DNA of 64,000 bases from an uncultured Gemmatimonadales bacterium. Its GTDB lineage: Bacteria > Gemmatimonadota > Gemmatimonadetes > Longimicrobiales > RSA9. The translations under genes and the position numbers were made by a program. Shown piece after piece: positions 1 to 64,000 of this stretch. The first letter of the stretch is position 1, and each line of letters starts with the position of its first letter. Under the pieces are notes generated by a model. That model had not been told where the DNA came from, did not search any database, and saw only the letters and a list, made by a program, of their open reading frames with translations. The stretch is from positions 1,600,001 to 1,664,000 of the forward strand of contig CAWCRS010000007.1 of the NCBI GenBank assembly GCA_963798085.1, read 5' to 3'.

Positions 1-2
1 AG

Positions 3-1475
3 CTGGCGGCACTGCGCCGGGCCGGGATCGAGCCGTACGCCTACGCGTTCGACGTAACACACTCCACCGCGGCGGCGCGCGCGGCATTCGAAGCGCAGGC
101 GGATCCTGCCAGTGCGCCGGAAGCCGGAGCGCGGGTACGTGTGGCGGGCCGGCTTCTGGCTCTGCGCTCGCACGGCAAGACGGTCTTCGCGGACCTGACG
201 GATCGTGAAGGAAAGATCCAGCTGTACTTCCGCGCAGATATTCTGGGCCAGGAACGTTTCTCGGTGATCGACCTGCTGGACGCGGGGGACTGGCTGGGCA
301 TCGAGGGCACCCTGTTCCGTACGCGCAGTGGTGAGCTGACGGTGCGCGTCACGCAGCTGGAGCTGCTGGCCAAGTCGGTGCGGCCGCTGCCGCTGGGCAA
401 GGAGGAAATCGATGCAGCCACCGGCGACCGACGCGTGCACGGTGGTTTCGCCGACACGGAGCAGCGCTATCGCCAGCGCTACGCGGACCTGGCCGTGAAT
501 CCGGAAGTGCGACGCACGTTCATGGTGCGCTCCCGGATCGTGACCGTGCTGCGTCGCCTGCTCGATGAACGCGGCTATCTGGAAGTGGAGACGCCCGTGC
601 TGCAGCCGCTCTACGGCGGGGCATCGGCGCGTCCCTTCATCACGCACCACAACGCGCTGGACATGCCGCTCTACCTGCGCATCGCGGACGAGCTGTACCT
701 CAAGCGTCTCATCGTGGGCGGGCTGGAGCGCGTGTACGAGATCAGCAAGGACTTCCGCAACGAAGGCATCGACCGCACGCACAATCCCGAGTTCACGATG
801 CTCGAGTTCTACGAAGCATTCGCGGACTACGAAGACATGATGCGGCTGGTGGAACACATGCTCGCGACCGTGGTGCGCGAGGTGACGGGCGGCGCACGCC
901 TGGAGACGCACGGGCGGGTGCTCGATTTCACGCCGCCATTCGCACGCGTTGGTTATCTGCAGGCGTTGCGCGAAGCGGGTGTGGAAGCGCGTAGCGCGAG
1001 CGATGCCGAACTGAAGCGTGCGGCAGCGAGTGCGGGCGTGGACGATGCGTCGTCGCTCAGCAGGCCCAGACTGCTGGACGAGCTGTTCAAGACACTGGTC
1101 GAACCAAAGCTGGACGGGCCCGTGTTCGTGACGGACTACCCGAAGGAGCTTTCGCCACTGGCCAAACCGAAGCGCGGCGATGGCACGCTGGTGGAACGCT
1201 TCGAACTCTTTGTTACGGGCCGCGAGCTGGCCAACGCGTTCAGCGAGCTGAACGATCCCTTCGATCAGCGCGAACGCTTCGAGGCACAGGCGAGGCTGCG
1301 CCAGGCTGGGGATGATGAGGCGCAGCTGCTCGACGAGGATTATCTGCGCGCACTCGAGTACGGCATGCCGCCGACCGGCGGGGTGGGGATGGGCATCGAC
1401 CGGCTGACGATGCTGATCGCGGACGAGGTTTCCATCCGCGATGTGATTCTGTTCCCCACCATGCGTCCGGAGTGA
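3..1475 (+). CDS. lysS: Lysine--tRNA ligase, class II (5' partial)
   Basis: Frame open from position 3 (LAALRRAGIEPYAY); OB-fold region, YLRIADELYLKRL, FRNEGID..HNPEFT, ALEYGMPPTGG.GMGIDRL. Confidence 0.97.
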   Translation: MAALRRAGIEPYAYAFDVTHSTAAARAAFEAQADPASAPEAGARVRVAGRLLALRSHGKTVFADLTDREGKIQLYFRADILGQERFSVIDLLDAGDWLGIEGTLFRTRSGELTVRVTQLELLAKSVRPLPLGKEEIDAATGDRRVHGGFADTEQRYRQRYADLAVNPEVRRTFMVRSRIVTVLRRLLDERGYLEVETPVLQPLYGGASARPFITHHNALDMPLYLRIADELYLKRLIVGGLERVYEISKDFRNEGIDRTHNPEFTMLEFYEAFADYEDMMRLVEHMLATVVREVTGGARLETHGRVLDFTPPFARVGYLQALREAGVEARSASDAELKRAAASAGVDDASSLSRPRLLDELFKTLVEPKLDGPVFVTDYPKELSPLAKPKRGDGTLVERFELFVTGRELANAFSELNDPFDQRERFEAQARLRQAGDDEAQLLDEDYLRALEYGMPPTGGVGMGIDRLTMLIADEVSIRDVILFPTMRPE

Positions 1476-1479
1476 CGCC

Positions 1480-2733
1480 ATGAAACGCCTGGAATGGTAC
1501 ATCGCGCGCCGCTACCTCGCCTCGCGGCGCAAGGGCCGGTTCCTCTCGCTCATCACGCTCATTGCAGTGAGCGGGGTGTGCCTCGGCGTCATGGCATTGA
1601 TCACCGTGATCGGTGTCATGACCGGGCTGCAGCGCGACCTGCAATCGAAGATCCTCGGTTCCAACCCGCACATCTTCCTGTTCGAGAGCGGGCGCGGATT
1701 GAAGGTAGGGGACTGGCATCACGTGGTGGCACGCGTGGCGGCGACGCGTGGTGTGGTGGCGGCAGAACCGTTCGTCATGACGAACGTCGCGATCATCACA
1801 GGTGACCACAGCTACGCGCGCCCGGGACAGCTGTTCGGGCTGGATCCGAAGGTCGCCACGGAACCGCTCACGAAGGTGGAGAAGCAGATCCGCGATGGCG
1901 AGCTGAAGTTCGGACCCACGCAGAGCGGCAAGCCTGGCCTGCTGATGGGCGTGGGACTGGCGCAGACGCTGTCGGTGATGCAGGGCGACAGCGTGGTGGT
2001 GGCCTCATTCGAGAATTTCCGACTCGACCCGCTCACGGGAAATCCGCTCGTCAGCACGCGCTGGTTCGAGATAACCGGCATTTTCACGACGGGCATGTAC
2101 GAGTACGACAACCAGAACGTGTATGTGCCGCTGGCTACGGCGCAGGAGCTGCTGAACCTGCCGCCCGACTCGGTGTCAGGCGTGGCGGTGAACGTGGCGG
2201 ATGCCTGGAAGGCCGATGCCGTGGCCGCGACATTGACCTCCGACCTGGGTCACAGGTACTACGCAGAGACATGGATCGATCTCAACGCATCGCTCTTCTC
2301 CGCGCTGAAGCTGGAGAAGCTCGCGATGGCCGTGATCCTGTTCATGATCGTACTGGTCGCGGCGTTCAACATCGTAAGCACGCTGATCATGGTGGTGACG
2401 GACAAGACACGGGAGATCGGTATCCTGAAGTCGATGGGACTGACTAACAAGGGTGTTTTGCGCGTGTTCATGCTGCAGGGCATGGCCATCGGCCTGATCG
2501 GCACGGCACTGGGCGCGCTGGGTGGGGTGGCGCTGGTGACCGCGCTGGATCGCTTCCACCTCATCCATCTGCCGGGCGACGTCTATTTCGTCGACACGCT
2601 GCCGGTGAAGCTGGACCTGCTCGACTTCGCAATGATCGTCGTCATCAGCGTGGTGATTGCCTTCGTGGCCACGCTGTATCCTGCGCGGCAGGCTTCGCGA
2701 CTGCTGCCGGTGGATGCGATCCGCCATGACTGA
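1480..2733 (+). CDS. lolC: Lipoprotein-releasing ABC transporter permease, LolC/E family
   Basis: IARRYL, N-terminal TM, periplasmic domain, LFSALKLEK, KTREIGILKSMG, YPARQASRL; followed by lolD. Confidence 0.9.
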   Translation: MKRLEWYIARRYLASRRKGRFLSLITLIAVSGVCLGVMALITVIGVMTGLQRDLQSKILGSNPHIFLFESGRGLKVGDWHHVVARVAATRGVVAAEPFVMTNVAIITGDHSYARPGQLFGLDPKVATEPLTKVEKQIRDGELKFGPTQSGKPGLLMGVGLAQTLSVMQGDSVVVASFENFRLDPLTGNPLVSTRWFEITGIFTTGMYEYDNQNVYVPLATAQELLNLPPDSVSGVAVNVADAWKADAVAATLTSDLGHRYYAETWIDLNASLFSALKLEKLAMAVILFMIVLVAAFNIVSTLIMVVTDKTREIGILKSMGLTNKGVLRVFMLQGMAIGLIGTALGALGGVALVTALDRFHLIHLPGDVYFVDTLPVKLDLLDFAMIVVISVVIAFVATLYPARQASRLLPVDAIRHD

Positions 2734-3514
2734 GCGACCCGAGGCGGTGCAGCGGCCCGCGGCCATCCCGGAGGAGCCGGCGGTGATGCCCATCGCAATG
2801 GAGGCGGCTAAAGAGGCGCGCGTCGAACGCCCGATCCTTGAGGGAAAGAACCTGAGCCGGGTCTACATTGAGGAAGATGGCAGTGAACTGACCGTTCTGG
2901 ACGGGGTAGAGGTCGCAGTCGCAAGGGCGGAGGCGGTGGCGATCGTGGGAGCGAGCGGCGCCGGAAAATCCACGCTCCTGCACCTGCTTGGTTGTCTGGA
3001 CCGGCCCACGGCCGGTGAAGTGATCCTCGACGGCCGCCCCGTCTCGGCGCTCAACGACATGGAACTGGCGGCGGTTCGCAACCGCCGCATTGGCTTCGTT
3101 TTCCAGTTCCACCACCTATTGCGTGAATTCAGTGCAATCGAGAATGTCACGATGCCGATGCTGATTGCCGGCATGGAGCCGGGCGAGGCGAGCGAGCGAG
3201 CCGCCGAACTGCTGGGGCAGGTGGGTCTGGCCCCTCGCCTGAAGCACAAACCCAACCAGCTCAGCGGCGGTGAACAGCAGCGCGTGGCCGTGGCGCGCGC
3301 GCTGGCCAACCGTCCAGCCGTGGTGGTGGCCGATGAGCCGAGCGGGAATCTGGACACGCACACGAGCGAACAGTTGCACGATCTGCTCTTCCGCATGCGC
3401 GAGCAGCACGGCGTGGCCCTGCTGGTGGCCACGCACAATCGGGAACTCTCCGATCGAGCGGACCGGATCCTGCTCCTGAAGGAGTCCCGTTTGCAGAGCT
3501 TCTACCCGGCGTAG
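2726..3514 (+). CDS. lolD: Lipoprotein-releasing ABC transporter ATP-binding protein
   Basis: Walker A GASGAGKS, LolD motif [32 protein letters not shown] 2726 overlaps the upstream gene end. Confidence 0.92.
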
Positions 3515-3520
3515 GGACTG

Positions 3521-4018
3521 ATGCAGTGCGATAACTGCGGGCAGAACGAGGCGATCATTCATCTGACGCACATCGAGGACGACCAGGTCTCGACGAAGCA
3601 CCTGTGCGAGGAGTGTGCGGCGGAAAAGGGCCTGCAGCCAGGCAATGCGAACGCCAATTTCCCGCTGACGGACTTTCTGGCCCAGGTGGGTCGCACGACC
3701 CCGGAGTCGGCCAGCAACTCGCCCTGCCCCTACTGCGGTCTCAAGTTCGAAGAGTTCAAGAAATCCGGCCGTCTCGGGTGTCCGCACTGCTACGTTTCCT
3801 TTGAAGCGCACCTGAAAGGGTTGTTGCGGCGGCTCCACGGCGGCGCTCAGCACACGGGCAAGGTGTACCTGCCGCCGAACCCATCCGACGAGCAGCAGCA
3901 GGAACGACTGGCCGGGCTGCGCCGCAAGCTGAGCAAGGCGGTGGAGCGCGAGGATTTCGAGCGGGCGGCGCAGATCCGCGACATGATCCGCCTGCTGGAA
4001 GGCGCACCGAGTGATTGA
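3521..4018 (+). CDS. mcsA: McsA, activator of protein-arginine kinase
   Basis: Four CxxC motifs (CDNC, CEEC, CPYC, CPHC), H.GK.Y, C-terminal UVR motif EDFERAAQIRD. Confidence 0.93.
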   Translation: MQCDNCGQNEAIIHLTHIEDDQVSTKHLCEECAAEKGLQPGNANANFPLTDFLAQVGRTTPESASNSPCPYCGLKFEEFKKSGRLGCPHCYVSFEAHLKGLLRRLHGGAQHTGKVYLPPNPSDEQQQERLAGLRRKLSKAVEREDFERAAQIRDMIRLLEGAPSD

Positions 4019-5123
4019 CTACACATCGCTTTCCGACTTCGGCCTGAACTGGCTGGAGGCCAGTGGTCCGTACGCGGACGTGGTGCTGTCCACGCGTGTC
4101 CGCCTGGCGCGCAACCTCCAGGGTCACGCATTCAGCTCCCGCATCCGCGAGCCGGAGCGGGAGCAGATCTTCGAGCTGGTGCGGCGGGCGTGCGAGCGCA
4201 CCGACATCAAGGGCGGCATGACGCTCGATCTCTCGGCACTGGCGCCGCTGTCGCGGCGGGTGCTGCTGGAGCGCCACCTGATCTCGCGCGAGCTGTCGGG
4301 CGAGTCCGAGGATGCGCCAGCTCGCGGAGCCGGGCTGGTGGTGGGTCCGCGCGATGCGGTAGGCGTGATGGTGAATGAAGAGGACCACCTGCGGATCCAG
4401 GTGCTGCTCTCGGGGCTGCGGCTGCGCGAAGCGTATCAGACGGTGGACCGGCTGGATGAAGAGCTGGGCAGCCAGCTGCCCTTCGCGTACCACCAGGAGT
4501 TCGGTTTCCTGACCAGCTGTCCGACCAATGCGGGCACTGGACTGCGCGCCTCCATCCTGATCCATCTGCCCGGTCTGGTGCTCACGAAAGAGATCGGACG
4601 CATCCTGCAGGGCATCCAGCAGGTGGGCCTGACGTTCCGCGGACTGTACGGCGAGGGGTCCGAAGTGGTGGGCAACTTCTTCCAGATCTCGAATCAGACG
4701 ACACTGGGAAAGAGCGAAGAGGATCTGGTCGAGCACCTCGAGAAGATCGTGGGGCAGGTGATTCAGTACGAGACGCGCGCGCGCCGGGTGCTGCTGCGCG
4801 ATGCGCCGATGGTGATCGAAGACAAGATCTGGCGAGCGTACGGATTGCTGCGTTACGCACGCTCACTTTCATTCGAAGAAGTGATGAATCTCTTGTCCGG
4901 TGTACGACTGGGAACAAGCCTGAACCTTCTCTCCGGGCTTCGTGTATACACGCTCAACAAGATCATGATTTACGGGCAGAATGCCCATCTCGAGCAGGCG
5001 GCGGGACGGGCGCTCACCGAAGCGGAGCGGGACACGCACCGTGCGGCTTACGTACGGCGCGTTCTCGCAGCAGAAGGGGATGTCGTGGAACCGCCGTTCG
5101 AAGGTGTGGACGACGGGAACTAG
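4011..5123 (+). CDS. mcsB: Protein-arginine kinase McsB
   Basis: [51 protein letters not shown]; lies between mcsA and clpC. Confidence 0.95.
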
Positions 5124-5154
5124 TCATGCGATCCGACATCACCGACGAGGTCTC

Positions 5155-7629
5155 ATGAACTACAATTTCACCGACCGGGTTCGCAAAGTCCTGGCGATGG
5201 CTCGTGAAGAGGCGATTCGCCTGCAACACGACTACGTCGGCACGGAGCACATCCTGCTCGGGCTGATCCGCGAGGGTGAGGGCGTTGCCGCGGCAGTGCT
5301 GACGAACCTCAACGTGGACCTCGAGCAGATACACGAGCGGATCGAGGAGTCGGTTCGCAAGGGGAAAGCAACCATTGCGCTGGGGGAGCTGCCGTACACA
5401 TCGCGGGCCAAGAAGGTGCTCGAGTACGCGATGGCGGAGGCGCGCGAACTGAACCACACGTACGTCGGCACGGAGCATCTGCTGCTGGGACTGCTTCGCG
5501 AAGAGAAGGGAATCGCGGCGCAGGTTCTGAATTCGCTGGGTGTCACGCTGGAGGACGCGCGTGCAGAAACCCTCAAGCTGCTGGGCAGCGACGTGAGCCC
5601 GTCGCAGCCTTCATCGCCGGGTGGCGGCAGTGGCGTGCCGACGCAGAAGGGCGAGAAGAAATCGAAGACGCCTGCGCTGGATCATTTCTGTCGCGACCTG
5701 ACGGAGCTGGCGCGTGAGAACAAGCTCGATCCCACGATCGGGCGCGCCAAGGAAATCGAGCGCGTGATGGAAGTGCTGTCACGGCGCAAGAAGAACAACC
5801 CGGTGCTGATCGGCGAGCCGGGCGTAGGCAAGACGGCGATCGTGGAAGGGCTGGCGCAGATGATCGCGCGCGGCGAAGTGGCCGAAAGCCTGAAGGACAA
5901 TCGCGTGCTTGCGCTGGACATGGCGGCGGTGATCGCGGGCACGAAGTACCGCGGCCAGTTCGAGGAGCGGCTCAAGGCGATCATGAACGAGATCGCCCAG
6001 AACAAGAACATCATCCTGTTCATCGACGAGCTGCACACACTGGTGGGAGCGGGCGCAGCGGAAGGCGCCATTGACGCATCCAACATGCTGAAGCCGGCGC
6101 TGGCGCGCGGCGAACTGCAGTGCGTGGGTGCCTCGACGCTCAACGAGTATCGCAAGTACATCGAGAAGGACGGCGCTCTGGAGCGCCGTTTCCAGCCGAT
6201 CATCGTGGATCCGCCGAGCGTGGATGAGGCGATCGAGATCCTGAAGGGCATTCGCAAGCACTACGAGGAGCACCACAAGATCGTCATTCCGGACGAGACG
6301 CTGGTGCAGGCGGCGAAGCTCTCCGATCGCTACATCACGGACCGCTTCCTGCCCGACAAGGCGATCGACGTGATCGATGAGGCAGGTGCGCGGGCCCGGC
6401 TGGCCACGCAGGTGCCGCCGCCCGAAGTCGCGGATCTGAAGGTGAAGCTGGAGGAAATCGCGTCCAAGAAGGATGCAGCCATCCGCGACCAGAATTTCGA
6501 GCTGGCCGCCGAGCTGCGGGACTCGGAGCGGGAACTGCAGGCGGAGATCCGGCGCAAGCAGGAGGAATGGGAGCAGGAGCGGAAGACACACCGTCCCACG
6601 ATCGAGACCGACGATGTCGGATTCATTGTGAGTCGGTGGACGGGCATCCCGGTCTCCCGCCTGCGTGAGGCGGAGACGGAGCGTCTGGTGCGGATGGAAG
6701 ACGAGCTGCACGGGCGCGTCGTCGGACAGGACGAGGCGATCCGCGCCATCAGTCGAGCCATCCGGCGAGGCCGTGCGGGCCTGAAGGATCCGCACCGGCC
6801 CATCGGCAGCTTCATTTTCAGCGGTCCGACAGGCGTGGGCAAGACCGAGCTGGCGCGCGCACTGGCCGAGTTCCTGTTCGCCGACCGTGACGCCCTGATC
6901 CGCGTGGACATGAGCGAGTACATGGAGAAGTTCTCCGTCTCGCGGCTGATCGGCGCGCCTCCGGGATACGTGGGCTACGAGGACTCGGGCACGCTGACCA
7001 AGGCCATCCGGCGCCGCCCCTACTCAGTGGTACTGCTGGACGAAATCGAGAAGGCGCACCCGGATGTGTTCAACATCCTGCTGCAGGTGCTGGACGAGGG
7101 CCGGCTCACGGACAACTACGGTCGCGTGATCGACTTCAAGAACACGGTCATCATCATGACTTCGAACCTGGGCGCGCGCGACATCACGAAGGGCAAGTCG
7201 CTCGGGTTCCATCCGCGCGATGAGACGTCGGCCTACGAGACGATGCGCGAGCGTGTCAAGGAAGAGATCGAGCGCGCGTTCAATCCGGAGTTCCTGAATC
7301 GCGTGGACGACATCATCGTCTTCCACCCGCTCAGTCGGGACCAGATCGGCGAGATCGTGCACATCATGCTCAAGGAAGTTCGCGACCGGCTCATCGAGGA
7401 GAATCTCAAGATGCAGTTGACGGATGCGGCATTGAACTTCCTCGTGGACCGTGGCTACGACGAGAAATTCGGAGCGCGGCCACTGCGCCGGGCCATCCAG
7501 CGGTTCATCGAGGACCCGCTGTCCGAGAAGATTCTGACAACCGAGTTCCCGGCAGGCGAGGAGATCATCGTGGACGTGGCCGCCGATGGGCAGGCCCTCG
7601 AATTCCGGGTGTTATCCGCGAGGACATGA
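5155..7629 (+). CDS. clpC: ATP-dependent Clp protease ATP-binding subunit ClpC
   Basis: Double Clp-N repeat ([18 protein letters not shown]), [11 protein letters not shown] middle domain, GPTGVGKT; start MNYNFTD at 5155. Confidence 0.96.
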
Positions 7630-10091
7630 CGCCTCACTCTCTCCCCGGCCGTATTCGCCGGAAGTCACGGGCCGCCGCGTTCAGGGCGGCCCTGACCATT
7701 TTGGCGAGTCCGCTCGCCCTGCGCGCCCAGAACGTCAGCAGTCCGGCACAACAGACTGTTGGCGTGATCGAGATTCAGGGCAATTCGCGCGTTCCGGAAT
7801 CCAGCATTCTCGGCGTGCTATCGATCCGCGCGGGGGATCGCGTCCAGTATCCCGATCTGGCGAAGGCGTACTCCCGCCTGTGGGGCACGGGTCAGTTCGA
7901 TGACGTGCAGCTGCTGGCGGTGAGCGATTCCAACGCCACAGCGGACACGCCCATCACGCTGCGGGTTGTCCTCAAGGAGCGGCCCATCCTGAACGCGGTC
8001 GATTTCCGCGGCCTGGAGAATGTCAAAGGCACGACGATCCGCGACACGGTGGGACTGAAGTCGGGCCAGCCTCTGGATCCGGCGAAGATCACGGCCACGG
8101 AGGCAATGACGCGGAAGCTGCTCGCGAGCAAGGGCTTCTACGCGAAGAAGGTCAGCCACGAGCTGCAGGATGTGCCCGATCATCCGGGCGAGAAGCGGCT
8201 GGTCTTCGATGTCGAGGAAGGCCTGCGCGTAGCCATCGCGGACGTCGAGTTCGAGGGTAACCACGTGTTTACCTCGGACCAGCTGAGCGGCGTGCTGGAC
8301 ACCAAGGCGGAAGGCTTTTTCTGGTTCCGCAGCGGCGTGTTCGATGAAGATCGCTTCCTGCAGGATCTGCGCGATCAGCTGCCTTCCCACTATGCGGAGA
8401 GCGGGTACCTGGATTTCGCGGTTGTGGGCGACACGCTGATCGTGGATCCGGAGACCGGGAAGGCCAGGCTGGTGGTGAAAGTCGAGGAAGGCCCGCAGTA
8501 TCGCCTGGCGAGCTTCGACATCCAGGGCAATCGTCGCTTCTCGACGGACGAGCTGCATCGCTACTTCGACCAGGAGCGCAGCGGACTGCTGGTGAGCCTG
8601 GGCATCGCGAGCAGCGGCGAAAAGCCGGTCGAGGGCAAGACGCCGTTCGATGCGGTGGCGTTTGACAAGGCAACGAGCGATGTGACGCAGCTCTATCGCA
8701 ACCAGGGCTATCTGTACGCGCAGGTGGAGCCGGTCATTGACCGGGTGCCGGCGGACAGTTCCAGCGGGGGCCCATCGGTTCGCGTCGCGTGGCAGATCGA
8801 AGAAGGCGCACCCGCGTTCATCAAGGAAGTGCGCATTGTCGGCAACACCTACACGCACGAGAGCGTGATTCGCGGGGCACTGTCACTGCTGCCGGGCGAC
8901 GTGTACAGCGACGATCGCATCCTGCAGAGCTATCAGCGCATTTCCGCACTCGGCTTTTTCGAGACGCCACTACCCACGCCACAGATCGTGCCGGACGAGC
9001 AGTCCGGCAATGTGACGGTGACGTTCGAAGTGAAGGAAAAGCAGACGGGCTCGGTGAATTTCGGAACCGCGCTGGGCGGAGTGACGGGCGTGTCCGGCTT
9101 TCTGGGCTACGACCAGCCCAATCTGTTCGGGCGGGCGAAGAACGGACACCTGCGCTGGGAATTCGGCAAGTACTCGAACAACTTCGAGGCCGCCTACAGC
9201 GACCCCTCCATCGGCGGGTCCCTGTACAGCGGCTCGCTCTCCCTGTTCAGCTCGCGCGATCGCTTCTTCACGTTCTCGGAAGGCCAGCGCCGGCGCACGG
9301 GTGCGGGGGTGCAGGTGGGATTCCCGTTCTTCTCGGACCCGCTGCGCACGCGTCTCTCTGTGGGGTACTCGCTCTCGCGCACGACCTACGAGAATTTCGA
9401 CACGGAGACGCAGTCCTCGCTCTTCTCGCTGCCGCCGGGCGTGCAGAGCACAGTGACGATCTCGCTGGACCGCTCCACGACGGATCATCCGCTGTTTCCA
9501 ACCGTAGGCACGCGCGCCTCGGTCGCGGCGGCGCTCAACGGCGGGATCCTGCAGGGCGATGGCACTTTCCAGAAGTACACGGTGTCCGGCGACTGGTACG
9601 TACCCGTGGGCCGGCTGGGCGGCAGTGCGCCGGGCTCTCGGCCGATCCGTCTGACCCTGGGACTTTCGGCGGACGCCGGAGCCCTTTTCGGCGATGCCAG
9701 CCGTTTCCCCTTCGACCGCTTCTGGATGGGTGGCGTGCAGTTCGGCCGCCCTCTTCGCGGGTACGACGAAACGACGATCACCCCGAATGGGTATATCAGT
9801 CGAAACGCGCCGGGGATCGCGCTGGACGAGCGGTTTGGCGATGCCTACATGCGCCTGAGCGCGCAGTACGCCATCCGCTTCAATGACAACATATCGGTCG
9901 GGCTCTTCTACGACGCCGGCAACGTCTGGCGGAAGCCCGCCGACATGGATCCAACGCGCCTGCTGCGGGGTGCGGGTATCGGCCTCACGCTGGTAACGCC
10001 GTTCGGCCCGCTCGGCTTGGATTACGCGTATGGATTCGACAAGATTCCGCCCGGATGGCAACTGCACTTCAAGTTCGGGAACTTCTTCTGA
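7626..10091 (+). CDS. bamA: Outer membrane protein assembly factor BamA
   Basis: Signal peptide, POTRA repeats, LRGY loop motif, [14 protein letters not shown]-terminal Phe. Confidence 0.95.
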
Positions 10092-10116
10092 GCCTGTGAA
10101 GGGAGAACGCGGAGTG

Positions 10117-10662
10117 ATGCGCAAGATCATCGCAGCGAGTATCGTCCTGGCCAGCCTCGGAGGGCTCGCGGCTACCCGGGTACGGGTTCAGGAGAAACCG
10201 ATGAAAATCGCCTATCTGAACTCGGCGAAGATTCTCGAGGGAGCGCCGGGCGCCGATTCCGTCAAGGCCGAGATCGACAAGGAAATGGCGAAGTATCAGG
10301 GGCGAATCCAGAGCCTGCAGGACTCATTGCAGATGATGTACGCGGACTATCAGAAGCAGTCCGTGCTGCTTTCGCCGGCGGAGAAGAAGAAGCGGGAAGA
10401 TGCGATCGAAGCGAGGCGACAGGTGCTGGCGCAGCGCGCGCAGTTCCTGCAGGACGAGGCCAACAACCGGCAGCATGACATGATGGACCCGATCACGAAG
10501 AAGGTGGAGGGCATCATCGAAACGCTGCGCAAGGAAGGCGGCTACTCGATCATCTTCGATGCTGCGTCGCAGGCAATGGTGTCAGCGGACACGACGCTGG
10601 ACCTGACGACCCAGGTGATGACACGGCTCAAGGGCCCGGCTGCGACCGCGGCGAAGAAGTAG
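10117..10662 (+). CDS. skp: Periplasmic chaperone Skp/OmpH
   Basis: Signal peptide, KIAYLN, long coiled coil, GYSIIFD, DLTTQV; between bamA and lpxD. Confidence 0.9.
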   Translation: MRKIIAASIVLASLGGLAATRVRVQEKPMKIAYLNSAKILEGAPGADSVKAEIDKEMAKYQGRIQSLQDSLQMMYADYQKQSVLLSPAEKKKREDAIEARRQVLAQRAQFLQDEANNRQHDMMDPITKKVEGIIETLRKEGGYSIIFDAASQAMVSADTTLDLTTQVMTRLKGPAATAAKK

Positions 10663-10694
10663 GCTCAGGGCGAACCCGCGCGGAGCGCGTCTCA

Positions 10695-11717
10695 GTGCGG
10701 GCCTCGGCCATCGCGAGCCTCGTCGAAGGCGAGCTTGAAGGGGGGGCGGATCCCGAAATCGAGGGAGTCGCCCCCCTCGATCGTGCCGGTCCCGCCGAAC
10801 TGTCTTTTCTTGCTCACCCCAGGTACCTGAAATACGTTGCCCCCAGTCGTGCCGGCCTGCTTCTTGTGTCGAGCACACTGGCCGCGAAGTGCGAGGGCGT
10901 CGCGCCGCGCATTGTCGTGCGCGATTCGCATCAGGCGATGCTGCGCGTACTTTCCACGCTGTACCCGGAGCCGCAGGCCGCGCCGGGCATTCATGCGACG
11001 GCAGTGGTAGGTACCGGTGCACGGCTGGGCGACGCGGTCAGCGTCGGCCCGTACGCGGTGATCGGGGCGGGCGTGGTACTGGGTGCGCGCGTTCGCGTCG
11101 GTGCCCATTGCGTCATCGGGGACGGCTGTGTGGTGGGCGACAATGTGATCTTCCATCCGCACGTCACACTCTACGCCAACGTGCAGGTCGGGCCGCGCTG
11201 CATTCTGCACAGCGGCGTACGCGCCGGGGTGGACGGATACGGCTACGCGTTCGTGCAGGGCGCGCATCGCAAGATCCCTCAGGTGGGTCGCTGCGTGATC
11301 GGTGCGGACGTCGAGATCGGGGCTAACACGACGATAGACCGTGGTTCGGTGGGCAGCACGGAGATTGGCGCCGGGGTCAAGATCGACAACCTGGTGCATA
11401 TCGCGCACAACGTGCGCATCGGCGAACACAGCCTGATCATCGCGCAGGTCGGCATTGCGGGCAGCACCACGGTGGGGAAGCAGGTGACGGTGGCGGGTCA
11501 GGCGGGGATTACGGGACACATCACCATTGGTGACGGCGCCACGGTGGCTGCACAGGCCGGCGTGTTCGGCGATATCCCGGCGGGCGGGCGGTACAGCGGG
11601 TATCCGGCGCGCCCGCACAAGGAAGCGCTGCGCGCGCAGGCGGGGCTTGGCAGAGTGCCCGAGCTGCTGCGACGCGTGACCGAACTGGAGAAGTCGCTGA
11701 ACAAGGACGAGGGATAG
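10695..11717 (+). CDS. lpxD: UDP-3-O-acyl-glucosamine N-acyltransferase
   Basis: Hexapeptide repeats, DGYGY, KIPQVG, EIGANTTIDRG, KIDNLVHIAHN. Confidence 0.96.
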   Translation: MRASAIASLVEGELEGGADPEIEGVAPLDRAGPAELSFLAHPRYLKYVAPSRAGLLLVSSTLAAKCEGVAPRIVVRDSHQAMLRVLSTLYPEPQAAPGIHATAVVGTGARLGDAVSVGPYAVIGAGVVLGARVRVGAHCVIGDGCVVGDNVIFHPHVTLYANVQVGPRCILHSGVRAGVDGYGYAFVQGAHRKIPQVGRCVIGADVEIGANTTIDRGSVGSTEIGAGVKIDNLVHIAHNVRIGEHSLIIAQVGIAGSTTVGKQVTVAGQAGITGHITIGDGATVAAQAGVFGDIPAGGRYSGYPARPHKEALRAQAGLGRVPELLRRVTELEKSLNKDEG

Positions 11718-13003
11718 TGAGCCAACGCCAGCAGACGATCGCCGCTGATGCCAGCATCGAAGGTGTGGGCCTGCACACCGGCGAGGCAGTGCGCGTGCAC
11801 TTCTGCCCGGCTGCCGTGGATGCGGGCCTCCGCTTCCGGCGCGTCGACATCCCGGGCGAGCCTCAGGTAGGTGCGCAGCTGGACAACGTGGCCTCGACCG
11901 ACCGCGGCACAACGCTCTCAGCGGGGGAAGCGCGCGTGCAAACGGTGGAACACCTGCTGGCCGCGGTTTCTGCGCTCGATATCGACAACCTGCTGATCGA
12001 CGTGACAGGCCCTGAAGTGCCCATCCTGGATGGCAGCTTCCGCCCGTTCTTCGACGTTCTGCAGGAAGCGGGCATGCGCGAGCAGGAGCGGGCGGCGCGC
12101 GAGCTGGTGGTGGCCGAACCGGTCACTGCGGCGGCGGCGGGTGGTGCGTCCTACGTGGCGACGCCGGCGAAGGGCTACCGCGTATCCGCCACGATCGAAT
12201 TCGACCATCCGCTCATCCGGCGGCAGTTCGGCTCATTCGACGTGACTGCACAGGATTTCCAGACCGAACTGTCGGAGGCGCGAACATTCGGTTTCCGGCA
12301 GGAGGCGGAAGCGCTGCGCGCGCGCGGGCTGGCGCGCGGCGCCACGCTGGACAATGCCGTGATTCTGGATGAGAACGGCCTGGCATCGGGCGAGCTTCGC
12401 TTCCCCGACGAATTCGTACGCCACAAGATCGGCGACGTGGTCGGTGATCTGGCGCTGCTGGGCCGGCGCGTACGGGCGCACATTGTTGCGGACCGTCCGA
12501 GTCACGCCGGTAACATCGAGTTGGCGAAGCAGCTGGCGGCGCATGCGAACCGCAATGGCGCCGCCGCACCCATCATCAATGCGCAGCGCATCATGCAGCA
12601 CCTGCCGCACCGCTATCCGATGCTGCTCGTGGACCGGATCATCGAGTTCGAGCCGGGCAAGCGCATTGTCGGCATCAAGAACGTGACCATCAACGAACCG
12701 TTCTTCCAGGGGCACTATCCGGGGCATCCGGTCATGCCGGGTGTCCTCATCATCGAAGCAATGGCGCAGGTGGGCGGACTGCTGCTGCTGGACGCGGTCG
12801 AAAACCCGGAAGAGAAGGTCGTCTATTTCATGTCGCTGGACAACGTAAAGTGGCGGCGCCCCATCACACCGGGTGACCAGATCCGGTTCGAGCTGGAAAT
12901 GGTGCAGATGCGCACGCACGTGTGTCGCATGCGCGGGGTGGGACTGGTCGACGGACACGTGGCCGCGGAAGCCGAAATGATGGCGCGGATCGTGGACCGG
13001 TAG
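11717..13003 (+). CDS. lpxC-fabZ: Bifunctional LpxC deacetylase / FabZ dehydratase
   Basis: GVGLHTG, TVEHLL, ARTFGF, HKIGD (LpxC), then LPHRYPMLLVD, FFQGHYP, PGVLIIEAMAQ (FabZ) in one ORF. Confidence 0.96.
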   Translation: MSQRQQTIAADASIEGVGLHTGEAVRVHFCPAAVDAGLRFRRVDIPGEPQVGAQLDNVASTDRGTTLSAGEARVQTVEHLLAAVSALDIDNLLIDVTGPEVPILDGSFRPFFDVLQEAGMREQERAARELVVAEPVTAAAAGGASYVATPAKGYRVSATIEFDHPLIRRQFGSFDVTAQDFQTELSEARTFGFRQEAEALRARGLARGATLDNAVILDENGLASGELRFPDEFVRHKIGDVVGDLALLGRRVRAHIVADRPSHAGNIELAKQLAAHANRNGAAAPIINAQRIMQHLPHRYPMLLVDRIIEFEPGKRIVGIKNVTINEPFFQGHYPGHPVMPGVLIIEAMAQVGGLLLLDAVENPEEKVVYFMSLDNVKWRRPITPGDQIRFELEMVQMRTHVCRMRGVGLVDGHVAAEAEMMARIVDR

Positions 13004-13011
13004 GAGGCGGG

Positions 13012-13806
13012 ATGGCAGACAGCGGATCGACGATGGTGGAGGTACACGCAACCGCGGTGGTAGACGCGACCGCGGAGCTGGGGCCGGACGTCATCATCGG
13101 TCCCTATTGCGTGATCGGACCCGGTGTAGTGGTAGGCGAGGGGACGCGCCTGGGCGCGCACGTAGTGATCGAGCGCGACACGGTGATCGGCGAAAACTGC
13201 CAGATCCACGCGGGCGCAGTGCTGGGTGGTGATCCGCAGGACCTGAAGTACCGGGGCGAGCCCACGACGCTGGTGGTGGGCGCGCACACCGTGATCCGCG
13301 AATACGTGACGCTGAATCGCGGCACCAGCGCACGCGGCACGACGGAGATCGGCAGTGACTGCCTGATCATGGCGTATGCGCATGTGGCCCATGATTGCGT
13401 GATCGGCAATCACGCAGTGCTGGCGAATGCGGTGAACATGGGCGGGCACGTGACGGTCGAGGACTGGGCGATCGTGGGCGGGCTCACGGCCATCCATCAG
13501 TTCGCCCGAATCGGACGCCATTCGTTCGTGGGGGGAGCCGCAGCCGTGCGCAAGGATGTACCGCCTTTCGTGAAGGCTGCCGGCAATCCGCTGCGACTCT
13601 ACGGTCTCAACTCGGTCGGCCTGCAGCGGCGGGGTTTCCCGGAGAGCGTGCGCCGGGGCCTGCGGCAGGTGTACCGTCTGTTCTTCAAGTCCAATCTCAA
13701 CATCAGTCAGGCGCTGGAGCGGGCGCGGCAGGAAGTGGAGTCCTGTCCGGAGGTCACGCAGTTCCTGGAGTTCGTGGAGAGCAGCGGACGCGGCATCACG
13801 GTCTAG
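13012..13806 (+). CDS. lpxA: Acyl-ACP--UDP-N-acetylglucosamine acyltransferase
   Basis: Hexapeptide repeats, PQDLKY, HVAHDC, IHQF, GLNSVGL; GGAGG RBS before ATG 13012. Confidence 0.96.
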   Translation: MADSGSTMVEVHATAVVDATAELGPDVIIGPYCVIGPGVVVGEGTRLGAHVVIERDTVIGENCQIHAGAVLGGDPQDLKYRGEPTTLVVGAHTVIREYVTLNRGTSARGTTEIGSDCLIMAYAHVAHDCVIGNHAVLANAVNMGGHVTVEDWAIVGGLTAIHQFARIGRHSFVGGAAAVRKDVPPFVKAAGNPLRLYGLNSVGLQRRGFPESVRRGLRQVYRLFFKSNLNISQALERARQEVESCPEVTQFLEFVESSGRGITV

Positions 13807-13870
13807 CCGGCAGGACGTGACACGGGTCGGGAAGCCGACGGTCGCCCTGACAGCGGGTTAGGGAGAGGCA

Positions 13871-14869
13871 TTGGCAACGGACAGGGTACGCATGGGCGTC
13901 GTGGGCGTTGGGAGCCTGGGTTTTCACCACGCGCGTATCCTGAACGAGCTGGCCGGCGTCGAGCTGGCCGGCGTCTGGGATACGGATGCGCAGCGCCTGG
14001 CGGAAGTGCGGGACCAGCTGGAAGTGCGCGCCGCACGCTCGCTCGAGGATCTGCTGGACCGCAGCGATGCGTGCGTCATTGCGGTGCCCACCGAAGCGCA
14101 CGAAATCGTCACCCTCGCCGCGCTGGCAGCCGGCGCGCACGTGCTGGTGGAAAAGCCGATCGCGCCGACGCTGGATGCGGCCGACCGCATGGTCGCCGCG
14201 GCGAGGCGCGCAGACCGGCTGGTGCAGATCGGTCACGTCGAGCGATTCAATGGCGCGTTGCGCGCCTGCGAATCCTACCTGGAAGCGCCACTCTTTGTCG
14301 AAAGTCACCGACTCGCGCCATTCGGGCCGCGCGGCACGGACGTGGCCGTGGTGCTGGACCTCATGATCCACGATCTGGACCTGGTGCTCAGCCTGATGAA
14401 GCGCGAAGTCACGACGGTCGCGGCAGTGGGTGTGCCCGTGCTGACACACAGCCCCGACATCGCGAATGCGCGGCTGGAATTCGCGGGCGGCGGTGTGGCC
14501 AATCTGACGGCAAGCCGCGTCTCGCTGGAGCGGATGCGCAAGATCCGCTTCTTCCAGCGCTCGGGGTACATCAGCCTGGATCTGGCGGCGGGCACGGGTG
14601 AGTACCTGCGGCTGCGCGGGGGAGCCGTGTTCGAGCCGGGTGTCCCGCTGACGGCCGCGCGACTGGAAGACGTGATCGAGCGCATCTCGCTGCGCAGCGA
14701 TGGGGGAGAGCCGCTGCGCGCGGAGCTGGAAGGGTTCGTGGCCGCGGTAAAAGGGGAGAAGCCGGTTGCCGTCAGCGGCGAGGACGGCAGACGGGCCCTC
14801 GCCGTGGCGCTGGAGATTGTGCGCCGGATCGAGGCGAATGTCGCGCAGCGGGCGCCCCGCGATGCATAG
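13871..14869 (+). CDS. Gfo/Idh/MocA NAD-dependent oxidoreductase, GnnA-like
   Basis: GVGSLG Rossmann motif, VEKPI, GHVERFN, DLMIHDLD, LTASRVS; sits between lpxA and lpxB. Confidence 0.85.
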   Translation: MATDRVRMGVVGVGSLGFHHARILNELAGVELAGVWDTDAQRLAEVRDQLEVRAARSLEDLLDRSDACVIAVPTEAHEIVTLAALAAGAHVLVEKPIAPTLDAADRMVAAARRADRLVQIGHVERFNGALRACESYLEAPLFVESHRLAPFGPRGTDVAVVLDLMIHDLDLVLSLMKREVTTVAAVGVPVLTHSPDIANARLEFAGGGVANLTASRVSLERMRKIRFFQRSGYISLDLAAGTGEYLRLRGGAVFEPGVPLTAARLEDVIERISLRSDGGEPLRAELEGFVAAVKGEKPVAVSGEDGRRALAVALEIVRRIEANVAQRAPRDA

Positions 14870-14933
14870 GTTCGCCGTCAGCGCGCGCACCACACGAATT
14901 CCCGTCTGAGCGCGCTCTTCCAGGAGCCGACTG

Positions 14934-16073
14934 TTGGGTCCGCGAATCTTCCTGTCGGCAGGCGAGCCTTCAGGCGATCTGCACGGCGCCGCGGTCGCCA
15001 CGGCGCTTCGGCAGCGCTGGCCGGACGCACGGCTTTCCGGCCTCGGTGGCAACCGGATGCGCGACGCCGGGGTGGAGCTGCTGGCGCACGTGGACCAGCT
15101 GGCCGTGATGGGTTTCTCGGAGGTGGCCAGCCGGGCGCCCTACTTCTGGAAGCTGCTGCGGCGAGTACGCCGGGTGGTGCGCAGCGAGCGACCCGACCTG
15201 GTCCTGCCCATCGATTATCCAGGCTTCAATTTCGAGCTGTGCCGCATGGCGAAGAGCGTGGGCTCCCCAGTGCTCTACTACATCGCGCCGCAGGTCTGGG
15301 CATGGCGACGCCGCCGCGCGAAGACGCTCGCAGGCCTTGCGGACCGGCTGGCGGTGATCCTCCCCTTCGAGGAAGAGCTTTTTCGCGCGCACGGCGCACA
15401 CACGACGTTCGTGGGCCATCCGCTTCTGGATGTGGAGCCGGCAGCAAGGCCGCGCGACGATTTCTGCAGCCCACTCGGGCTGGATCCCGGGCGGCCCATT
15501 CTGGCACTGTTTCCGGGTTCGCGCGTGCAGGAAGTCACGCGCCACCTCGAGCTGTTCCTCGATGCGGCCCGCGAAGTGGCACTCGTGGTCCCCGGCGTGC
15601 AGGCGGCGCTGGCGGCAGGCGCGGGTCTGCCGGAAGCCCTGTTTGCGTCGTCGCCTGCACCACGGACAGCCGATGCATGGGAACTGCTGCACCACGCCGA
15701 TGCGGCCATCGTCAAGTCCGGCACGAGCACGCTGCAGGCGGCGCTCACGCGTACACCCATGGTGGTGGCGTACCGCATGAGCGGGCTCTCGTTCGCCCTG
15801 GCGAAGCGTCTGGTGCGCGTGCCGCACGTAGGGCTGGTGAACCTCGTGGCAGGCGACCGCATCGTGCCGGAGCTGATCCAGGACGAGGCCACGGCGGCGG
15901 CGCTGAGCGATGCCATTCTGCCATTCGTCGAGCCGGCACATCCCGCGAGGCAGCAAGCGATCGCGGACCTCGATCGGGTACGCGAACGACTGCACCTGGC
16001 GGGTCCGGGCACGGTAGCCCAACGGGTTGCCGGTCTGGCGGCAGAGCTGCTCGGGACCCATTCGCCGTCATGA
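14934..16073 (+). CDS. lpxB: Lipid-A-disaccharide synthase
   Basis: AGEPSGDLHG, IDYPGFN, PQVWAWR, FVGHPL, FPGSR, KSGTSTL. Confidence 0.96.
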   Translation: MGPRIFLSAGEPSGDLHGAAVATALRQRWPDARLSGLGGNRMRDAGVELLAHVDQLAVMGFSEVASRAPYFWKLLRRVRRVVRSERPDLVLPIDYPGFNFELCRMAKSVGSPVLYYIAPQVWAWRRRRAKTLAGLADRLAVILPFEEELFRAHGAHTTFVGHPLLDVEPAARPRDDFCSPLGLDPGRPILALFPGSRVQEVTRHLELFLDAAREVALVVPGVQAALAAGAGLPEALFASSPAPRTADAWELLHHADAAIVKSGTSTLQAALTRTPMVVAYRMSGLSFALAKRLVRVPHVGLVNLVAGDRIVPELIQDEATAAALSDAILPFVEPAHPARQQAIADLDRVRERLHLAGPGTVAQRVAGLAAELLGTHSPS

Positions 16074-16723
16074 GCGGCGAAGCATGGCGCACCGCTCTGG
16101 TGGGCACGCTGGGCGGTGGCACGATGAGCGCCATACTTCGAACCGTGCGCTTCACGACAGAAGGCAACGAGCATTACCAGGCCGAGTGGGATTCAGGGAG
16201 ACCCGTGGTGTTCATCCTGTGGCACGGCCGGCTGGTGCCGTTGAGCTGGTACCACCGCAGCTGGAAGCTGGTCACGCTGATCAGTCCGTCGCGCGACGGC
16301 GAGTACATCACACGTGTGGTTTCGCGCTGGGGTTACGACGTGGTGCGCGGATCGAGCAGCCGCGAAGGCGGTGCAGGGTTGCGCGGACTCGTGCGCGCGC
16401 TGCGCGCGGGCCGCTCGATCGCCGTGACACCGGACGGGCCCAAGGGGCCGCGCGAACGCGTCAAGCCGGGCGTGCTCATGGCGGCCCAGCTGAGCGGCCG
16501 CGCGATCCTCCCGGTGGGAGCGGCCGCGAACCGGGCCTGGTGGTTCGAGGGCTGGGACCGGTTCCTCATTCCGCAGCCCTTCTCCCGCATCCACATCGTG
16601 TACGGCGCACCCATCACGGTGCCACGCGGTGCGGGCGAAGCGGAACTGTCCGACTACACGCGTCAGGTGGAAGCCAGCATGGCGGCGATCACGGCGCAGG
16701 CGGAGGCGCATGTCCGCGGGTGA
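16070..16723 (+). CDS. DUF374 / lysophospholipid acyltransferase family protein (LpxJ-like)
   Basis: WHG, S.SRDGE, RGSSSR.G, TPDGPKGP, WDRF.IP.PFS; ATGA overlap with the lpxB stop. Confidence 0.85.
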   Translation: MSGEAWRTALVGTLGGGTMSAILRTVRFTTEGNEHYQAEWDSGRPVVFILWHGRLVPLSWYHRSWKLVTLISPSRDGEYITRVVSRWGYDVVRGSSSREGGAGLRGLVRALRAGRSIAVTPDGPKGPRERVKPGVLMAAQLSGRAILPVGAAANRAWWFEGWDRFLIPQPFSRIHIVYGAPITVPRGAGEAELSDYTRQVEASMAAITAQAEAHVRG

Positions 16724-17720
16724 CGCGACCATGCGGCAGCGCGTACAGAGCGCATGGTCCGGAGAGTCGGATTCGCCATGGTGGATGGGTCTGCTGACGC
16801 CGGCAGAAGCTGCGTTCCGGACTGCGGTCGCGATGCGCAGCTTCCTCTACGACAAGGACATGGGCCGCGTCACTTCGAGTGGTGTTCCAACCATCAGCGT
16901 GGGCAATCTGACGGTGGGCGGCACGGGCAAGACGCCCTTTGCGGGTTGGCTCATCGATGAATTGCTACGACGCAACGAGAGGCCGGCTCTGCTGCACGGC
17001 GGTTACGCCACGGATGAGCCGGCGCTGCACCGCGCGTGGCACCCGTCCGTGCCGGTGCTGGCGCAGCGCGACCGTGTGCGCGCGGCGCGACAGGCGGCGG
17101 CCGGCGGCGCCACGGTGCTGGTACTGGATGACGGCTTCCAGCATAGACGACTGAAGCGCGATCTGGATGTGGTCCTGGTAGCGGCCGAGACCTGGCAGGA
17201 ATCGCCACGACTGCTGCCGCGCGGGCCATGGCGGGAGCCGCCGCGCGCACTCGCGAGGGCCGACATCGTGGCAGTGACACGACGGACCGCGAGCCTGGCA
17301 CAGGCGGCGTCGGTGGCGGCGCGCGTCGAGCCTTGGAGCGGCGGGCGGCCGACGGCGGTGGTGCTGCTCGAGGCGCGGCGCTGGCGGCACGCAGGTGAAG
17401 AAACCGGGCCGCCACCGGGCACCGCGTTCGCGGTGGCAGCGATCGCGCAGCCGGGCGCGTTCGCCGCCAATGCGGAGGCCGCGGGCGCGCGCATCGCAGG
17501 CCTGCGCTGGTACCCGGACCATCACGCGTACGACGTGGACGACGCCGGTCGCCTGCTCCAGCAAGCTGGCGGGCGACCCATCATGACGACAGCCAAGGAC
17601 GCCGTGAAGCTGGCCGAGCTGATCCCGCCGGAGCGCCTGTGGGTGCTGGAGCAGGAGGTGCGCGTGGAAGCGGGTAGTGAGGCGCTGCAGGCGGCGCTGG
17701 ACCGAGTGCTGCTCGCGTGA
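16710..17720 (+). CDS. lpxK: Tetraacyldisaccharide 4'-kinase
   Basis: SVGNLTVGGTGKTP, DEP, LDDGFQH, LLPRGPWRE, PDHH, TTAKDAVK. Confidence 0.95.
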   Translation: MSAGDATMRQRVQSAWSGESDSPWWMGLLTPAEAAFRTAVAMRSFLYDKDMGRVTSSGVPTISVGNLTVGGTGKTPFAGWLIDELLRRNERPALLHGGYATDEPALHRAWHPSVPVLAQRDRVRAARQAAAGGATVLVLDDGFQHRRLKRDLDVVLVAAETWQESPRLLPRGPWREPPRALARADIVAVTRRTASLAQAASVAARVEPWSGGRPTAVVLLEARRWRHAGEETGPPPGTAFAVAAIAQPGAFAANAEAAGARIAGLRWYPDHHAYDVDDAGRLLQQAGGRPIMTTAKDAVKLAELIPPERLWVLEQEVRVEAGSEALQAALDRVLLA

Positions 17721-19345
17721 AGCAGGTCTCTGCTGACACCGTGGTTATCGGCAGCGGGATTGCCGGGCTGACGTACGCGCTGAAGGCTGCGCGTCTGGGC
17801 AGTGTCGCGATCGTGACCAAGAAACAGCGAGCGGACTCTAACACGAATTACGCGCAGGGCGGCGTAGCGGCAGTGTTCGATCCTGGCGATTCCACGGTCC
17901 TGCACGCGCGCGACACACTGGTCGCAGGGTGCGGCCTCTGCCACTCGCAGGCGGTGCGCGCGCTGGTGCGCGACGGGCCGCAGCGCGTGCGCGAGCTGGC
18001 CGACCTCGGGGTGGCGTTCACGCGTGCCGGCGAGGCGTTCTCGCTGGGCCGGGAAGGTGGACACACGCGCCGGCGCATCGTGCACGCAGGCGACCTGACG
18101 GGCCGCGAGATCGAGCGCGCGCTGCTGCAGGCGCTCTCGGAGCAGCCCGCGGTGGCCATGTACGAGGACCACATGGCCATCGATCTGGTGGTAGGCCACG
18201 AACAGGTTTCCGGGCGACGACGCTGCGCCGGGTTGCTCGCGCTCGACCATCGTCATGGTGAGTTCGTCGCGTTTCAGGCGGCGGTGGTCATGATCGCGTC
18301 GGGCGGGATGGGGCAGGTCTACCTGCACACTACGAACCCGGACATTGCGACAGGGGATGGTGTGGCCATGGCGAAGCGCGCGGGCGCGGCCGTGGCCAAC
18401 CTCGAGTTCGTGCAGTTCCACCCGACCGCGCTGTATCCGGCAGGCGAACGGGCGTTCCTGATCAGCGAAGCCGTGCGCGGCGAGGGCGCGATTCTGCGGC
18501 GCATCGATGGCTCGCCCCTGATGGAGGGCGTGCACCCGCTGGGCTCACTGGCGCCGCGCAATGTGGTGGCGCGCGCCATCGATCTGGAACTCAAGAACTC
18601 GGGCGCGGAATGGGTGCTGCTCGATCTCTCGAGCATAACACGCGATGCCCTGGAGCGGCGCTTCCCCGGCATTGCAGCGGAATGCGAACAGCGCGGTTTT
18701 CGTCTGCCGGCGGATCCTCTGCCGGTCGTGCCCGCCGCGCATTACGCCTGCGGCGGCATCCTTACGGATGCAGCGGGCCGCACATCGATCGCCGGTCTGT
18801 ATGCGACGGGCGAGGCTGCCTGTACTGGCGTGCATGGTGCCAATCGCCTAGCATCCAACTCGTTGCTGGAAGCGGTGGTGTACAGCCATCGGGCGGCGCT
18901 GGAACTGCCCTCGGAGCTGGCGCGCGGTGCGCTGCGGCCGGTGTCCGCGAGTTTCGAAATGCCGGTCACACGCGCGGATGTTGCGGCCCCGCAGAAGGAA
19001 GTCGGCGGCAGTGCGCGCTTTGAGGCGCAGTCGGGCGGACCGCTGCGGGACGCGATCCGGCGGGTGATGTGGGAAGATGCGGGCATTGTGCGCAGCTCGG
19101 CTCGCCTGGCCGAAGCGACGCGGGAAATCGACCGCATCCGCAGCCGCTTCGTCGCCCGTTTCGAAAACGGCTGGCTGGATAGCGATGCAATCGAAGTACG
19201 CAATCTGCTGGACACCGCCGCGCTGATCCTGACGTGTGCGCGGCGCAGGCGGGAGAGTCGCGGGCTGCATCACAACCTGGATCATCCGTACCGGGACAAC
19301 GAGAAGCAGCTGCGCGACACGATCCTGGCCGGTGACGAACGATAA
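17717..19345 (+). CDS. nadB: L-aspartate oxidase
   Basis: GSGIAGL, YAQGG, EGGH..RRIVH, QFHPT, SEAVRGEG, HGANRLASNSLLE, RESRGLH. Confidence 0.95.
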   Translation: MKQVSADTVVIGSGIAGLTYALKAARLGSVAIVTKKQRADSNTNYAQGGVAAVFDPGDSTVLHARDTLVAGCGLCHSQAVRALVRDGPQRVRELADLGVAFTRAGEAFSLGREGGHTRRRIVHAGDLTGREIERALLQALSEQPAVAMYEDHMAIDLVVGHEQVSGRRRCAGLLALDHRHGEFVAFQAAVVMIASGGMGQVYLHTTNPDIATGDGVAMAKRAGAAVANLEFVQFHPTALYPAGERAFLISEAVRGEGAILRRIDGSPLMEGVHPLGSLAPRNVVARAIDLELKNSGAEWVLLDLSSITRDALERRFPGIAAECEQRGFRLPADPLPVVPAAHYACGGILTDAAGRTSIAGLYATGEAACTGVHGANRLASNSLLEAVVYSHRAALELPSELARGALRPVSASFEMPVTRADVAAPQKEVGGSARFEAQSGGPLRDAIRRVMWEDAGIVRSSARLAEATREIDRIRSRFVARFENGWLDSDAIEVRNLLDTAALILTCARRRRESRGLHHNLDHPYRDNEKQLRDTILAGDER

Positions 19346-19357
19346 CTTCAGGAGACC

Positions 19358-20647
19358 ATGCATACGGTTCACGTGCCGCTCCGCGAGTACGGCCCGGTAC
19401 TCGACGAGAACAATCCGTTCGAGGGCATGATGCAGCGATTCGATCACGCTGCGGAACTTCTCTCCCTCGATCCCGGCCTCTACAAGATCCTGCGCAATCC
19501 CGAGAAACAGATCATTACCACGATCCCGGTCATGATGGACAATGGCGAGGTCGAGGTATTCAAGGGATACCGCGTGCTGTACAACACGTCGCGCGGGCCG
19601 GCCAAGGGCGGCATCCGCTTCGATACCAGTGTCAACCTCGATGAGGTGACGGCGCTGGCCGCGTGGATGACGTGGAAATGCGCAGTGGTCGACATCCCGT
19701 TCGGCGGCGCCAAGGGCGGGGTGGCGTGCGAGCCGCTGCGGCTCTCGAACGCGGAGCTGGAGCGGCTGACACGGCGTTATACCGCGTCCATCCTCGAGAT
19801 CCTGGGCCCCGAGTCCGATGTGCCGGCGCCGGATGTGAACACGAACGAGCAGGTGATGGCCTGGATCATGGACACCTACTCGATGCACAAGCGGCACACG
19901 GTGACGGCGGTGGTGACGGGAAAGCCGATCGCGATCGGCGGCTCGCGGGGCCGGCGGGAGGCGACCGGGCGGGGCGTGATGATCGTGGTGCAGGAAGCCC
20001 TGGGGATGCTGGAGCGGCCGCTGCGCGGCAGTCGCGTGGTGGTACAGGGATTCGGCAACGTGGGCTCGATTGCGGCGCAGCTGCTGGAAGAGCAGGGCAT
20101 GAGGGTGGTGGGCATCAGCGACAAGACAGGCGGGATCTACAACGCGGGCGGCATCCCGGTGCTGGACGCGATCGAATACTGCAGGAAGAACCGCTTCCTG
20201 GAAGGCTTTGCCGCCGGTGATGCGCTGAGCAACGAGCAAATCCTGGAATTGGACACGGACGTGCTGGTGCCGGCGGCACTGGAGAACGTGATCACGCGCA
20301 AGAACGCACCGGACATCAGGGCGAGCGTGATCGTGGAGGGGGCGAACGGCCCGGTGACGGCGCCGGCGGACGCGATCCTCGATGCCAAGGGCATCTTCGT
20401 GGTGCCCGACATCCTGGCCAATGCCGGCGGTGTCACGGTCAGCTACTTCGAGTGGGTGCAGAACCGCGAAGGCTACTACTGGAACGAAAAGACCGTGAAC
20501 GAGCGTTTGCATGAAGTCATGGTCCGCTCCTTCCACGAAGTGGTGCGTTACTCGAAGGAGCACAACGTCAATCTGCGCACCGCGGCGTACATGCTGTCCA
20601 TCGATCGGGTGGCGGCGGTGCACCGCATACGCGGAATCTACGCATAG
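19358..20647 (+). CDS. gdhA: Glutamate dehydrogenase (Glu/Leu/Phe/Val family)
   Basis: [54 protein letters not shown]. Confidence 0.93.
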
Positions 20648-20655
20648 GAACCGAC

Positions 20656-21135
20656 GTGAAGCTGGTGGTGATCGCGGTGGGCAAACCGGGCACGCTGCTG
20701 CGTGATGCGATCCGGGAATACGAGACGCGTGCGGCACGCTACTGGCCGCTGGAGTGCGTCGAAGTCAAACAGACGAAGGCGACGAAGGGCGGCGCGCTGG
20801 TCAAGCGGGAAGAATCGGAGCGCGTGCTGGAACGGGTCCCGGCGGGGGCTGAGGTTTTCGCACTGACGCGGACAGGCGATGCCTGGGGCTCGGAGCGGCT
20901 GGCGCGTTACCTGCGCGAACAGGGCAACGGCGGACGCGGTGACGTGGCGTTCCTGATCGGCGGTGCCTACGGGCTCTCCGACGAAGCGTTGCTGCAGGCG
21001 GACCGGCGCATGCGTCTCTCGACGTTCACACTGCCGCACGATGTGGCGAGGCTGGTGCTGGTGGAGCAGCTGTACCGGGCGGGCACGATCGCGCGCGGCG
21101 AGCCGTACCATAAGGGCGGCAAGGGCGACGCGTGA
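20656..21135 (+). CDS. rlmH: 23S rRNA (pseudouridine1915-N3)-methyltransferase
   Basis: IAVGK, FLIGGAYG, TLPH..ARLVLVEQLYRA, PYHK (SPOUT fold). Confidence 0.95.
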   Translation: MKLVVIAVGKPGTLLRDAIREYETRAARYWPLECVEVKQTKATKGGALVKREESERVLERVPAGAEVFALTRTGDAWGSERLARYLREQGNGGRGDVAFLIGGAYGLSDEALLQADRRMRLSTFTLPHDVARLVLVEQLYRAGTIARGEPYHKGGKGDA

Positions 21136-22829
21136 GCGTGGTGGTGCAGCCGGCGCGTGACACGCGCACGTCCCGGCATGTGGGCGAGGAGACCGGGCTC
21201 GAGCTGGTGGTGCGCGACCTGAGCGGCACCGGCCTGGTCCGCGACTACCTTGCCGGTGCGCCGCAACTCGCGCGTTTCTACGCGGGCTTTCCGTTCGACC
21301 CTGGCGCATGGCAGCGCAAGGCGGCAGCCGTGCACGCGCGGCTGGACGGCGCAAAGCGCTCGCGCATCGCGGACGCATACCTGCCCTGTACCGAGCGCGC
21401 TCGCGCGCGCCTCTCCCGCGTCCTTGCCGGTGACGGTCTGGCGGTCACCACCGGTCAGCAGACCGGTCTCTTCGGCGGTCCCCTCTACACCATCTACAAG
21501 ATCCTGCGCGCCGTGCGCGCCGCGGAAACGCTCGAAGCGCTGCTCGAACAGCCGGTGGTGGCGGTATTCTGGCTGGCGGGTGACGATCACGACTGGGCGG
21601 AAGTGAATCATGCAGCGGTGGTGGACGGCGGCAGCGAGCTGAAACGCATTGCGCTGGGCGACGACGCGGATGCACCACCCGTCCCGATGTCGGCGCGCGT
21701 GCTGGGTCCGGACATCGAAACCGCTGTGGAAGCGCTCGTCGCCACGCTGCCACCCACGGAATTCGCCGCACCGCTGATCGAACGGGTGCGGAGCGCGTAC
21801 CGGCCGGGCGTCACGATGGCGAGTGCCTTCCGCGAGCTGCTGCTGGGTGTGCTCCGCGAAGTGGACGTGGTGCTGCTGGATCCCGCGCATCCCGCCGTCA
21901 AGCGAGCGGCCTCACCGCTGGTGCTGCGCGAGCTGGAGCAGGCGAGCACGCACGGCGCGCAGCTGGCGGCGCAGTCGGAGCGGCTGGTCGCGGCGGGTTA
22001 TCACGCGCAGGTCACCATCGCGCCGGAAGCCGCCAACGTGTTCCTGTATGACGATCAGGGCCGCGATCGCCTGACGCGTGAGGAGGGCGGCTGGATGCTG
22101 CGTCGTACGAAGCGCCTGCTGAGCGAGGAAGAGGTGCAGTCGCTGGTCGCCTCCGATCCGTCACGATTCTCCCCAAACGTGCTGTTAAGGCCGGTGGTGG
22201 AGAGCGCACTGATCCCGACGGTGGCGTACGTCGGTGGACCTGCCGAAGTGAGCTATTTCGCGCAGATCGGGTGCCTGTTCGAGGCGCATGGTGTGGAGCC
22301 GCCACTGGTGCTGCCACGGCTCAGCCTGACCATTGTGGAAGGGCGCGTGCGCAAGGTGCTGGACAAATTCGGTCTGGAGCCGGCCGACCTGACGCGCCCG
22401 TTCCACGAAGTGGCGACCGGCGTGGTTCACGGCGAGCTGCCGGATACGGTGACGGAGCCGCTGCGGCGGCTGCGCGAAGCGGCGCAGGCCGAATACGAGA
22501 CACTGGCCGAAGGCGCGGCAACCATCGACCCGACACTGCGCAACTGGGTGATCGGCGGCCGCAACACGCTGCTTGGCCAGCTGGACGGTGCGGAGAAGAA
22601 GATGACGTCGCACCTGAAGAAGAAGAGCGAGGTCGAGCTGGAGCAGCTGCGCAAGGCGGCGGTGAACGTGTTCCCCGGGGGCGAACCGCAGGATCGCGTG
22701 CTCAACATCCTGCCGTACCTGGCCCGCTACGGGCCGGGACTGCTGCGCGACCTGGCGGCCGCGGTAGGCGTGCAGCTGGATCGCGCAGTGCCGGGTTGGA
22801 CCGGCGTCGTGTGCGACGACGCGTCGTAG
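21132..22829 (+). CDS. bshC: Bacillithiol biosynthesis cysteine-adding enzyme
   Basis: TGQQTGLFGGPLYTIYK, FWLAGDDHD, FSPNVLLRP, YVGGPAEVSY, PQDR. Confidence 0.93.
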   Translation: MSVVVQPARDTRTSRHVGEETGLELVVRDLSGTGLVRDYLAGAPQLARFYAGFPFDPGAWQRKAAAVHARLDGAKRSRIADAYLPCTERARARLSRVLAGDGLAVTTGQQTGLFGGPLYTIYKILRAVRAAETLEALLEQPVVAVFWLAGDDHDWAEVNHAAVVDGGSELKRIALGDDADAPPVPMSARVLGPDIETAVEALVATLPPTEFAAPLIERVRSAYRPGVTMASAFRELLLGVLREVDVVLLDPAHPAVKRAASPLVLRELEQASTHGAQLAAQSERLVAAGYHAQVTIAPEAANVFLYDDQGRDRLTREEGGWMLRRTKRLLSEEEVQSLVASDPSRFSPNVLLRPVVESALIPTVAYVGGPAEVSYFAQIGCLFEAHGVEPPLVLPRLSLTIVEGRVRKVLDKFGLEPADLTRPFHEVATGVVHGELPDTVTEPLRRLREAAQAEYETLAEGAATIDPTLRNWVIGGRNTLLGQLDGAEKKMTSHLKKKSEVELEQLRKAAVNVFPGGEPQDRVLNILPYLARYGPGLLRDLAAAVGVQLDRAVPGWTGVVCDDAS

Positions 22830-22949
22830 AGCGGGGAGCGGGGCCGCGGGCGGCAGCGCGGGGTATGGGGTGCGAGACGTGACGGGTAACAACGGAATGT
22901 ACGCTGTACTGGCGATACTGTGGTGGGGGTGATTGGGGAGGTGGCTGGC

Positions 22950-22979
22950 TTGCCGGTGCACGAGAAACGGGAATAGCTT
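22950..22979 (+). promoter_or_regulatory. Putative sigma70 promoter, probably leaderless transcript
   Basis: TTGCCG(22950-55)-18 nt-TAGCTT(22974-79); ATG at 22985 with no Shine-Dalgarno. Confidence 0.45.
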
Positions 22980-22984
22980 CGCAT

Positions 22985-23269
22985 ATGGCGCTGATCGGCG
23001 TGCTGATCCTGCTGGGGATCGCGCTGATGATCCCGCTCACGGCGGTGATCCTGGACTCGCAGGTGGGGCGAGCGATTGCGGGTCGCCTGGAAGGTCAGCG
23101 CGAGCAGACGGGAACGCTGCCCGAACGGTTGACCGCGGTGGAAGGCGAAGTCGACCGGCTGAACGAACTGGTGGCACGACTGGAAGAAGAGGCCTCGTTC
23201 CTGCACCGGCTGCTGGACGAGAGGCCGGCTCCCGAAGGTCTGCTGCCGCCCGGTGACCGAGAGCACTGA
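22985..23269 (+). CDS. Small membrane-anchored coiled-coil hypothetical protein
   Basis: 94 aa; N-terminal hydrophobic helix then heptad pattern RLTAVEGEVDRLNELVARLEE; overlaps the murJ start. Confidence 0.8.
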   Translation: MALIGVLILLGIALMIPLTAVILDSQVGRAIAGRLEGQREQTGTLPERLTAVEGEVDRLNELVARLEEEASFLHRLLDERPAPEGLLPPGDREH

Positions 23270-24920
23270 GGCCACGGCCAGCGGGACGAAGGAGAACGCG
23301 GCCCGCACGCGCGCCCGCTCGGGACGCTCCGCCCGCCTCGTGGGCGCGGGTATTCTGCTCAGTCGTGTGGCCGGCTTCGTGCGCGAACGCGCACTGGCGC
23401 ACTTCCTCGGAACATCGCTGTTCGCATCCGCATTCCGCTCCGCACTGCGCATTCCCAACATCATCCAGAACCTGCTGGGCGAAGGCACGCTGAGCGCGTC
23501 CTTCATTCCCGTGTACGCGCGACTGCTGGAGCGCGGAGAAGAGGAAGAGGCGGGCCGGCTGGCAGGCGCGGTGTTCGCGCTGCTGCTGGCGATTGCCGGG
23601 CTGTTCGCGATCCTGGGCATCACGCTGGCGGGCGCGATCGTGCACATCACGTCAACGGGATTCCACGGCGAGATCTACGAAGTGAGCGTGCGCTGCACGC
23701 GCATTCTCTTTCCCATGACAGGCATGCTCGTGCTGTCGGCATGGGCGCTGGGCATCCTGAACAGCCATCGGCGCTTCTTCGTGTCGTACTCGGCGCCGGT
23801 ATTGTGGAACGTGGCCATCATCGCGGCCGTGTTCGTGTTCGCAGCGTACTACACGGGCTCGGATCTGGTGGCTGCGGTTTCATGGGGCGCCCTGGCGGGT
23901 GGCGTGCTGCAGTTCCTGGTGCAGCTGCCGTGGGTGGTCAGGCTGGATCCGTTCGTTCGCCTGCACTGGGACGTGGCGTCTGCCAATGTGCGGCAGGTGA
24001 TGCGCAACGCTGGGCCGGTACTGGTGGGCCGCGGCGTGGTGCAGCTGGTTGCCTTCCTCGACCTCTTCCTGGCCTCGTTCCTGTTCCTGGGCGCAGTGGC
24101 CGTGCTGGGTTACGCGCAGACGATCTTCCTGCTGCCCGTGAGCCTGTTCGGCATGTCCGTGGCGGCGGCGGAGCTGCCCGAGATGTCGCGCCACGGCGAT
24201 GAGCGCCGGGAAGCACTGCGCGCGCGCATCGAGGTGGGCATCCAGCGCATTGCCTTCCTGGTAGTGCCCGCCGAGGTCGGGTTCATCCTGCTGGGCGACG
24301 TGGTGGTGGGCGCGCTCTACCAAACAGGACATTTCACGCGCCTGGACACAATGCTGGTGCACCTGGTGCTGGCAGGATACTCCGTAGGCCTGGTGGCGAC
24401 CACGAGCACCCGACTCTACTCGTCCGCCTTCTACGCGCTCAACGACACACGCACGCCGGCGCGCATGGCGATCCTGCGTGTGATCCTGGCGTCCGCGCTG
24501 GGCGCACTCCTGATGCTGGTGCTCGAGCGGTTCGCCGTGACGCAGCCGTACGCCATTGTCCGCAACCTCGGCGACATCGAGCACACGCGACCGCTGGGCG
24601 CCGCGGGCCTGGCCCTGGGCGCCGGCATCAGCGGCTGGGTGGAATGGACGCTGCTGCGCCGGCGCATCCAGCAGCGTGTCGGCGAGCTGAATGCCGGCCG
24701 GCACGCGCTGCCCAGGCTGGCCCTTGCCGCGCTGCTCCCGGCCATCCTGCTGCGCGCCACTCTCGTCTTCACCCCGACACTTCCCCCGCTGTTCACCGCC
24801 GCCATTGTCCTGCCTCTCTTCGGCGCGACGTACCTGCTGCTGGCAGCATGGATGGGCGTCGCCCAGGCTCGTCGCACTCTGCTCCGTCTCACGAACCGCG
24901 GAGAGCGCGGAAGGCACTGA
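23253..24920 (+). CDS. murJ: Lipid II flippase MurJ (MviN)
   Basis: LSRVAGFVRE, RIPN..QNLLGEGTLSASFIP, FYALNDTRTP; many TM helices. Confidence 0.95.
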   Translation: MTESTEATASGTKENAARTRARSGRSARLVGAGILLSRVAGFVRERALAHFLGTSLFASAFRSALRIPNIIQNLLGEGTLSASFIPVYARLLERGEEEEAGRLAGAVFALLLAIAGLFAILGITLAGAIVHITSTGFHGEIYEVSVRCTRILFPMTGMLVLSAWALGILNSHRRFFVSYSAPVLWNVAIIAAVFVFAAYYTGSDLVAAVSWGALAGGVLQFLVQLPWVVRLDPFVRLHWDVASANVRQVMRNAGPVLVGRGVVQLVAFLDLFLASFLFLGAVAVLGYAQTIFLLPVSLFGMSVAAAELPEMSRHGDERREALRARIEVGIQRIAFLVVPAEVGFILLGDVVVGALYQTGHFTRLDTMLVHLVLAGYSVGLVATTSTRLYSSAFYALNDTRTPARMAILRVILASALGALLMLVLERFAVTQPYAIVRNLGDIEHTRPLGAAGLALGAGISGWVEWTLLRRRIQQRVGELNAGRHALPRLALAALLPAILLRATLVFTPTLPPLFTAAIVLPLFGATYLLLAAWMGVAQARRTLLRLTNRGERGRH

Positions 24921-25671
24921 GCACCGAGGTGGCAGAAAGGATCGGGAGAATATTCAACCACGGAACCAACAGAAACAGGGTGCGCATGACTTGATCCTGC
25001 AGGGCAGGATAACAGCAGATTAACGAATTTCTGACTTGACGGATCCGAGGCGTCGATTCAACGGGGAATGGCCGAACGGATCGGGTTTCGAGGCAACCGC
25101 GACCTCGGGATTCTTCGATAGAGGACACTCCGCCTCTCCCCACCCCTGAACGGGTGCCCTTGCCCGCGTCCGACCCCTGAACGCACAGGGCTTTCCCCTC
25201 ACCCGCTGAAACGCCACCAAGGGGGTTCGCCCGCCCGTAATGGCTTGTCAGGTCGCGCCGCTGTTGGGCGAGGGCAAGGGAAAGGGGTCGGACGCGGACG
25301 CGGGCACAGGTTGAGGGGAAGGGATGGGGGGAGGGGAAGCAAGCAGATCGGCCCTGCTCATTCCCCGAACGCCACAGCAGCGCTGCGGCCGACAGAATCC
25401 GGTCAACGCGGCTGCCGGAATGGATTTCAAGAGAAGACCAGACAGAGAGACGACCGGCCGGCAACGAGGCTGGAGAATCGAGCGCCCGGGACGGATCGGT
25501 CGTCGCGGGTCCGGATCGGGATCCCATTGGGTAGAATGGGGTGCGGTCTGCTGGCTCGCGTGCCGGGAGCGGAACGCGCTGTCGCCCGCGCAGGCAATGC
25601 GCATCCTTTGCCGTTCGCGGCGGCCGAGCCCGGACGCCTGCGGTCTCAGCGCGTTCTGCGCCCGCTGCGGT
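24895..25671. repeat. Non-coding segment bracketed by nested imperfect inverted repeats (MITE/REP-like)
   Basis: 27-nt arms 24895-24921 and 25645-25671 (21 Watson-Crick + 2 G-U); inner pair 24977-24987/25597-25607; exact 15-nt pair CCGCGTCCGACCCCT/AGGGGTCGGACGCGG near 25164/25283. Confidence 0.6.
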
Positions 25672-25691
25672 GAAAGGTACACGGGGTACAG

Positions 25692-27530
25692 GTGAGTGTG
25701 ATTGACCTGGAGAGGAAGCTGCGACATCTGCCGGCGCGGCCGGGCGTGTATCTGTTCAAGGACCGCCGGGGCGAGTTCCTCTACATTGGCAAGGCGAACT
25801 CGCTGCGGGCGAGGGTGCGCAGTCATTTCGCGACGGATGGCGCGGGTTCCATCAAGAACCACGAGATGCTGCGGCGGGTTGCGGACATCGACTCGATTGT
25901 GGTGGGCTCGGAGGCGGAGGCTCTGCTGCTGGAGGCGAATCTCATCAAGGCGCACCGGCCGCGCTTCAACATCCGGCTGCGTGACGACAAGAAGTACCCG
26001 TACATCAAGGTGACGCTGGCGGAGCCGTTTCCGCGGGTCTATGTGACGCGACGGCTGGACAATGATGGCAGCCGGTACTTCGGGCCGTACACGGATGTGG
26101 GCGCGATGCGGCACGCGCTGGAGGTCATCAAGCGGGCGTACACGGTGCGCAGCTGCCGCTACGACCTGCCCACGGAGGCGCCGGCGAGGCCGTGTCTGGA
26201 CTACCACATCGGGCGCTGCCAGGCGCCGTGCGTCGGGCTGCAGACCATGGAGTCGTACCGGGCCATGGTGGACGAAGTACTGGATGTGTTAGGCGGCCAC
26301 ACGGACGAGGTGCGAAGCCGCGTCGAGCGGGAAATGCACGAGGCGGCGGGCTCTCTCGACTTCGAGCGCGCGGCCCAGCTGCGCGACGTGATCACCGGCC
26401 TCAATGCGATCGAGCGGCGGCAGCGCGCGCTGGACATGCGCGGCCGCGACATCGACGTGATCGGTGCGGCCCGCGACGGCGACCGGGCCTGCGTCATTCT
26501 GCTGCGCATCCGTGGCGGCAAGCTGCTGGGTCGCGAGCTGGACTTCTTCTCCAACCTGGGCGACGAACCGGATGGTGCGCTGCTGTCGACGGCGGCCATG
26601 CGCCTGTATTTCGGGCGCGGCGAGACGGGCATGGCGGACCTGCCGAGGGAATTGCTGTTTCCGGGTGAGTTCGATGATCGCGAAGCATTCGCGGAGCTGC
26701 TTGTGAAACAGGCGGGACGCGGGATCAATGTGCACGTGCCGCAACGGGGCGAGAAGGTGCAGCTCATCGAACTGGCCAACCAGAACGCGCGCCATCTGCT
26801 GGAAGAGCGTGCCGTGCTGTCGCGCGATGCGACCGGGCGCGCCGACGATACGCTCTACGACCTGCAGGAAGCACTGGACATGAAGGTGGTGCCTCGCCTG
26901 GCGGTGTGCTTCGACATCTCGCACACGCAGGGCGATGAAGTCGTGGGCAGCGCCATCGCGTTCCGCAACGGCGAGCCGGACAAGGGCGAGTATCGCAAGT
27001 TCAGGATCAAGGGCGATTGGGGCAACGACGACTTCGCGTCGATGGAGGAAGTGGTAGGCCGCTACCTGCGGCGGCGCATGACGGAGGGCCAGCCACTGCC
27101 GGAGCTGATCCTGATCGATGGCGGCCGCGGCCAGCTGGCGGCCGCGGTGCGCGCGGCGGATACGTGCGATGCGCGCGACATCGCGTTTGCCAGTCTGGCC
27201 AAGCGCGAAGAGGATGTCTACCTTCCGGGCCGCCCGGAGCCGCTGCGGCTGGCAAGGACGAGCCGCGCGCTCCGGCTGCTGCAGCGCATGCGCGATGAGG
27301 CGCACCGCTTTGCCCACAGCTTCAATCGCAATCGCCGGCAGAAAAAAGCCTTGAGCAGCGAGCTGAACGAGATACCGGGCATCGGGCCGGCAAGACGTCA
27401 GGCACTGCTGGCACGGTTCGGCAGTGTGCGCGCACTGCGCGGCGCGAGCGTCGAGGAGATTGCCGGGCTGCGAGGCTTCTCGACCACGCTCGCCACGCAC
27501 GTCGCCACGCATCTCAAGAAGGGTTCGTGA
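25692..27530 (+). CDS. uvrC: Excinuclease ABC subunit C
   Basis: GIY-YIG (GVY..YIGKA), LRDDKKYPYI, Cys cluster, UVR motif, FDISH, LIDGGRGQ, RDEAHRFA, HhH IPGIGP. Confidence 0.97.
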   Translation: MSVIDLERKLRHLPARPGVYLFKDRRGEFLYIGKANSLRARVRSHFATDGAGSIKNHEMLRRVADIDSIVVGSEAEALLLEANLIKAHRPRFNIRLRDDKKYPYIKVTLAEPFPRVYVTRRLDNDGSRYFGPYTDVGAMRHALEVIKRAYTVRSCRYDLPTEAPARPCLDYHIGRCQAPCVGLQTMESYRAMVDEVLDVLGGHTDEVRSRVEREMHEAAGSLDFERAAQLRDVITGLNAIERRQRALDMRGRDIDVIGAARDGDRACVILLRIRGGKLLGRELDFFSNLGDEPDGALLSTAAMRLYFGRGETGMADLPRELLFPGEFDDREAFAELLVKQAGRGINVHVPQRGEKVQLIELANQNARHLLEERAVLSRDATGRADDTLYDLQEALDMKVVPRLAVCFDISHTQGDEVVGSAIAFRNGEPDKGEYRKFRIKGDWGNDDFASMEEVVGRYLRRRMTEGQPLPELILIDGGRGQLAAAVRAADTCDARDIAFASLAKREEDVYLPGRPEPLRLARTSRALRLLQRMRDEAHRFAHSFNRNRRQKKALSSELNEIPGIGPARRQALLARFGSVRALRGASVEEIAGLRGFSTTLATHVATHLKKGS

Positions 27531-28963
27531 CCCGCACGCGCTTCGCTCCCAGCCCGACGGGGTCCCTGCACATCGGCAATGTGCGCATCGCCGTGCTCAA
27601 CTGGCTGCTGGCCCGCCATGATAACGGCGAGTTTCTGCTGCGCATCGAAGACACCAATGTGGAGCGCAACGTGCCCGGCGCGGAGGCGACGATCTTCCAG
27701 GACCTGCGCTGGCTGGGCCTCGACTGGGATGAGGGTCCGGCGTGGGAAGGACGTCCCGCGGAAAGTCGCTACGGTCCGTTCCGTCAGTCCGAACGCGGCG
27801 CCATCTACCACGATGCCGCGGAGCGGCTGCACGCGGCAGGCCACGCATTCCCCTGCTTCTGCACCGATGCGGAGCTGGAAGCCATGCGCGCTGCCGCGCT
27901 GGCGCGGGTTGAGTCGTTCCGCTACGACGGGCGCTGCGCTCGACTCAGCGCTGCCGAGCGCGCCGCGCGGCAGGCACAGGGACTCAAGCCGGCGCTGCGG
28001 TTCCGCGTGCCCGAGGGCGAGACCGTACTGGTGCGTGACGCCATTCGCGGCGAGATCCGCTTCGCCACGGATGAGGTAAGCGATTTCGTGCTGCTGCGCG
28101 CCGATGGCCGGCCCACCTACAACTTTGCCGTGGTCGTGGACGACATTGCCATGGCGATCACGCACGTGGTGCGGGGATCGGGGCATCTGTCGAATACGCC
28201 GCGGCAGGTGCTGCTGTACCGCGCGTTCGGCGCGCCCGAGCCCGTGTTCGCACACGTGCCCACCGTGCTGGGGCCGGACCGCCAGAAGCTTTCCAAGCGC
28301 CATGGTGCGCAGGCCCTGAGCGATTACCGCGCGCAGGGCTATCATCCGGACGCGCTGGTCAATTACCTGTCGCTGCTGTCGTGGTCGAGCCCGAGTGGCG
28401 ATGAGGTGCTGGAGCGCGACCGGCTGGTGCGCGAGATCTCACTGGAGCGCATGGGCGTCGCCGATGTGGTCTACGACCCGGACAAGCTGCGCTGGCTCTC
28501 GGCCCGCCACATCGAGCGCATGCCGCTGCCGGCGCTGGTGCAGGCGGTGCAGCCCTTCCTGGACGCGCGCAGCCGGCAGATACCCAACGAGCTGTTAGAC
28601 GATGCCGTGGGCGCCGTGCGCAGCCACCTGTCGACGTTCGCCGAGGTCAACGAACACCTGGCGTCCCTCTTCCCGCCGGAAGATGGGGCGCAGGAAATTG
28701 CGCTGGACGACGCCGGGCAGGCCGTGGTGCGGGCGGCGGCCACCGTGCTCGCGGATGTCAGCGCATGGCAGCGGACGCCGCTGGAGGCCGCGCTCAGGAC
28801 GATCGGGGAGCGTGCGGGCGTGCGCGGCCGCGCACTGTACACGCCCCTGCGCCTGGCGCTCACCGGACAGGAACACGGTCCGCCGTTCTGGGCGGTGCTG
28901 GAAGTGCAGGGCAGGGAACCCGTGCTGGAGCGCCTGCGGCAGGCGGCGGCAGGTGGACGATGA
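27527..28963 (+). CDS. gltX: Glutamate--tRNA ligase
   Basis: RFAPSPTGSLHIGN, LRIEDT, PTYNFAVVVDD, KLSKR, anticodon-binding PLRLALTG..HGP. Confidence 0.93.
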   Translation: MTRTRFAPSPTGSLHIGNVRIAVLNWLLARHDNGEFLLRIEDTNVERNVPGAEATIFQDLRWLGLDWDEGPAWEGRPAESRYGPFRQSERGAIYHDAAERLHAAGHAFPCFCTDAELEAMRAAALARVESFRYDGRCARLSAAERAARQAQGLKPALRFRVPEGETVLVRDAIRGEIRFATDEVSDFVLLRADGRPTYNFAVVVDDIAMAITHVVRGSGHLSNTPRQVLLYRAFGAPEPVFAHVPTVLGPDRQKLSKRHGAQALSDYRAQGYHPDALVNYLSLLSWSSPSGDEVLERDRLVREISLERMGVADVVYDPDKLRWLSARHIERMPLPALVQAVQPFLDARSRQIPNELLDDAVGAVRSHLSTFAEVNEHLASLFPPEDGAQEIALDDAGQAVVRAAATVLADVSAWQRTPLEAALRTIGERAGVRGRALYTPLRLALTGQEHGPPFWAVLEVQGREPVLERLRQAAAGGR

Positions 28964-29006
28964 ATCGTCGCCTGCAATCCGTAACCTACAGCACGAACGA
29001 AAACGC

Positions 29007-30167
29007 ATGGGCGCGCTGATCTTCGATCCCTTTGCCGGCATCAGTGGCGACATGATGCTGGGGGCACTCGTGGACCTGGGCCTGCCCGCGGAATGGCTGC
29101 GCGATTTCGTGGCCGCGCTGGGCATCGCTGCGGTGACGGTGGACGTGCAGCGCGTGATGCGCCAGGGCATTGCCTGCACGCAGGTGCGATTCACATTGCC
29201 ACAGGAACACGCGCACCGGCATCTGCGCCACGTACTCGAGATCATTGAGGGCGCACAGGCGGGTCAGGCCGCGAAAGCCAGGGCGGCCGAGGCGTTCCGC
29301 AGACTGGCGGACGCGGAAGCGCGTATTCACGGCACAACACCGGACAAGGTACACTTCCACGAGGTGGGCGCGCTGGATGCGATCCTCGACGTGCTGTGCG
29401 CCATGGCGGGCATCGAGCAGCTCGGTGTAACCGAGTGTTATACGCGGCCGGTGGCGGTGGGAAAGGGCTGGGTCGCGATGGCGCACGGCCGCTTTCCGGT
29501 GCCCGCGCCGGCAACCCTGGAGCTGCTGCGCGGCATGGCGCTGACAGGCCACGAGCTGGAAGGCGAGTGCACCACGCCGACAGGCGCCGCGCTGCTGGCC
29601 GTGCTGAGCGAAGGTCGCACTCCGCCGCCCGGGCTGCGTGTCACGGCGACGGGCTTCGGCGCGGGCAGCCGCGACCCGCAGGACCGGCCCAACTGTCTGC
29701 GGCTCATCGCCTGCGAGTCCTCCTCCGCGAGCGATGCGCTGTACCTGCTGCAGACCGACATTGATGACCTGGCGCCGGAATACGTGCCGCCGGCGCAGGA
29801 AGCGCTGTTCCAGGCGGGCGCGCTGGACGTAACCGTGACGGCGGTTTCCATGAAGAAGGGGCGGCCCGGTGTGCGACTGGAGGCACTGGTGCCGCCGGAT
29901 GCACTGGAACGGGTGCTGACATCGCTGTTCCGCAACACGCCGACACTGGGTGCGCGCTACTGGCCGGTGGTGCGGCCGGCCCTGGCGAGGAGCGAAGACA
30001 GCGTCGAATGGCGGGGCCAGCACATCCGCCGCAAGCGCGTGGAACTGCCAGGCGGCGGCCAGCGTGCCAAGCCGGAATACGAGGACGTGGTGCGTGCCGC
30101 GCAGGCGCTGGGACTCACGCCGCTGGAAGTGCGGATCGCGCTCGAGGCCGAGGGCGCCACGTCCTGA
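29007..30167 (+). CDS. larC: Nickel pincer cofactor biosynthesis protein LarC
   Basis: GISGDMMLGALVD, VHFHEVGALD, HG..PVPAPAT, TTPTGAA, MKKGRPG, KPEYED. Confidence 0.92.
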   Translation: MGALIFDPFAGISGDMMLGALVDLGLPAEWLRDFVAALGIAAVTVDVQRVMRQGIACTQVRFTLPQEHAHRHLRHVLEIIEGAQAGQAAKARAAEAFRRLADAEARIHGTTPDKVHFHEVGALDAILDVLCAMAGIEQLGVTECYTRPVAVGKGWVAMAHGRFPVPAPATLELLRGMALTGHELEGECTTPTGAALLAVLSEGRTPPPGLRVTATGFGAGSRDPQDRPNCLRLIACESSSASDALYLLQTDIDDLAPEYVPPAQEALFQAGALDVTVTAVSMKKGRPGVRLEALVPPDALERVLTSLFRNTPTLGARYWPVVRPALARSEDSVEWRGQHIRRKRVELPGGGQRAKPEYEDVVRAAQALGLTPLEVRIALEAEGATS

Positions 30168-30282
30168 GCGGCGGACAACGGGCGTCCTCCGCCGGGCACG
30201 TCCGCGTCCCGACCCGCGCCTCGGCAATGGCTGCGCGTCCAGCCTTTCCCGCGTCAATGCACGGCGGGCGTGTCGCCTGCGA

Positions 30283-30299
30283 CTGGCACTGTGCTTGCC
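30283..30299 (+). promoter_or_regulatory. Putative sigma54 -24/-12 promoter
   Basis: CTGGCAC-TGTGC-TTGC matches TGGCAC-N5-TTGC, about 120 nt upstream of the TPR gene. Confidence 0.55.
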
Positions 30300-30421
30300 A
30301 CCCGGAAGCCGGGGAGCAAGACTCCCGAGGGGCGAGTTTGGGGCCAACCTTCGCCGGGGGTGCGGGGTATACCGGGCCACTCGCCGAGACAACGTGCGCA
30401 AGTCGAATGAGGGGGTCCTTG

Positions 30422-31882
30422 ATGAGACGTGCCTGGGGCATCGTCGCGCTCGCGACGCTCGTGGTTCCGGCCGCGGCACACGCCCAGAAGAAACCGTCGA
30501 ACTCGATGCAGACGCGCAGCGCCGAGATCTACATCGGCCGCCTGAAGGGCGCCGGCACGGACAAGGAGCGCAATGACCTGCTGGACAAGGCGCTCGAAGT
30601 ACTGACGGAGGGAATGACGAAAGACCCTGACAATCCCAAGGTCTGGTTTCTGGCAGGGCAGGTCTATGCACGCAAAGGCGATGCGGCGGGCGCGGATTCG
30701 ACGTTCGACAAGGCGGAGGCGCTGTATCCTGACTACAGGAAGGAAACCCAGCAGGAGCGTCTCGCGCTCTGGGTCCAGAAATACAATCAGGGTGTCAGCG
30801 CGGCGCAGCAGCAGAAGAACAATGAGGCCATCGCGGATTTCGAGGCCGCGGATCAGATCTACGACGGTCGCGCGGAATCGGCGCTGATCATGGGATCGCT
30901 GCTGGCGCAGAAGGGCGATCTCAAGGGTGCCGAGGCGGCGTATCGCAAGGCACTCGCCATCACGGAAGGCCCGGCTGCGCAGAGCGTCGCGCCCAAGGAC
31001 AAGCCGGTCTGGCTGGAGCAGGAGGCATCTTCGGCGCATCGCCTCGCCTCTCTGCTGGAGCAGACCGGCCGCAAGGACGAAGCCCTCGAGATCTACCGCA
31101 GCCTGGTGCAGCACCAGCCGGCCAACGCCAGCGCGAAGGCCGACCTGGCCACTGCTCTGAGCAATGCGGGGAACAAGGATGAGGCGGCAAAGACGTACGA
31201 GCAGCTGTTCGCCAGCGGCGATCTGAGCGACACGCAATGGTTCAATGCGGGCGTGCAGATGTACGGCAGCAGCAACTACGAGATGGCCGCGCGCGCATTC
31301 CGCAAATCGATCGAGAAGAATCCGTATGCGCGTGACGCGCTGTACAACCTGGGCCAGGCGCTCTATGCGCAGGCAGCGGCGCTGGAAGACCAGCGCAAGG
31401 CTGCGCCCGACGCACAGAAGGCCGCGCTGAACGCGAAGATCGAGCCCATCTACAAGGAACTGCTCGACGTAGCCGGCAAGATGCGCGAGCTGGATCCGAA
31501 CTATCGCCCGGCCATCATGATGATGGCACAGTCGCAGCGCAGCCTGAGCGAAACGGCGACGGATGCGGCGGCAGCGAAAGTATGGAGAGACAAGGTCGTC
31601 GCCACGCTGCAGTCGGCTGAGAATGTGCCGTTCGAAATCAGCGCTGTGGAGCTGCAGCCTTCGCAGGGCGGCGCCGTCGTGAACGGCAAGCTCACGAATC
31701 TCAAGGGCACGCCCGGGCAGAATGTGACGCTCGAGTTCACGGTGCTGGGCGAAGGCGGCGCGGCCGTTGCCACTCAGACGGTAACCGTCGCGCTCAAGGA
31801 GGCGGAGACGGCGGTGCCGTTCACGTTCGAGGTGCAAACGGACAAGGCGATTCTGGGCTGGAAATACCGCGTGACGTCTTGA
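30422..31882 (+). CDS. Secreted TPR protein with C-terminal Ig-like (FxLYD-like) domain
   Basis: Signal peptide ending AHA-Q, several TPR-like helical pairs (WFLAGQVY, WFNAGV, LYNLGQALY), beta-rich C-terminus; GAGGGG RBS. Confidence 0.85.
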   Translation: MRRAWGIVALATLVVPAAAHAQKKPSNSMQTRSAEIYIGRLKGAGTDKERNDLLDKALEVLTEGMTKDPDNPKVWFLAGQVYARKGDAAGADSTFDKAEALYPDYRKETQQERLALWVQKYNQGVSAAQQQKNNEAIADFEAADQIYDGRAESALIMGSLLAQKGDLKGAEAAYRKALAITEGPAAQSVAPKDKPVWLEQEASSAHRLASLLEQTGRKDEALEIYRSLVQHQPANASAKADLATALSNAGNKDEAAKTYEQLFASGDLSDTQWFNAGVQMYGSSNYEMAARAFRKSIEKNPYARDALYNLGQALYAQAAALEDQRKAAPDAQKAALNAKIEPIYKELLDVAGKMRELDPNYRPAIMMMAQSQRSLSETATDAAAAKVWRDKVVATLQSAENVPFEISAVELQPSQGGAVVNGKLTNLKGTPGQNVTLEFTVLGEGGAAVATQTVTVALKEAETAVPFTFEVQTDKAILGWKYRVTS

Positions 31883-31930
31883 ACCGGGACGCACGGACGG
31901 GTAGCTTCCGACACACATTGTGGAACGAGA

Positions 31931-31957
31931 TCGGGGCGGCCGCACAGGCTGCCCCGA
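31931..31957. terminator. Intergenic stem-loop (terminator-like, no U tract)
   Basis: TCGGGGCGGCC-GCACA-GGCTGCCCCGA; 11-bp stem with one G-U. Confidence 0.35.
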
Positions 31958-31970
31958 GCGTTAGGTGGGT

Positions 31971-33236
31971 ATGGTACGCGTCGCACAGGTAGTGCCCGGC
32001 AGCATTGCCAATGAACTGGGTGTCGAGAGTGGCAGCCGGATCGTCCGCATCAATGGCGAGCCGGTGCGCGATGCCATCGACCTGCGCTTCCGCGAAGTCG
32101 ATGAACGCCTCGAGGTGGAAGTTGTTGCCGGCGGTGCCAACACCGTGTTCGAGATCGAGAAGCCCGCCGGCGAGCCGCTCGGCGTGGTACCCGCGCCCGA
32201 TCCGGTCCGCCAGTGCGCCAACCGCTGCCCGTTCTGCTTCATTGATGGCAACCCGGCCGGTGCGCGCCGCTCGCTGTACGTGAAGGACGACGATTTCCGC
32301 CTCTCGTTCACATACGGCAGCTATGTCACCCTCACCAACCTCGGCCCGCGCGGCTTCGAGCGCCTCATCGAACAACGACTCTCGCCGCTCTACGTCAGTG
32401 TGCACGCGACCGAGCCCGCCGCGCGCAGGGCCGCGCTCGGCGTCGAGCGCGGCGGCGAGATCCTGAGCGATCTGGCGCGACTGCTGGAAGGGGGGCTCGA
32501 AGTCCACACGCAGGTGGTGCTGTGTCCGGGCCTGAACGATGATGTGCACCTGGAGCGCACCATTGATGACCTGTGGGCGCTGGGCGAAGGCATTCTCTCG
32601 CTCAGCATCGTGCCGGTCGGACTCACCCGCTTCAACCTGCACCGACCCATCCGGCTGCTCGACAGCGCTGATGCCCGCCGCGCACTGGCGCAGATCGAGC
32701 GCGGGCGGCAGCGCGCACGAACCGAACGCGGCACGGGCTGGGTTTACGCAGCGGACGAGATGTTCTTCCTCGCGCAGCAACCGCTACCCGCAGCCGCCTG
32801 GTACAATGACTGGCCACTCACCGAGAACGGCGTGGGCGCGGTACGCTGGCTGCTGGACCGCTTCGCGCGTGATCTGCGACGCACGCCCGGGCTGCGCGGC
32901 CGGCATGTCACGCTGGTCACCGGCCAGCGCATGGCGCCCGTGCTGGCGACCCTCGCCGGGCAGCTGGCTTCGGCCGCCGACTGCGACATCGAGGTGACCG
33001 CCGTGCGCAACCAGTACTTCGGCGAAACCGTGACCACGGCGGGACTGCTGGCCGGCATGGACATCCTCGACGCGCTGGGCAGCAGCAGGCGGGACATCGT
33101 GCTGCTGCCGGCCGAAGCGCTGAACGACGACGACCGTTTCATTGATGACACGCCGTTAGCCGACGTGATGGCGGCGCTGGCGCCGGCGCGGGTACTGCCC
33201 GCCCACGAAATCCACAGCGCACTGAAGGACCTGTGA
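31971..33236 (+). CDS. PDZ / radical-SAM-like DUF512 Fe-S protein
   Basis: N-terminal PDZ-like region, CANRCPFC, LYVKDDDFRLSF.YGSYVTLTN, SPLYVSVH, ENGVG, N.YFG. Confidence 0.9.
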   Translation: MVRVAQVVPGSIANELGVESGSRIVRINGEPVRDAIDLRFREVDERLEVEVVAGGANTVFEIEKPAGEPLGVVPAPDPVRQCANRCPFCFIDGNPAGARRSLYVKDDDFRLSFTYGSYVTLTNLGPRGFERLIEQRLSPLYVSVHATEPAARRAALGVERGGEILSDLARLLEGGLEVHTQVVLCPGLNDDVHLERTIDDLWALGEGILSLSIVPVGLTRFNLHRPIRLLDSADARRALAQIERGRQRARTERGTGWVYAADEMFFLAQQPLPAAAWYNDWPLTENGVGAVRWLLDRFARDLRRTPGLRGRHVTLVTGQRMAPVLATLAGQLASAADCDIEVTAVRNQYFGETVTTAGLLAGMDILDALGSSRRDIVLLPAEALNDDDRFIDDTPLADVMAALAPARVLPAHEIHSALKDL

Positions 33237-34561
33237 GCACTGCACTGCCGACCGTCGCCATCGTGGGCCGCCCCAATGTGGGCAAGTCCACGCTCTTCAA
33301 TCGTGTGCTGGGCCAGCGCCGCGCCATCGTGGATGACAAGCCGGGCGTCACGCGTGACCGCAATTTTGCGCGCGCGTCCTGGGCGGGTCACGACTTCTTC
33401 GTGGTGGATACGGGCGGCCTCGAGCCGGACACGAAGGATGCCCTGCCCAGCGCCATCCGGCGACAGGTCGAGGCGGCACTCGAAGAAGCCAATGTGCTGC
33501 TCTTCGTGGTGGACGGCAAGGAAGGGCCGAGCCCGTCGGATGAACGCGTGGCGGAATTGCTGCGCAAGACGGCCCGGCCGGTGCTGCTGGTGGTCAACAA
33601 GATGGACCGGCTGCCCGACGACCTGGGCCATTTCGACTTCTGGGAGCTGGGCCTGGGCGAGCCCATTGCCGTGAGTGCCATTACCGGCAAGGGATCAGGC
33701 GACCTGCTGGATCGTGTGATCGCCGCGCTGCCGCAACGCGACGTCGCCGCCGACGAAGGCGCGCTCAATGTGGCCGTGATCGGCAAGCCGAACGTGGGCA
33801 AGTCGAGCTTCATTAACAGACTGTTGGGCCAGGAGCGGCTGGTGGTGAGCGAGGAAGCAGGCACCACACGTGACAGCATCGACACCCCCATGATCTACCA
33901 CGAACGCACGCTCATCTTCATTGATACGGCAGGCCTGCGCCGGCATGCGCGCATCGAACCGGGCCTCGAGTATTACAGCTCGCTGCGTACCGAGCGCGCC
34001 ATCGAGCGCGCCGACGTGTGCCTGCTGCTGATCAATGCGACCGAGCCGGTGCACGGGCAGGACCTGCGCATCGCGGAACGCGCGTGGCGCAGTGGCTGCG
34101 GCCTCATCATCGTGGTCAACAAATGGGACCTGGTGGAGAAGGAGACGATGACGGCCGTCGAGTACGAGCGCGCCTTGCGCGCGCGCGCGCCGGCCCTGGG
34201 CACCGTACCCGTGCTGTTCGCCTCCGCGCTGACGGGACAGCGCGTGCAGCGCGTGCTGGACCTGATCCTCACGGTGGCCGCGAACCGGTCGACGCGCATC
34301 GCAACGAGCGCTGTGAACGAAGTCGTGGCCGAGCTGGCGAAGCGACTGCCGCCGCCGAACTACCGGGGCTTCCCGGTGCGCTTCCTGTACGCCACACAGG
34401 CCGCCGCCGACCCGCCCACGTTCGTGATCTTCACGAATCACCCGGACGCCGTGCCTGAGCATTACATGCGCTACCTGCGCAACGGCTTTCGCGAACACTG
34501 GGGTTTTGCCGGCACACCGATCCGCATCCGGTTGCGGGCGAAGTCGGAGAAGAAGCAGTGA
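33233..34561 (+). CDS. der: Ribosome biogenesis GTPase Der (EngA)
   Basis: Two G domains (GRPNVGKS, DTGG, NKMD; GKPNVGKS, DTAG, NKWD) plus KH-like tail. Confidence 0.97.
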   Translation: MSTALPTVAIVGRPNVGKSTLFNRVLGQRRAIVDDKPGVTRDRNFARASWAGHDFFVVDTGGLEPDTKDALPSAIRRQVEAALEEANVLLFVVDGKEGPSPSDERVAELLRKTARPVLLVVNKMDRLPDDLGHFDFWELGLGEPIAVSAITGKGSGDLLDRVIAALPQRDVAADEGALNVAVIGKPNVGKSSFINRLLGQERLVVSEEAGTTRDSIDTPMIYHERTLIFIDTAGLRRHARIEPGLEYYSSLRTERAIERADVCLLLINATEPVHGQDLRIAERAWRSGCGLIIVVNKWDLVEKETMTAVEYERALRARAPALGTVPVLFASALTGQRVQRVLDLILTVAANRSTRIATSAVNEVVAELAKRLPPPNYRGFPVRFLYATQAAADPPTFVIFTNHPDAVPEHYMRYLRNGFREHWGFAGTPIRIRLRAKSEKKQ

Positions 34562-34571
34562 GCAGGCGGGC

Positions 34572-35177
34572 GTGACCGCTCTCTACATTGTCCTTGCCTA
34601 TCTGACAGGCGCGTTCCCCACGAGCTACGTGGTGGCGAAAGTCGGGTACGGCATTGATCTCCGGCAGCACGGCAGCGGCAACCTGGGCGCGACCAACGCC
34701 TACCGCCTGCTGGGCTGGAAAGCAGCGCTGCCCATTTTCATCGTCGACATCGCGAAAGGCTGGTTTCCCACGTTCTGCTTTCCGCTGTGGAACGCGGGCG
34801 GGTCGCCGGACTGGGCCATGGTGTTCGGTGCAGCCGCCATACTCGGCCACGTGTATTCCGTGTACGTGCGCTTCCGCGGCGGCAAGGGTGTTGCCACCAG
34901 CGCGGGCGTGCTGCTCGCCTTGCAGCCTGTTGCCATGCTCGTCGGCCTCGCGGTGTGGGCGGGACTGGTGTGGGCCACCGGCTACGTCTCGCTCGCGTCG
35001 ATTGCGGCCGCACTGGTGATTCCTGTCGCCGTGCTGCTGCTCAATGGTGTGGGCGCGCTGTTCTGGCTCACCCTCGCGCTCGCGGGGTTCGTGGTGTGGG
35101 CGCATCGCGCGAACATCAAACGCCTGCTCGAGGGAAGCGAACACCGCTTCGGTCACCGCCGGGAGGAGGCGAAGTGA
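34572..35177 (+). CDS. plsY: Glycerol-3-phosphate acyltransferase
   Basis: GSGNLGATN, GH..S...FRGGKGVAT, HRANIKRL..G.E. Confidence 0.95.
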   Translation: MTALYIVLAYLTGAFPTSYVVAKVGYGIDLRQHGSGNLGATNAYRLLGWKAALPIFIVDIAKGWFPTFCFPLWNAGGSPDWAMVFGAAAILGHVYSVYVRFRGGKGVATSAGVLLALQPVAMLVGLAVWAGLVWATGYVSLASIAAALVIPVAVLLLNGVGALFWLTLALAGFVVWAHRANIKRLLEGSEHRFGHRREEAK

Positions 35178-36184
35178 GTGAACGCATCGGTGTCGTGGGC
35201 GCGGGGAGCTGGGGCACCGCGCTGGCCGGTCTGCTGGCCGGCAAGGGCCACGACGTGCGACTCTGGGCGTTCGAGGAAGAAGTGGTCCGCGGCATCAACG
35301 AGCGCCACGAGAATCCGCTGTACCTTGCCGGCATCCGTCTGGCCGCTTCACTGGTGGCCACGCGCGACGTGAGCGAAGCCGTGCGGGGCGCCGGCACCAT
35401 CGTTTCCGTCAGTCCAGCGCAGCACGTGCGCAAAGTCATGAGCACCGCCGCACCCGCCATTGCGCCGGACGCGATCGTGGTCAGTGCATCGAAGGGTATC
35501 GAGAAGGGTACGCTCTGTACAATGGCGCAGGTGCTGAGCAGCGTGCTGCCCGCCGGCACGAGCGCACGTACCGCATACCTCTCGGGCCCGAGCTTCGCCG
35601 CGGAAGTTGCGCACGAGCTGGCCACCGCGGTCACGGTCGCGAGTGAGAGCGAAAGCACGGCAAGGAAAGCACAGGCACTCTTCCAGACATCGTTCTTCCG
35701 CGTCTACCGCAGCAGTGATGTGACGGGTGTGGAGCTGGGTGGCGCACTGAAGAACGTGATCGCCATTGCGGCCGGCATGGCGGTGGGACTGGGTCAGGGC
35801 CACAACGCGACCGCGGCGCTGATCACGCGGGGACTCGCGGAAATTGCGCGACTGGGCATGGCACTGGGCGCCCGGCCGCTCACACTTTCCGGACTCGCGG
35901 GTATGGGTGACCTGATCCTGACGTGCACTGGCGAGCTGAGCCGCAACCGCCACGTTGGCGTCGAGCTGGGCCGGGGCCGGCCATTGCGCGAGATTCTGCA
36001 GGGCATGACGATGATCGCGGAAGGCATAGACACCACCATCGCGGCCCGGGCACTGGCCGAGCGCGAAGGCATCGAAATGCCCATCGTGCTCGCTGTACAC
36101 TCTGTGCTGTTCGAGAATCGCACGGCGAGGGAAGCACTGGACACGCTCATGCTGCGTGAGCCCAAACCGGAGTTCTGGTCATGA
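35174..36184 (+). CDS. gpsA: NAD(P)H-dependent glycerol-3-phosphate dehydrogenase
   Basis: GAGSWGTALA, SKGIE, LSGPSFA, GGALKNVIAIAAG, GMGDLILTC, SRN. Confidence 0.96.
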   Translation: MSERIGVVGAGSWGTALAGLLAGKGHDVRLWAFEEEVVRGINERHENPLYLAGIRLAASLVATRDVSEAVRGAGTIVSVSPAQHVRKVMSTAAPAIAPDAIVVSASKGIEKGTLCTMAQVLSSVLPAGTSARTAYLSGPSFAAEVAHELATAVTVASESESTARKAQALFQTSFFRVYRSSDVTGVELGGALKNVIAIAAGMAVGLGQGHNATAALITRGLAEIARLGMALGARPLTLSGLAGMGDLILTCTGELSRNRHVGVELGRGRPLREILQGMTMIAEGIDTTIAARALAEREGIEMPIVLAVHSVLFENRTAREALDTLMLREPKPEFWS

Positions 36185-36744
36185 ACAACGAATCGGGCGA
36201 CGATCTGTTCCCCTGGGAGACGGAAGAGTCGGAAGCGACGGTCGAAGCGCAGGGCGTGTCTGCCCTGGCGCCGTCGCCGATCGCACCTGCCCCGTCCGGC
36301 GCGACCGCGCGGGGACAGCGGCGGGACGAACGCGTGGACGAAGTGCGCACCGATGATGATGGCAGCGCGAACCCGCCGGTGCGCGACCGCGCGGTCACAC
36401 AACGCGAGTACTACTCGATCAGCGAGGTCTGCGACATGGTGGGCCTCAAGCCACACGTGCTGCGCTACTGGGAAACACAGTTCGCTCCGCTCAATCCTTC
36501 GAAGAACCGTTCCGGCAACCGCGTCTACCAGCGCAAGGAAATCCGCCTGATCGTCCTCGTGAAGTTCCTGTTGTACGAGGAGAAATACACGGTGGAAGGC
36601 GCCCGGGCGAAGCTGGATCAGCTGCGCCGCACGGGCAAGCTGCCGGAGATGGCAGGCCGCGCGCTGCGCGCGGACACCGCGGACCTCGTGCGCGGCGAGC
36701 TGGAGCAGCTGCTGCGCGTGCTGACGCCTCCTGCGCACGCCTGA
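36181..36744 (+). CDS. MerR-family transcriptional regulator with disordered N-terminal extension
   Basis: YYSISEV, PHVLRYWETQF..L.P.KNRSGNR.Y, LLYEEKYTVEGA. Confidence 0.9.
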   Translation: MNNESGDDLFPWETEESEATVEAQGVSALAPSPIAPAPSGATARGQRRDERVDEVRTDDDGSANPPVRDRAVTQREYYSISEVCDMVGLKPHVLRYWETQFAPLNPSKNRSGNRVYQRKEIRLIVLVKFLLYEEKYTVEGARAKLDQLRRTGKLPEMAGRALRADTADLVRGELEQLLRVLTPPAHA

Positions 36745-37493
36745 TGCTGACCCTGGTAACCAACGATGACGGGTGGCTGGCGGGAGGTCTGCGGATACTG
36801 TCGCAGGCCGCTGCCGAGCTGGGTACCGTCGCCGTGGTTGCGCCCGACCGTGAACAGAGCGCCACCAGCCATTCCCTGACACTGCATTACCCACTGCGCG
36901 TGCGCCACGCCGACAATGGCGTGATGGTCGTCGACGGCACACCTACCGACTGCGTCGTGCTGGCGGTGGGCGAGCTGCTGCCGCAGCGACCCGACTTCGT
37001 GCTGTCCGGTGTGAATCACGGCGCCAATCTGGGCGATGATGTGCTTTATTCAGGCACGGTCGCCGCCGCCATGGAAGCGACTATCCTCGGCATTCCCGCG
37101 GTCGCGGTTTCCTACACGGGGCAGGATGCGGAAGCGCTGAGCGAGTGGGTGCCGCTCCTGGGCCGACTGCTGCGCCAGCTGCTGCTGCGCACGGAGCTGC
37201 CCAGGGAGACGCTGTTCAACGTCAACCTGCCGGCCGTGGCGCCGGGCAATGTGGCAGGCGTGCGCATCACGACGCTGGGGCGCCGCGCCTACATGGGATC
37301 GCTCACGCGGGCTGCGGATCCCGCGGGCCGGGAATATTTCTGGATCGGTGGTGGCGAGTCGACGTGGTGGGGCAAGGACGATTCCGATTTCCGCGCCGTG
37401 CACGAAGGCTTCATTTCTGTGACGCCACTGCACCTCGATCTCACCAACTACGGTCTGCTGGAGGAGATCGGCCGGTGGGACCTGAAGCTCTGA
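36744..37493 (+). CDS. surE: 5'/3'-nucleotidase SurE
   Basis: VTNDDG, APDREQSATSHS, DGTPTDCV, SGVNHGANLG, YSGTVAAAMEA. Confidence 0.96.
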   Translation: MLTLVTNDDGWLAGGLRILSQAAAELGTVAVVAPDREQSATSHSLTLHYPLRVRHADNGVMVVDGTPTDCVVLAVGELLPQRPDFVLSGVNHGANLGDDVLYSGTVAAAMEATILGIPAVAVSYTGQDAEALSEWVPLLGRLLRQLLLRTELPRETLFNVNLPAVAPGNVAGVRITTLGRRAYMGSLTRAADPAGREYFWIGGGESTWWGKDDSDFRAVHEGFISVTPLHLDLTNYGLLEEIGRWDLKL

Positions 37494-38137
37494 GCGATGC
37501 GCGCTACGAGCGCCAGCGACAGCGCCTGATCGAGCAGCTGCGCGAGCACGGCACGCAGGACCTCACCATCCTGCGCGCCTTCGATCTGGTGCCTCGCCAT
37601 CTCTTCCTGACGGAAGCGGTGCGCCATTTCGCCTACGACGATGAGGCCCTGCCCATCGGCTTCGGGCAGACTGCGTCGCAGCCATCCCTGCAGGCCCTCT
37701 ACATGCAAGTGCTGCAGCTGCAGCCCGGCGATCGCGTGCTCGAGATCGGCACGGGCAGCGGTTACCAGACCGCCGTGCTGTCCAACCTCGTGCAGCACGT
37801 GTACTCGGTCGAGCGCATTCGCGAACTGACCGCGCGCGCGCGCGCCGCGCTCGACCAGCTGCGCGTCAACAACGTGGCGCTGCTCACAGGCGATGGCAGC
37901 ATCGGCTGGTCACGATACGCACCCTACGACGCGATCCTCGTGGCGGCCGGCGCACCCGCACCCCCACAGGCGCTGCTCGATCAGCTCGCCCCCGCCGGCC
38001 GAATGCTCATCCCCATCGGGGATCGCGAGGTGCAGCGGCTCACACTGTTCCGCAAAACGGAGCAGGGCGTCGAGACTGAAGAGATCACGGCGTGCACGTT
38101 CGTGCCGCTGCTGGGCCGCTTCGGCTGGCCCGCCTGA
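37475..38137 (+). CDS. pcm: Protein-L-isoaspartate O-methyltransferase
   Basis: VPRHLF, LPIGFGQT.SQP, LEIGTGSGYQ, APYDAI; GTG 37475 preceded by GGAGGAG. Confidence 0.94.
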   Translation: MGPEALSDARYERQRQRLIEQLREHGTQDLTILRAFDLVPRHLFLTEAVRHFAYDDEALPIGFGQTASQPSLQALYMQVLQLQPGDRVLEIGTGSGYQTAVLSNLVQHVYSVERIRELTARARAALDQLRVNNVALLTGDGSIGWSRYAPYDAILVAAGAPAPPQALLDQLAPAGRMLIPIGDREVQRLTLFRKTEQGVETEEITACTFVPLLGRFGWPA

Positions 38138-38182
38138 ACAGCTGCCCAACCGCAACGCGAACCCAGCGAGAAGGCCCCGCTC

Positions 38183-38830
38183 ATGGACCTGCTGCTCCAG
38201 CTCGTGGACTTCATCCTGCACATCGACGTGCACCTGGATGCCATCATCCGGGACTACGGTGCGTGGACCTACGGCATCCTGTTTCTCATCATCTTCTGCG
38301 AGACCGGACTGGTCGTCACGCCCTTCCTGCCGGGCGATTCGCTGCTGTTCGCCGCGGGTGCGTTCGCTGCGCGCGGCTCTCTCTCGGTGGCCACGCTGTT
38401 CCTTCTGCTCGCCGGCGCCGCGATCCTCGGCAATACCGTGAACTACTACGTGGGCCGCTTCCTCGCGCCACGAGCACAGCGCGGATTCCGCTTCGTCAAG
38501 CAGGAGCACCTCGATCGCACCCACGCGTTTTTCGAAAAGCACGGTGGCAAGACCATCGTGCTGACCCGCTTCGTGCCCATCATCCGCACCATGGCGCCGT
38601 TCGTCGCGGGACTGGGTGCGATGGAGCCGCGGGGCTTCGCAGCCTGGAATGCCGCCGGCGGCCTGCTGTGGATCGGACTGTTCGTTTTCGGCGGTTTCTT
38701 CTTCGGCAACATCCCGGCCGTCGAAGAGCACTTCACGTTTGTCATCCTCGGCATCATCGCACTGTCGGTACTGCCGGCCGTCATCGAGTTTCTGCGCCAC
38801 CGCCGGTCGCGCTCGCCCGTTCGCACCTGA
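38183..38830 (+). CDS. dedA: DedA family membrane protein
   Basis: FCETGLVVTPFLPGDSLLF, RFVPIIRTMAPFVAG. Confidence 0.93.
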   Translation: MDLLLQLVDFILHIDVHLDAIIRDYGAWTYGILFLIIFCETGLVVTPFLPGDSLLFAAGAFAARGSLSVATLFLLLAGAAILGNTVNYYVGRFLAPRAQRGFRFVKQEHLDRTHAFFEKHGGKTIVLTRFVPIIRTMAPFVAGLGAMEPRGFAAWNAAGGLLWIGLFVFGGFFFGNIPAVEEHFTFVILGIIALSVLPAVIEFLRHRRSRSPVRT

Positions 38831-38959
38831 ACGCCTCGCCACGGTCGAGGCGCCAGGGCTTCACAGGCGGGGTCGACTCGCGCATCTTGCCCGGCATTGC
38901 GCGTTCCACGATTTCGTCCGGCTGCAGGCGGTGCGCGCGTCCCTCCGCACGTGAGGACC

Positions 38960-41089
38960 ATGAAACCCAGCGCTGTAGGCGCCACACTCCTGGCCACCAG
39001 CCTGCTGCTGGCGGCGGGCACGCGCCTGCAGGCGAGGCAGAGCAAGCAGGCGAAGGACACGACGCACGTCGTCGTCCTCGATCGTATTCCCGTCACGGTG
39101 GCACGGGGCACGGCGCCGCTGGCGAGACTGCCCGCCGCATTCGCGCACGTCGGCGCGGACGCGATCGGCGGGGCACAGGCGACGGTGGGCGTGGATGAAT
39201 CGCTGAGTCGCGTGCCCGGCATCTTCGTCAACAACCGCTACAATTTCTCGCTGGGCCCGCGCATCTCGATGCGCGGCCTGGGCTCGCGCGCGGCGTTCGG
39301 CGTGCGCGGCATCCGTGTGCTCGCGGATGGCATCCCGCTGACCATGCCGGACGGGCAGACCAACCTCAATAACCTCGAGTTGGGAACGGCCGACCGCATC
39401 GAAGTGATGCGCGGACCGGCATCGTCGCTTTACGGCAACGCCGCCGGCGGTGTGATCTCCATCTCGACGGAAGCGCCGCCCGCGCGCTTCGCATCGCAGG
39501 TGCGCGTGCTGGGCGGCGATGCGGGACGCGCCGGGGGCGGGCTCGACGCACTGTACAAGCTGCAGGCGGCGGCGGGCGGACCGATGGGCAACAGTGGTGG
39601 TGGCTGGATCGCCAGCCTCTCACGCATGCAGACCGACGGCTTCCGCGATTTCTCCCGCGCGGAGCAGACACTGCTGAACGTCGTCGCCCGGCAACCACTG
39701 GGTACGAACTCACGCATCACGGGGGTGGTCAACCTCTGGGACAGCCCGGTTGCCGAGAGCCCGGGCGCACTGCCCCTCGATTCCGTGCGCCGCAATCGCG
39801 ACATGGCATGGCCCGCGAACGTGCGCTCGAAAGCGGGCGAGGCGGACCGGCAGGGGCAGGTGGGGCTGGCGTTCGCGCACGCCATGGGCGGGAACCGCCT
39901 CGACATCGCGACCTACGGCCTGCAACGCGACATCAGGAACGCACTCGCGTTCGGCTACATCGATCTGACCCGAAAGGGCGGAGGTTTGCGCGCGTCGTGG
40001 GCCGGTGGGCCGGCCGGCGGGCGCTTCGCCGTCACCGCGGGCACCGACATCGAGTATGCCAGCGATGACCGCCGGGAATTCGACAACAATGGCGGTACGC
40101 CCGGTACACTGCGCCGCGATCAGCAGGATGAGGTAGGAACCGCGGCGCCGTTCGTCCAGTTGCTGCTCTCGCTTGCGCCTCGCCTTGACATGCTGTTAGG
40201 CGCGCGCTACGACGCTGTGCGCTTCACGACCACGGATCGCTTCCTGAGCGATGGGCGCGATGATTCCGGTGAGCGTACGCTTTCGGCGACCAGCCCCATG
40301 GCAGGACTGTCCTTCGAGCTGACGCACGCGCTGCACGTCTATGGCAATGTCGCGACTGCGTTCCAGACGCCCACCACGACCGAGCTGATCAATGCACCCC
40401 CGGCCACCGGCCAGTCCTGCTGCCCGGGTGGCTTCAACACCAACCTCCAACCGCAACGCGCTGTCAGCTTCGAAGCCGGCGCGCGCGGCGGCGTGGGCCG
40501 CTTCGACCTCGATCTGGCGGCGTACCACATGAAGGTGCGCCACACCATCGTGCCCTTCCAGGTGGCCGACGGCGAAGGACGCGAGTTCTTTCGCAATGCC
40601 GGTGAATCAAGACACAACGGGCTCGAGCTGGCCGCCAGCACGCATCTGGGCCCGCATGTCGTGTCACTGGCATGGACACTCACCGATTTCATCTTCATCG
40701 ACGATGGCGATCCCACCACCGCGTACGAGGGCAACCAGCTGCCCGGTGTGCCCCGCCAGCACGTGTTCGCCGGTTTGCAGCTGAGACCGGTGCACACGCT
40801 CCACCTCGATGCCGAGATGGAACACACAGGCCGGTACTTCGCCAACGATGCCAATGAGGCAACGGCCGTGAACGACGCGGCCACCGTGCTGAACCTGCGA
40901 CTCCGCTTCGATGCCCGCATTGGAGGCGTCAGCGCACAGCCCTTCCTGGCCCTCAATAATGCGACGGATACGCGCTACAACAGCTCGGTCGTAGTGAATG
41001 CGGCCGCGCGCCGATACTATGAGCCAGCTCCCCGCAGGAACTTCTATCTGGGTCTGGCCATGGCCGCGGGGCCGTGGCCCGGCTCCTGA
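38960..41089 (+). CDS. TonB-dependent receptor, YncD/PqqU-like
   Basis: Signal peptide, plug RG.GSRAAFGVRGIRV..DGIPLTMPDGQ, IEVMRGPASSLYGNAAGGVI, C-terminal RYYEPAP.RN. Confidence 0.9.
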   Translation: MKPSAVGATLLATSLLLAAGTRLQARQSKQAKDTTHVVVLDRIPVTVARGTAPLARLPAAFAHVGADAIGGAQATVGVDESLSRVPGIFVNNRYNFSLGPRISMRGLGSRAAFGVRGIRVLADGIPLTMPDGQTNLNNLELGTADRIEVMRGPASSLYGNAAGGVISISTEAPPARFASQVRVLGGDAGRAGGGLDALYKLQAAAGGPMGNSGGGWIASLSRMQTDGFRDFSRAEQTLLNVVARQPLGTNSRITGVVNLWDSPVAESPGALPLDSVRRNRDMAWPANVRSKAGEADRQGQVGLAFAHAMGGNRLDIATYGLQRDIRNALAFGYIDLTRKGGGLRASWAGGPAGGRFAVTAGTDIEYASDDRREFDNNGGTPGTLRRDQQDEVGTAAPFVQLLLSLAPRLDMLLGARYDAVRFTTTDRFLSDGRDDSGERTLSATSPMAGLSFELTHALHVYGNVATAFQTPTTTELINAPPATGQSCCPGGFNTNLQPQRAVSFEAGARGGVGRFDLDLAAYHMKVRHTIVPFQVADGEGREFFRNAGESRHNGLELAASTHLGPHVVSLAWTLTDFIFIDDGDPTTAYEGNQLPGVPRQHVFAGLQLRPVHTLHLDAEMEHTGRYFANDANEATAVNDAATVLNLRLRFDARIGGVSAQPFLALNNATDTRYNSSVVVNAAARRYYEPAPRRNFYLGLAMAAGPWPGS

Positions 41090-41172
41090 CGCCATCTGTC
41101 GGAGGTCCGGCGCGGCGACTACAATTGCGCGAGTTCGCCGCACCGATCCCCGCGCCGAGGAAAGGACCGTCC

Positions 41173-42717
41173 ATGTCCGGTGATCCCTTTCACGGGCACC
41201 GCTCGGAACCGCTGCCGCCTGCGCGCACGCACTGGCAGGAGCTCGCCGGACGGCGCCAGAGCCATGACGCGGGCTGGCTGCGACCGGTGCGCTCCGGACT
41301 GTTCGCGCCACCCGCCGTCGAGCCGGAATCGATGGCCACGCAGGTCGGGGAACGCGTCGCGGAAACGCCCGAGCTCGAGCCCGACACGTTGTGGATCGAG
41401 TCCGTCGCGCAGGAAGTTCCCGCCGGTGCGCTGACCCCGCCTGTCGATTTCGAAGAAGTGCCCGCCGAGTACGAGGAGGAGGTCAGCGAGTCCGAGCCCG
41501 AAGCCGGGTACGCTGCCGTCGTCGCCTACGAGACGGACGCTGTCGATGACACTGCAGAAACCGCCAATTACACGTCAGAGGCCATCGCATACGAAGCGGA
41601 TGCCGGCGAACTCGAAGCAGAGGCCGTCCAATTCGAACCGGAGGCCGTCGACTACGAAGCGGAGGCCGTCGAATACGAAGAAGGTGCGGCGCCGGACGAT
41701 CTGCAGTCGTCAGGCTACGCTGTCGAGCCTCCGTTCCGTGCGGAATCCGCCGATTACGACGACGGGACGGTCGAGCGGGAAGCGGAAGCATTCGCCGCGG
41801 AAAGCAGCGCGGCGGAAGGCAGTGCAGCGATCGAGTGGGACGAGGCGCGGGAACCCGAGTCCAGCGGGGAACCGGCTGCGTTCGAAGAGGTTGCGTTCGC
41901 GGACGCACAGCCTGAATTCTCCGGGATCGAAGCGGCCGCCACCGGAGTCGACGCCGAACCGCCCTCGCCCTGGGAGTCGTACTTCTCTTCCGTCGACGAT
42001 GAAGTGATCCTCGAATCGGGAGCCGCCGGGCCGGTTGACCGCATGTCCTTCGAGGAAACCGGAGACGAGGAAGAGGACGATGAGCTGATCCTGGAAATCA
42101 GCATCGACGACGAGGCCGAAGAAACCATCTTCGAAGCGCACGTCGACGACGACCCGGAATCCGTCACGGACGCAGACACGCCTGCCGCGGCCGCCGAAAC
42201 CGAGCCGGCGAGCATGCGGCCCGGCCCGGCGCCGCTCAGTGCCTGGGACCTCGCGCGCACACGCGACAATCAGGAGGCCGAGCGCAAGGCCGCTAACGCG
42301 CGAGCAGAATGGGAATCGTTCGGCCGCCAGCTCGCCGAATCGCTTTCCTTCCAGAGCGAAGCGGGCACCCACGAGGTACAGCTCACTGACGCTGTGGAAG
42401 AGAAACTCGCCAACGCGCCAGCTTCCGCGCCATTCCCGCCCGCCGTCGAGGTGGAAGGACTGCAGCCCATCGGTGCGGCTTTCGAGCCGCTCCACGAGGA
42501 GACGCTAACACCAGATCCGGAGCAGGCGACGTCTCCCGCTCCGGAGTCGCCGGCCGCTGCGCCGGCCCTCTCCGAGCTGGCCGCCCGCCTGGAGGCGTTC
42601 GCCGCGGCGCTCCGTGAAAAGGGCGAGGATGCATTGCGTCAGCCCACGGGCGGCGACCCCGTGCAGGCACTGCTCACAGGCATCGCCGCCGGCTGGCTCG
42701 GAGGACGCCAGTCGTGA
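41173..42717 (+). CDS. Very acidic low-complexity hypothetical protein
   Basis: 514-aa ORF rich in E/D/A/P, AAAGGA RBS, GTGA overlap with apt, helical-looking C-terminus. Confidence 0.8.
   Translation: MSGDPFHGHRSEPLPPARTHWQELAGRRQSHDAGWLRPVRSGLFAPPAVEPESMATQVGERVAETPELEPDTLWIESVAQEVPAGALTPPVDFEEVPAEYEEEVSESEPEAGYAAVVAYETDAVDDTAETANYTSEAIAYEADAGELEAEAVQFEPEAVDYEAEAVEYEEGAAPDDLQSSGYAVEPPFRAESADYDDGTVEREAEAFAAESSAAEGSAAIEWDEAREPESSGEPAAFEEVAFADAQPEFSGIEAAATGVDAEPPSPWESYFSSVDDEVILESGAAGPVDRMSFEETGDEEEDDELILEISIDDEAEETIFEAHVDDDPESVTDADTPAAAAETEPASMRPGPAPLSAWDLARTRDNQEAERKAANARAEWESFGRQLAESLSFQSEAGTHEVQLTDAVEEKLANAPASAPFPPAVEVEGLQPIGAAFEPLHEETLTPDPEQATSPAPESPAAAPALSELAARLEAFAAALREKGEDALRQPTGGDPVQALLTGIAAGWLGGRQS
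41578..41682 (+). repeat. Coding 21-bp tandem repeat, 5 units
   Basis: Units like GAGGCCGTCGACTACGAAGCG encoding EAIAYEA/DAGELEA/EAVQFEP/EAVDYEA/EAVEYEE. Confidence 0.75.
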
Positions 42718-43250
42718 GCACAGGCACAATCGAAAAGCGCATCCGCGAACGCATCCGCGAGATTCCGGACTTTCCCACGCCCGGCATCCTCTTCCGCGAC
42801 ATTACACCCGTGCTCGCCAATGCGACATTGTTCGCGGACACGGTCGAGCACTTCTGCCGCCGCTTCGAGAATACCGCCGTCGACATTGTCGTCGCCATCG
42901 AGTCACGCGGCTTCATCGTCGGTGCACCCGTCGCGCTCGCTCTCGGCCTGGCTTTCGCACCCGTGCGCAAGCCAGGCAAGCTCCCGTTCACGACCGTGCG
43001 CGTCGACTACAAGCTCGAGTACGGTACCGATGCACTCGAAGCCCACATCAATGCCGTCCAGCCCGGCCAGCGCGTTCTTGTCATCGATGACGTCCTCGCC
43101 ACCGGTGGCACGGCTGCCGGCACCGTCACACTCGTGCAGAAGCTGGGCGGCGAAGTCGTCGGCTGCGGCTTCCTCATCGAGCTGGCCGCGCTCCGCGGCC
43201 GCCAGAAGCTGTCACCCATTCCCGTCGACTCCCTGATCACCTACGACTGA
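42714..43250 (+). CDS. apt: Adenine phosphoribosyltransferase
   Basis: PDFP.PGILFRDITP, ESRGF, RKPGKLP, LEYG, IDDVLATGGT. Confidence 0.97.
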   Translation: MSTGTIEKRIRERIREIPDFPTPGILFRDITPVLANATLFADTVEHFCRRFENTAVDIVVAIESRGFIVGAPVALALGLAFAPVRKPGKLPFTTVRVDYKLEYGTDALEAHINAVQPGQRVLVIDDVLATGGTAAGTVTLVQKLGGEVVGCGFLIELAALRGRQKLSPIPVDSLITYD

Positions 43251-43358
43251 CAATCCATGCCGCGCCGGTCGCGCACGCGTCCGCACGCGAGCCCGCTGAT
43301 CCCGGCCCCACGCCTTCGCATGCTCGCACCCACCTGAACCGCGCGACCGGCGGTGGGC

Positions 43359-43388
43359 TTGACATATCAACAACAGTTGATATATAAT
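43359..43388 (+). promoter_or_regulatory. Consensus sigma70 promoter overlapped by a probable ArsR operator palindrome
   Basis: TTGACA(43359-64)-18 nt-TATAAT(43383-88); ATATCAAC-AACA-GTTGATAT at 43364-43383. Confidence 0.88.
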
Positions 43389-43393
43389 CCGGC

Positions 43394-43717
43394 ATGAACA
43401 GAACAGCGATACCCAATGCGATCATGCTGGAACGGCTGCAGGCGATTGCGGAAGTGACACGACTGCAGATCGTGCGGCTGCTGGGCGATGGCGAACGCTG
43501 CGTGTGCGAGTTGCAGAGCGCGCTGGACGCGGCGCAGTCACGGCTCTCGTTCCATCTGAAGAAGCTGAAGGATGCGGGCGTGATCGCGGACCGGCGTGAG
43601 GGACGGTGGATCTACTACGCGCTGGTGCCTGAGGCCATCGATGAGTTGCGCGAGTTTCTGGAGGTCATGAAACCGGATGTCACCACCACGGTCCGCACCG
43701 GTCCGTGCTGTGACTGA
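43394..43717 (+). CDS. arsR: ArsR/SmtB arsenic-responsive repressor
   Basis: ERCVCEL, QSRLSFHLKKL, RREGRWIYY, C-terminal CC. Confidence 0.93.
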   Translation: MNRTAIPNAIMLERLQAIAEVTRLQIVRLLGDGERCVCELQSALDAAQSRLSFHLKKLKDAGVIADRREGRWIYYALVPEAIDELREFLEVMKPDVTTTVRTGPCCD

Positions 43718-43738
43718 CCGCATACGGTGAGAGGGGCC

Positions 43739-44623
43739 ATGAGCGTCGACGTGAGGGCGGTTGTGCGTGAGAAGTACGGCGAGGCCGCGCGCCGCGCGGC
43801 GGAGGGAGAGAAGGGCTCGTGCTGCGGCACGCAGTGCGGCTGTGGTTCGGACGATCCGATCACGCGCGATCTGTATGACGCGCTGACCTCCTCACAGGTG
43901 CCGGAGGCGGCCATGCTGGCGTCGCTGGGCTGCGGCAATCCCACCGCGCTGGCGGAACTGCGGGAAGGCAATGTCGTGCTGGACCTGGGCAGCGGTGGCG
44001 GTATCGATGTGCTGCTGTCGGCGCGCCGCGTGGGCGCCACGGGCAAGGCGTATGGCCTCGACATGACGGACGACATGCTGGCACTGGCGCGGCGCAATGC
44101 AGCGGAGGCCGGCGTCCGCAATGTGGAGTTCCTGCAGGGCGAGATCGAGAACATCCCGCTGCCTGACAATTCGGTGGACGTGATCATTTCGAACTGTGTG
44201 ATCAACCTGTCCGGCGAGAAGCGACAGGTGCTGCGCGAGGCTTTCCGCGTGCTGAAGCCGGGCGGCCGGTTTGCGGTGTCCGATGTGGTGGTGCGGGGCA
44301 ATGTGCCGGCCGAAGTGCGGCGTAACATGGAGTTATGGGTGGGCTGCGTGGCGGGCGCGCTCGAGGAGCAGGAGTTCCGGGCGCTGCTGGCCGATGCCGG
44401 CTTCGCCGAAGCCAGCATCGAGCCGACACGCGTCTATCAGGTGGATGATGCGCGTGCGTTCCTGGAAGATGCGGGTCTCGACGTCGCTGCCTTTGCGCCT
44501 GCGATCGAGGGACGCTTCATGGCCGCGTTCGTGCGCGCGCAGAAGCCGGTCGCCAGGAAGCTGCAGGCTGCGACGCTGCCCCTGGCGAAGACGCCCTGCT
44601 GCGGACCGGACTGCTGCACCTGA
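43739..44623 (+). CDS. arsM: Arsenite S-adenosylmethionine methyltransferase
   Basis: SCC, SLGCGNP, LDLGSGGG, SNCVINL, LWVGCVAGA, tail CCGPDCC. Confidence 0.95.
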   Translation: MSVDVRAVVREKYGEAARRAAEGEKGSCCGTQCGCGSDDPITRDLYDALTSSQVPEAAMLASLGCGNPTALAELREGNVVLDLGSGGGIDVLLSARRVGATGKAYGLDMTDDMLALARRNAAEAGVRNVEFLQGEIENIPLPDNSVDVIISNCVINLSGEKRQVLREAFRVLKPGGRFAVSDVVVRGNVPAEVRRNMELWVGCVAGALEEQEFRALLADAGFAEASIEPTRVYQVDDARAFLEDAGLDVAAFAPAIEGRFMAAFVRAQKPVARKLQAATLPLAKTPCCGPDCCT

Positions 44624-44625
44624 CC

Positions 44626-45396
44626 ATGCGCTACGCGCTGCTCGCGGACATCCACGCGAACCTGCCGGCGCTCGAAGCCGTGCTCGCGCATATCGACCGG
44701 CGAGGCGACATCGATGCCGTCTACCATCTGGGTGACCTGGTGGGCTACGCGCCCTGGCCGAACGAAGTGGTGGCGTTGTTGCGGCAGCGGGGGATCGCCG
44801 GGATCGCGGGCAACTACGATTCCACCACGGGCACGGACTACAAACACTGCGGCTGCCGCTACGAGGATGCACGCCAGGAAGGGCTGAGCCATCTCAGTTA
44901 TGCCTGGACGCGGGCGCACGTGACCGCGTCCACGAAGCAATGGCTCGCCGGACTGCCGTTCCGCATCGACCTGCGCCCGCTGGGCGGACACCTGGCCGGA
45001 CCGCGACTCATGCTGGTGCACGGCAATGCCATCCTGAACACCGTGTACTGGACGGAGGACCGTTCGGACGAGTTCTGCCTGCAGATGGCGCAGCAGCTGG
45101 GCGCGCGGGCGGGCAATGTGGTGGCATTCGGACACACGCACCGGGCATGGCAGCGCGCCGTCGGCGACATCCATTTCGTGAACGCCGGATCGGTGGGCCG
45201 GCCGAAGGACGGCGACTGGCGGGCCGGCTACGTCACCATCGCCATGACCGGGCAGCGCACTGACATCGAGTTAGGGCGCGTGGAGTACGACCTGGCGCGC
45301 GCCGTGCGCGGCATCCGCGAGAGCGACCTGCCCGCTGCGTTCGCCACCATCCTGGAAACAGGGGGCCGGCTGACCAGTGCTGGCTCCGTCGGCTGA
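44626..45396 (+). CDS. Calcineurin-like metallophosphoesterase in ars operon
   Basis: [32 protein letters not shown]; extra HCGC motif. Confidence 0.9.
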
Positions 45397-45419
45397 CCCC
45401 GCCATGGCCGGCCAGCAGC

Positions 45420-46537
45420 ATGTCTGATGCGCGCCCGCGCAACGGCAGACGGCTCGGCTTCCTCGACCGCTACCTGACGCTCTGGATCTTCGCTGCCATG
45501 GCCGCAGGCATAGCCATCGGTTACCTGTGGCCGGCGGCCGTGGCGGCGTGGAATCGCGAGACGCAGGCGGGCACGACGTCCATTCCGATTGCGGCCGGTC
45601 TCATTCTCATGATGTATCCGCCGCTGGCCAGCGTGCGCTACGAAGAGCTGGGCGATGTGTTCCGCAACCGCAGGGTGCTGGCGCTTTCGCTGCTGCAGAA
45701 CTGGGTGATCGGCCCGCTGCTGATGTTCGGGCTGGCGCTGTTGTTCCTGCGCGCATACCCGGAGCTGATGACCGGGCTCATCCTGATCGGGCTGGCGAGG
45801 TGCATCGCCATGGTCATCGTCTGGAACGATCTGGCTTCCGGCGACGCCGAATACGCTGCGGGCCTCGTCGCCTTCAATTCGATCTTCCAGGTGCTCTTCT
45901 ACTCGGTGTACGCGTGGTTCTTCATCACGGCGGTACCGCACTGGCTCGGGCTCGGTGGCGCTGTGGTCCGCATCACCATGCGCCAGATCGCGACCAGCGT
46001 GTTCATCTACCTCGGCATTCCCGCACTGGCCGGTGCGCTCACGCGCTTTCTGCTGGTACGGGCGCGGGGCAGGACCTGGTACCACGAGCATTTCGTGCCG
46101 CGCATCAGCCCGCTGACGCTGGTGGCACTGCTGTTCACCATCGTGGTCATGTTCTCGATCAGGGTCAAGCGATCATTCGCCAGCCGCAGGCGGTCGTGCG
46201 CGTGGCGATTCCGCTGCTCATCTACTTCCTCGGCATGTTCACGATCACGTTCTTCATGAGCCGCAAGGCTGGCGCAAGCTATCCGCAGACAGCGACGCTC
46301 TCCCTCACGGCCGCATCCAACAACTTCGAGCTGGCGATTGCCGTGGCGGTGGGCACGTTCGGCATCGGGCACGGCGCGGCATTCGCCGCCGTGATCGGAC
46401 CGCTCGTGGAGGTGCCCGTCCTGATCATGCTGGTGAACGTGGCGCTGCGCTGGCGCGGGAAGTACTTCCCGGAAACCGCGGCCGCGATCGACAGCGTGCG
46501 CAACTGCGCCTTCCCCGCGGGAACCCCGGCGCCCTGA
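45420..46537 (+). pseudogene. acr3: Acr3 arsenite efflux permease with a 1-nt frameshift (possible sequencing error)
   Basis: [24 protein letters not shown] in one frame; [19 protein letters not shown] in another; one base missing near 46161; repaired length 372 aa. Confidence 0.9.
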
Positions 46538-46648
46538 TAATGCCCTGCCAGGAGAACACGCTACGATCGACCGCTGCAATGGCGCGGGCCCGGGCCCCGA
46601 CGCCAGCACGCACTGCCGGTTCCGGGGTCCCGCTCCGAGAGGCTGAGG

Positions 46649-47820
46649 TCAGACCTTGATCTTCCAGTAGGTGACGGTCCCGCCGTCCACGGCATCGGTG
46701 CCCGTCAGGGCCGTCTGCTTCGCGGGCGCCGGCTGCATGGTCCAGCACGCTGTCTCGGAGGCATCCGTGGATGCGTGCAGGAAGTAGTTCCTCGCCTTCA
46801 TGTTCGTGGGATTGGTGACGACCGAGTCCGAGACTACAATGTGGATGTGCGGTGCCCGCTTGCCGCCGGGGAAACCGTTGCTGAAAACACCAATGTTATG
46901 ATCGAGACAGATCTCCATGCCGAACGTAATGCCCTCGAATGGGATCCGTGAGGCCCAGCTTGTCGCCCGATACGAACACCGTGCTGCGGTCCCCGATGCA
47001 CTCGTGGAAATCGCCCATCTTGTTGTACTTGAAGCGCACCCGCCCGCCATACAGCAGATACGCGGTGTTGCGCATCATGTGCGTGGCCGCGCCGCCCGCG
47101 GCGGTCGCCTTCTTGGTAATCCGCGGAATCGTGCTGTAGCAGCTCGCGGGAAGGTTGTAGTCCGTAATGAGCTGTTTCAGAAACGGCTTGTCGTAGAGCA
47201 CGTCATCGACCAGTTCCCAGAACGCATCGGCCGCCGGCTTGCCGCCCGCCACGAGGTTGTTGAAGTCGGTGCCGAGGTTGTAGAAGTCGTTGTTGATGCA
47301 ATCGTCAATGGCGTCGACGAGTGGCGGCGCGGCCTTGCGCAGGCCACCCGTGTGGTCGGTGGACGCACCCAGCCGGACCACGTTCTTGGCGCGCCGGTCG
47401 GTCGTCTTCGCGATGCCCGTGCGCAGACCCGTAACCGGGTTCTTCTTCAGCGTCTCACCGGCTGGGCGGTCGAGCGGCTTGCGCCAGGCAATGGTCCCGG
47501 GCACCAGCACGATGTCAGGGTACTGCTCGCTCAGCTTGAGCAGCTGCGCCTGCAGCGTCTCCTTGTCGCGTTGCTCGATGGGCCGGCCCCGGAACCGATC
47601 CTGGCTGTCGCTCCATTTGCCCATCTTCGGGCTGGCGAAGTAGTACTCCGGCGCCACGAAGAATGCCGCGCATGCCGGCCTGACTGCCCAGACCATTGCT
47701 CATGATCCTGGATTGCAGCATGCCGAGTGCGGTCCGCAGGTGCGGCAGATTCGTACTCGGATCACGGGCCAGCGTGCCCGTCGAAGGTCGCGTCCAGAGT
47801 CCCGCAATGAGCGTAGGCAT
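46649..47820 (-). pseudogene. Divergent carbon-nitrogen hydrolase (nitrilase-fold) gene split by two +1 frameshifts
   Basis: Three ORFs join to give GIFVAPEYYF, MRNTAY, FKYNK, FGMEICLDH (E-K-C triad); GAGGTG RBS before ATG 47820; repaired length 389 aa. Confidence 0.75.
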
Positions 47821-47914
47821 CGAGTTTCACCTCTGCGCAGGGGTAGAGGAATCGCGGTCCGTGGCTCAGCCTGCAGCGCCGTCGCATATCGTTGAGCCGC
47901 GCGTAAACGCGGAT

Positions 47915-47943
47915 AGTATAGGTTCCGGCGAGGCACGGCGGAA
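47915..47943 (-). promoter_or_regulatory. Putative sigma70 promoter of the nitrilase-like gene
   Basis: Minus strand TTCCGC-17 nt-TATACT. Confidence 0.4.
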
Positions 47944-47994
47944 ACGCCGCGCGGGGCCTTCCACACCGGCCGGCGTGCGGGTAATTTTCCGCCG

Positions 47995-48070
47995 GCCCCC
48001 GTAGCTCAGGTGGATAGAGCGGCGGTTTCCTAAACCGCGTCAGCCGCAGGTTCGAATCCTGCCGGGGGCA
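47995..48070 (+). tRNA. tRNA-Arg(CCT)
   Basis: Acceptor GCCCCCG/CGGGGGC, D arm GCTC/GAGC, anticodon arm GCGGT-TTCCTAA-ACCGC, T arm GCAGG-TTCGAAT-CCTGC; CCA not encoded. Confidence 0.93.
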
Positions 48071-48120
48071 CTCCCGCCGCAACAGCGGTAACACCCCGCC
48101 GGTCCGCCGTCCGGCCTCTT

Positions 48121-48185
48121 CCTCTTGACAGCCAAAGGAGCAACGGATGCAGGGTCCCGCACGCGACCTCTTGGCGGCCAAAGGA
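48121..48185 (+). promoter_or_regulatory. Duplicated quasi-palindromic site upstream of padR (candidate operator)
   Basis: CCTCTTGACAGCCAAAGGA (48121-39) and CCTCTTGGCGGCCAAAGGA (48167-85), 17/19 identical. Confidence 0.6.
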
Positions 48186-48191
48186 AGGTGC

Positions 48192-48517
48192 ATGGCAGAA
48201 TCCACCGATGTGATTCAGGGCACAATCGACATGCTCGTGCTCAAGAGCCTGAGCCTGGAACCCATGCACGGGTTCGGCGTGGACCGACGCATCGAGCAGA
48301 TCAGCCGTGGTGTGTTCCGCGTGAACCCGGGCTCGCGCTGCTCGTCTTTCGCCGGCTGGAGCGCGCCGGGCTCGTCAATGCGGAATGGCGGGCGAGCGAG
48401 AACAACCGGCGGGCCCGGTACTATCAGATCACAACCGGGGGTCGCAGGCGGCTGAGAACGGAGAAGGATGACTGGGCGCGGCGTGCCGCGGCGATCGCCC
48501 GCCTGCTGGAAGCGTGA
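48192..48517 (+). pseudogene. PadR-family regulator (acidobacterial type), frameshifted
   Basis: QGTIDMLVLK, PMHGFG, VNPGS, frame change near 48335, then RRLERAG, WRASENNRRARYY. Confidence 0.85.
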
Positions 48518-48519
48518 CG

Positions 48520-48627
48520 ATGTTCCGCACGTTGCGGCCGGGGCTGCGCGCGTTGTTCGCGCGGCGTGTGGTGGATGAGGAGCTGCGCGACGAGCTGCGT
48601 CACTATCTCGAAAAGTTCATGGAGTGA
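48520..48627 (+). pseudogene. Truncated N-terminus of an ADOP-type duplicated ABC permease
   Basis: MFRTLRPGLRALFARRVVDEELRDELRHYLEKFME* resembles the permease prefix that follows this PadR type; the rest of the gene is absent. Confidence 0.7.
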
Positions 48628-48706
48628 ACTGCGCGGGCACAGAGACGCGGGACGACCGGTAGCATCGCACGCGTGACGCCTGGTGCCGGCCGGCCAGCGA
48701 ATCAGT

Positions 48707-50699
48707 TCAGGATTGCGCCGCCGTGCCCGGCTGCAATTCCAGACGGCGGGTACCGCCATTCACAATCGAGTTCATCACCATCTCGTAGTGCAGGCCGCGG
48801 ATCGCGGACTCCAGTGCCTTCATGAAAGAGTGCCGGGAAAGCGGTGGTACCGCATGCGCGCTCTCTCAGGTAGCGTGCGGCCTGCTCGCAGACCGTGCGC
48901 ATGTCGTCCGCGGAGAGGAGTCCGTCCGGCAGCCGCTCGCGCGCGCCCGTCACCCACGCTCGCACCTGCTCGAGACCTGCTTCCGGCATGAAGCGAATGC
49001 GATAGTCATGGGCCAGATCGATGCAGCTGTTCGAATCCACTCGCGCAGGTCAGGTATTTCCACATCAGCGTTGGATCCATCCTGCGGATCAGCTGCATAA
49101 GCGTGCGCGCCTGCTTGCGGCTCTCGCGGTAGAAGCGCTGATCCAGCCGCGAGGCACGCAGCGAGCAATGCGAAATAATTGCGATCCAGCCGGCGGATAC
49201 CCTGTCGCCAGAAGGAAATCAGCGCGGCCTTCAGATAGCCCAATCGGAATTCGCGCGTGAAGAACATGTGCGGCGTCACGACCTGCAGCGTGCTTAGCGC
49301 TCTGCGATAGGATTCAGCCGGGTTGAAGAGCTGATAGAGGATGGAATGGATCCCGTCGCGCAGCTGCTCGCGCGTCAGGCCAACGGGCTCGAACTGGACT
49401 TCATCATCCGTGTTGTTGCCCGTGTACTCCGCGGGCAGCAACCGCCCCTCCTGTCGCAGACGCTCGTGCAGCGGCGTGTGCGGTACCGGCGTCAGCATGC
49501 CGACCATCGCCGTGAAGATGCGGTTTCTGCGGATGAACTCGATGATGCGGTCGGCGGTGGAGGGTTCGTCGCCATCATTGCCCAGGATGAAGCCTGCGAG
49601 CACTTCGATGCCGGCTGCCTGGATGCGCGCAACGGTTGCCGGTATGTCCACCTTGATGTTCTGCTTCTTGTTCATCCTGCGGAGCGCGTCTTCGTCCGGG
49701 TTCTCGATGCCGAGGAAGACGGCATCGAAACCGGCCAGCTTCATCTTGCCGATCAGGTGCTCCAGCTTCGGGGTTCCCAGATCCACGCTCGCCTGTGTGT
49801 GGAACGAAAACGGATAATCGTGCTCCCGCTGGAACCTGATCATCTCGTCGAGAATGTCGGAGATCGCATCCGGCTTGCCGATGAAGTTGTCGTCGACGCT
49901 GAAGATCGCGCCGCGGAACCCGGTCGCCAGGATCGCCTCCAGCTCGCGCCGGACGGAGGTCGGCGTCTTCGGCCGGTTGAACCCGCCGTTGAACTGGATG
50001 ATGTCGCAGAAATCGCAGCGGAACGGGCAGCCCGCGGTCGTCTGGATCATCAGCGTCTGGTAATCCTTGACGCGTACCAGATCCCAGCGCGGCAGAGGCA
50101 CGTCCTGCAGCGGCGTGAACACGGACCGGTCATTGAGGTGCTTGCGCGAGCCGGGCTCGACTTCCGCCACGGATCGTGGAATCAGCATCTGCGGCGTGTC
50201 GCTGCAGTGTTTCGGATTCGGAGTCCAGATACGCGAGCAGCTGCTCCATCGAACCCTGCGCTTCGCCCCACACGAGTACATCGAGACCGTCGTGCAGAAT
50301 GCGGTCCGATTCCGATTGTGGCTTCAGAATCGAGTCGCGATAGGATGAGGCGAACGGTCCTCCCAGCACGAAGGGCGTGTCCAGCCCGCGCGCCGGTCCG
50401 CTGAGGAGCGTGACCAGCGATCGCTTCTGAATCGACATGGCGCTGAGAAACACGGCGTCGGCTTCCGCGATCTTCTTCCTGAGAAAGCGATCCGACGGCG
50501 ATGTCACATTGAGATCGACAACCTCGAGATCCCAGTGGTCCGGCATGTAGCCGGCAAAGGTGAGCAGGCCCAGCGGCGGGAACGCCGCCTTCCGCCCGAT
50601 CAGCCGGATGATGTAACGGTAGCTCCAGAAGGAATCGTCGGGAAACTCGGGCGCAATGAGAACACCCTTCCGGCGAGGGCCTGCGGGATTGATACCCAA
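48707..50699 (-). pseudogene. B12-binding radical SAM protein (DUF4070 type), multiple frameshifts
   Basis: AAGGAGGTG RBS + TTG; PEFPDDSFWSY, FPPLGLLT, VLGGP, GCPFRCDFC, VDDNFIG, FLGIE; shift near 50220 and several in 48.8-49.2 kb. Confidence 0.85.
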
Positions 50700-50842
50700 G
50701 TCTCACCTCCTTGTACTGCATCGAGGCACGCCACAACCGCGATCATGTAATGGTACCCCGGCCGGCCTGGAATGACCATTCCGCTGGGTGCGAGGCATGC
50801 CCCCACCGGCAGCAGCTTGCAAATGTGGCCGCGGGAGGGTGC

Positions 50843-53488
50843 TCAGCGCGCCAGCGCGGCGCGCACCGTGCGCAGACGCTGCCCGAGGAGATCGTCGCGC
50901 GAGGCAATGGCGGCTTCCGCGGCGCTGTCGATGGGTGCCAGCTCCGCGCGCGCCAGCGCCGTGCGGCCCTCGCGCTGCAGCTGCTCCGCCAGCGTGAGTC
51001 GCACGGCCAGCGTGTTGCGCTGTCGCGGGCCCACCGCTTTCTCGAAGATGCGCAGTGACGCGCGCAGTGACGACTCTGCCTGCGCATCCTGACCGAGTGT
51101 TTGGAAGGCCTGCGCCTGGCGCGCCAGCAGCGTGGCCACGTTCTCGTGCTGCTCACCGAAAACCCGCCGCGTGAGCGCGATGCCGACCTGGAAGTCCTGC
51201 AGTGCCGCCGCCGGTCGTTGCGTGGCCAGTTCCAGCTCCGCGAGCAGGCGATGCGTTGTGGCCAGGTCGCGCTCCGCGCCGTTCCTCGACTGGATGGCGA
51301 GCGCCTGGTGCAGCAGGGAATCGGCCTCGGGATACTGGCCAGTCAGCGTCAGCTCGTTGGCCAGCATGTCCATGCTGAACGCTACCGATGCGTGTGTCGG
51401 ACCGAACAGGCGACGACGCCGCTCCATGATCTCGCGCTGCTGCTGCGCCGCGCCCTCGTGATCGCCCCGTGCGCTCTGCATGGCGGCGAGATTGGACTGC
51501 ACGATGGTCGTGCGCTGATGGTCAGGGCCGAGCACCCGCCGGAACAGCGCCAGCGCCTGCTGCGCCATGACCACGGCGCTGTCCAGGTCACCCTTGCGAT
51601 AGAGTGCGGCTGCCAGATTGCTCGTGGTGATGGCCACGCCCACCTCGGCTTCGCCCGGCAGCGCACGGCGCATGGCGAGCGATTCGCGATACAGATCGGC
51701 CGCCTCCCGGAAATCGCCCCGCGCTTCACGGACGACGCCCAGATCGTTGAGGGCGCGCGCCAGGCGAGTGTCGCCCGGTGGCGCGAACACCTGGCGTCCT
51801 GTGGTGACCGCGCTGCGCAGCAGCGCTTCTGCTTCTTCCAGACTGCGTCGCTGATGCTGCAGCCAGCCCACCTGATCGAGCGATGCGACGACATCGGGGT
51901 GCGCCGCGCCGAACAACGACTGGCGCGCAGCGAGCGACTTGCGCGCCAGCGGCTCGGCCGCCTCGAACAACCCCAGCTTCTCGTAGCCCTCCGCCAGCGT
52001 GTACTGCATCTCCGCGCGCATCTCTGGATCGTTCGGATACGCATTGTCCAGCGTGGCCGCGCGCCTGTCCAGCAACTCCCTCGCCGTCACCGTGTCACCG
52101 GCAGGCTGATCCGCACCCGTCGCCCCGAACATCTCCAGCAGGAAGCTGCTCACCTCGAGCGCCTTGTCGCGTTCCCGCTCCACGCGCGCCGACGCCTCGC
52201 GAATTCGCAGTGACTGATAACGCGTGATTGCAGTGGCGGCGCCAAGCACCAGGAAGAGCACTGCGGCCGCGCCTACCCCCACGCGATTCCGGGCCACGAA
52301 CTTGCGCAGGCGATAGCCGGCCGACGCCGGGCGGGCGCGGATGGTCCGGCCGCTGCGCTGGCGCTCCAGATCCTCGTGCAGGCTGAGCGCCAATGCGTAC
52401 CTCGCTTCCGGTTCGCGCCGCAACGCCGTGAGCACGATGGTGTCGAGGTCGCCGCGCAGCTGCCGCACCAGCTGACGGACGCTGGCGCCGCGCACTGCGG
52501 CGGCGGCCCCGGTCACGCGCGCACTGGGGGCCGCCGGATCGCGCTCCAGGATGCTTCGCTCCAGTTCGGCGCGCGTGCCGCGGCTCGCCGCAAAGGGATG
52601 GCAGCCGGCCAGCAGCTCGTACAGCAGCACGCCCAGCGCGTAGACGTCGCACGCCGTGGTCACGGCTTCGCCCCGGATCTGCTCGGGCGCCGCGTAATCC
52701 GGTGTCAGGAGCCGCACGTCTTCGCGCGTTGCCGCTGCGCCGAACTCGCTGTGCTGCGGGTCGACGATCTTGGCTATGCCGAAATCGAGCAGCTTGGGCA
52801 CGCCATCGCGCGTGACCAGGATGTTGTGCGGCTTGAGATCGCGGTGCACGATAAGGCTGCGATGTGCGGTCTGCACCGCGGCGCAGATGCTGCCGAACAG
52901 CCGCAGCCGCGCGCGCACATCGAGGCGCTGCGCGTCGCAACAGGCGAGCAGGGCTTCGCCCTCGACGTACTCCATCACGAAGTAGGGCAGGCCGGACTCG
53001 GTGGCGCCCGCGTCCAGCAGGCGCGCAATGTTGGGATGGTTCAGCGTGGCCAGGATGCGGCGTTCCCTGCGGAACCTCGCCAGCAGATCGTCCGTGTCCA
53101 TGCCGCGGCGCAGCACCTTGAGCGCCACCTGCTGGCGCAGGTCCGCGGCTTCACGCTCCGCCAGATACACCTGGCCCATGCCGCCCCGGCCGAGGCTGCG
53201 CAGGATGCGATAGGGCCCGATCTGTTCCGGAATGGCGTCGGTATCCGGCGCCGCGTGCGACGCCCAGGGCGGCATATCCAGGAATCCCGGATCGGAGGCA
53301 TGCTCTTCCAGCAGACTCAGTACTTCGCCGCATAACACGCTGTCAGAACCACACGATCGTGCGACGAACGCTGCGCGCTCAGCGGGCGGCAGTTCGAGCG
53401 CGCTGCCGAACACGGACTCGACGCGCGCCCAGCGCTCCGGCGTCATCGGCTCGACGGATGCATCCTCGGCGCCGGATCCCGCAGTCAC
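50843..53488 (-). CDS. Hanks-type Ser/Thr kinase with TM helix and C-terminal TPR repeats
   Basis: GRGGMG, VALK, HRDLKPHN, DFG, TPDYAAPEQ, TM VGVGAAAVLFLVLGAA, long TPR units (FGAAHPDVVASL). Confidence 0.95.
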   Translation of the reverse strand: MTAGSGAEDASVEPMTPERWARVESVFGSALELPPAERAAFVARSCGSDSVLCGEVLSLLEEHASDPGFLDMPPWASHAAPDTDAIPEQIGPYRILRSLGRGGMGQVYLAEREAADLRQQVALKVLRRGMDTDDLLARFRRERRILATLNHPNIARLLDAGATESGLPYFVMEYVEGEALLACCDAQRLDVRARLRLFGSICAAVQTAHRSLIVHRDLKPHNILVTRDGVPKLLDFGIAKIVDPQHSEFGAAATREDVRLLTPDYAAPEQIRGEAVTTACDVYALGVLLYELLAGCHPFAASRGTRAELERSILERDPAAPSARVTGAAAAVRGASVRQLVRQLRGDLDTIVLTALRREPEARYALALSLHEDLERQRSGRTIRARPASAGYRLRKFVARNRVGVGAAAVLFLVLGAATAITRYQSLRIREASARVERERDKALEVSSFLLEMFGATGADQPAGDTVTARELLDRRAATLDNAYPNDPEMRAEMQYTLAEGYEKLGLFEAAEPLARKSLAARQSLFGAAHPDVVASLDQVGWLQHQRRSLEEAEALLRSAVTTGRQVFAPPGDTRLARALNDLGVVREARGDFREAADLYRESLAMRRALPGEAEVGVAITTSNLAAALYRKGDLDSAVVMAQQALALFRRVLGPDHQRTTIVQSNLAAMQSARGDHEGAAQQQREIMERRRRLFGPTHASVAFSMDMLANELTLTGQYPEADSLLHQALAIQSRNGAERDLATTHRLLAELELATQRPAAALQDFQVGIALTRRVFGEQHENVATLLARQAQAFQTLGQDAQAESSLRASLRIFEKAVGPRQRNTLAVRLTLAEQLQREGRTALARAELAPIDSAAEAAIASRDDLLGQRLRTVRAALAR

Positions 53489-54120
53489 GGCGTCGCCCCC
53501 TCCGGACCGCCCAGGGCACTGCCTTCCCAGTGCGGCAGCGCGCCGCGCAGCTCACGCCGCAGCCAGCTCTTGGCCGTACTCCACGCGCGCCGCACCGTGA
53601 CCGCCAATGTGCCCATCACTTCAGCCACTTCCTCGTGCGTGAGACCCCCGAAAAAACGATAGACCACCACGTCTGCACCCCGGGGATTGAAAGCCTTGAG
53701 CCGATCGAGCGCCTCATCCAGTGCCAGCAGCTCGTCCACCTGATGCGCGTGAAAGACAATGCCGGCTTCCTCGAGCGCGATCACCGGCGCACCGCCGCCG
53801 CGCTTCCCGGCCTTCTTCATCTCCGCGTAGTTGATCAGGATGCGGCGCATGGCGCGGGACGCGATGGCGTAGAAATGCGCGCGGCTCTGCCACTGCACCC
53901 GCCGCTGCTCGACCAGCTTGAGATAGGCCTCGTGTACCAGGGCCGTGGTGTTGAGCGTGTGGTCGGCTCGCTCCCCGCGCAGGCGGTTGCGCGCAAGACG
54001 CCGCAGCTCTTCATAGACGAGCGGAAACAGCTGGTTCAGGGCCTCCACATTGCCGCCACTGGCTGCGGCGAGGAGTTCCGTGACCTGGTCCCGATCTCCG
54101 GGCTTTGCTGGCTCTGTCAT
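53485..54120 (-). CDS. ECF sigma factor, kinase-associated (TIGR02999 / ECF43-like)
   Basis: LFPLVYEELRRLA, HTLNTTALVHEAYLKL, AMRRILI, KRGGG, RFFGGLT; GTGA overlap with the kinase. Confidence 0.93.
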   Translation of the reverse strand: MTEPAKPGDRDQVTELLAAASGGNVEALNQLFPLVYEELRRLARNRLRGERADHTLNTTALVHEAYLKLVEQRRVQWQSRAHFYAIASRAMRRILINYAEMKKAGKRGGGAPVIALEEAGIVFHAHQVDELLALDEALDRLKAFNPRGADVVVYRFFGGLTHEEVAEVMGTLAVTVRRAWSTAKSWLRRELRGALPHWEGSALGGPEGATP

Positions 54121-54275
54121 GCCGATGCTTGCCTCACCTCAAGATCGGGCCGGTGACGACGCGGCGCCAGCCGCCCGCCGGTCCGCCGCTGATCACCTCC
54201 GACGCCGTTTCCTGCGTCATACAGCGGATGGCCCCATGCGACCCGTGTCTGTGCACCTGCATCAGGAGAGCCCCC

Positions 54276-55022
54276 ATGTTGCGGCGCACTTCTCATTGTC
54301 TGTGGCTCGGCATGGCGCTGGCAGCGGGTGTGGCGCCGCTGAGCGCACAGCGGCCTGATCCGGCGCAACCCGTGCGCGTACCCGGAAGCGTGACCGCAGC
54401 CGGCAGCGCCGCCCCCCGCAGGGGCGCTTCCATCCATCCCGGCGAGCTGCGCCTGGGAGCCGGCCTCGACGTCAACTATTTCAGCCAGTTTCAGAGTACC
54501 GTCGGCGACCAGCCCGACATCAAGAGCTTTCGCGGCGATAATATATCGTTAGGGTTCACCGCGTTCGCCGAGTACCGGCCGTCGTCACTGCTGGGGCACC
54601 GGCCGCCGCTCTTCCTGGGCGCCGCCGTCCACTACGGCACGCAGGACTTTTCCCAGACCTTTCAGTCCGCGAACCCGCGCGTACCGTCCATGGTCACGGG
54701 CAGCGTCCGCGGGCTCTTCTACGATGCCTACGGCGGCTACACGCGGAGTGTCGGCAGGCTGGGCGTACAGGCCCGCCTCGGCGCCACCTACTCCTGCGAC
54801 CGCGCCCATGTCACCAGCCGCTATGGAAATATCGTCCAGATTGCCACACGTACGCACGGCGCCTGGATGACCGACTTCGGCGCATCCCTGGATTTTCCGC
54901 TGGTGCGCCGCTTCAGTGGGCGGGCCGGCCTGAACTACACCACCAGCTTCGCCAGTCCCGACGCCGACACGCACACGCATGTCAACCTGAGCGTGTTCCG
55001 CGCACTGCGCGCCAGCTTCTGA
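54276..55022 (+). CDS. Putative small outer-membrane beta-barrel protein
   Basis: AGGAG RBS, signal peptide (LSA-Q), alternating amphipathic strands, terminal Phe. Confidence 0.65.
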   Translation: MLRRTSHCLWLGMALAAGVAPLSAQRPDPAQPVRVPGSVTAAGSAAPRRGASIHPGELRLGAGLDVNYFSQFQSTVGDQPDIKSFRGDNISLGFTAFAEYRPSSLLGHRPPLFLGAAVHYGTQDFSQTFQSANPRVPSMVTGSVRGLFYDAYGGYTRSVGRLGVQARLGATYSCDRAHVTSRYGNIVQIATRTHGAWMTDFGASLDFPLVRRFSGRAGLNYTTSFASPDADTHTHVNLSVFRALRASF

Positions 55023-55028
55023 GGTCCC

Positions 55029-56477
55029 ATGAGCGAACGTCCGAGTCACGTCGAACGCACACCGCGCGGGGTCCCAGTCCTCGGTCACGCCCTGCTGGCA
55101 TGCGCGGTACTCCTCGGTGGACTGCACTGCTGCCGCCCCAAGGGCGCCAGCTTCTTCGGACCCGCCCTGGGCGATGAATCGCTCCTGCCCGACGTCGATG
55201 GGCCCGCCTTCAGCAACCTGCTCCCGCAACAGGGTCTGGGCGGACCGCTGCATCTCGACAGCTTCAGCTTCGACGTCAACGATGCGCCCGGCAGCAACGG
55301 TGCTCGCCCCAGTGGCGTGAACTTCGCGAGTGTGCGCGCACTGCGGAGCGGCTTGAATCTGCCGCTCACACGCAGCGGCTCCACGTGGACGGGCAGTCTG
55401 GCGGGCATCGCTGACGGTCCGCTCAGCCTGCAGCTTTCCGCGCAGGACAGCGCGGGCAATCAGTCATCGTACGACTGGAGTTTCCTGCTCAAGAACACCC
55501 CGCCCACAATCACCTGGTCGCTGCAGCCCCAGTTCACCTGGCAGTCCAACGCGCCTTCGGTCGATTTCTCGTTCGGCGGCTCCATCGAGGATGCCCACTT
55601 CAGACTGGCGACGGGCGCGATCTACAAGGCCGGCGCCGACAATACCTGCGGCACGGCGGATGATGCGCTCTGGCCGAAAGGGACGGCGGGCGGACAGGTC
55701 GACGAGAACATGTTCGATTACACGTCGAGCGTGATGCTCAATCACCTGTTCTTCGGCATGTACAGGGCGTACAACGGCGTCCCGGTTGGCGGCACGGCAA
55801 CGGTCGGGCATTACTGCATTCACGTGCAGGCGAGCGACAGCGCAAGGAACGGGACAGGCGGGCCCAATCCCAACCTCAGCACATCGATCATCGAGAGCAA
55901 CCTCACATGGCAGCCGCCGGCGCCTGCTGTCGGCTCCATTGTCGGTCACGTCAGGCTGGGCAGCGGCGGCGTCGCCGGGATGACCGTACAGGTCGGGGGC
56001 ATGACCACGACGACTGCCAGCGACGGGAGCTACAGCTTCCAGGCTCTGACACCGGGACCCTGGACCGTCAGCATCAGCGGCATTCCGGCCGGTATTACCT
56101 GCACGCCGACAGCGAAATCGACAACCGTTGTGGCAGGCCAGACGTCGACTGTCGATTTCTCCTGCTCCATGGCGAGCACGTTCTCGCTGCTGCTTTCGGG
56201 TGACTACCTCCACCACAGCGGCTTCAGCACGGTGTGTCTGCATGCCGCTACCAACCCGCCGCAGGCCAACGCGACATACACGGCAACCGTGACCGGTCCG
56301 GCGGGCGGTGTGTCCGGCAGCGGCCAGCACTCGGGGACCACGGATGCGTCGGGCAATGCCCTCGTCACCAACGATATCTTCCTGTTCGGCACCTACAACT
56401 GGCAGATGACGATCGGCAGCGTCAGCGCATCGACGTCCATCAATGTGGCTGCGTCGGCCGGCACCTGTGTGCCCTGA
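55029..56477 (+). CDS. Secreted/lipoprotein with Ig-like and carboxypeptidase-regulatory-like domains
   Basis: Hydrophobic N-terminus ending HCC, S/T/G-rich beta domains, DSAGN, GSIVGHV, TTASDGSYSF..L.PG, TTDASG, paired Cys. Confidence 0.75.
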   Translation: MSERPSHVERTPRGVPVLGHALLACAVLLGGLHCCRPKGASFFGPALGDESLLPDVDGPAFSNLLPQQGLGGPLHLDSFSFDVNDAPGSNGARPSGVNFASVRALRSGLNLPLTRSGSTWTGSLAGIADGPLSLQLSAQDSAGNQSSYDWSFLLKNTPPTITWSLQPQFTWQSNAPSVDFSFGGSIEDAHFRLATGAIYKAGADNTCGTADDALWPKGTAGGQVDENMFDYTSSVMLNHLFFGMYRAYNGVPVGGTATVGHYCIHVQASDSARNGTGGPNPNLSTSIIESNLTWQPPAPAVGSIVGHVRLGSGGVAGMTVQVGGMTTTTASDGSYSFQALTPGPWTVSISGIPAGITCTPTAKSTTVVAGQTSTVDFSCSMASTFSLLLSGDYLHHSGFSTVCLHAATNPPQANATYTATVTGPAGGVSGSGQHSGTTDASGNALVTNDIFLFGTYNWQMTIGSVSASTSINVAASAGTCVP

Positions 56478-56615
56478 ACCGCTCGCGTGCGGCGCTGCCG
56501 CCGTGTAGTTTTCCCTCGCGCTGCGCCCTGCGCGCGGCGCGGGGGGCGGGCCGACGGGGCCACACCCGCAGCCGGGCCGCCCGGATCTCACCGACCTGCG
56601 ATTCCGGAGACCGAC

Positions 56616-58328
56616 ATGGCAAGCTTTCACCAGCTGCAGGCGCGCAGTCTGGCGCGCCCGCGCACGCTCACGCGCTTCCTCGTGGCCGGCCTGGCTGCCG
56701 GTTTCATTGCCTCGCCGGTGGCCGCGCAGCGTGGCGGCTCCGGTTCGGCGCAGGGGCCGCAGGAAGAAATCGATTCCGCCGCCATCGCCCGCATCAAGAA
56801 CGAGGGCTTCGCGCACTCCCAGGTGATGGACATCATGAGCTGGCTAACCGACGTCTACGGACCTCGGCTGACCGGCTCGCCCATCACCAGGCGCGCCGGC
56901 GACTGGACCCTCCAGCAGTTCAACAAGTGGGGCCTCGCCAACGCGCACACGGAAGCATGGGGGCCGTTCGGGCGCGGCTGGGTCAACGACAAGACCTACG
57001 TACAGGTCACCGCGCCGGTCGCGTTCCCCGTGATCGCCTACCCGGGCGCATGGAGCGATGGCACCAATGGCCTGGTCAGCACTGACGTCGTGTTAGTCCC
57101 TACCACCGTGCGCACGGCCGCCGACTTCGCACCCTATCGCGGCAAGCTCAAGGGCAAGGTGGTCATCAGTGATCCCGAGCCGCAGCTGCAGCCGCTCTGG
57201 AACGCGCCCGGGCACCGCTACACGAAGGAAGAACTCGACGCACTCGCCAACCCCTATCCGTTCGGTGGCCGCGGCGGACGCGGCGGGCGAGGTGGCCGGG
57301 GCGGCCGCGGCGGCGAGGCAGAGTCGGGTGCCAGCCCGCTCGTGAACCTGCAGGCCTGCTTCGTCGATGAAGGCGTGGCCGCCGTGCTGCGGCCCGGCTC
57401 CGGCAACAGCAATGGTGGTGATGTCTTCGTGGCAGCCAACGGCAGTCGCGAAGCCAACGCGCCGCGCGGCGTGCCACAGCTCAGCCTGACGCCTGAGCAC
57501 TACGGCCGCATCTACCGCATCCTCGAGAAGGGCGTCCCCGTGAAGATCGACGTCGATGTGAAGAACACTTTCACTACGGGTGACCTCAATTCCTTCAATC
57601 TGGTGGCCGAGATCCCCGGCACGGACAGGCGTGACGAAGTGGTAATGGTGGGCGCCCACTTCGACTCGTGGCAATCCGGCACCGGCGCTACAGACAACGC
57701 CGCGGGCTCGGCCGTGATGATGGAGGCGCTCCGCATTCTCAAGACCATCGGCCTGCCCATGCGCCGGACTGTGCGCATTGGCCTGTGGACGGGCGAAGAG
57801 CAGGGACTGATCGGTTCGCGTGAATACGTCAAGGCACACTTCGCCGATCCGGCCACCATGAAGGTCACGCCCGAGCACGCGAAGTTCGATGCCTACTACA
57901 ACGTCGACAACGGTACCGGCGCCATTCGCGGCATCTACCTGCAGGGCAATGCCGCGGAAGGCCCGATCTTCGCCCAGTGGATGCGCGTGCTGAACAGCGA
58001 CAGCATCAGCGTCGGCCACGTCGCTCCCGGGAACACGGGTGGTACCGACCACCAGTCCTTCGATGCCGTGGGATTGCCCGGTTTCCAGTTCATACAGGAT
58101 CCCATTGAGTATGGCACGCGCACGCACCACTCCAGTCAGGACGTGTACGAGCGCATCCAGGACATGGACATGAAGCACAACGCGGTGGCCGTCGCCACCT
58201 TCGTGTATCTCACGGCCAACCGCGACGAAATGATGCCGCGCAAGCCGCTGCCCGAGCCGCAGCAGGGACGGGGCGGTGGCGGTGGCTTCGGACGGGGCGC
58301 CCAGCCCACAGGCTGCCCGTCCCGGTAA
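56616..58328 (+). CDS. M28 family metallopeptidase (carboxypeptidase Q-like), secreted
   Basis: YGPRLTGSP, GAHFDSW, GATDNAAG, GEEQGL, NVDNG, GTDH.SF, THHS; signal peptide. Confidence 0.93.
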   Translation: MASFHQLQARSLARPRTLTRFLVAGLAAGFIASPVAAQRGGSGSAQGPQEEIDSAAIARIKNEGFAHSQVMDIMSWLTDVYGPRLTGSPITRRAGDWTLQQFNKWGLANAHTEAWGPFGRGWVNDKTYVQVTAPVAFPVIAYPGAWSDGTNGLVSTDVVLVPTTVRTAADFAPYRGKLKGKVVISDPEPQLQPLWNAPGHRYTKEELDALANPYPFGGRGGRGGRGGRGGRGGEAESGASPLVNLQACFVDEGVAAVLRPGSGNSNGGDVFVAANGSREANAPRGVPQLSLTPEHYGRIYRILEKGVPVKIDVDVKNTFTTGDLNSFNLVAEIPGTDRRDEVVMVGAHFDSWQSGTGATDNAAGSAVMMEALRILKTIGLPMRRTVRIGLWTGEEQGLIGSREYVKAHFADPATMKVTPEHAKFDAYYNVDNGTGAIRGIYLQGNAAEGPIFAQWMRVLNSDSISVGHVAPGNTGGTDHQSFDAVGLPGFQFIQDPIEYGTRTHHSSQDVYERIQDMDMKHNAVAVATFVYLTANRDEMMPRKPLPEPQQGRGGGGGFGRGAQPTGCPSR

Positions 58329-58516
58329 GGATGCGTTAGCGGCAGAGCGTCGATCTGTACCGGCCGGTCGCCCCCGCATGCTTCCGTGCGCGGGGGCAGA
58401 CTCGCTGCTGCAGACCCGGCCGGCACTCGCGGCGGGTGCACCCGTGCGCGTTGCCGCGGGCGCGAATCCCGTGCCCGTCGCCTGATCGTTTCCCCGCGCA
58501 CGGTGTATTTCCAGAC

Positions 58517-59419
58517 GTGTCATACATCCCGCGATTCTGCAGATCGCTGCTCCAGCGGACGCGTGCTCTGCCGCCCGCGGTCCTGCTGCTGGTCAGTACC
58601 GCACTCCCTGCCGCCGCACAGCTGCAATTGCCCGCACCAGTGGGATACGTCAACGATTTCGCCGGCATCATCCCCGCGGAGCGCGCGCAGCAGATGCAGC
58701 GCATCATCGATGAAGTGCGCCAGAAGTCCGGCGGCGAGATCGTCGTGGTGACACTGTCATCGCTGGAAGGCCGGCCCATCGAGGATGTGGCGCTGCAGAT
58801 CGGTCGCGAGTGGAAGATCGGTCGCAAAGGCGATCCCGGTGATGCGGGGCGCAATACAGGCAGCGTCATTCTGGTCGTACCCAAGGAGAAGTCGCCGGAT
58901 GGCCGCGGCCACGTCTATATCGCCACCGGCCTCGGCACCAACACCTTCATCACCGCCGCGCAGGCCGGTCGTATCCAGGACAATGCCATGGTCCCCGCCT
59001 TCCGTCGCGGCGACTACGGCACCGGCATCCTCCAGGGTGTGGCGGCGGTGGCGGACCGGTACGCGCGCCATTTCGGTTTCGAGCTCACAGGCGGTGCCAC
59101 GCGCCCCGCCAGTCCGCCCGCGAACGGACGCGGCAATGGCCCGGCGGCCGGCATCGGCTTCTTCGCACTGCTCGCGTTTCTTGCTATTCTCAGACTCGTC
59201 ATGCGACGGGGACGCCGCCGCAGGATGGGTGTTCCATCTCCGCTCTTCCTGCCACTGCTCCTGAGCAGCGCCATGCGGGGCGGGCGACGCGGAGGCGGCA
59301 GCTGGGGTGGCTTCGGTGGCTTCGGCGGGGGCGGTGGCGGCGGTCACAATAGCGGTGGGTTCGGCGGGTTCGGAGGCGGGGGCGGTTTTGGGGGCGGGGG
59401 TGCGGGCCGGAGCTGGTGA
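58517..59419 (+). CDS. TPM-domain (YgcG-like) membrane protein
   Basis: GYVNDFAGI, EIVVVT, WKIG.KG, IATG.G, P.FR.GDY..G, TM, Gly/Phe-rich tail ending GAGRSW; start uncertain. Confidence 0.9.
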   Translation: MSYIPRFCRSLLQRTRALPPAVLLLVSTALPAAAQLQLPAPVGYVNDFAGIIPAERAQQMQRIIDEVRQKSGGEIVVVTLSSLEGRPIEDVALQIGREWKIGRKGDPGDAGRNTGSVILVVPKEKSPDGRGHVYIATGLGTNTFITAAQAGRIQDNAMVPAFRRGDYGTGILQGVAAVADRYARHFGFELTGGATRPASPPANGRGNGPAAGIGFFALLAFLAILRLVMRRGRRRRMGVPSPLFLPLLLSSAMRGGRRGGGSWGGFGGFGGGGGGGHNSGGFGGFGGGGGFGGGGAGRSW

Positions 59420-59428
59420 GGGAGGGAC

Positions 59429-60106
59429 GTGGATCCACGCACAGCAGCCAGAGAAACGAGCAGCGGACTCGAGCGCGCACTGGGTAACCACCTGCGCGCT
59501 GTCGTGCTGTACGGATCCGTCGCGCGCGGCGAGTTCATTCAAGGCGTAAGCGACATCAACCTGCTGGTGCTGCTGGACGACATCGATACGTCCGCGCTGC
59601 TCAGCGCTGCGCCCGCCGTTGCACGCGGCGCCGAGCGCCACGTCAATCCGCTGATTCTCGAGTGGCAGGATCGGATTCGCGCCGCCGACGTCTTCGGCAT
59701 CGAGCTGCTGGACATGGAGGATGCGCACGAAGTGCTGGTCGGCGTGCATCCTTTTGCCGACGTCGTCGTCCCGCGCCCCGCACTGCGGCTCCAGGCGGAA
59801 CGCGAGCTTCGTTCCAAGCTGCTGGCGCTGCACGCCGGCATGCTGCACACCGCCGCCGATGGCGTGGCGCTGGGTGGCCTGCTCATGGCGGCGCTGCCAT
59901 CCTTTGCGACGTACCTGCGCGCCGTGCTGCGACTCGCACGCGAGCCCGTGCCTGCCACGGCGTCCGGTGTGATTCGACACGCGTGCGGGCACATTGGCGC
60001 CGACCCGGCAGGCCTGCTTGCCGCCGAGCAGCAGCGCCGAACGGCTGCACCCTGGAGGCTGGTTCCCACGGATCCCATCGTCGAGATCCTACCGCGCGGC
60101 CTGTGA
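59429..60106 (+). CDS. Nucleotidyltransferase-fold protein (probably extends to 60146 past a 1-nt indel)
   Basis: VLYGSVARGE....SDIN, ADVFGIE..D, LRLQAERELR; alternate frame continues SYRAACERAASWIDAFDGE*. Confidence 0.8.
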   Translation: MDPRTAARETSSGLERALGNHLRAVVLYGSVARGEFIQGVSDINLLVLLDDIDTSALLSAAPAVARGAERHVNPLILEWQDRIRAADVFGIELLDMEDAHEVLVGVHPFADVVVPRPALRLQAERELRSKLLALHAGMLHTAADGVALGGLLMAALPSFATYLRAVLRLAREPVPATASGVIRHACGHIGADPAGLLAAEQQRRTAAPWRLVPTDPIVEILPRGL

Positions 60107-60152
60107 ACGGGCTGCGTCCTGGATCGACGCGTTCGACGGAGAATGAAGAGCG

Positions 60153-60776
60153 ATGAACGCCCGGCCATCTCCCCTGCGACGACTGCACCGCCCGCTGGCG
60201 ATCACGGCGCTCGCCATGCTCACCGGTTGCGGCTACAACCGCATCCAGGCCCTCGACGAACAGGTCGAGGCGAACCGCGCCAACATCCAGACCGAATTGC
60301 AGCGCCGCAACGATCTGATTCCCAACCTGGTGCAGACTGTGGACGAAGCCGCCAGCTTCGAGAAGACCACGTTCACACAGGTGGCGGAAGCGCGCTCCGG
60401 TCTGACCAGAGCGCGCGAACAGCTGGCGCAGGCGCTCAGCAACAAGGCCCCCGCGGATCAGCTGGGCCCGGCCGCCAATGCGGTGAGCGAGAATCTGCGG
60501 ACATTCCTGAATGTCTCCGTGGAAGCCTACCCCACGCTGACCGCGAACAAGAACTTCACGGGACTGCAGGACGAGCTGACGGAAACAGAGAATCGCATCG
60601 CCGTGGCCCGTCGTGATTACAACGAGGCGGTCCAGCACTACAACACCTTCATCCGGCAGTTCCCGCAGGCCCTTACCGCGAAGGTCACCGGCGCGAAGCG
60701 CAAGGAGCCGTTCGCCGCGCCTTCATCGGCCCAGGAGGCGCCACGCGTGCAGTTCCACCGTGATTCCGGAAGCTGA
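60153..60776 (+). CDS. lemA: LemA family lipoprotein
   Basis: Lipobox LTGC-GYN, QRRNDLIPNLV, EAYP.L.AN, QDELTETENRIAVARRDYN, FP. Confidence 0.93.
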   Translation: MNARPSPLRRLHRPLAITALAMLTGCGYNRIQALDEQVEANRANIQTELQRRNDLIPNLVQTVDEAASFEKTTFTQVAEARSGLTRAREQLAQALSNKAPADQLGPAANAVSENLRTFLNVSVEAYPTLTANKNFTGLQDELTETENRIAVARRDYNEAVQHYNTFIRQFPQALTAKVTGAKRKEPFAAPSSAQEAPRVQFHRDSGS

Positions 60777-60830
60777 GGCCGTGCGCGGGAAGGGAACTCC
60801 CCGCATCACGCAGCCGTAACTGGAGCCGAC

Positions 60831-61700
60831 ATGTACCCGGTGATCTTCCGTATCGGCGGCTTTCCCATCACGAGCTTCGGCGTGATGATGTTCCTGGCGT
60901 TCCTGGCGGGCGCCTGGGCGCTGGGTCAGCAACTCGAGCGCTACGGTCAGCCGCGGCAGCTCGCGTGGGATCTGCTCGCCGGTATCGCCATCGGCGGAAT
61001 CGTCGGCGCCAAGCTCTACTACCTCGGGCTGCACTGGCGCGATGTGGTCGCAGATCCGCTCCACGAGCTGACGAGCCGCGGCGGACTCGTCTGGTACGGC
61101 GGCTTCATCGGCGGCGTGCTCGCCTACTGGTACCAGATCCGCCGGCGCAAGCTGCCCATGGCGCTCATGTTCGACAGCTCCGCGCCGGCACTCGCGCTGG
61201 CCTACGCGGTTGGCAGGATCGGCTGCTTCCTCGTTGGTGACGATTACGGTCTGCCCACCGACAGCTGGGTGGGCGTCATCTTCCCGGCCGGCGCATCGCC
61301 CCCTTCCACGGCCGGCTACCTGCGCTCGGTCGGCGCCCAGATCCCGGCCACGATCCCTGATGCCCAGCTCGTGCCCGTCCACCCGACCCAGCTGTACGAG
61401 ACCGCGCTCGGCCTCATCATGTTTGCCATCCTCTGGCGCCTGGGGAAGAAAACGCACCCGCAAGGGCGACTGTTCGCCGTCTTCATGCTGCTGTATTCGG
61501 TCGAGCGCTTTTTCATCGAATTCGTACGCGCCAAGGGCGATCGCGTGCTGCTCGGCCTCTCCACCTCCCAGCTCGCCAGCATCCTCCTCTTTGCCCTCGC
61601 CGTCGTCCTGATCCTGCGCCAGCGCTCGGCGCCGGCCGCGCCACTCGTCAGCGAGTCAGCCGGCAAGCCCCGGCAGAAGGTGGCGCGACAGGCGGGTTGA
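60831..61700 (+). CDS. lgt: Prolipoprotein diacylglyceryl transferase
   Basis: GGLVWYGG, GRIGCFLVGDDYG, HPTQLYE, RFFIEFVR. Confidence 0.93.
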   Translation: MYPVIFRIGGFPITSFGVMMFLAFLAGAWALGQQLERYGQPRQLAWDLLAGIAIGGIVGAKLYYLGLHWRDVVADPLHELTSRGGLVWYGGFIGGVLAYWYQIRRRKLPMALMFDSSAPALALAYAVGRIGCFLVGDDYGLPTDSWVGVIFPAGASPPSTAGYLRSVGAQIPATIPDAQLVPVHPTQLYETALGLIMFAILWRLGKKTHPQGRLFAVFMLLYSVERFFIEFVRAKGDRVLLGLSTSQLASILLFALAVVLILRQRSAPAAPLVSESAGKPRQKVARQAG

Positions 61701-61714
61701 CGATCTCCACGCGT

Positions 61715-61846
61715 CGTGGAAAACATGCGTCTTCATTTTCAACGCGACGTGGAACAGTCACGCTTACTCTGTTGTCACCGAGAAAGTTGATCCGCTTGAA
61801 CTCGAGCGTTTTCTATGTGGATGACTTCGTGGATTGCTGTTGAGAA
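61715..61846. promoter_or_regulatory. Cluster of degenerate DnaA-box-like 9-mers
   Basis: TTTTCCACG(-), TTTTCAACG(+), TGTTCCACG(-), TCATCCACA(-), CAATCCACG(-), TTCTCAACA(-) in a lower-GC convergent gap. Confidence 0.4.
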
Positions 61847-61868
61847 CACGCCGAGGGCAAGAACCCGA

Positions 61869-63596
61869 TCAGCGGACGCGGATGATGCGCTGCGTCTCCG
61901 TGCTGCGATTGCTGGTCGCATCCGTGACGCGCAGCCGGATCACCTGATCGCCCTTCCGACCCTCACGCGACGCCACCTGCACCGTGATCACAGCGCTGCC
62001 CGACGGTGTTGCCTGCGCCATCCATTCGAGTCGGGTCCCGCGTTCCGAATGACCCAGACCAATGCGACCGCCCAGCCACGAGACGACCCGCGAGGGCAGG
62101 GAACCGCGGCTCGCGAGCTCGACCGACAGCTGCACACGGTAAGCTCCCGATGCCGCCAGACCGCTCGCCTCGGCGTACAGGCCGAGCGTATCGCCTGACG
62201 CGACCGTGAGGTCGGCGCGGGGCCGGAAGGTGCTCGCCGAACGTGACGTCGGCGCTGGTTGGTCGCCCCATTGAAAACACACCAGCGGATCGGACAAATG
62301 CGGTCCGCTGGTGCTGTCCTCGTCGATCATGTAGCGCGCGCGGCTGCCCAGGCGGGAGCCCGGATCGAACCCTTCCAGCGAATAAAGCCAGCTGCCCCGC
62401 GGCAATCGGATTTCGTATTCCAGCCGGGCCGTGTCGCCCGTCACCGCGAGCACGGACCGCGTTTCGGTGCGTGGCTCCAGCACACTGTCGAGCACGAAAA
62501 CGCCGGCCTGAATGGAAGCGGCCCCGCTGGCGACCGAGTCGAGGCGGAAGACGCCGTCCAGGCGCAACACCATGGAGTCGCGATCCGGCAGACGCGTCAC
62601 CTGGTGCGGCATGGCAACGAGTCGTCGCACAGTCTCAGGTGCATATCCCGAGCGGCTGCGTTTCCGCGCCAGCTCCCACGGCTGGCCCGGCAGCGGCGGG
62701 GGCGGCGGCCCGCGCTGCAGCAGCTCGAACGGCGTGTACGCCAGTTGTGCGGGATCGTAGTGCTCGACCAGGGAGCCGCTCGCCATGCCCGTCGCCGGCG
62801 TCCGCGTACGGCTGACCGGCACTCCATAACGCACGGTTAGCTGCTCGAGGTCATCGTCCCAGCGCATCATGTCCGCGACCACGGGAGCGCGGGCCAGCAT
62901 GCGGGACACGACATGACGGGCGACGTGCTCGGTCCAGCTCTCGTTCCCCGGGGTGAGATAGAGCGGGTCCGCGAGCGCCCAGAATTCGTGTTCGAAAGTC
63001 TGTCGGCGGGCGGGTGCCAGCTTGTGGTACGCGGAACGCTCCGTCGGGTCGAGCAGCCATTCAATGTCGAGTGTGGTCGCGCGCTCTTTCGGCCCCATGC
63101 GCCCGAGCGCGGCCGAGAACTGGCGCTCGGCCGTCGTGTCATCGCCCGCCGCGTGTGCAGCAAATCCCAGCAGCAACGGACCCCAGAGCGAGTCGCTGGA
63201 TGCGAGCTGGTAGAGACGAGCCGCCGAGGCCGCCTCCGAAGCTCGCCGGTCCTCCACGAGATAGCGGACCAGCGGCGCCGCCGTCGCGAAGTCACCCGGC
63301 AGATAGCTGAAGGCCGCGCGCAGGGACTCGATGGCCGTGCGGCGCGCGTCGACCACCTTGCCGTGCTCGGGATCGGGCTGCGGTTCCTGCGTGTCGTCGT
63401 AGATCAGGCAGAAGCGTCCCACGATCTCGTCGCAGGGTCCGCCGGAGTAACCGAACCGCGTGGGTACCAGTGTGCGCGACAGACGCTCGAACTCGGCTTC
63501 CGCCTTGCGCGCCGAACGGCGCAGCCTGTCGACGGAATCCGCGTTTGCCGGTGGGCCCAGCTGGACGGCGGCAGCGAGCAGAAAGGGAATCAGCAC
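61869..63596 (-). CDS. Secreted GWxTD-like domain protein
   Basis: Signal-like N-terminus, CDEIVGRFC, FWALADPLYLTPGNE..EH..R, VRYG.P, beta-rich C-terminal domains; start uncertain. Confidence 0.7.
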   Translation of the reverse strand: MLIPFLLAAAVQLGPPANADSVDRLRRSARKAEAEFERLSRTLVPTRFGYSGGPCDEIVGRFCLIYDDTQEPQPDPEHGKVVDARRTAIESLRAAFSYLPGDFATAAPLVRYLVEDRRASEAASAARLYQLASSDSLWGPLLLGFAAHAAGDDTTAERQFSAALGRMGPKERATTLDIEWLLDPTERSAYHKLAPARRQTFEHEFWALADPLYLTPGNESWTEHVARHVVSRMLARAPVVADMMRWDDDLEQLTVRYGVPVSRTRTPATGMASGSLVEHYDPAQLAYTPFELLQRGPPPPPLPGQPWELARKRSRSGYAPETVRRLVAMPHQVTRLPDRDSMVLRLDGVFRLDSVASGAASIQAGVFVLDSVLEPRTETRSVLAVTGDTARLEYEIRLPRGSWLYSLEGFDPGSRLGSRARYMIDEDSTSGPHLSDPLVCFQWGDQPAPTSRSASTFRPRADLTVASGDTLGLYAEASGLAASGAYRVQLSVELASRGSLPSRVVSWLGGRIGLGHSERGTRLEWMAQATPSGSAVITVQVASREGRKGDQVIRLRVTDATSNRSTETQRIIRVR

Positions 63597-63619
63597 GGGG
63601 TCGCTCGCGCGGATTCGGG

Positions 63620-63648
63620 TTGACGAGTTTGCGGGGCGTCGGTATGTT
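63620..63648 (+). promoter_or_regulatory. Putative sigma70 promoter
   Basis: TTGACG-17 nt-TATGTT upstream of the CDS at 63731. Confidence 0.55.
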
Positions 63649-63730
63649 GCCTTGCTGTGATCCAGGCACCGCCCGCACCGCGTTGCGGTAGCGGGCGGTT
63701 GGCACAATCAGGGACCCGATGACTCGAGGT

Positions 63731-64000
63731 ATGGCGCGTCACTCCACCAGACCCGCAGCGCCTACGGCGCCGGCGCCCGATGACGTTTTCGTCGAGCGCG
63801 TTCTCGAGACGTCGGTCTGGGCGAAGCAGAATGCGCGCCTCCTGATCATCATCGGGACCATCGTCGTGCTGCTCGGCGGGTTCCTGCTCTACTACCGTTC
63901 CTACCGCTCGCAGTTGCAGGTGCGGGCAGAAAACGAGCTGACGGCGATCCGACAGACCGTGTCGGCGGGCAACGACGCGCTGGCGGCGAAGGATCTGGAG
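63731..64000 (+). CDS. YfgM-like single-pass membrane/TPR protein (3' partial)
   Basis: GAGGT RBS; MARHSTRP..DDVFVERVLE..WAKQNAR, TM helix LLIIIGTIVVLLGGFLLYY; open to the window end; absent from the ORF track. Confidence 0.7.
   Translation, partial: MARHSTRPAAPTAPAPDDVFVERVLETSVWAKQNARLLIIIGTIVVLLGGFLLYYRSYRSQLQVRAENELTAIRQTVSAGNDALAAKDLE

Follow-up and report, generated by a model that had tools for sequence, protein, structure and literature searches.

Passages of PMC12124457, citing Shen et al. 2024 (Mol Microbiol 122:201, doi 10.1111/mmi.15289), present Car1 as an As(V) reductase in which Cys74 and Cys76 are essential for activity. The Car1 reference used here, recorded as 'arsenate reductase Car1 [Rufibacter tibetensis]' (ALI98482.1 / WP_062542857.1), has cysteines at positions 33, 74, and 76. 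In the Car1 study, arsenate is said to be bound at the binuclear metal site and attacked by the first cysteine, whereupon the second cysteine reportedly frees As(III), and thioredoxin re-reduces the resulting disulfide. A second described system is Orf1 of the anaerobic isolates Paraclostridium dentum IIB4 and 'T. petrolearius' IIB7/6C8, which the same sections of PMC12124457 give ~40% identity to Car1 and Cys74/Cys76, call a putative As(V) reductase at that level of identity, and propose as the source from which ArsM and Acr3 receive As(III). Strain IIB4, with the operon arsR-orf1-acr3-arsM, is reported there to have methylated As(V) in culture. Likewise, the ars cluster of Deinococcus indicus DR1 is described in PMC9807832 as containing a metallophosphatase-family gene (MPase) together with two arsC genes. 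In the relevant portions of PMC6775490 and PMC6620896, an 'MPE' label appears in a figure legend and nothing further is said on the phosphoesterase.

Within the 64-kb window, that is, the whole stretch of DNA analyzed, an operon on the + strand at 43394-46537 consists of arsR, arsM, a metallophosphoesterase gene, and acr3, all four located as listed here together with their control elements.

43359..43388, + strand: sigma70-type promoter, TTGACA-18 nt-TATAAT, matching the consensus at 12/12 positions (1 site vs 0.4 expected in shuffles)
43364..43383, + strand: perfect 8-4-8 inverted repeat between the -35 and -10 elements, putative ArsR operator
43394..43717, + strand: arsR repressor gene, 107 aa (PF01022; NF033788, 94 bits, cut-off 55)
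43739..44623, + strand: arsM, As(III) SAM methyltransferase gene, 294 aa (NF008823, arsenite methyltransferase)
44626..45396, + strand: metallophosphoesterase gene, probable Car1-type arsenate reductase, 256 aa (PF12850, 68.9 bits; Car1 homology)
44809..44856, + strand: codons from GNYD (residues 62-65) through Cys75-Gly-Cys77 of the phosphoesterase, aligned with GNYD and Cys74/Cys76 of Car1
45420..46537, + strand: acr3 arsenite efflux permease gene (TIGR00832), split by a frameshift

The genes are separated by 21, 2, and 23 nt, the first gap falling to 9 nt with the alternative GTG start of arsM at 43727, and arsC, arsD, and arsH are absent from the operon. This order and these absences had been described in an earlier note, with which the coordinates and profile matches agree. 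ArsM passes NF008823 (370 bits, cut-off 263), and ArsR carries C36/C38 plus a C-terminal C105-C106. Because the -10 element ends 5 nt upstream of the arsR ATG, the arsR mRNA is probably leaderless. The 8-4-8 repeat, a probable ArsR operator, matches nowhere else in the window even when 2 mismatches are allowed, and it did not occur in 100 shuffles. A comparable palindrome, ATCAA-N6-TTGAT, is present in 57 of 80 related loci (1 mismatch allowed, counted without a shuffle control) and, among the 25 loci displayed, mostly lies directly after TTGAC. A search for an intrinsic terminator at the operon found none. The gene arrangement is not a product of chance, since it recurs in many genomes. A fixed chromosomal neighborhood was considered as well and rejected, as apt was near the homologue in only 2 related loci and the downstream ORFs were there in none.

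Comparing the phosphoesterase with Car1, we found 42% identity and 59% similarity over 263 columns and the full length of both proteins (256 and 259 aa; E 2e-66). When Car1 was searched against the genome by tblastn, this gene was the sole significant match, with 194 bits against 34.7 for the next. Its motifs are D8-I-H10, G36-D37, G62-N-Y-D65, H74-C75-G-C77, H132, and G169-H-T-H172, and the GNYD and HCGC pointed out in the earlier note are thus in place at residues 62-65 and 74-77. The binuclear-site ligands D8, H10, D37, N63, H132, H170, and H172 are retained and are the same as those of Car1. Moreover, both proteins have GNYD, with Tyr in place of the His of GNH(D/E), and C75/C77 of the CGC align with C74/C76 of Car1. 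The structure model (pLDDT 94.6) has a calcineurin-like fold, as does Car1, with 3RQZ, 3QFM, and 1NNW as best fold matches, and places the Cys75/Cys77 pair in a predicted loop between helices 63-70 and 82-98 (block pLDDT 85). Searches by sequence and by fold for a solved Car1 structure found none, the ESM Atlas returned only 'metallophosphoesterase' clusters, and no assembled contig of the sequencing runs examined spans most of the phosphoesterase gene.

The 42% identity is the same level at which PMC12124457, in the passages cited above, called Orf1 a putative As(V) reductase. Similarly, the Orf1 operon combines a Car1-like metallophosphoesterase with arsR, acr3, and arsM, although its order is arsR-orf1-acr3-arsM rather than arsR-arsM-metallophosphoesterase-acr3 and its hosts are anaerobic isolates; the homologue on a Paraclostridium plasmid with this arrangement is 39.8% identical to Car1. 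An Adhaeribacter homologue, 86% identical to Car1, lies in an arsR-arsN2-arsM-metallophosphoesterase-acr3 locus, which is the order found here plus arsN2. There are also differences from Car1: the present protein comes from another phylum, lacks Cys33, and has an additional Cys151. In a tree built by a quick method, it and Car1 fall in separate well-supported subclades, and the forks that join these subclades are unstarred (SH-aLRT 84 and 89) and also include rows without CxC and the radical SAM-linked clade described below. The D. indicus DR1 MPase, compared by its description in PMC9807832, shares the setting in an ars cluster and the nearest structures (1NNW, 2GJU, 3QFM, and 3RQZ) but has two arsC genes for company. 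The ars cluster homologue of Deinococcus sp. QL22 has GNTD, is 28% identical to Car1, and is without the Cys pair, so the Deinococcus ars cluster phosphoesterases may be a different subgroup.

The protein scores above the cut-offs for PF12850 and PF00149 and below that for TIGR00040 (YfcE family; 47.9 vs 56.25 bits). With the YfcE/MJ0936-like phosphodiesterases (PF12850, TIGR00040) and SapH (3QFM) it shares the fold and the binuclear metal ligands, whereas GNYD, the CxC loop, and the ars context set it apart. The resemblance to ArsC, of the glutaredoxin type (PF03960) or the thioredoxin type (LMW-PTP fold, TIGR02691), would lie in the conversion of As(V) to As(III) by Cys thiol chemistry; the thioredoxin type is likewise derived from a phosphatase fold. 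However, the folds are unrelated, and the 256-aa protein matched none of the ArsC-type models PF03960, PF01451, TIGR02689, and TIGR02691. Our sequence analysis indicates that the phosphoesterase is probably a Car1-type arsenate reductase that fills the role of ArsC in the ArsR-repressed arsenic detoxification operon of this soil-dwelling member of the Gemmatimonadota. Because it is a relative of Car1, the operon that had been taken to have no arsenate reductase most likely does have one. The suggestion of a non-ArsC reductase in the earlier note was probably right, as the same function and the CGC cysteines have been published for Car1. Its claim that the function was not known is not supported, the reductase function being already in print.

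The whole genome, which is 90% complete, was also searched for ArsC. The PF03960 and PF06953 profiles had no match, TIGR02690 reached only 36 bits against a cut-off of 292, and an ArsC query had no match at 1e-25. Three PF01451 matches look like tyrosine phosphatases: two proteins score 70 and 55 bits as such and no more than 33 with ArsC models, none of these scores reaching its cut-off, and the third match falls in the tail of a protein of 587 aa. On the better tyrosine phosphatase scores of those two, an ArsC outside the operon was rejected; by eye, none of the PF01451 proteins carries the two extra cysteines found in the L018 ArsC. The genome is thus without a recognizable ArsC at this level of completeness. 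Of the 300 genomes surveyed in the phylum, 81 carry a Car1-like gene and 83 a thioredoxin-type ArsC, and neither was found in 145. Both occur together in 9 genomes against 22.4 expected (1 vs 8.9 in family f5; 7 vs 12.7 in family f4), in a count that treats kin as independent and uses one ArsC query. Within the phylum, Car1-like genes and ArsC hence tend not to occur in the same genome, as would be expected if both share a substrate.

GNYD and CxC are present in all 120 top protein matches and all 80 closest loci. In 68 of these 80 loci, a core ars gene is located no more than 5 kb away, which bears out the idea of an enzyme dedicated to arsenic operons; any ars-type gene is found in 78, arsM within 5 kb in 47, and arsC in only 8. 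Operons that combine Car1-like and arsC genes do occur (8/80; Rubrobacter, Hymenobacter, and Mucilaginibacter plasmids). Linkage to ars genes, which the earlier note had made the check on its proposal, thus holds for the closest homologues but not for a distant clade of the same phylum, where CxC is present in 16 of 20 low-score loci and an ars gene within 5 kb in 0 of 20. The view that GNYD plus CxC suffices to mark ars linkage was rejected. In addition, 4 of 20 further close homologues, all of one genus, have no ars neighbors, and phosphoesterases without the cysteines occur in ars clusters too (Deinococcus and Flammeovirga plasmids). A sister clade with GNYD and CxC is without the first metal motif and adjoins a radical SAM gene in 16/16 loci, one of which also lies beside both arsenosugar cluster glycosyltransferase families.

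In the assembly, acr3 is frameshifted, a feature absent from the earlier note: TIGR00832 positions 1-234 are in one frame, which alone scores 302.5 bits (cut-off 282.8), and positions 233-327 in another (125.6 bits), and comparison with 7 intact relatives shows the gene to be short by one base near 46159. The frameshift would suit a decaying operon in which the acr3 lesion is genuine and the phosphoesterase a passenger. However, run X1 contains a 210-nt contig that differs at 1 other letter and has the extra base (depth 2.3; its short side of 30 letters is one below the bridging threshold), and of 66 conserved genes in this genome, 8 show a frame change, among them acr3. The promoter, the operator, and the remaining three genes show no damage, and many genomes conserve the arrangement. 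The missing base is probably an assembly error, and we consider decay extremely unlikely. A true metal-dependent hydrolase is another reading, one that would clear arsenate esters or damaged nucleotides (ADP-arsenate, Ap4A-like), its cysteines binding As(III) or being structural. In the usual GNH(D/E) motif, His is the general acid, and its replacement by Tyr here and in Car1 argues against hydrolysis, as does the spontaneous hydrolysis of arsenate esters, which is established chemistry. The retained metal ligands, the presence of the Ap4A hydrolase/phosphodiesterase SapH (3QFM) among the nearest solved folds, and the Cys-less phosphoesterases of the Deinococcus and Flammeovirga plasmid ars clusters speak for it, as does the ATPase role proposed without test for the D. 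indicus MPase in section 3.3 of PMC9807832. Nevertheless, the Cys pair is invariant in the 120 top matches and is, in the cited passages of PMC12124457, essential for Car1 reductase activity. The arsenate-ester/organoarsenical hydrolase put forward in the earlier note gained no specific support, and a hydrolase is very unlikely.

The 42% identity to Car1 leaves room for a changed substrate. A Car1-like Cys-pair reductase might instead have MAs(V), DMAs(V), or Sb(V) as its main or extra substrate and bring oxidized ArsM products back to trivalent form for a further round of methylation or for export. The proximity of arsM in 47 of the 80 closest loci would fit this, as would the separate subclade and the retention of the gene in some operons that also have one or two arsC genes, where it would be redundant if both enzymes reduce arsenate only. 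On the other hand, 33 of the 80 loci have no arsM within 5 kb (many contigs being short), Car1-like genes and ArsC tend toward exclusion across the phylum, and the genome offers no other As(V) reductase candidate, so that we regard this substrate range as unlikely. We give a similarly low chance to the more specific proposal that the Gemmatimonadota branch of Car1 is a MAs(V)/DMAs(V) reductase closing a reduce-and-methylate cycle with ArsM. If it were true, the Cys-pair phosphoesterase fold would have radiated into organoarsenic chemistry, a reading to which the radical SAM-linked sister clade points. We know of no bacterial MAs(V) reductase gene, and a literature search for 'methylarsenate reductase' found nothing among the papers covered.

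With a Car1-type arsenate reductase as the preferred reading, the Car1-like enzyme would convert As(V) to As(III), As(III) would free the operator from ArsR, and As(III) would then leave via Acr3 or be methylated by ArsM. The value of the result is modest and lies in annotation and ecology; it is no discovery of function, because the enzyme type is published. What may merit separate attention is the degenerate radical SAM-linked sister clade. Car1-like genes still bear the label 'metallophosphoesterase family protein', NCBIfam offers no model for them, and arsC-based surveys overlook them. They match the thioredoxin-type ArsC in frequency in this soil phylum and mostly take its place, and counts of arsenate-reducing and arsenate-methylating potential that consider arsC only would therefore be too low.

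The phosphoesterase gene lies in a four-gene operon on the + strand, and the genes and families that the earlier note had read there were confirmed:

43359-43388, upstream of arsR: promoter TTGACA-18-TATAAT (12/12 consensus match; 0.4 expected)
43394-43717, + strand: arsR (NCBIfam 94 bits, cut-off 55)
43739-44623, + strand: arsM (NCBIfam 370 bits, cut-off 263)
44626-45396, + strand: metallophosphoesterase, 256 aa (PF12850 and PF00149 passed; no named NCBIfam family)
45420-46537, + strand: acr3 (NCBIfam 302.5 bits, cut-off 282.8)

Successive genes are separated by 21 (or 9), 2, and 23 nt. The operon is genuine and of an ordinary kind. A perfect 8-4-8 inverted repeat, unique within the window, lies between the promoter hexamers and represents a putative ArsR operator; a similar palindrome was present in 57 of 80 related loci, a count that allows one mismatch and has no shuffle control. 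The phosphoesterase carries D8-I-H10, G36-D37, G62-N-Y-D65, C75-G-C77, H132, and G169-H-T-H172, in agreement with the GNYD, CGC, and metal motifs noticed earlier.

An Adhaeribacter plasmid protein, used as the query for homologues, recovered P0138, which NCBI names arsenate reductase Car1 of Rufibacter tibetensis. Aligned end to end, the phosphoesterase and Car1 are 42% identical and 59% similar (E 2e-66); C75/C77 fall on C74/C76 and GNYD on GNYD, so that GNYD is a feature of Car1 and not a peculiarity of the protein studied here. A search of the window's genome with Car1 returned this gene at 194 bits and all else at 35 bits or less. The structure model (pLDDT 94.6) matches the calcineurin-like phosphoesterases 3RQZ, 3QFM, and 1NNW. 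Judged by sequence, the protein is homologous over its whole length to Car1, an arsenate reductase of phosphoesterase fold already described in the literature, which means that the operon most likely contains its own reductase; the earlier note had taken it to lack one. PMC12124457 describes an ars-operon metallophosphoesterase, Orf1, that is ~40% identical to Car1 and has the essential residues Cys74 and Cys76, as well as methylation of As(V) by strain IIB4, whose operon is arsR-orf1-acr3-arsM. Citing Shen 2024, the same paper presents Car1 as an As(V) reductase dependent on both cysteines. Both the enzyme type and its arsR/arsM/acr3 setting are already in print there, and the idea of an enzyme without known function is superseded. 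Another homologue, P0052, has 416 aa and an added acetyltransferase domain (PF00583), and is probably an ArsN2-Car1 fusion.

In a quick IQ-TREE analysis of 91 rows, the phosphoesterase fell within a 15-row clade (99) and Car1 within a separate 13-row clade (99). These clades are united only by unstarred forks (84 and 89), which include, in addition, rows lacking CxC, the cysteine pair shortly after GNYD. The proposed Car1-type assignment rests on identity, motifs, best match, and context rather than on strict orthology.

A profile search of the window's genome (90% complete) gave no match to PF03960 or PF06953; the ArsH model gave a 36-bit match only (cut-off 292), and three PF01451 matches resemble tyrosine phosphatases. 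Far from the operon, at 97026-97460 of the same genome's contig (G000:C7; L096), lies a stand-alone ArsN2-like acetyltransferase match (40% identity). In a sample of 300 genomes from the phylum, a Car1-like gene (E below 1e-50) was present in 81 and a thioredoxin-type ArsC match (E up to 1e-25) in 83. Both genes occurred together in 9 genomes versus 22.4 expected with kin counted as independent, including 1 versus 8.9 in family f5 and 7 versus 12.7 in family f4. Because kin are not independent, ArsC was sought with a single query (from locus L018), and neither gene was found in 145 of the 300 genomes, this exclusion amounts to a tendency rather than a proof; it agrees with the Car1-like gene replacing ArsC.

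The best 80 of 275 relatives were kept from genome contigs, nearly all Gemmatimonadota by title, and all 80 have GNYD and CxC. A core ars gene (arsM, acr3, arsA, arsC, or arsN2) lies within 5 kb in 68 of them, and a core ars gene, arsR, or an aquaporin-type gene in 78; at the remaining two, the DNA upstream is just 580 and 59 bases long. By gene, arsM was found at 47 loci, acr3 at 29, and arsC at 8. At four of the 80 (L030, L045, L053, and L075), the Car1-like gene is followed ~1.5-3 kb downstream by a TIGR04282-like gene, which in L045 and L053 is separated from the aquaporin gene by an aminotransferase-like ORF (labeled by eye). Two further sets of 20 loci were hand-picked from the phylum match list. 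The high-scoring set gave 15 loci with a core ars gene, one with an aquaporin-type gene only, and four with none within 5 kb; these four (L120, L122, L124, and L125) belong to one genus, are 55-59% identical, and keep CGC, and the upstream neighbor in L120 is a class I/II aminotransferase (BioF/Kbl-like). In the low-scoring set, CxC was present at 16 loci and ars linkage at none, and GNYD+CxC was rejected as a simple marker of ars linkage. The expected linkage of such homologues holds for most of the closest relatives and fails in the low-scoring set and in 4 of the 20 high-scoring loci. In L127 (region 2890-7250), one of the group L126-L128, the Car1-like gene is flanked by a polyphosphate kinase 1 gene on one side and acr3 on the other, and neither arsR nor arsM is close by.

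Twelve plasmids were examined among 157 records with a match. Six encode GNYD+CxC proteins, all inside ars operons such as arsR-arsN2-arsM-MPP-acr3 in Adhaeribacter and arsR-MPP-acr3-arsM in Paraclostridium, MPP being the phosphoesterase. Two other homologues lie in ars clusters and lack CxC, three have neither CxC nor ars context, and a cyanobacterial one (L088:4001-5568) combines GCWD with CxC (CEC) near folE, hemB, and another metallophosphatase, and has no ars genes around it. A Mucilaginibacter ars operon (L086:5001-6493) holds a tandem phosphoesterase pair, one with CGC and one without. The two ars-cluster phosphoesterases without the cysteine pair are those of Deinococcus (L089:4001-4720, GNTD) and Flammeovirga (L091:4001-4714, GNHD), and the Car1 mechanism does not account for their role.

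Car1 reportedly contains a binuclear metal site and acts weakly as a phosphatase; its first Cys is said to attack arsenate and its second to release As(III), with thioredoxin re-reducing the disulfide. In the operon, As(III) would lift ArsR from the putative operator, the Car1-like enzyme would reduce As(V), and As(III) would be exported by Acr3 and methylated by ArsM, a reading that we consider quite probable. The tie of the gene to arsM and its occasional co-occurrence with arsC would also suit an enzyme that reduces methylated As(V) or Sb(V), a reading that we regard as unlikely. Between the hydrolase and the non-ArsC reductase that had been offered as alternatives, Car1 homology and the aligned cysteines favor the reductase; a true hydrolase, for which the intact metal ligands and the Cys-less phosphoesterases of other ars clusters speak, appears very improbable. 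An ATPase role for an ars-cluster phosphoesterase is proposed, untested, in section 3.3 of PMC9807832.

That the operon is decaying seems scarcely credible. As assembled, acr3 is split over two frames; compared with seven intact relatives, it lacks one base near 46159. The extra base is present in a 210-nt contig of sequencing run X1, otherwise one letter different; this evidence is a single low-depth contig whose shorter side has 30 letters, and the source sample may be X1 itself. In a rough count, 8 of 66 conserved genes in the assembly, acr3 among them, showed frame changes, and the split in acr3 is likely to stem from an assembly error. Downstream, two overlapping ORFs with no Pfam match (46649-47696, - strand) are perhaps one frameshifted gene, and a PadR-like gene (48147-48517, + strand; labeled by eye) and a B12-binding radical SAM gene (48950-50699, - strand) each run over two frames; these splits are probably more assembly indels. 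A tRNA-Arg(CCT) lies at 47995-48071 (+ strand).

Sixteen of the 20 low-scoring loci (L098-L111, L116, and L117; e.g., L105:4025-5774) form a sister clade ~30% identical to both the phosphoesterase and Car1. Its members keep GNYD and C-(R/Q)-C-G, and the first metal motif D-x-H is changed to G-G-(V/I)-Y-(S/A)-N. A radical SAM gene lies within ~1.2 kb in 16/16 loci; the four encoded radical SAM proteins that were scanned fell below all NCBIfam cut-offs, with the Rv1681 family best (97-105 bits) and ArsS at 38-59 bits. Locus L103 (264-9111) encodes TIGR04282 and TIGR04283 arsenosugar-cluster glycosyltransferases, both above cut-off, together with a pyridine nucleotide-disulfide oxidoreductase and a VTT protein, and also carries a solute symporter-like gene. 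No member of the clade turned up in the window's genome, and a literature search on it returned nothing, though the Car1 study itself may cover it. The sister-clade protein is possibly a reductase for organoarsenic biosynthesis. Our analysis adds the frequency of Car1-like genes in the phylum, their tendency to exclude ArsC, and the radical-SAM-linked clade as a lead.
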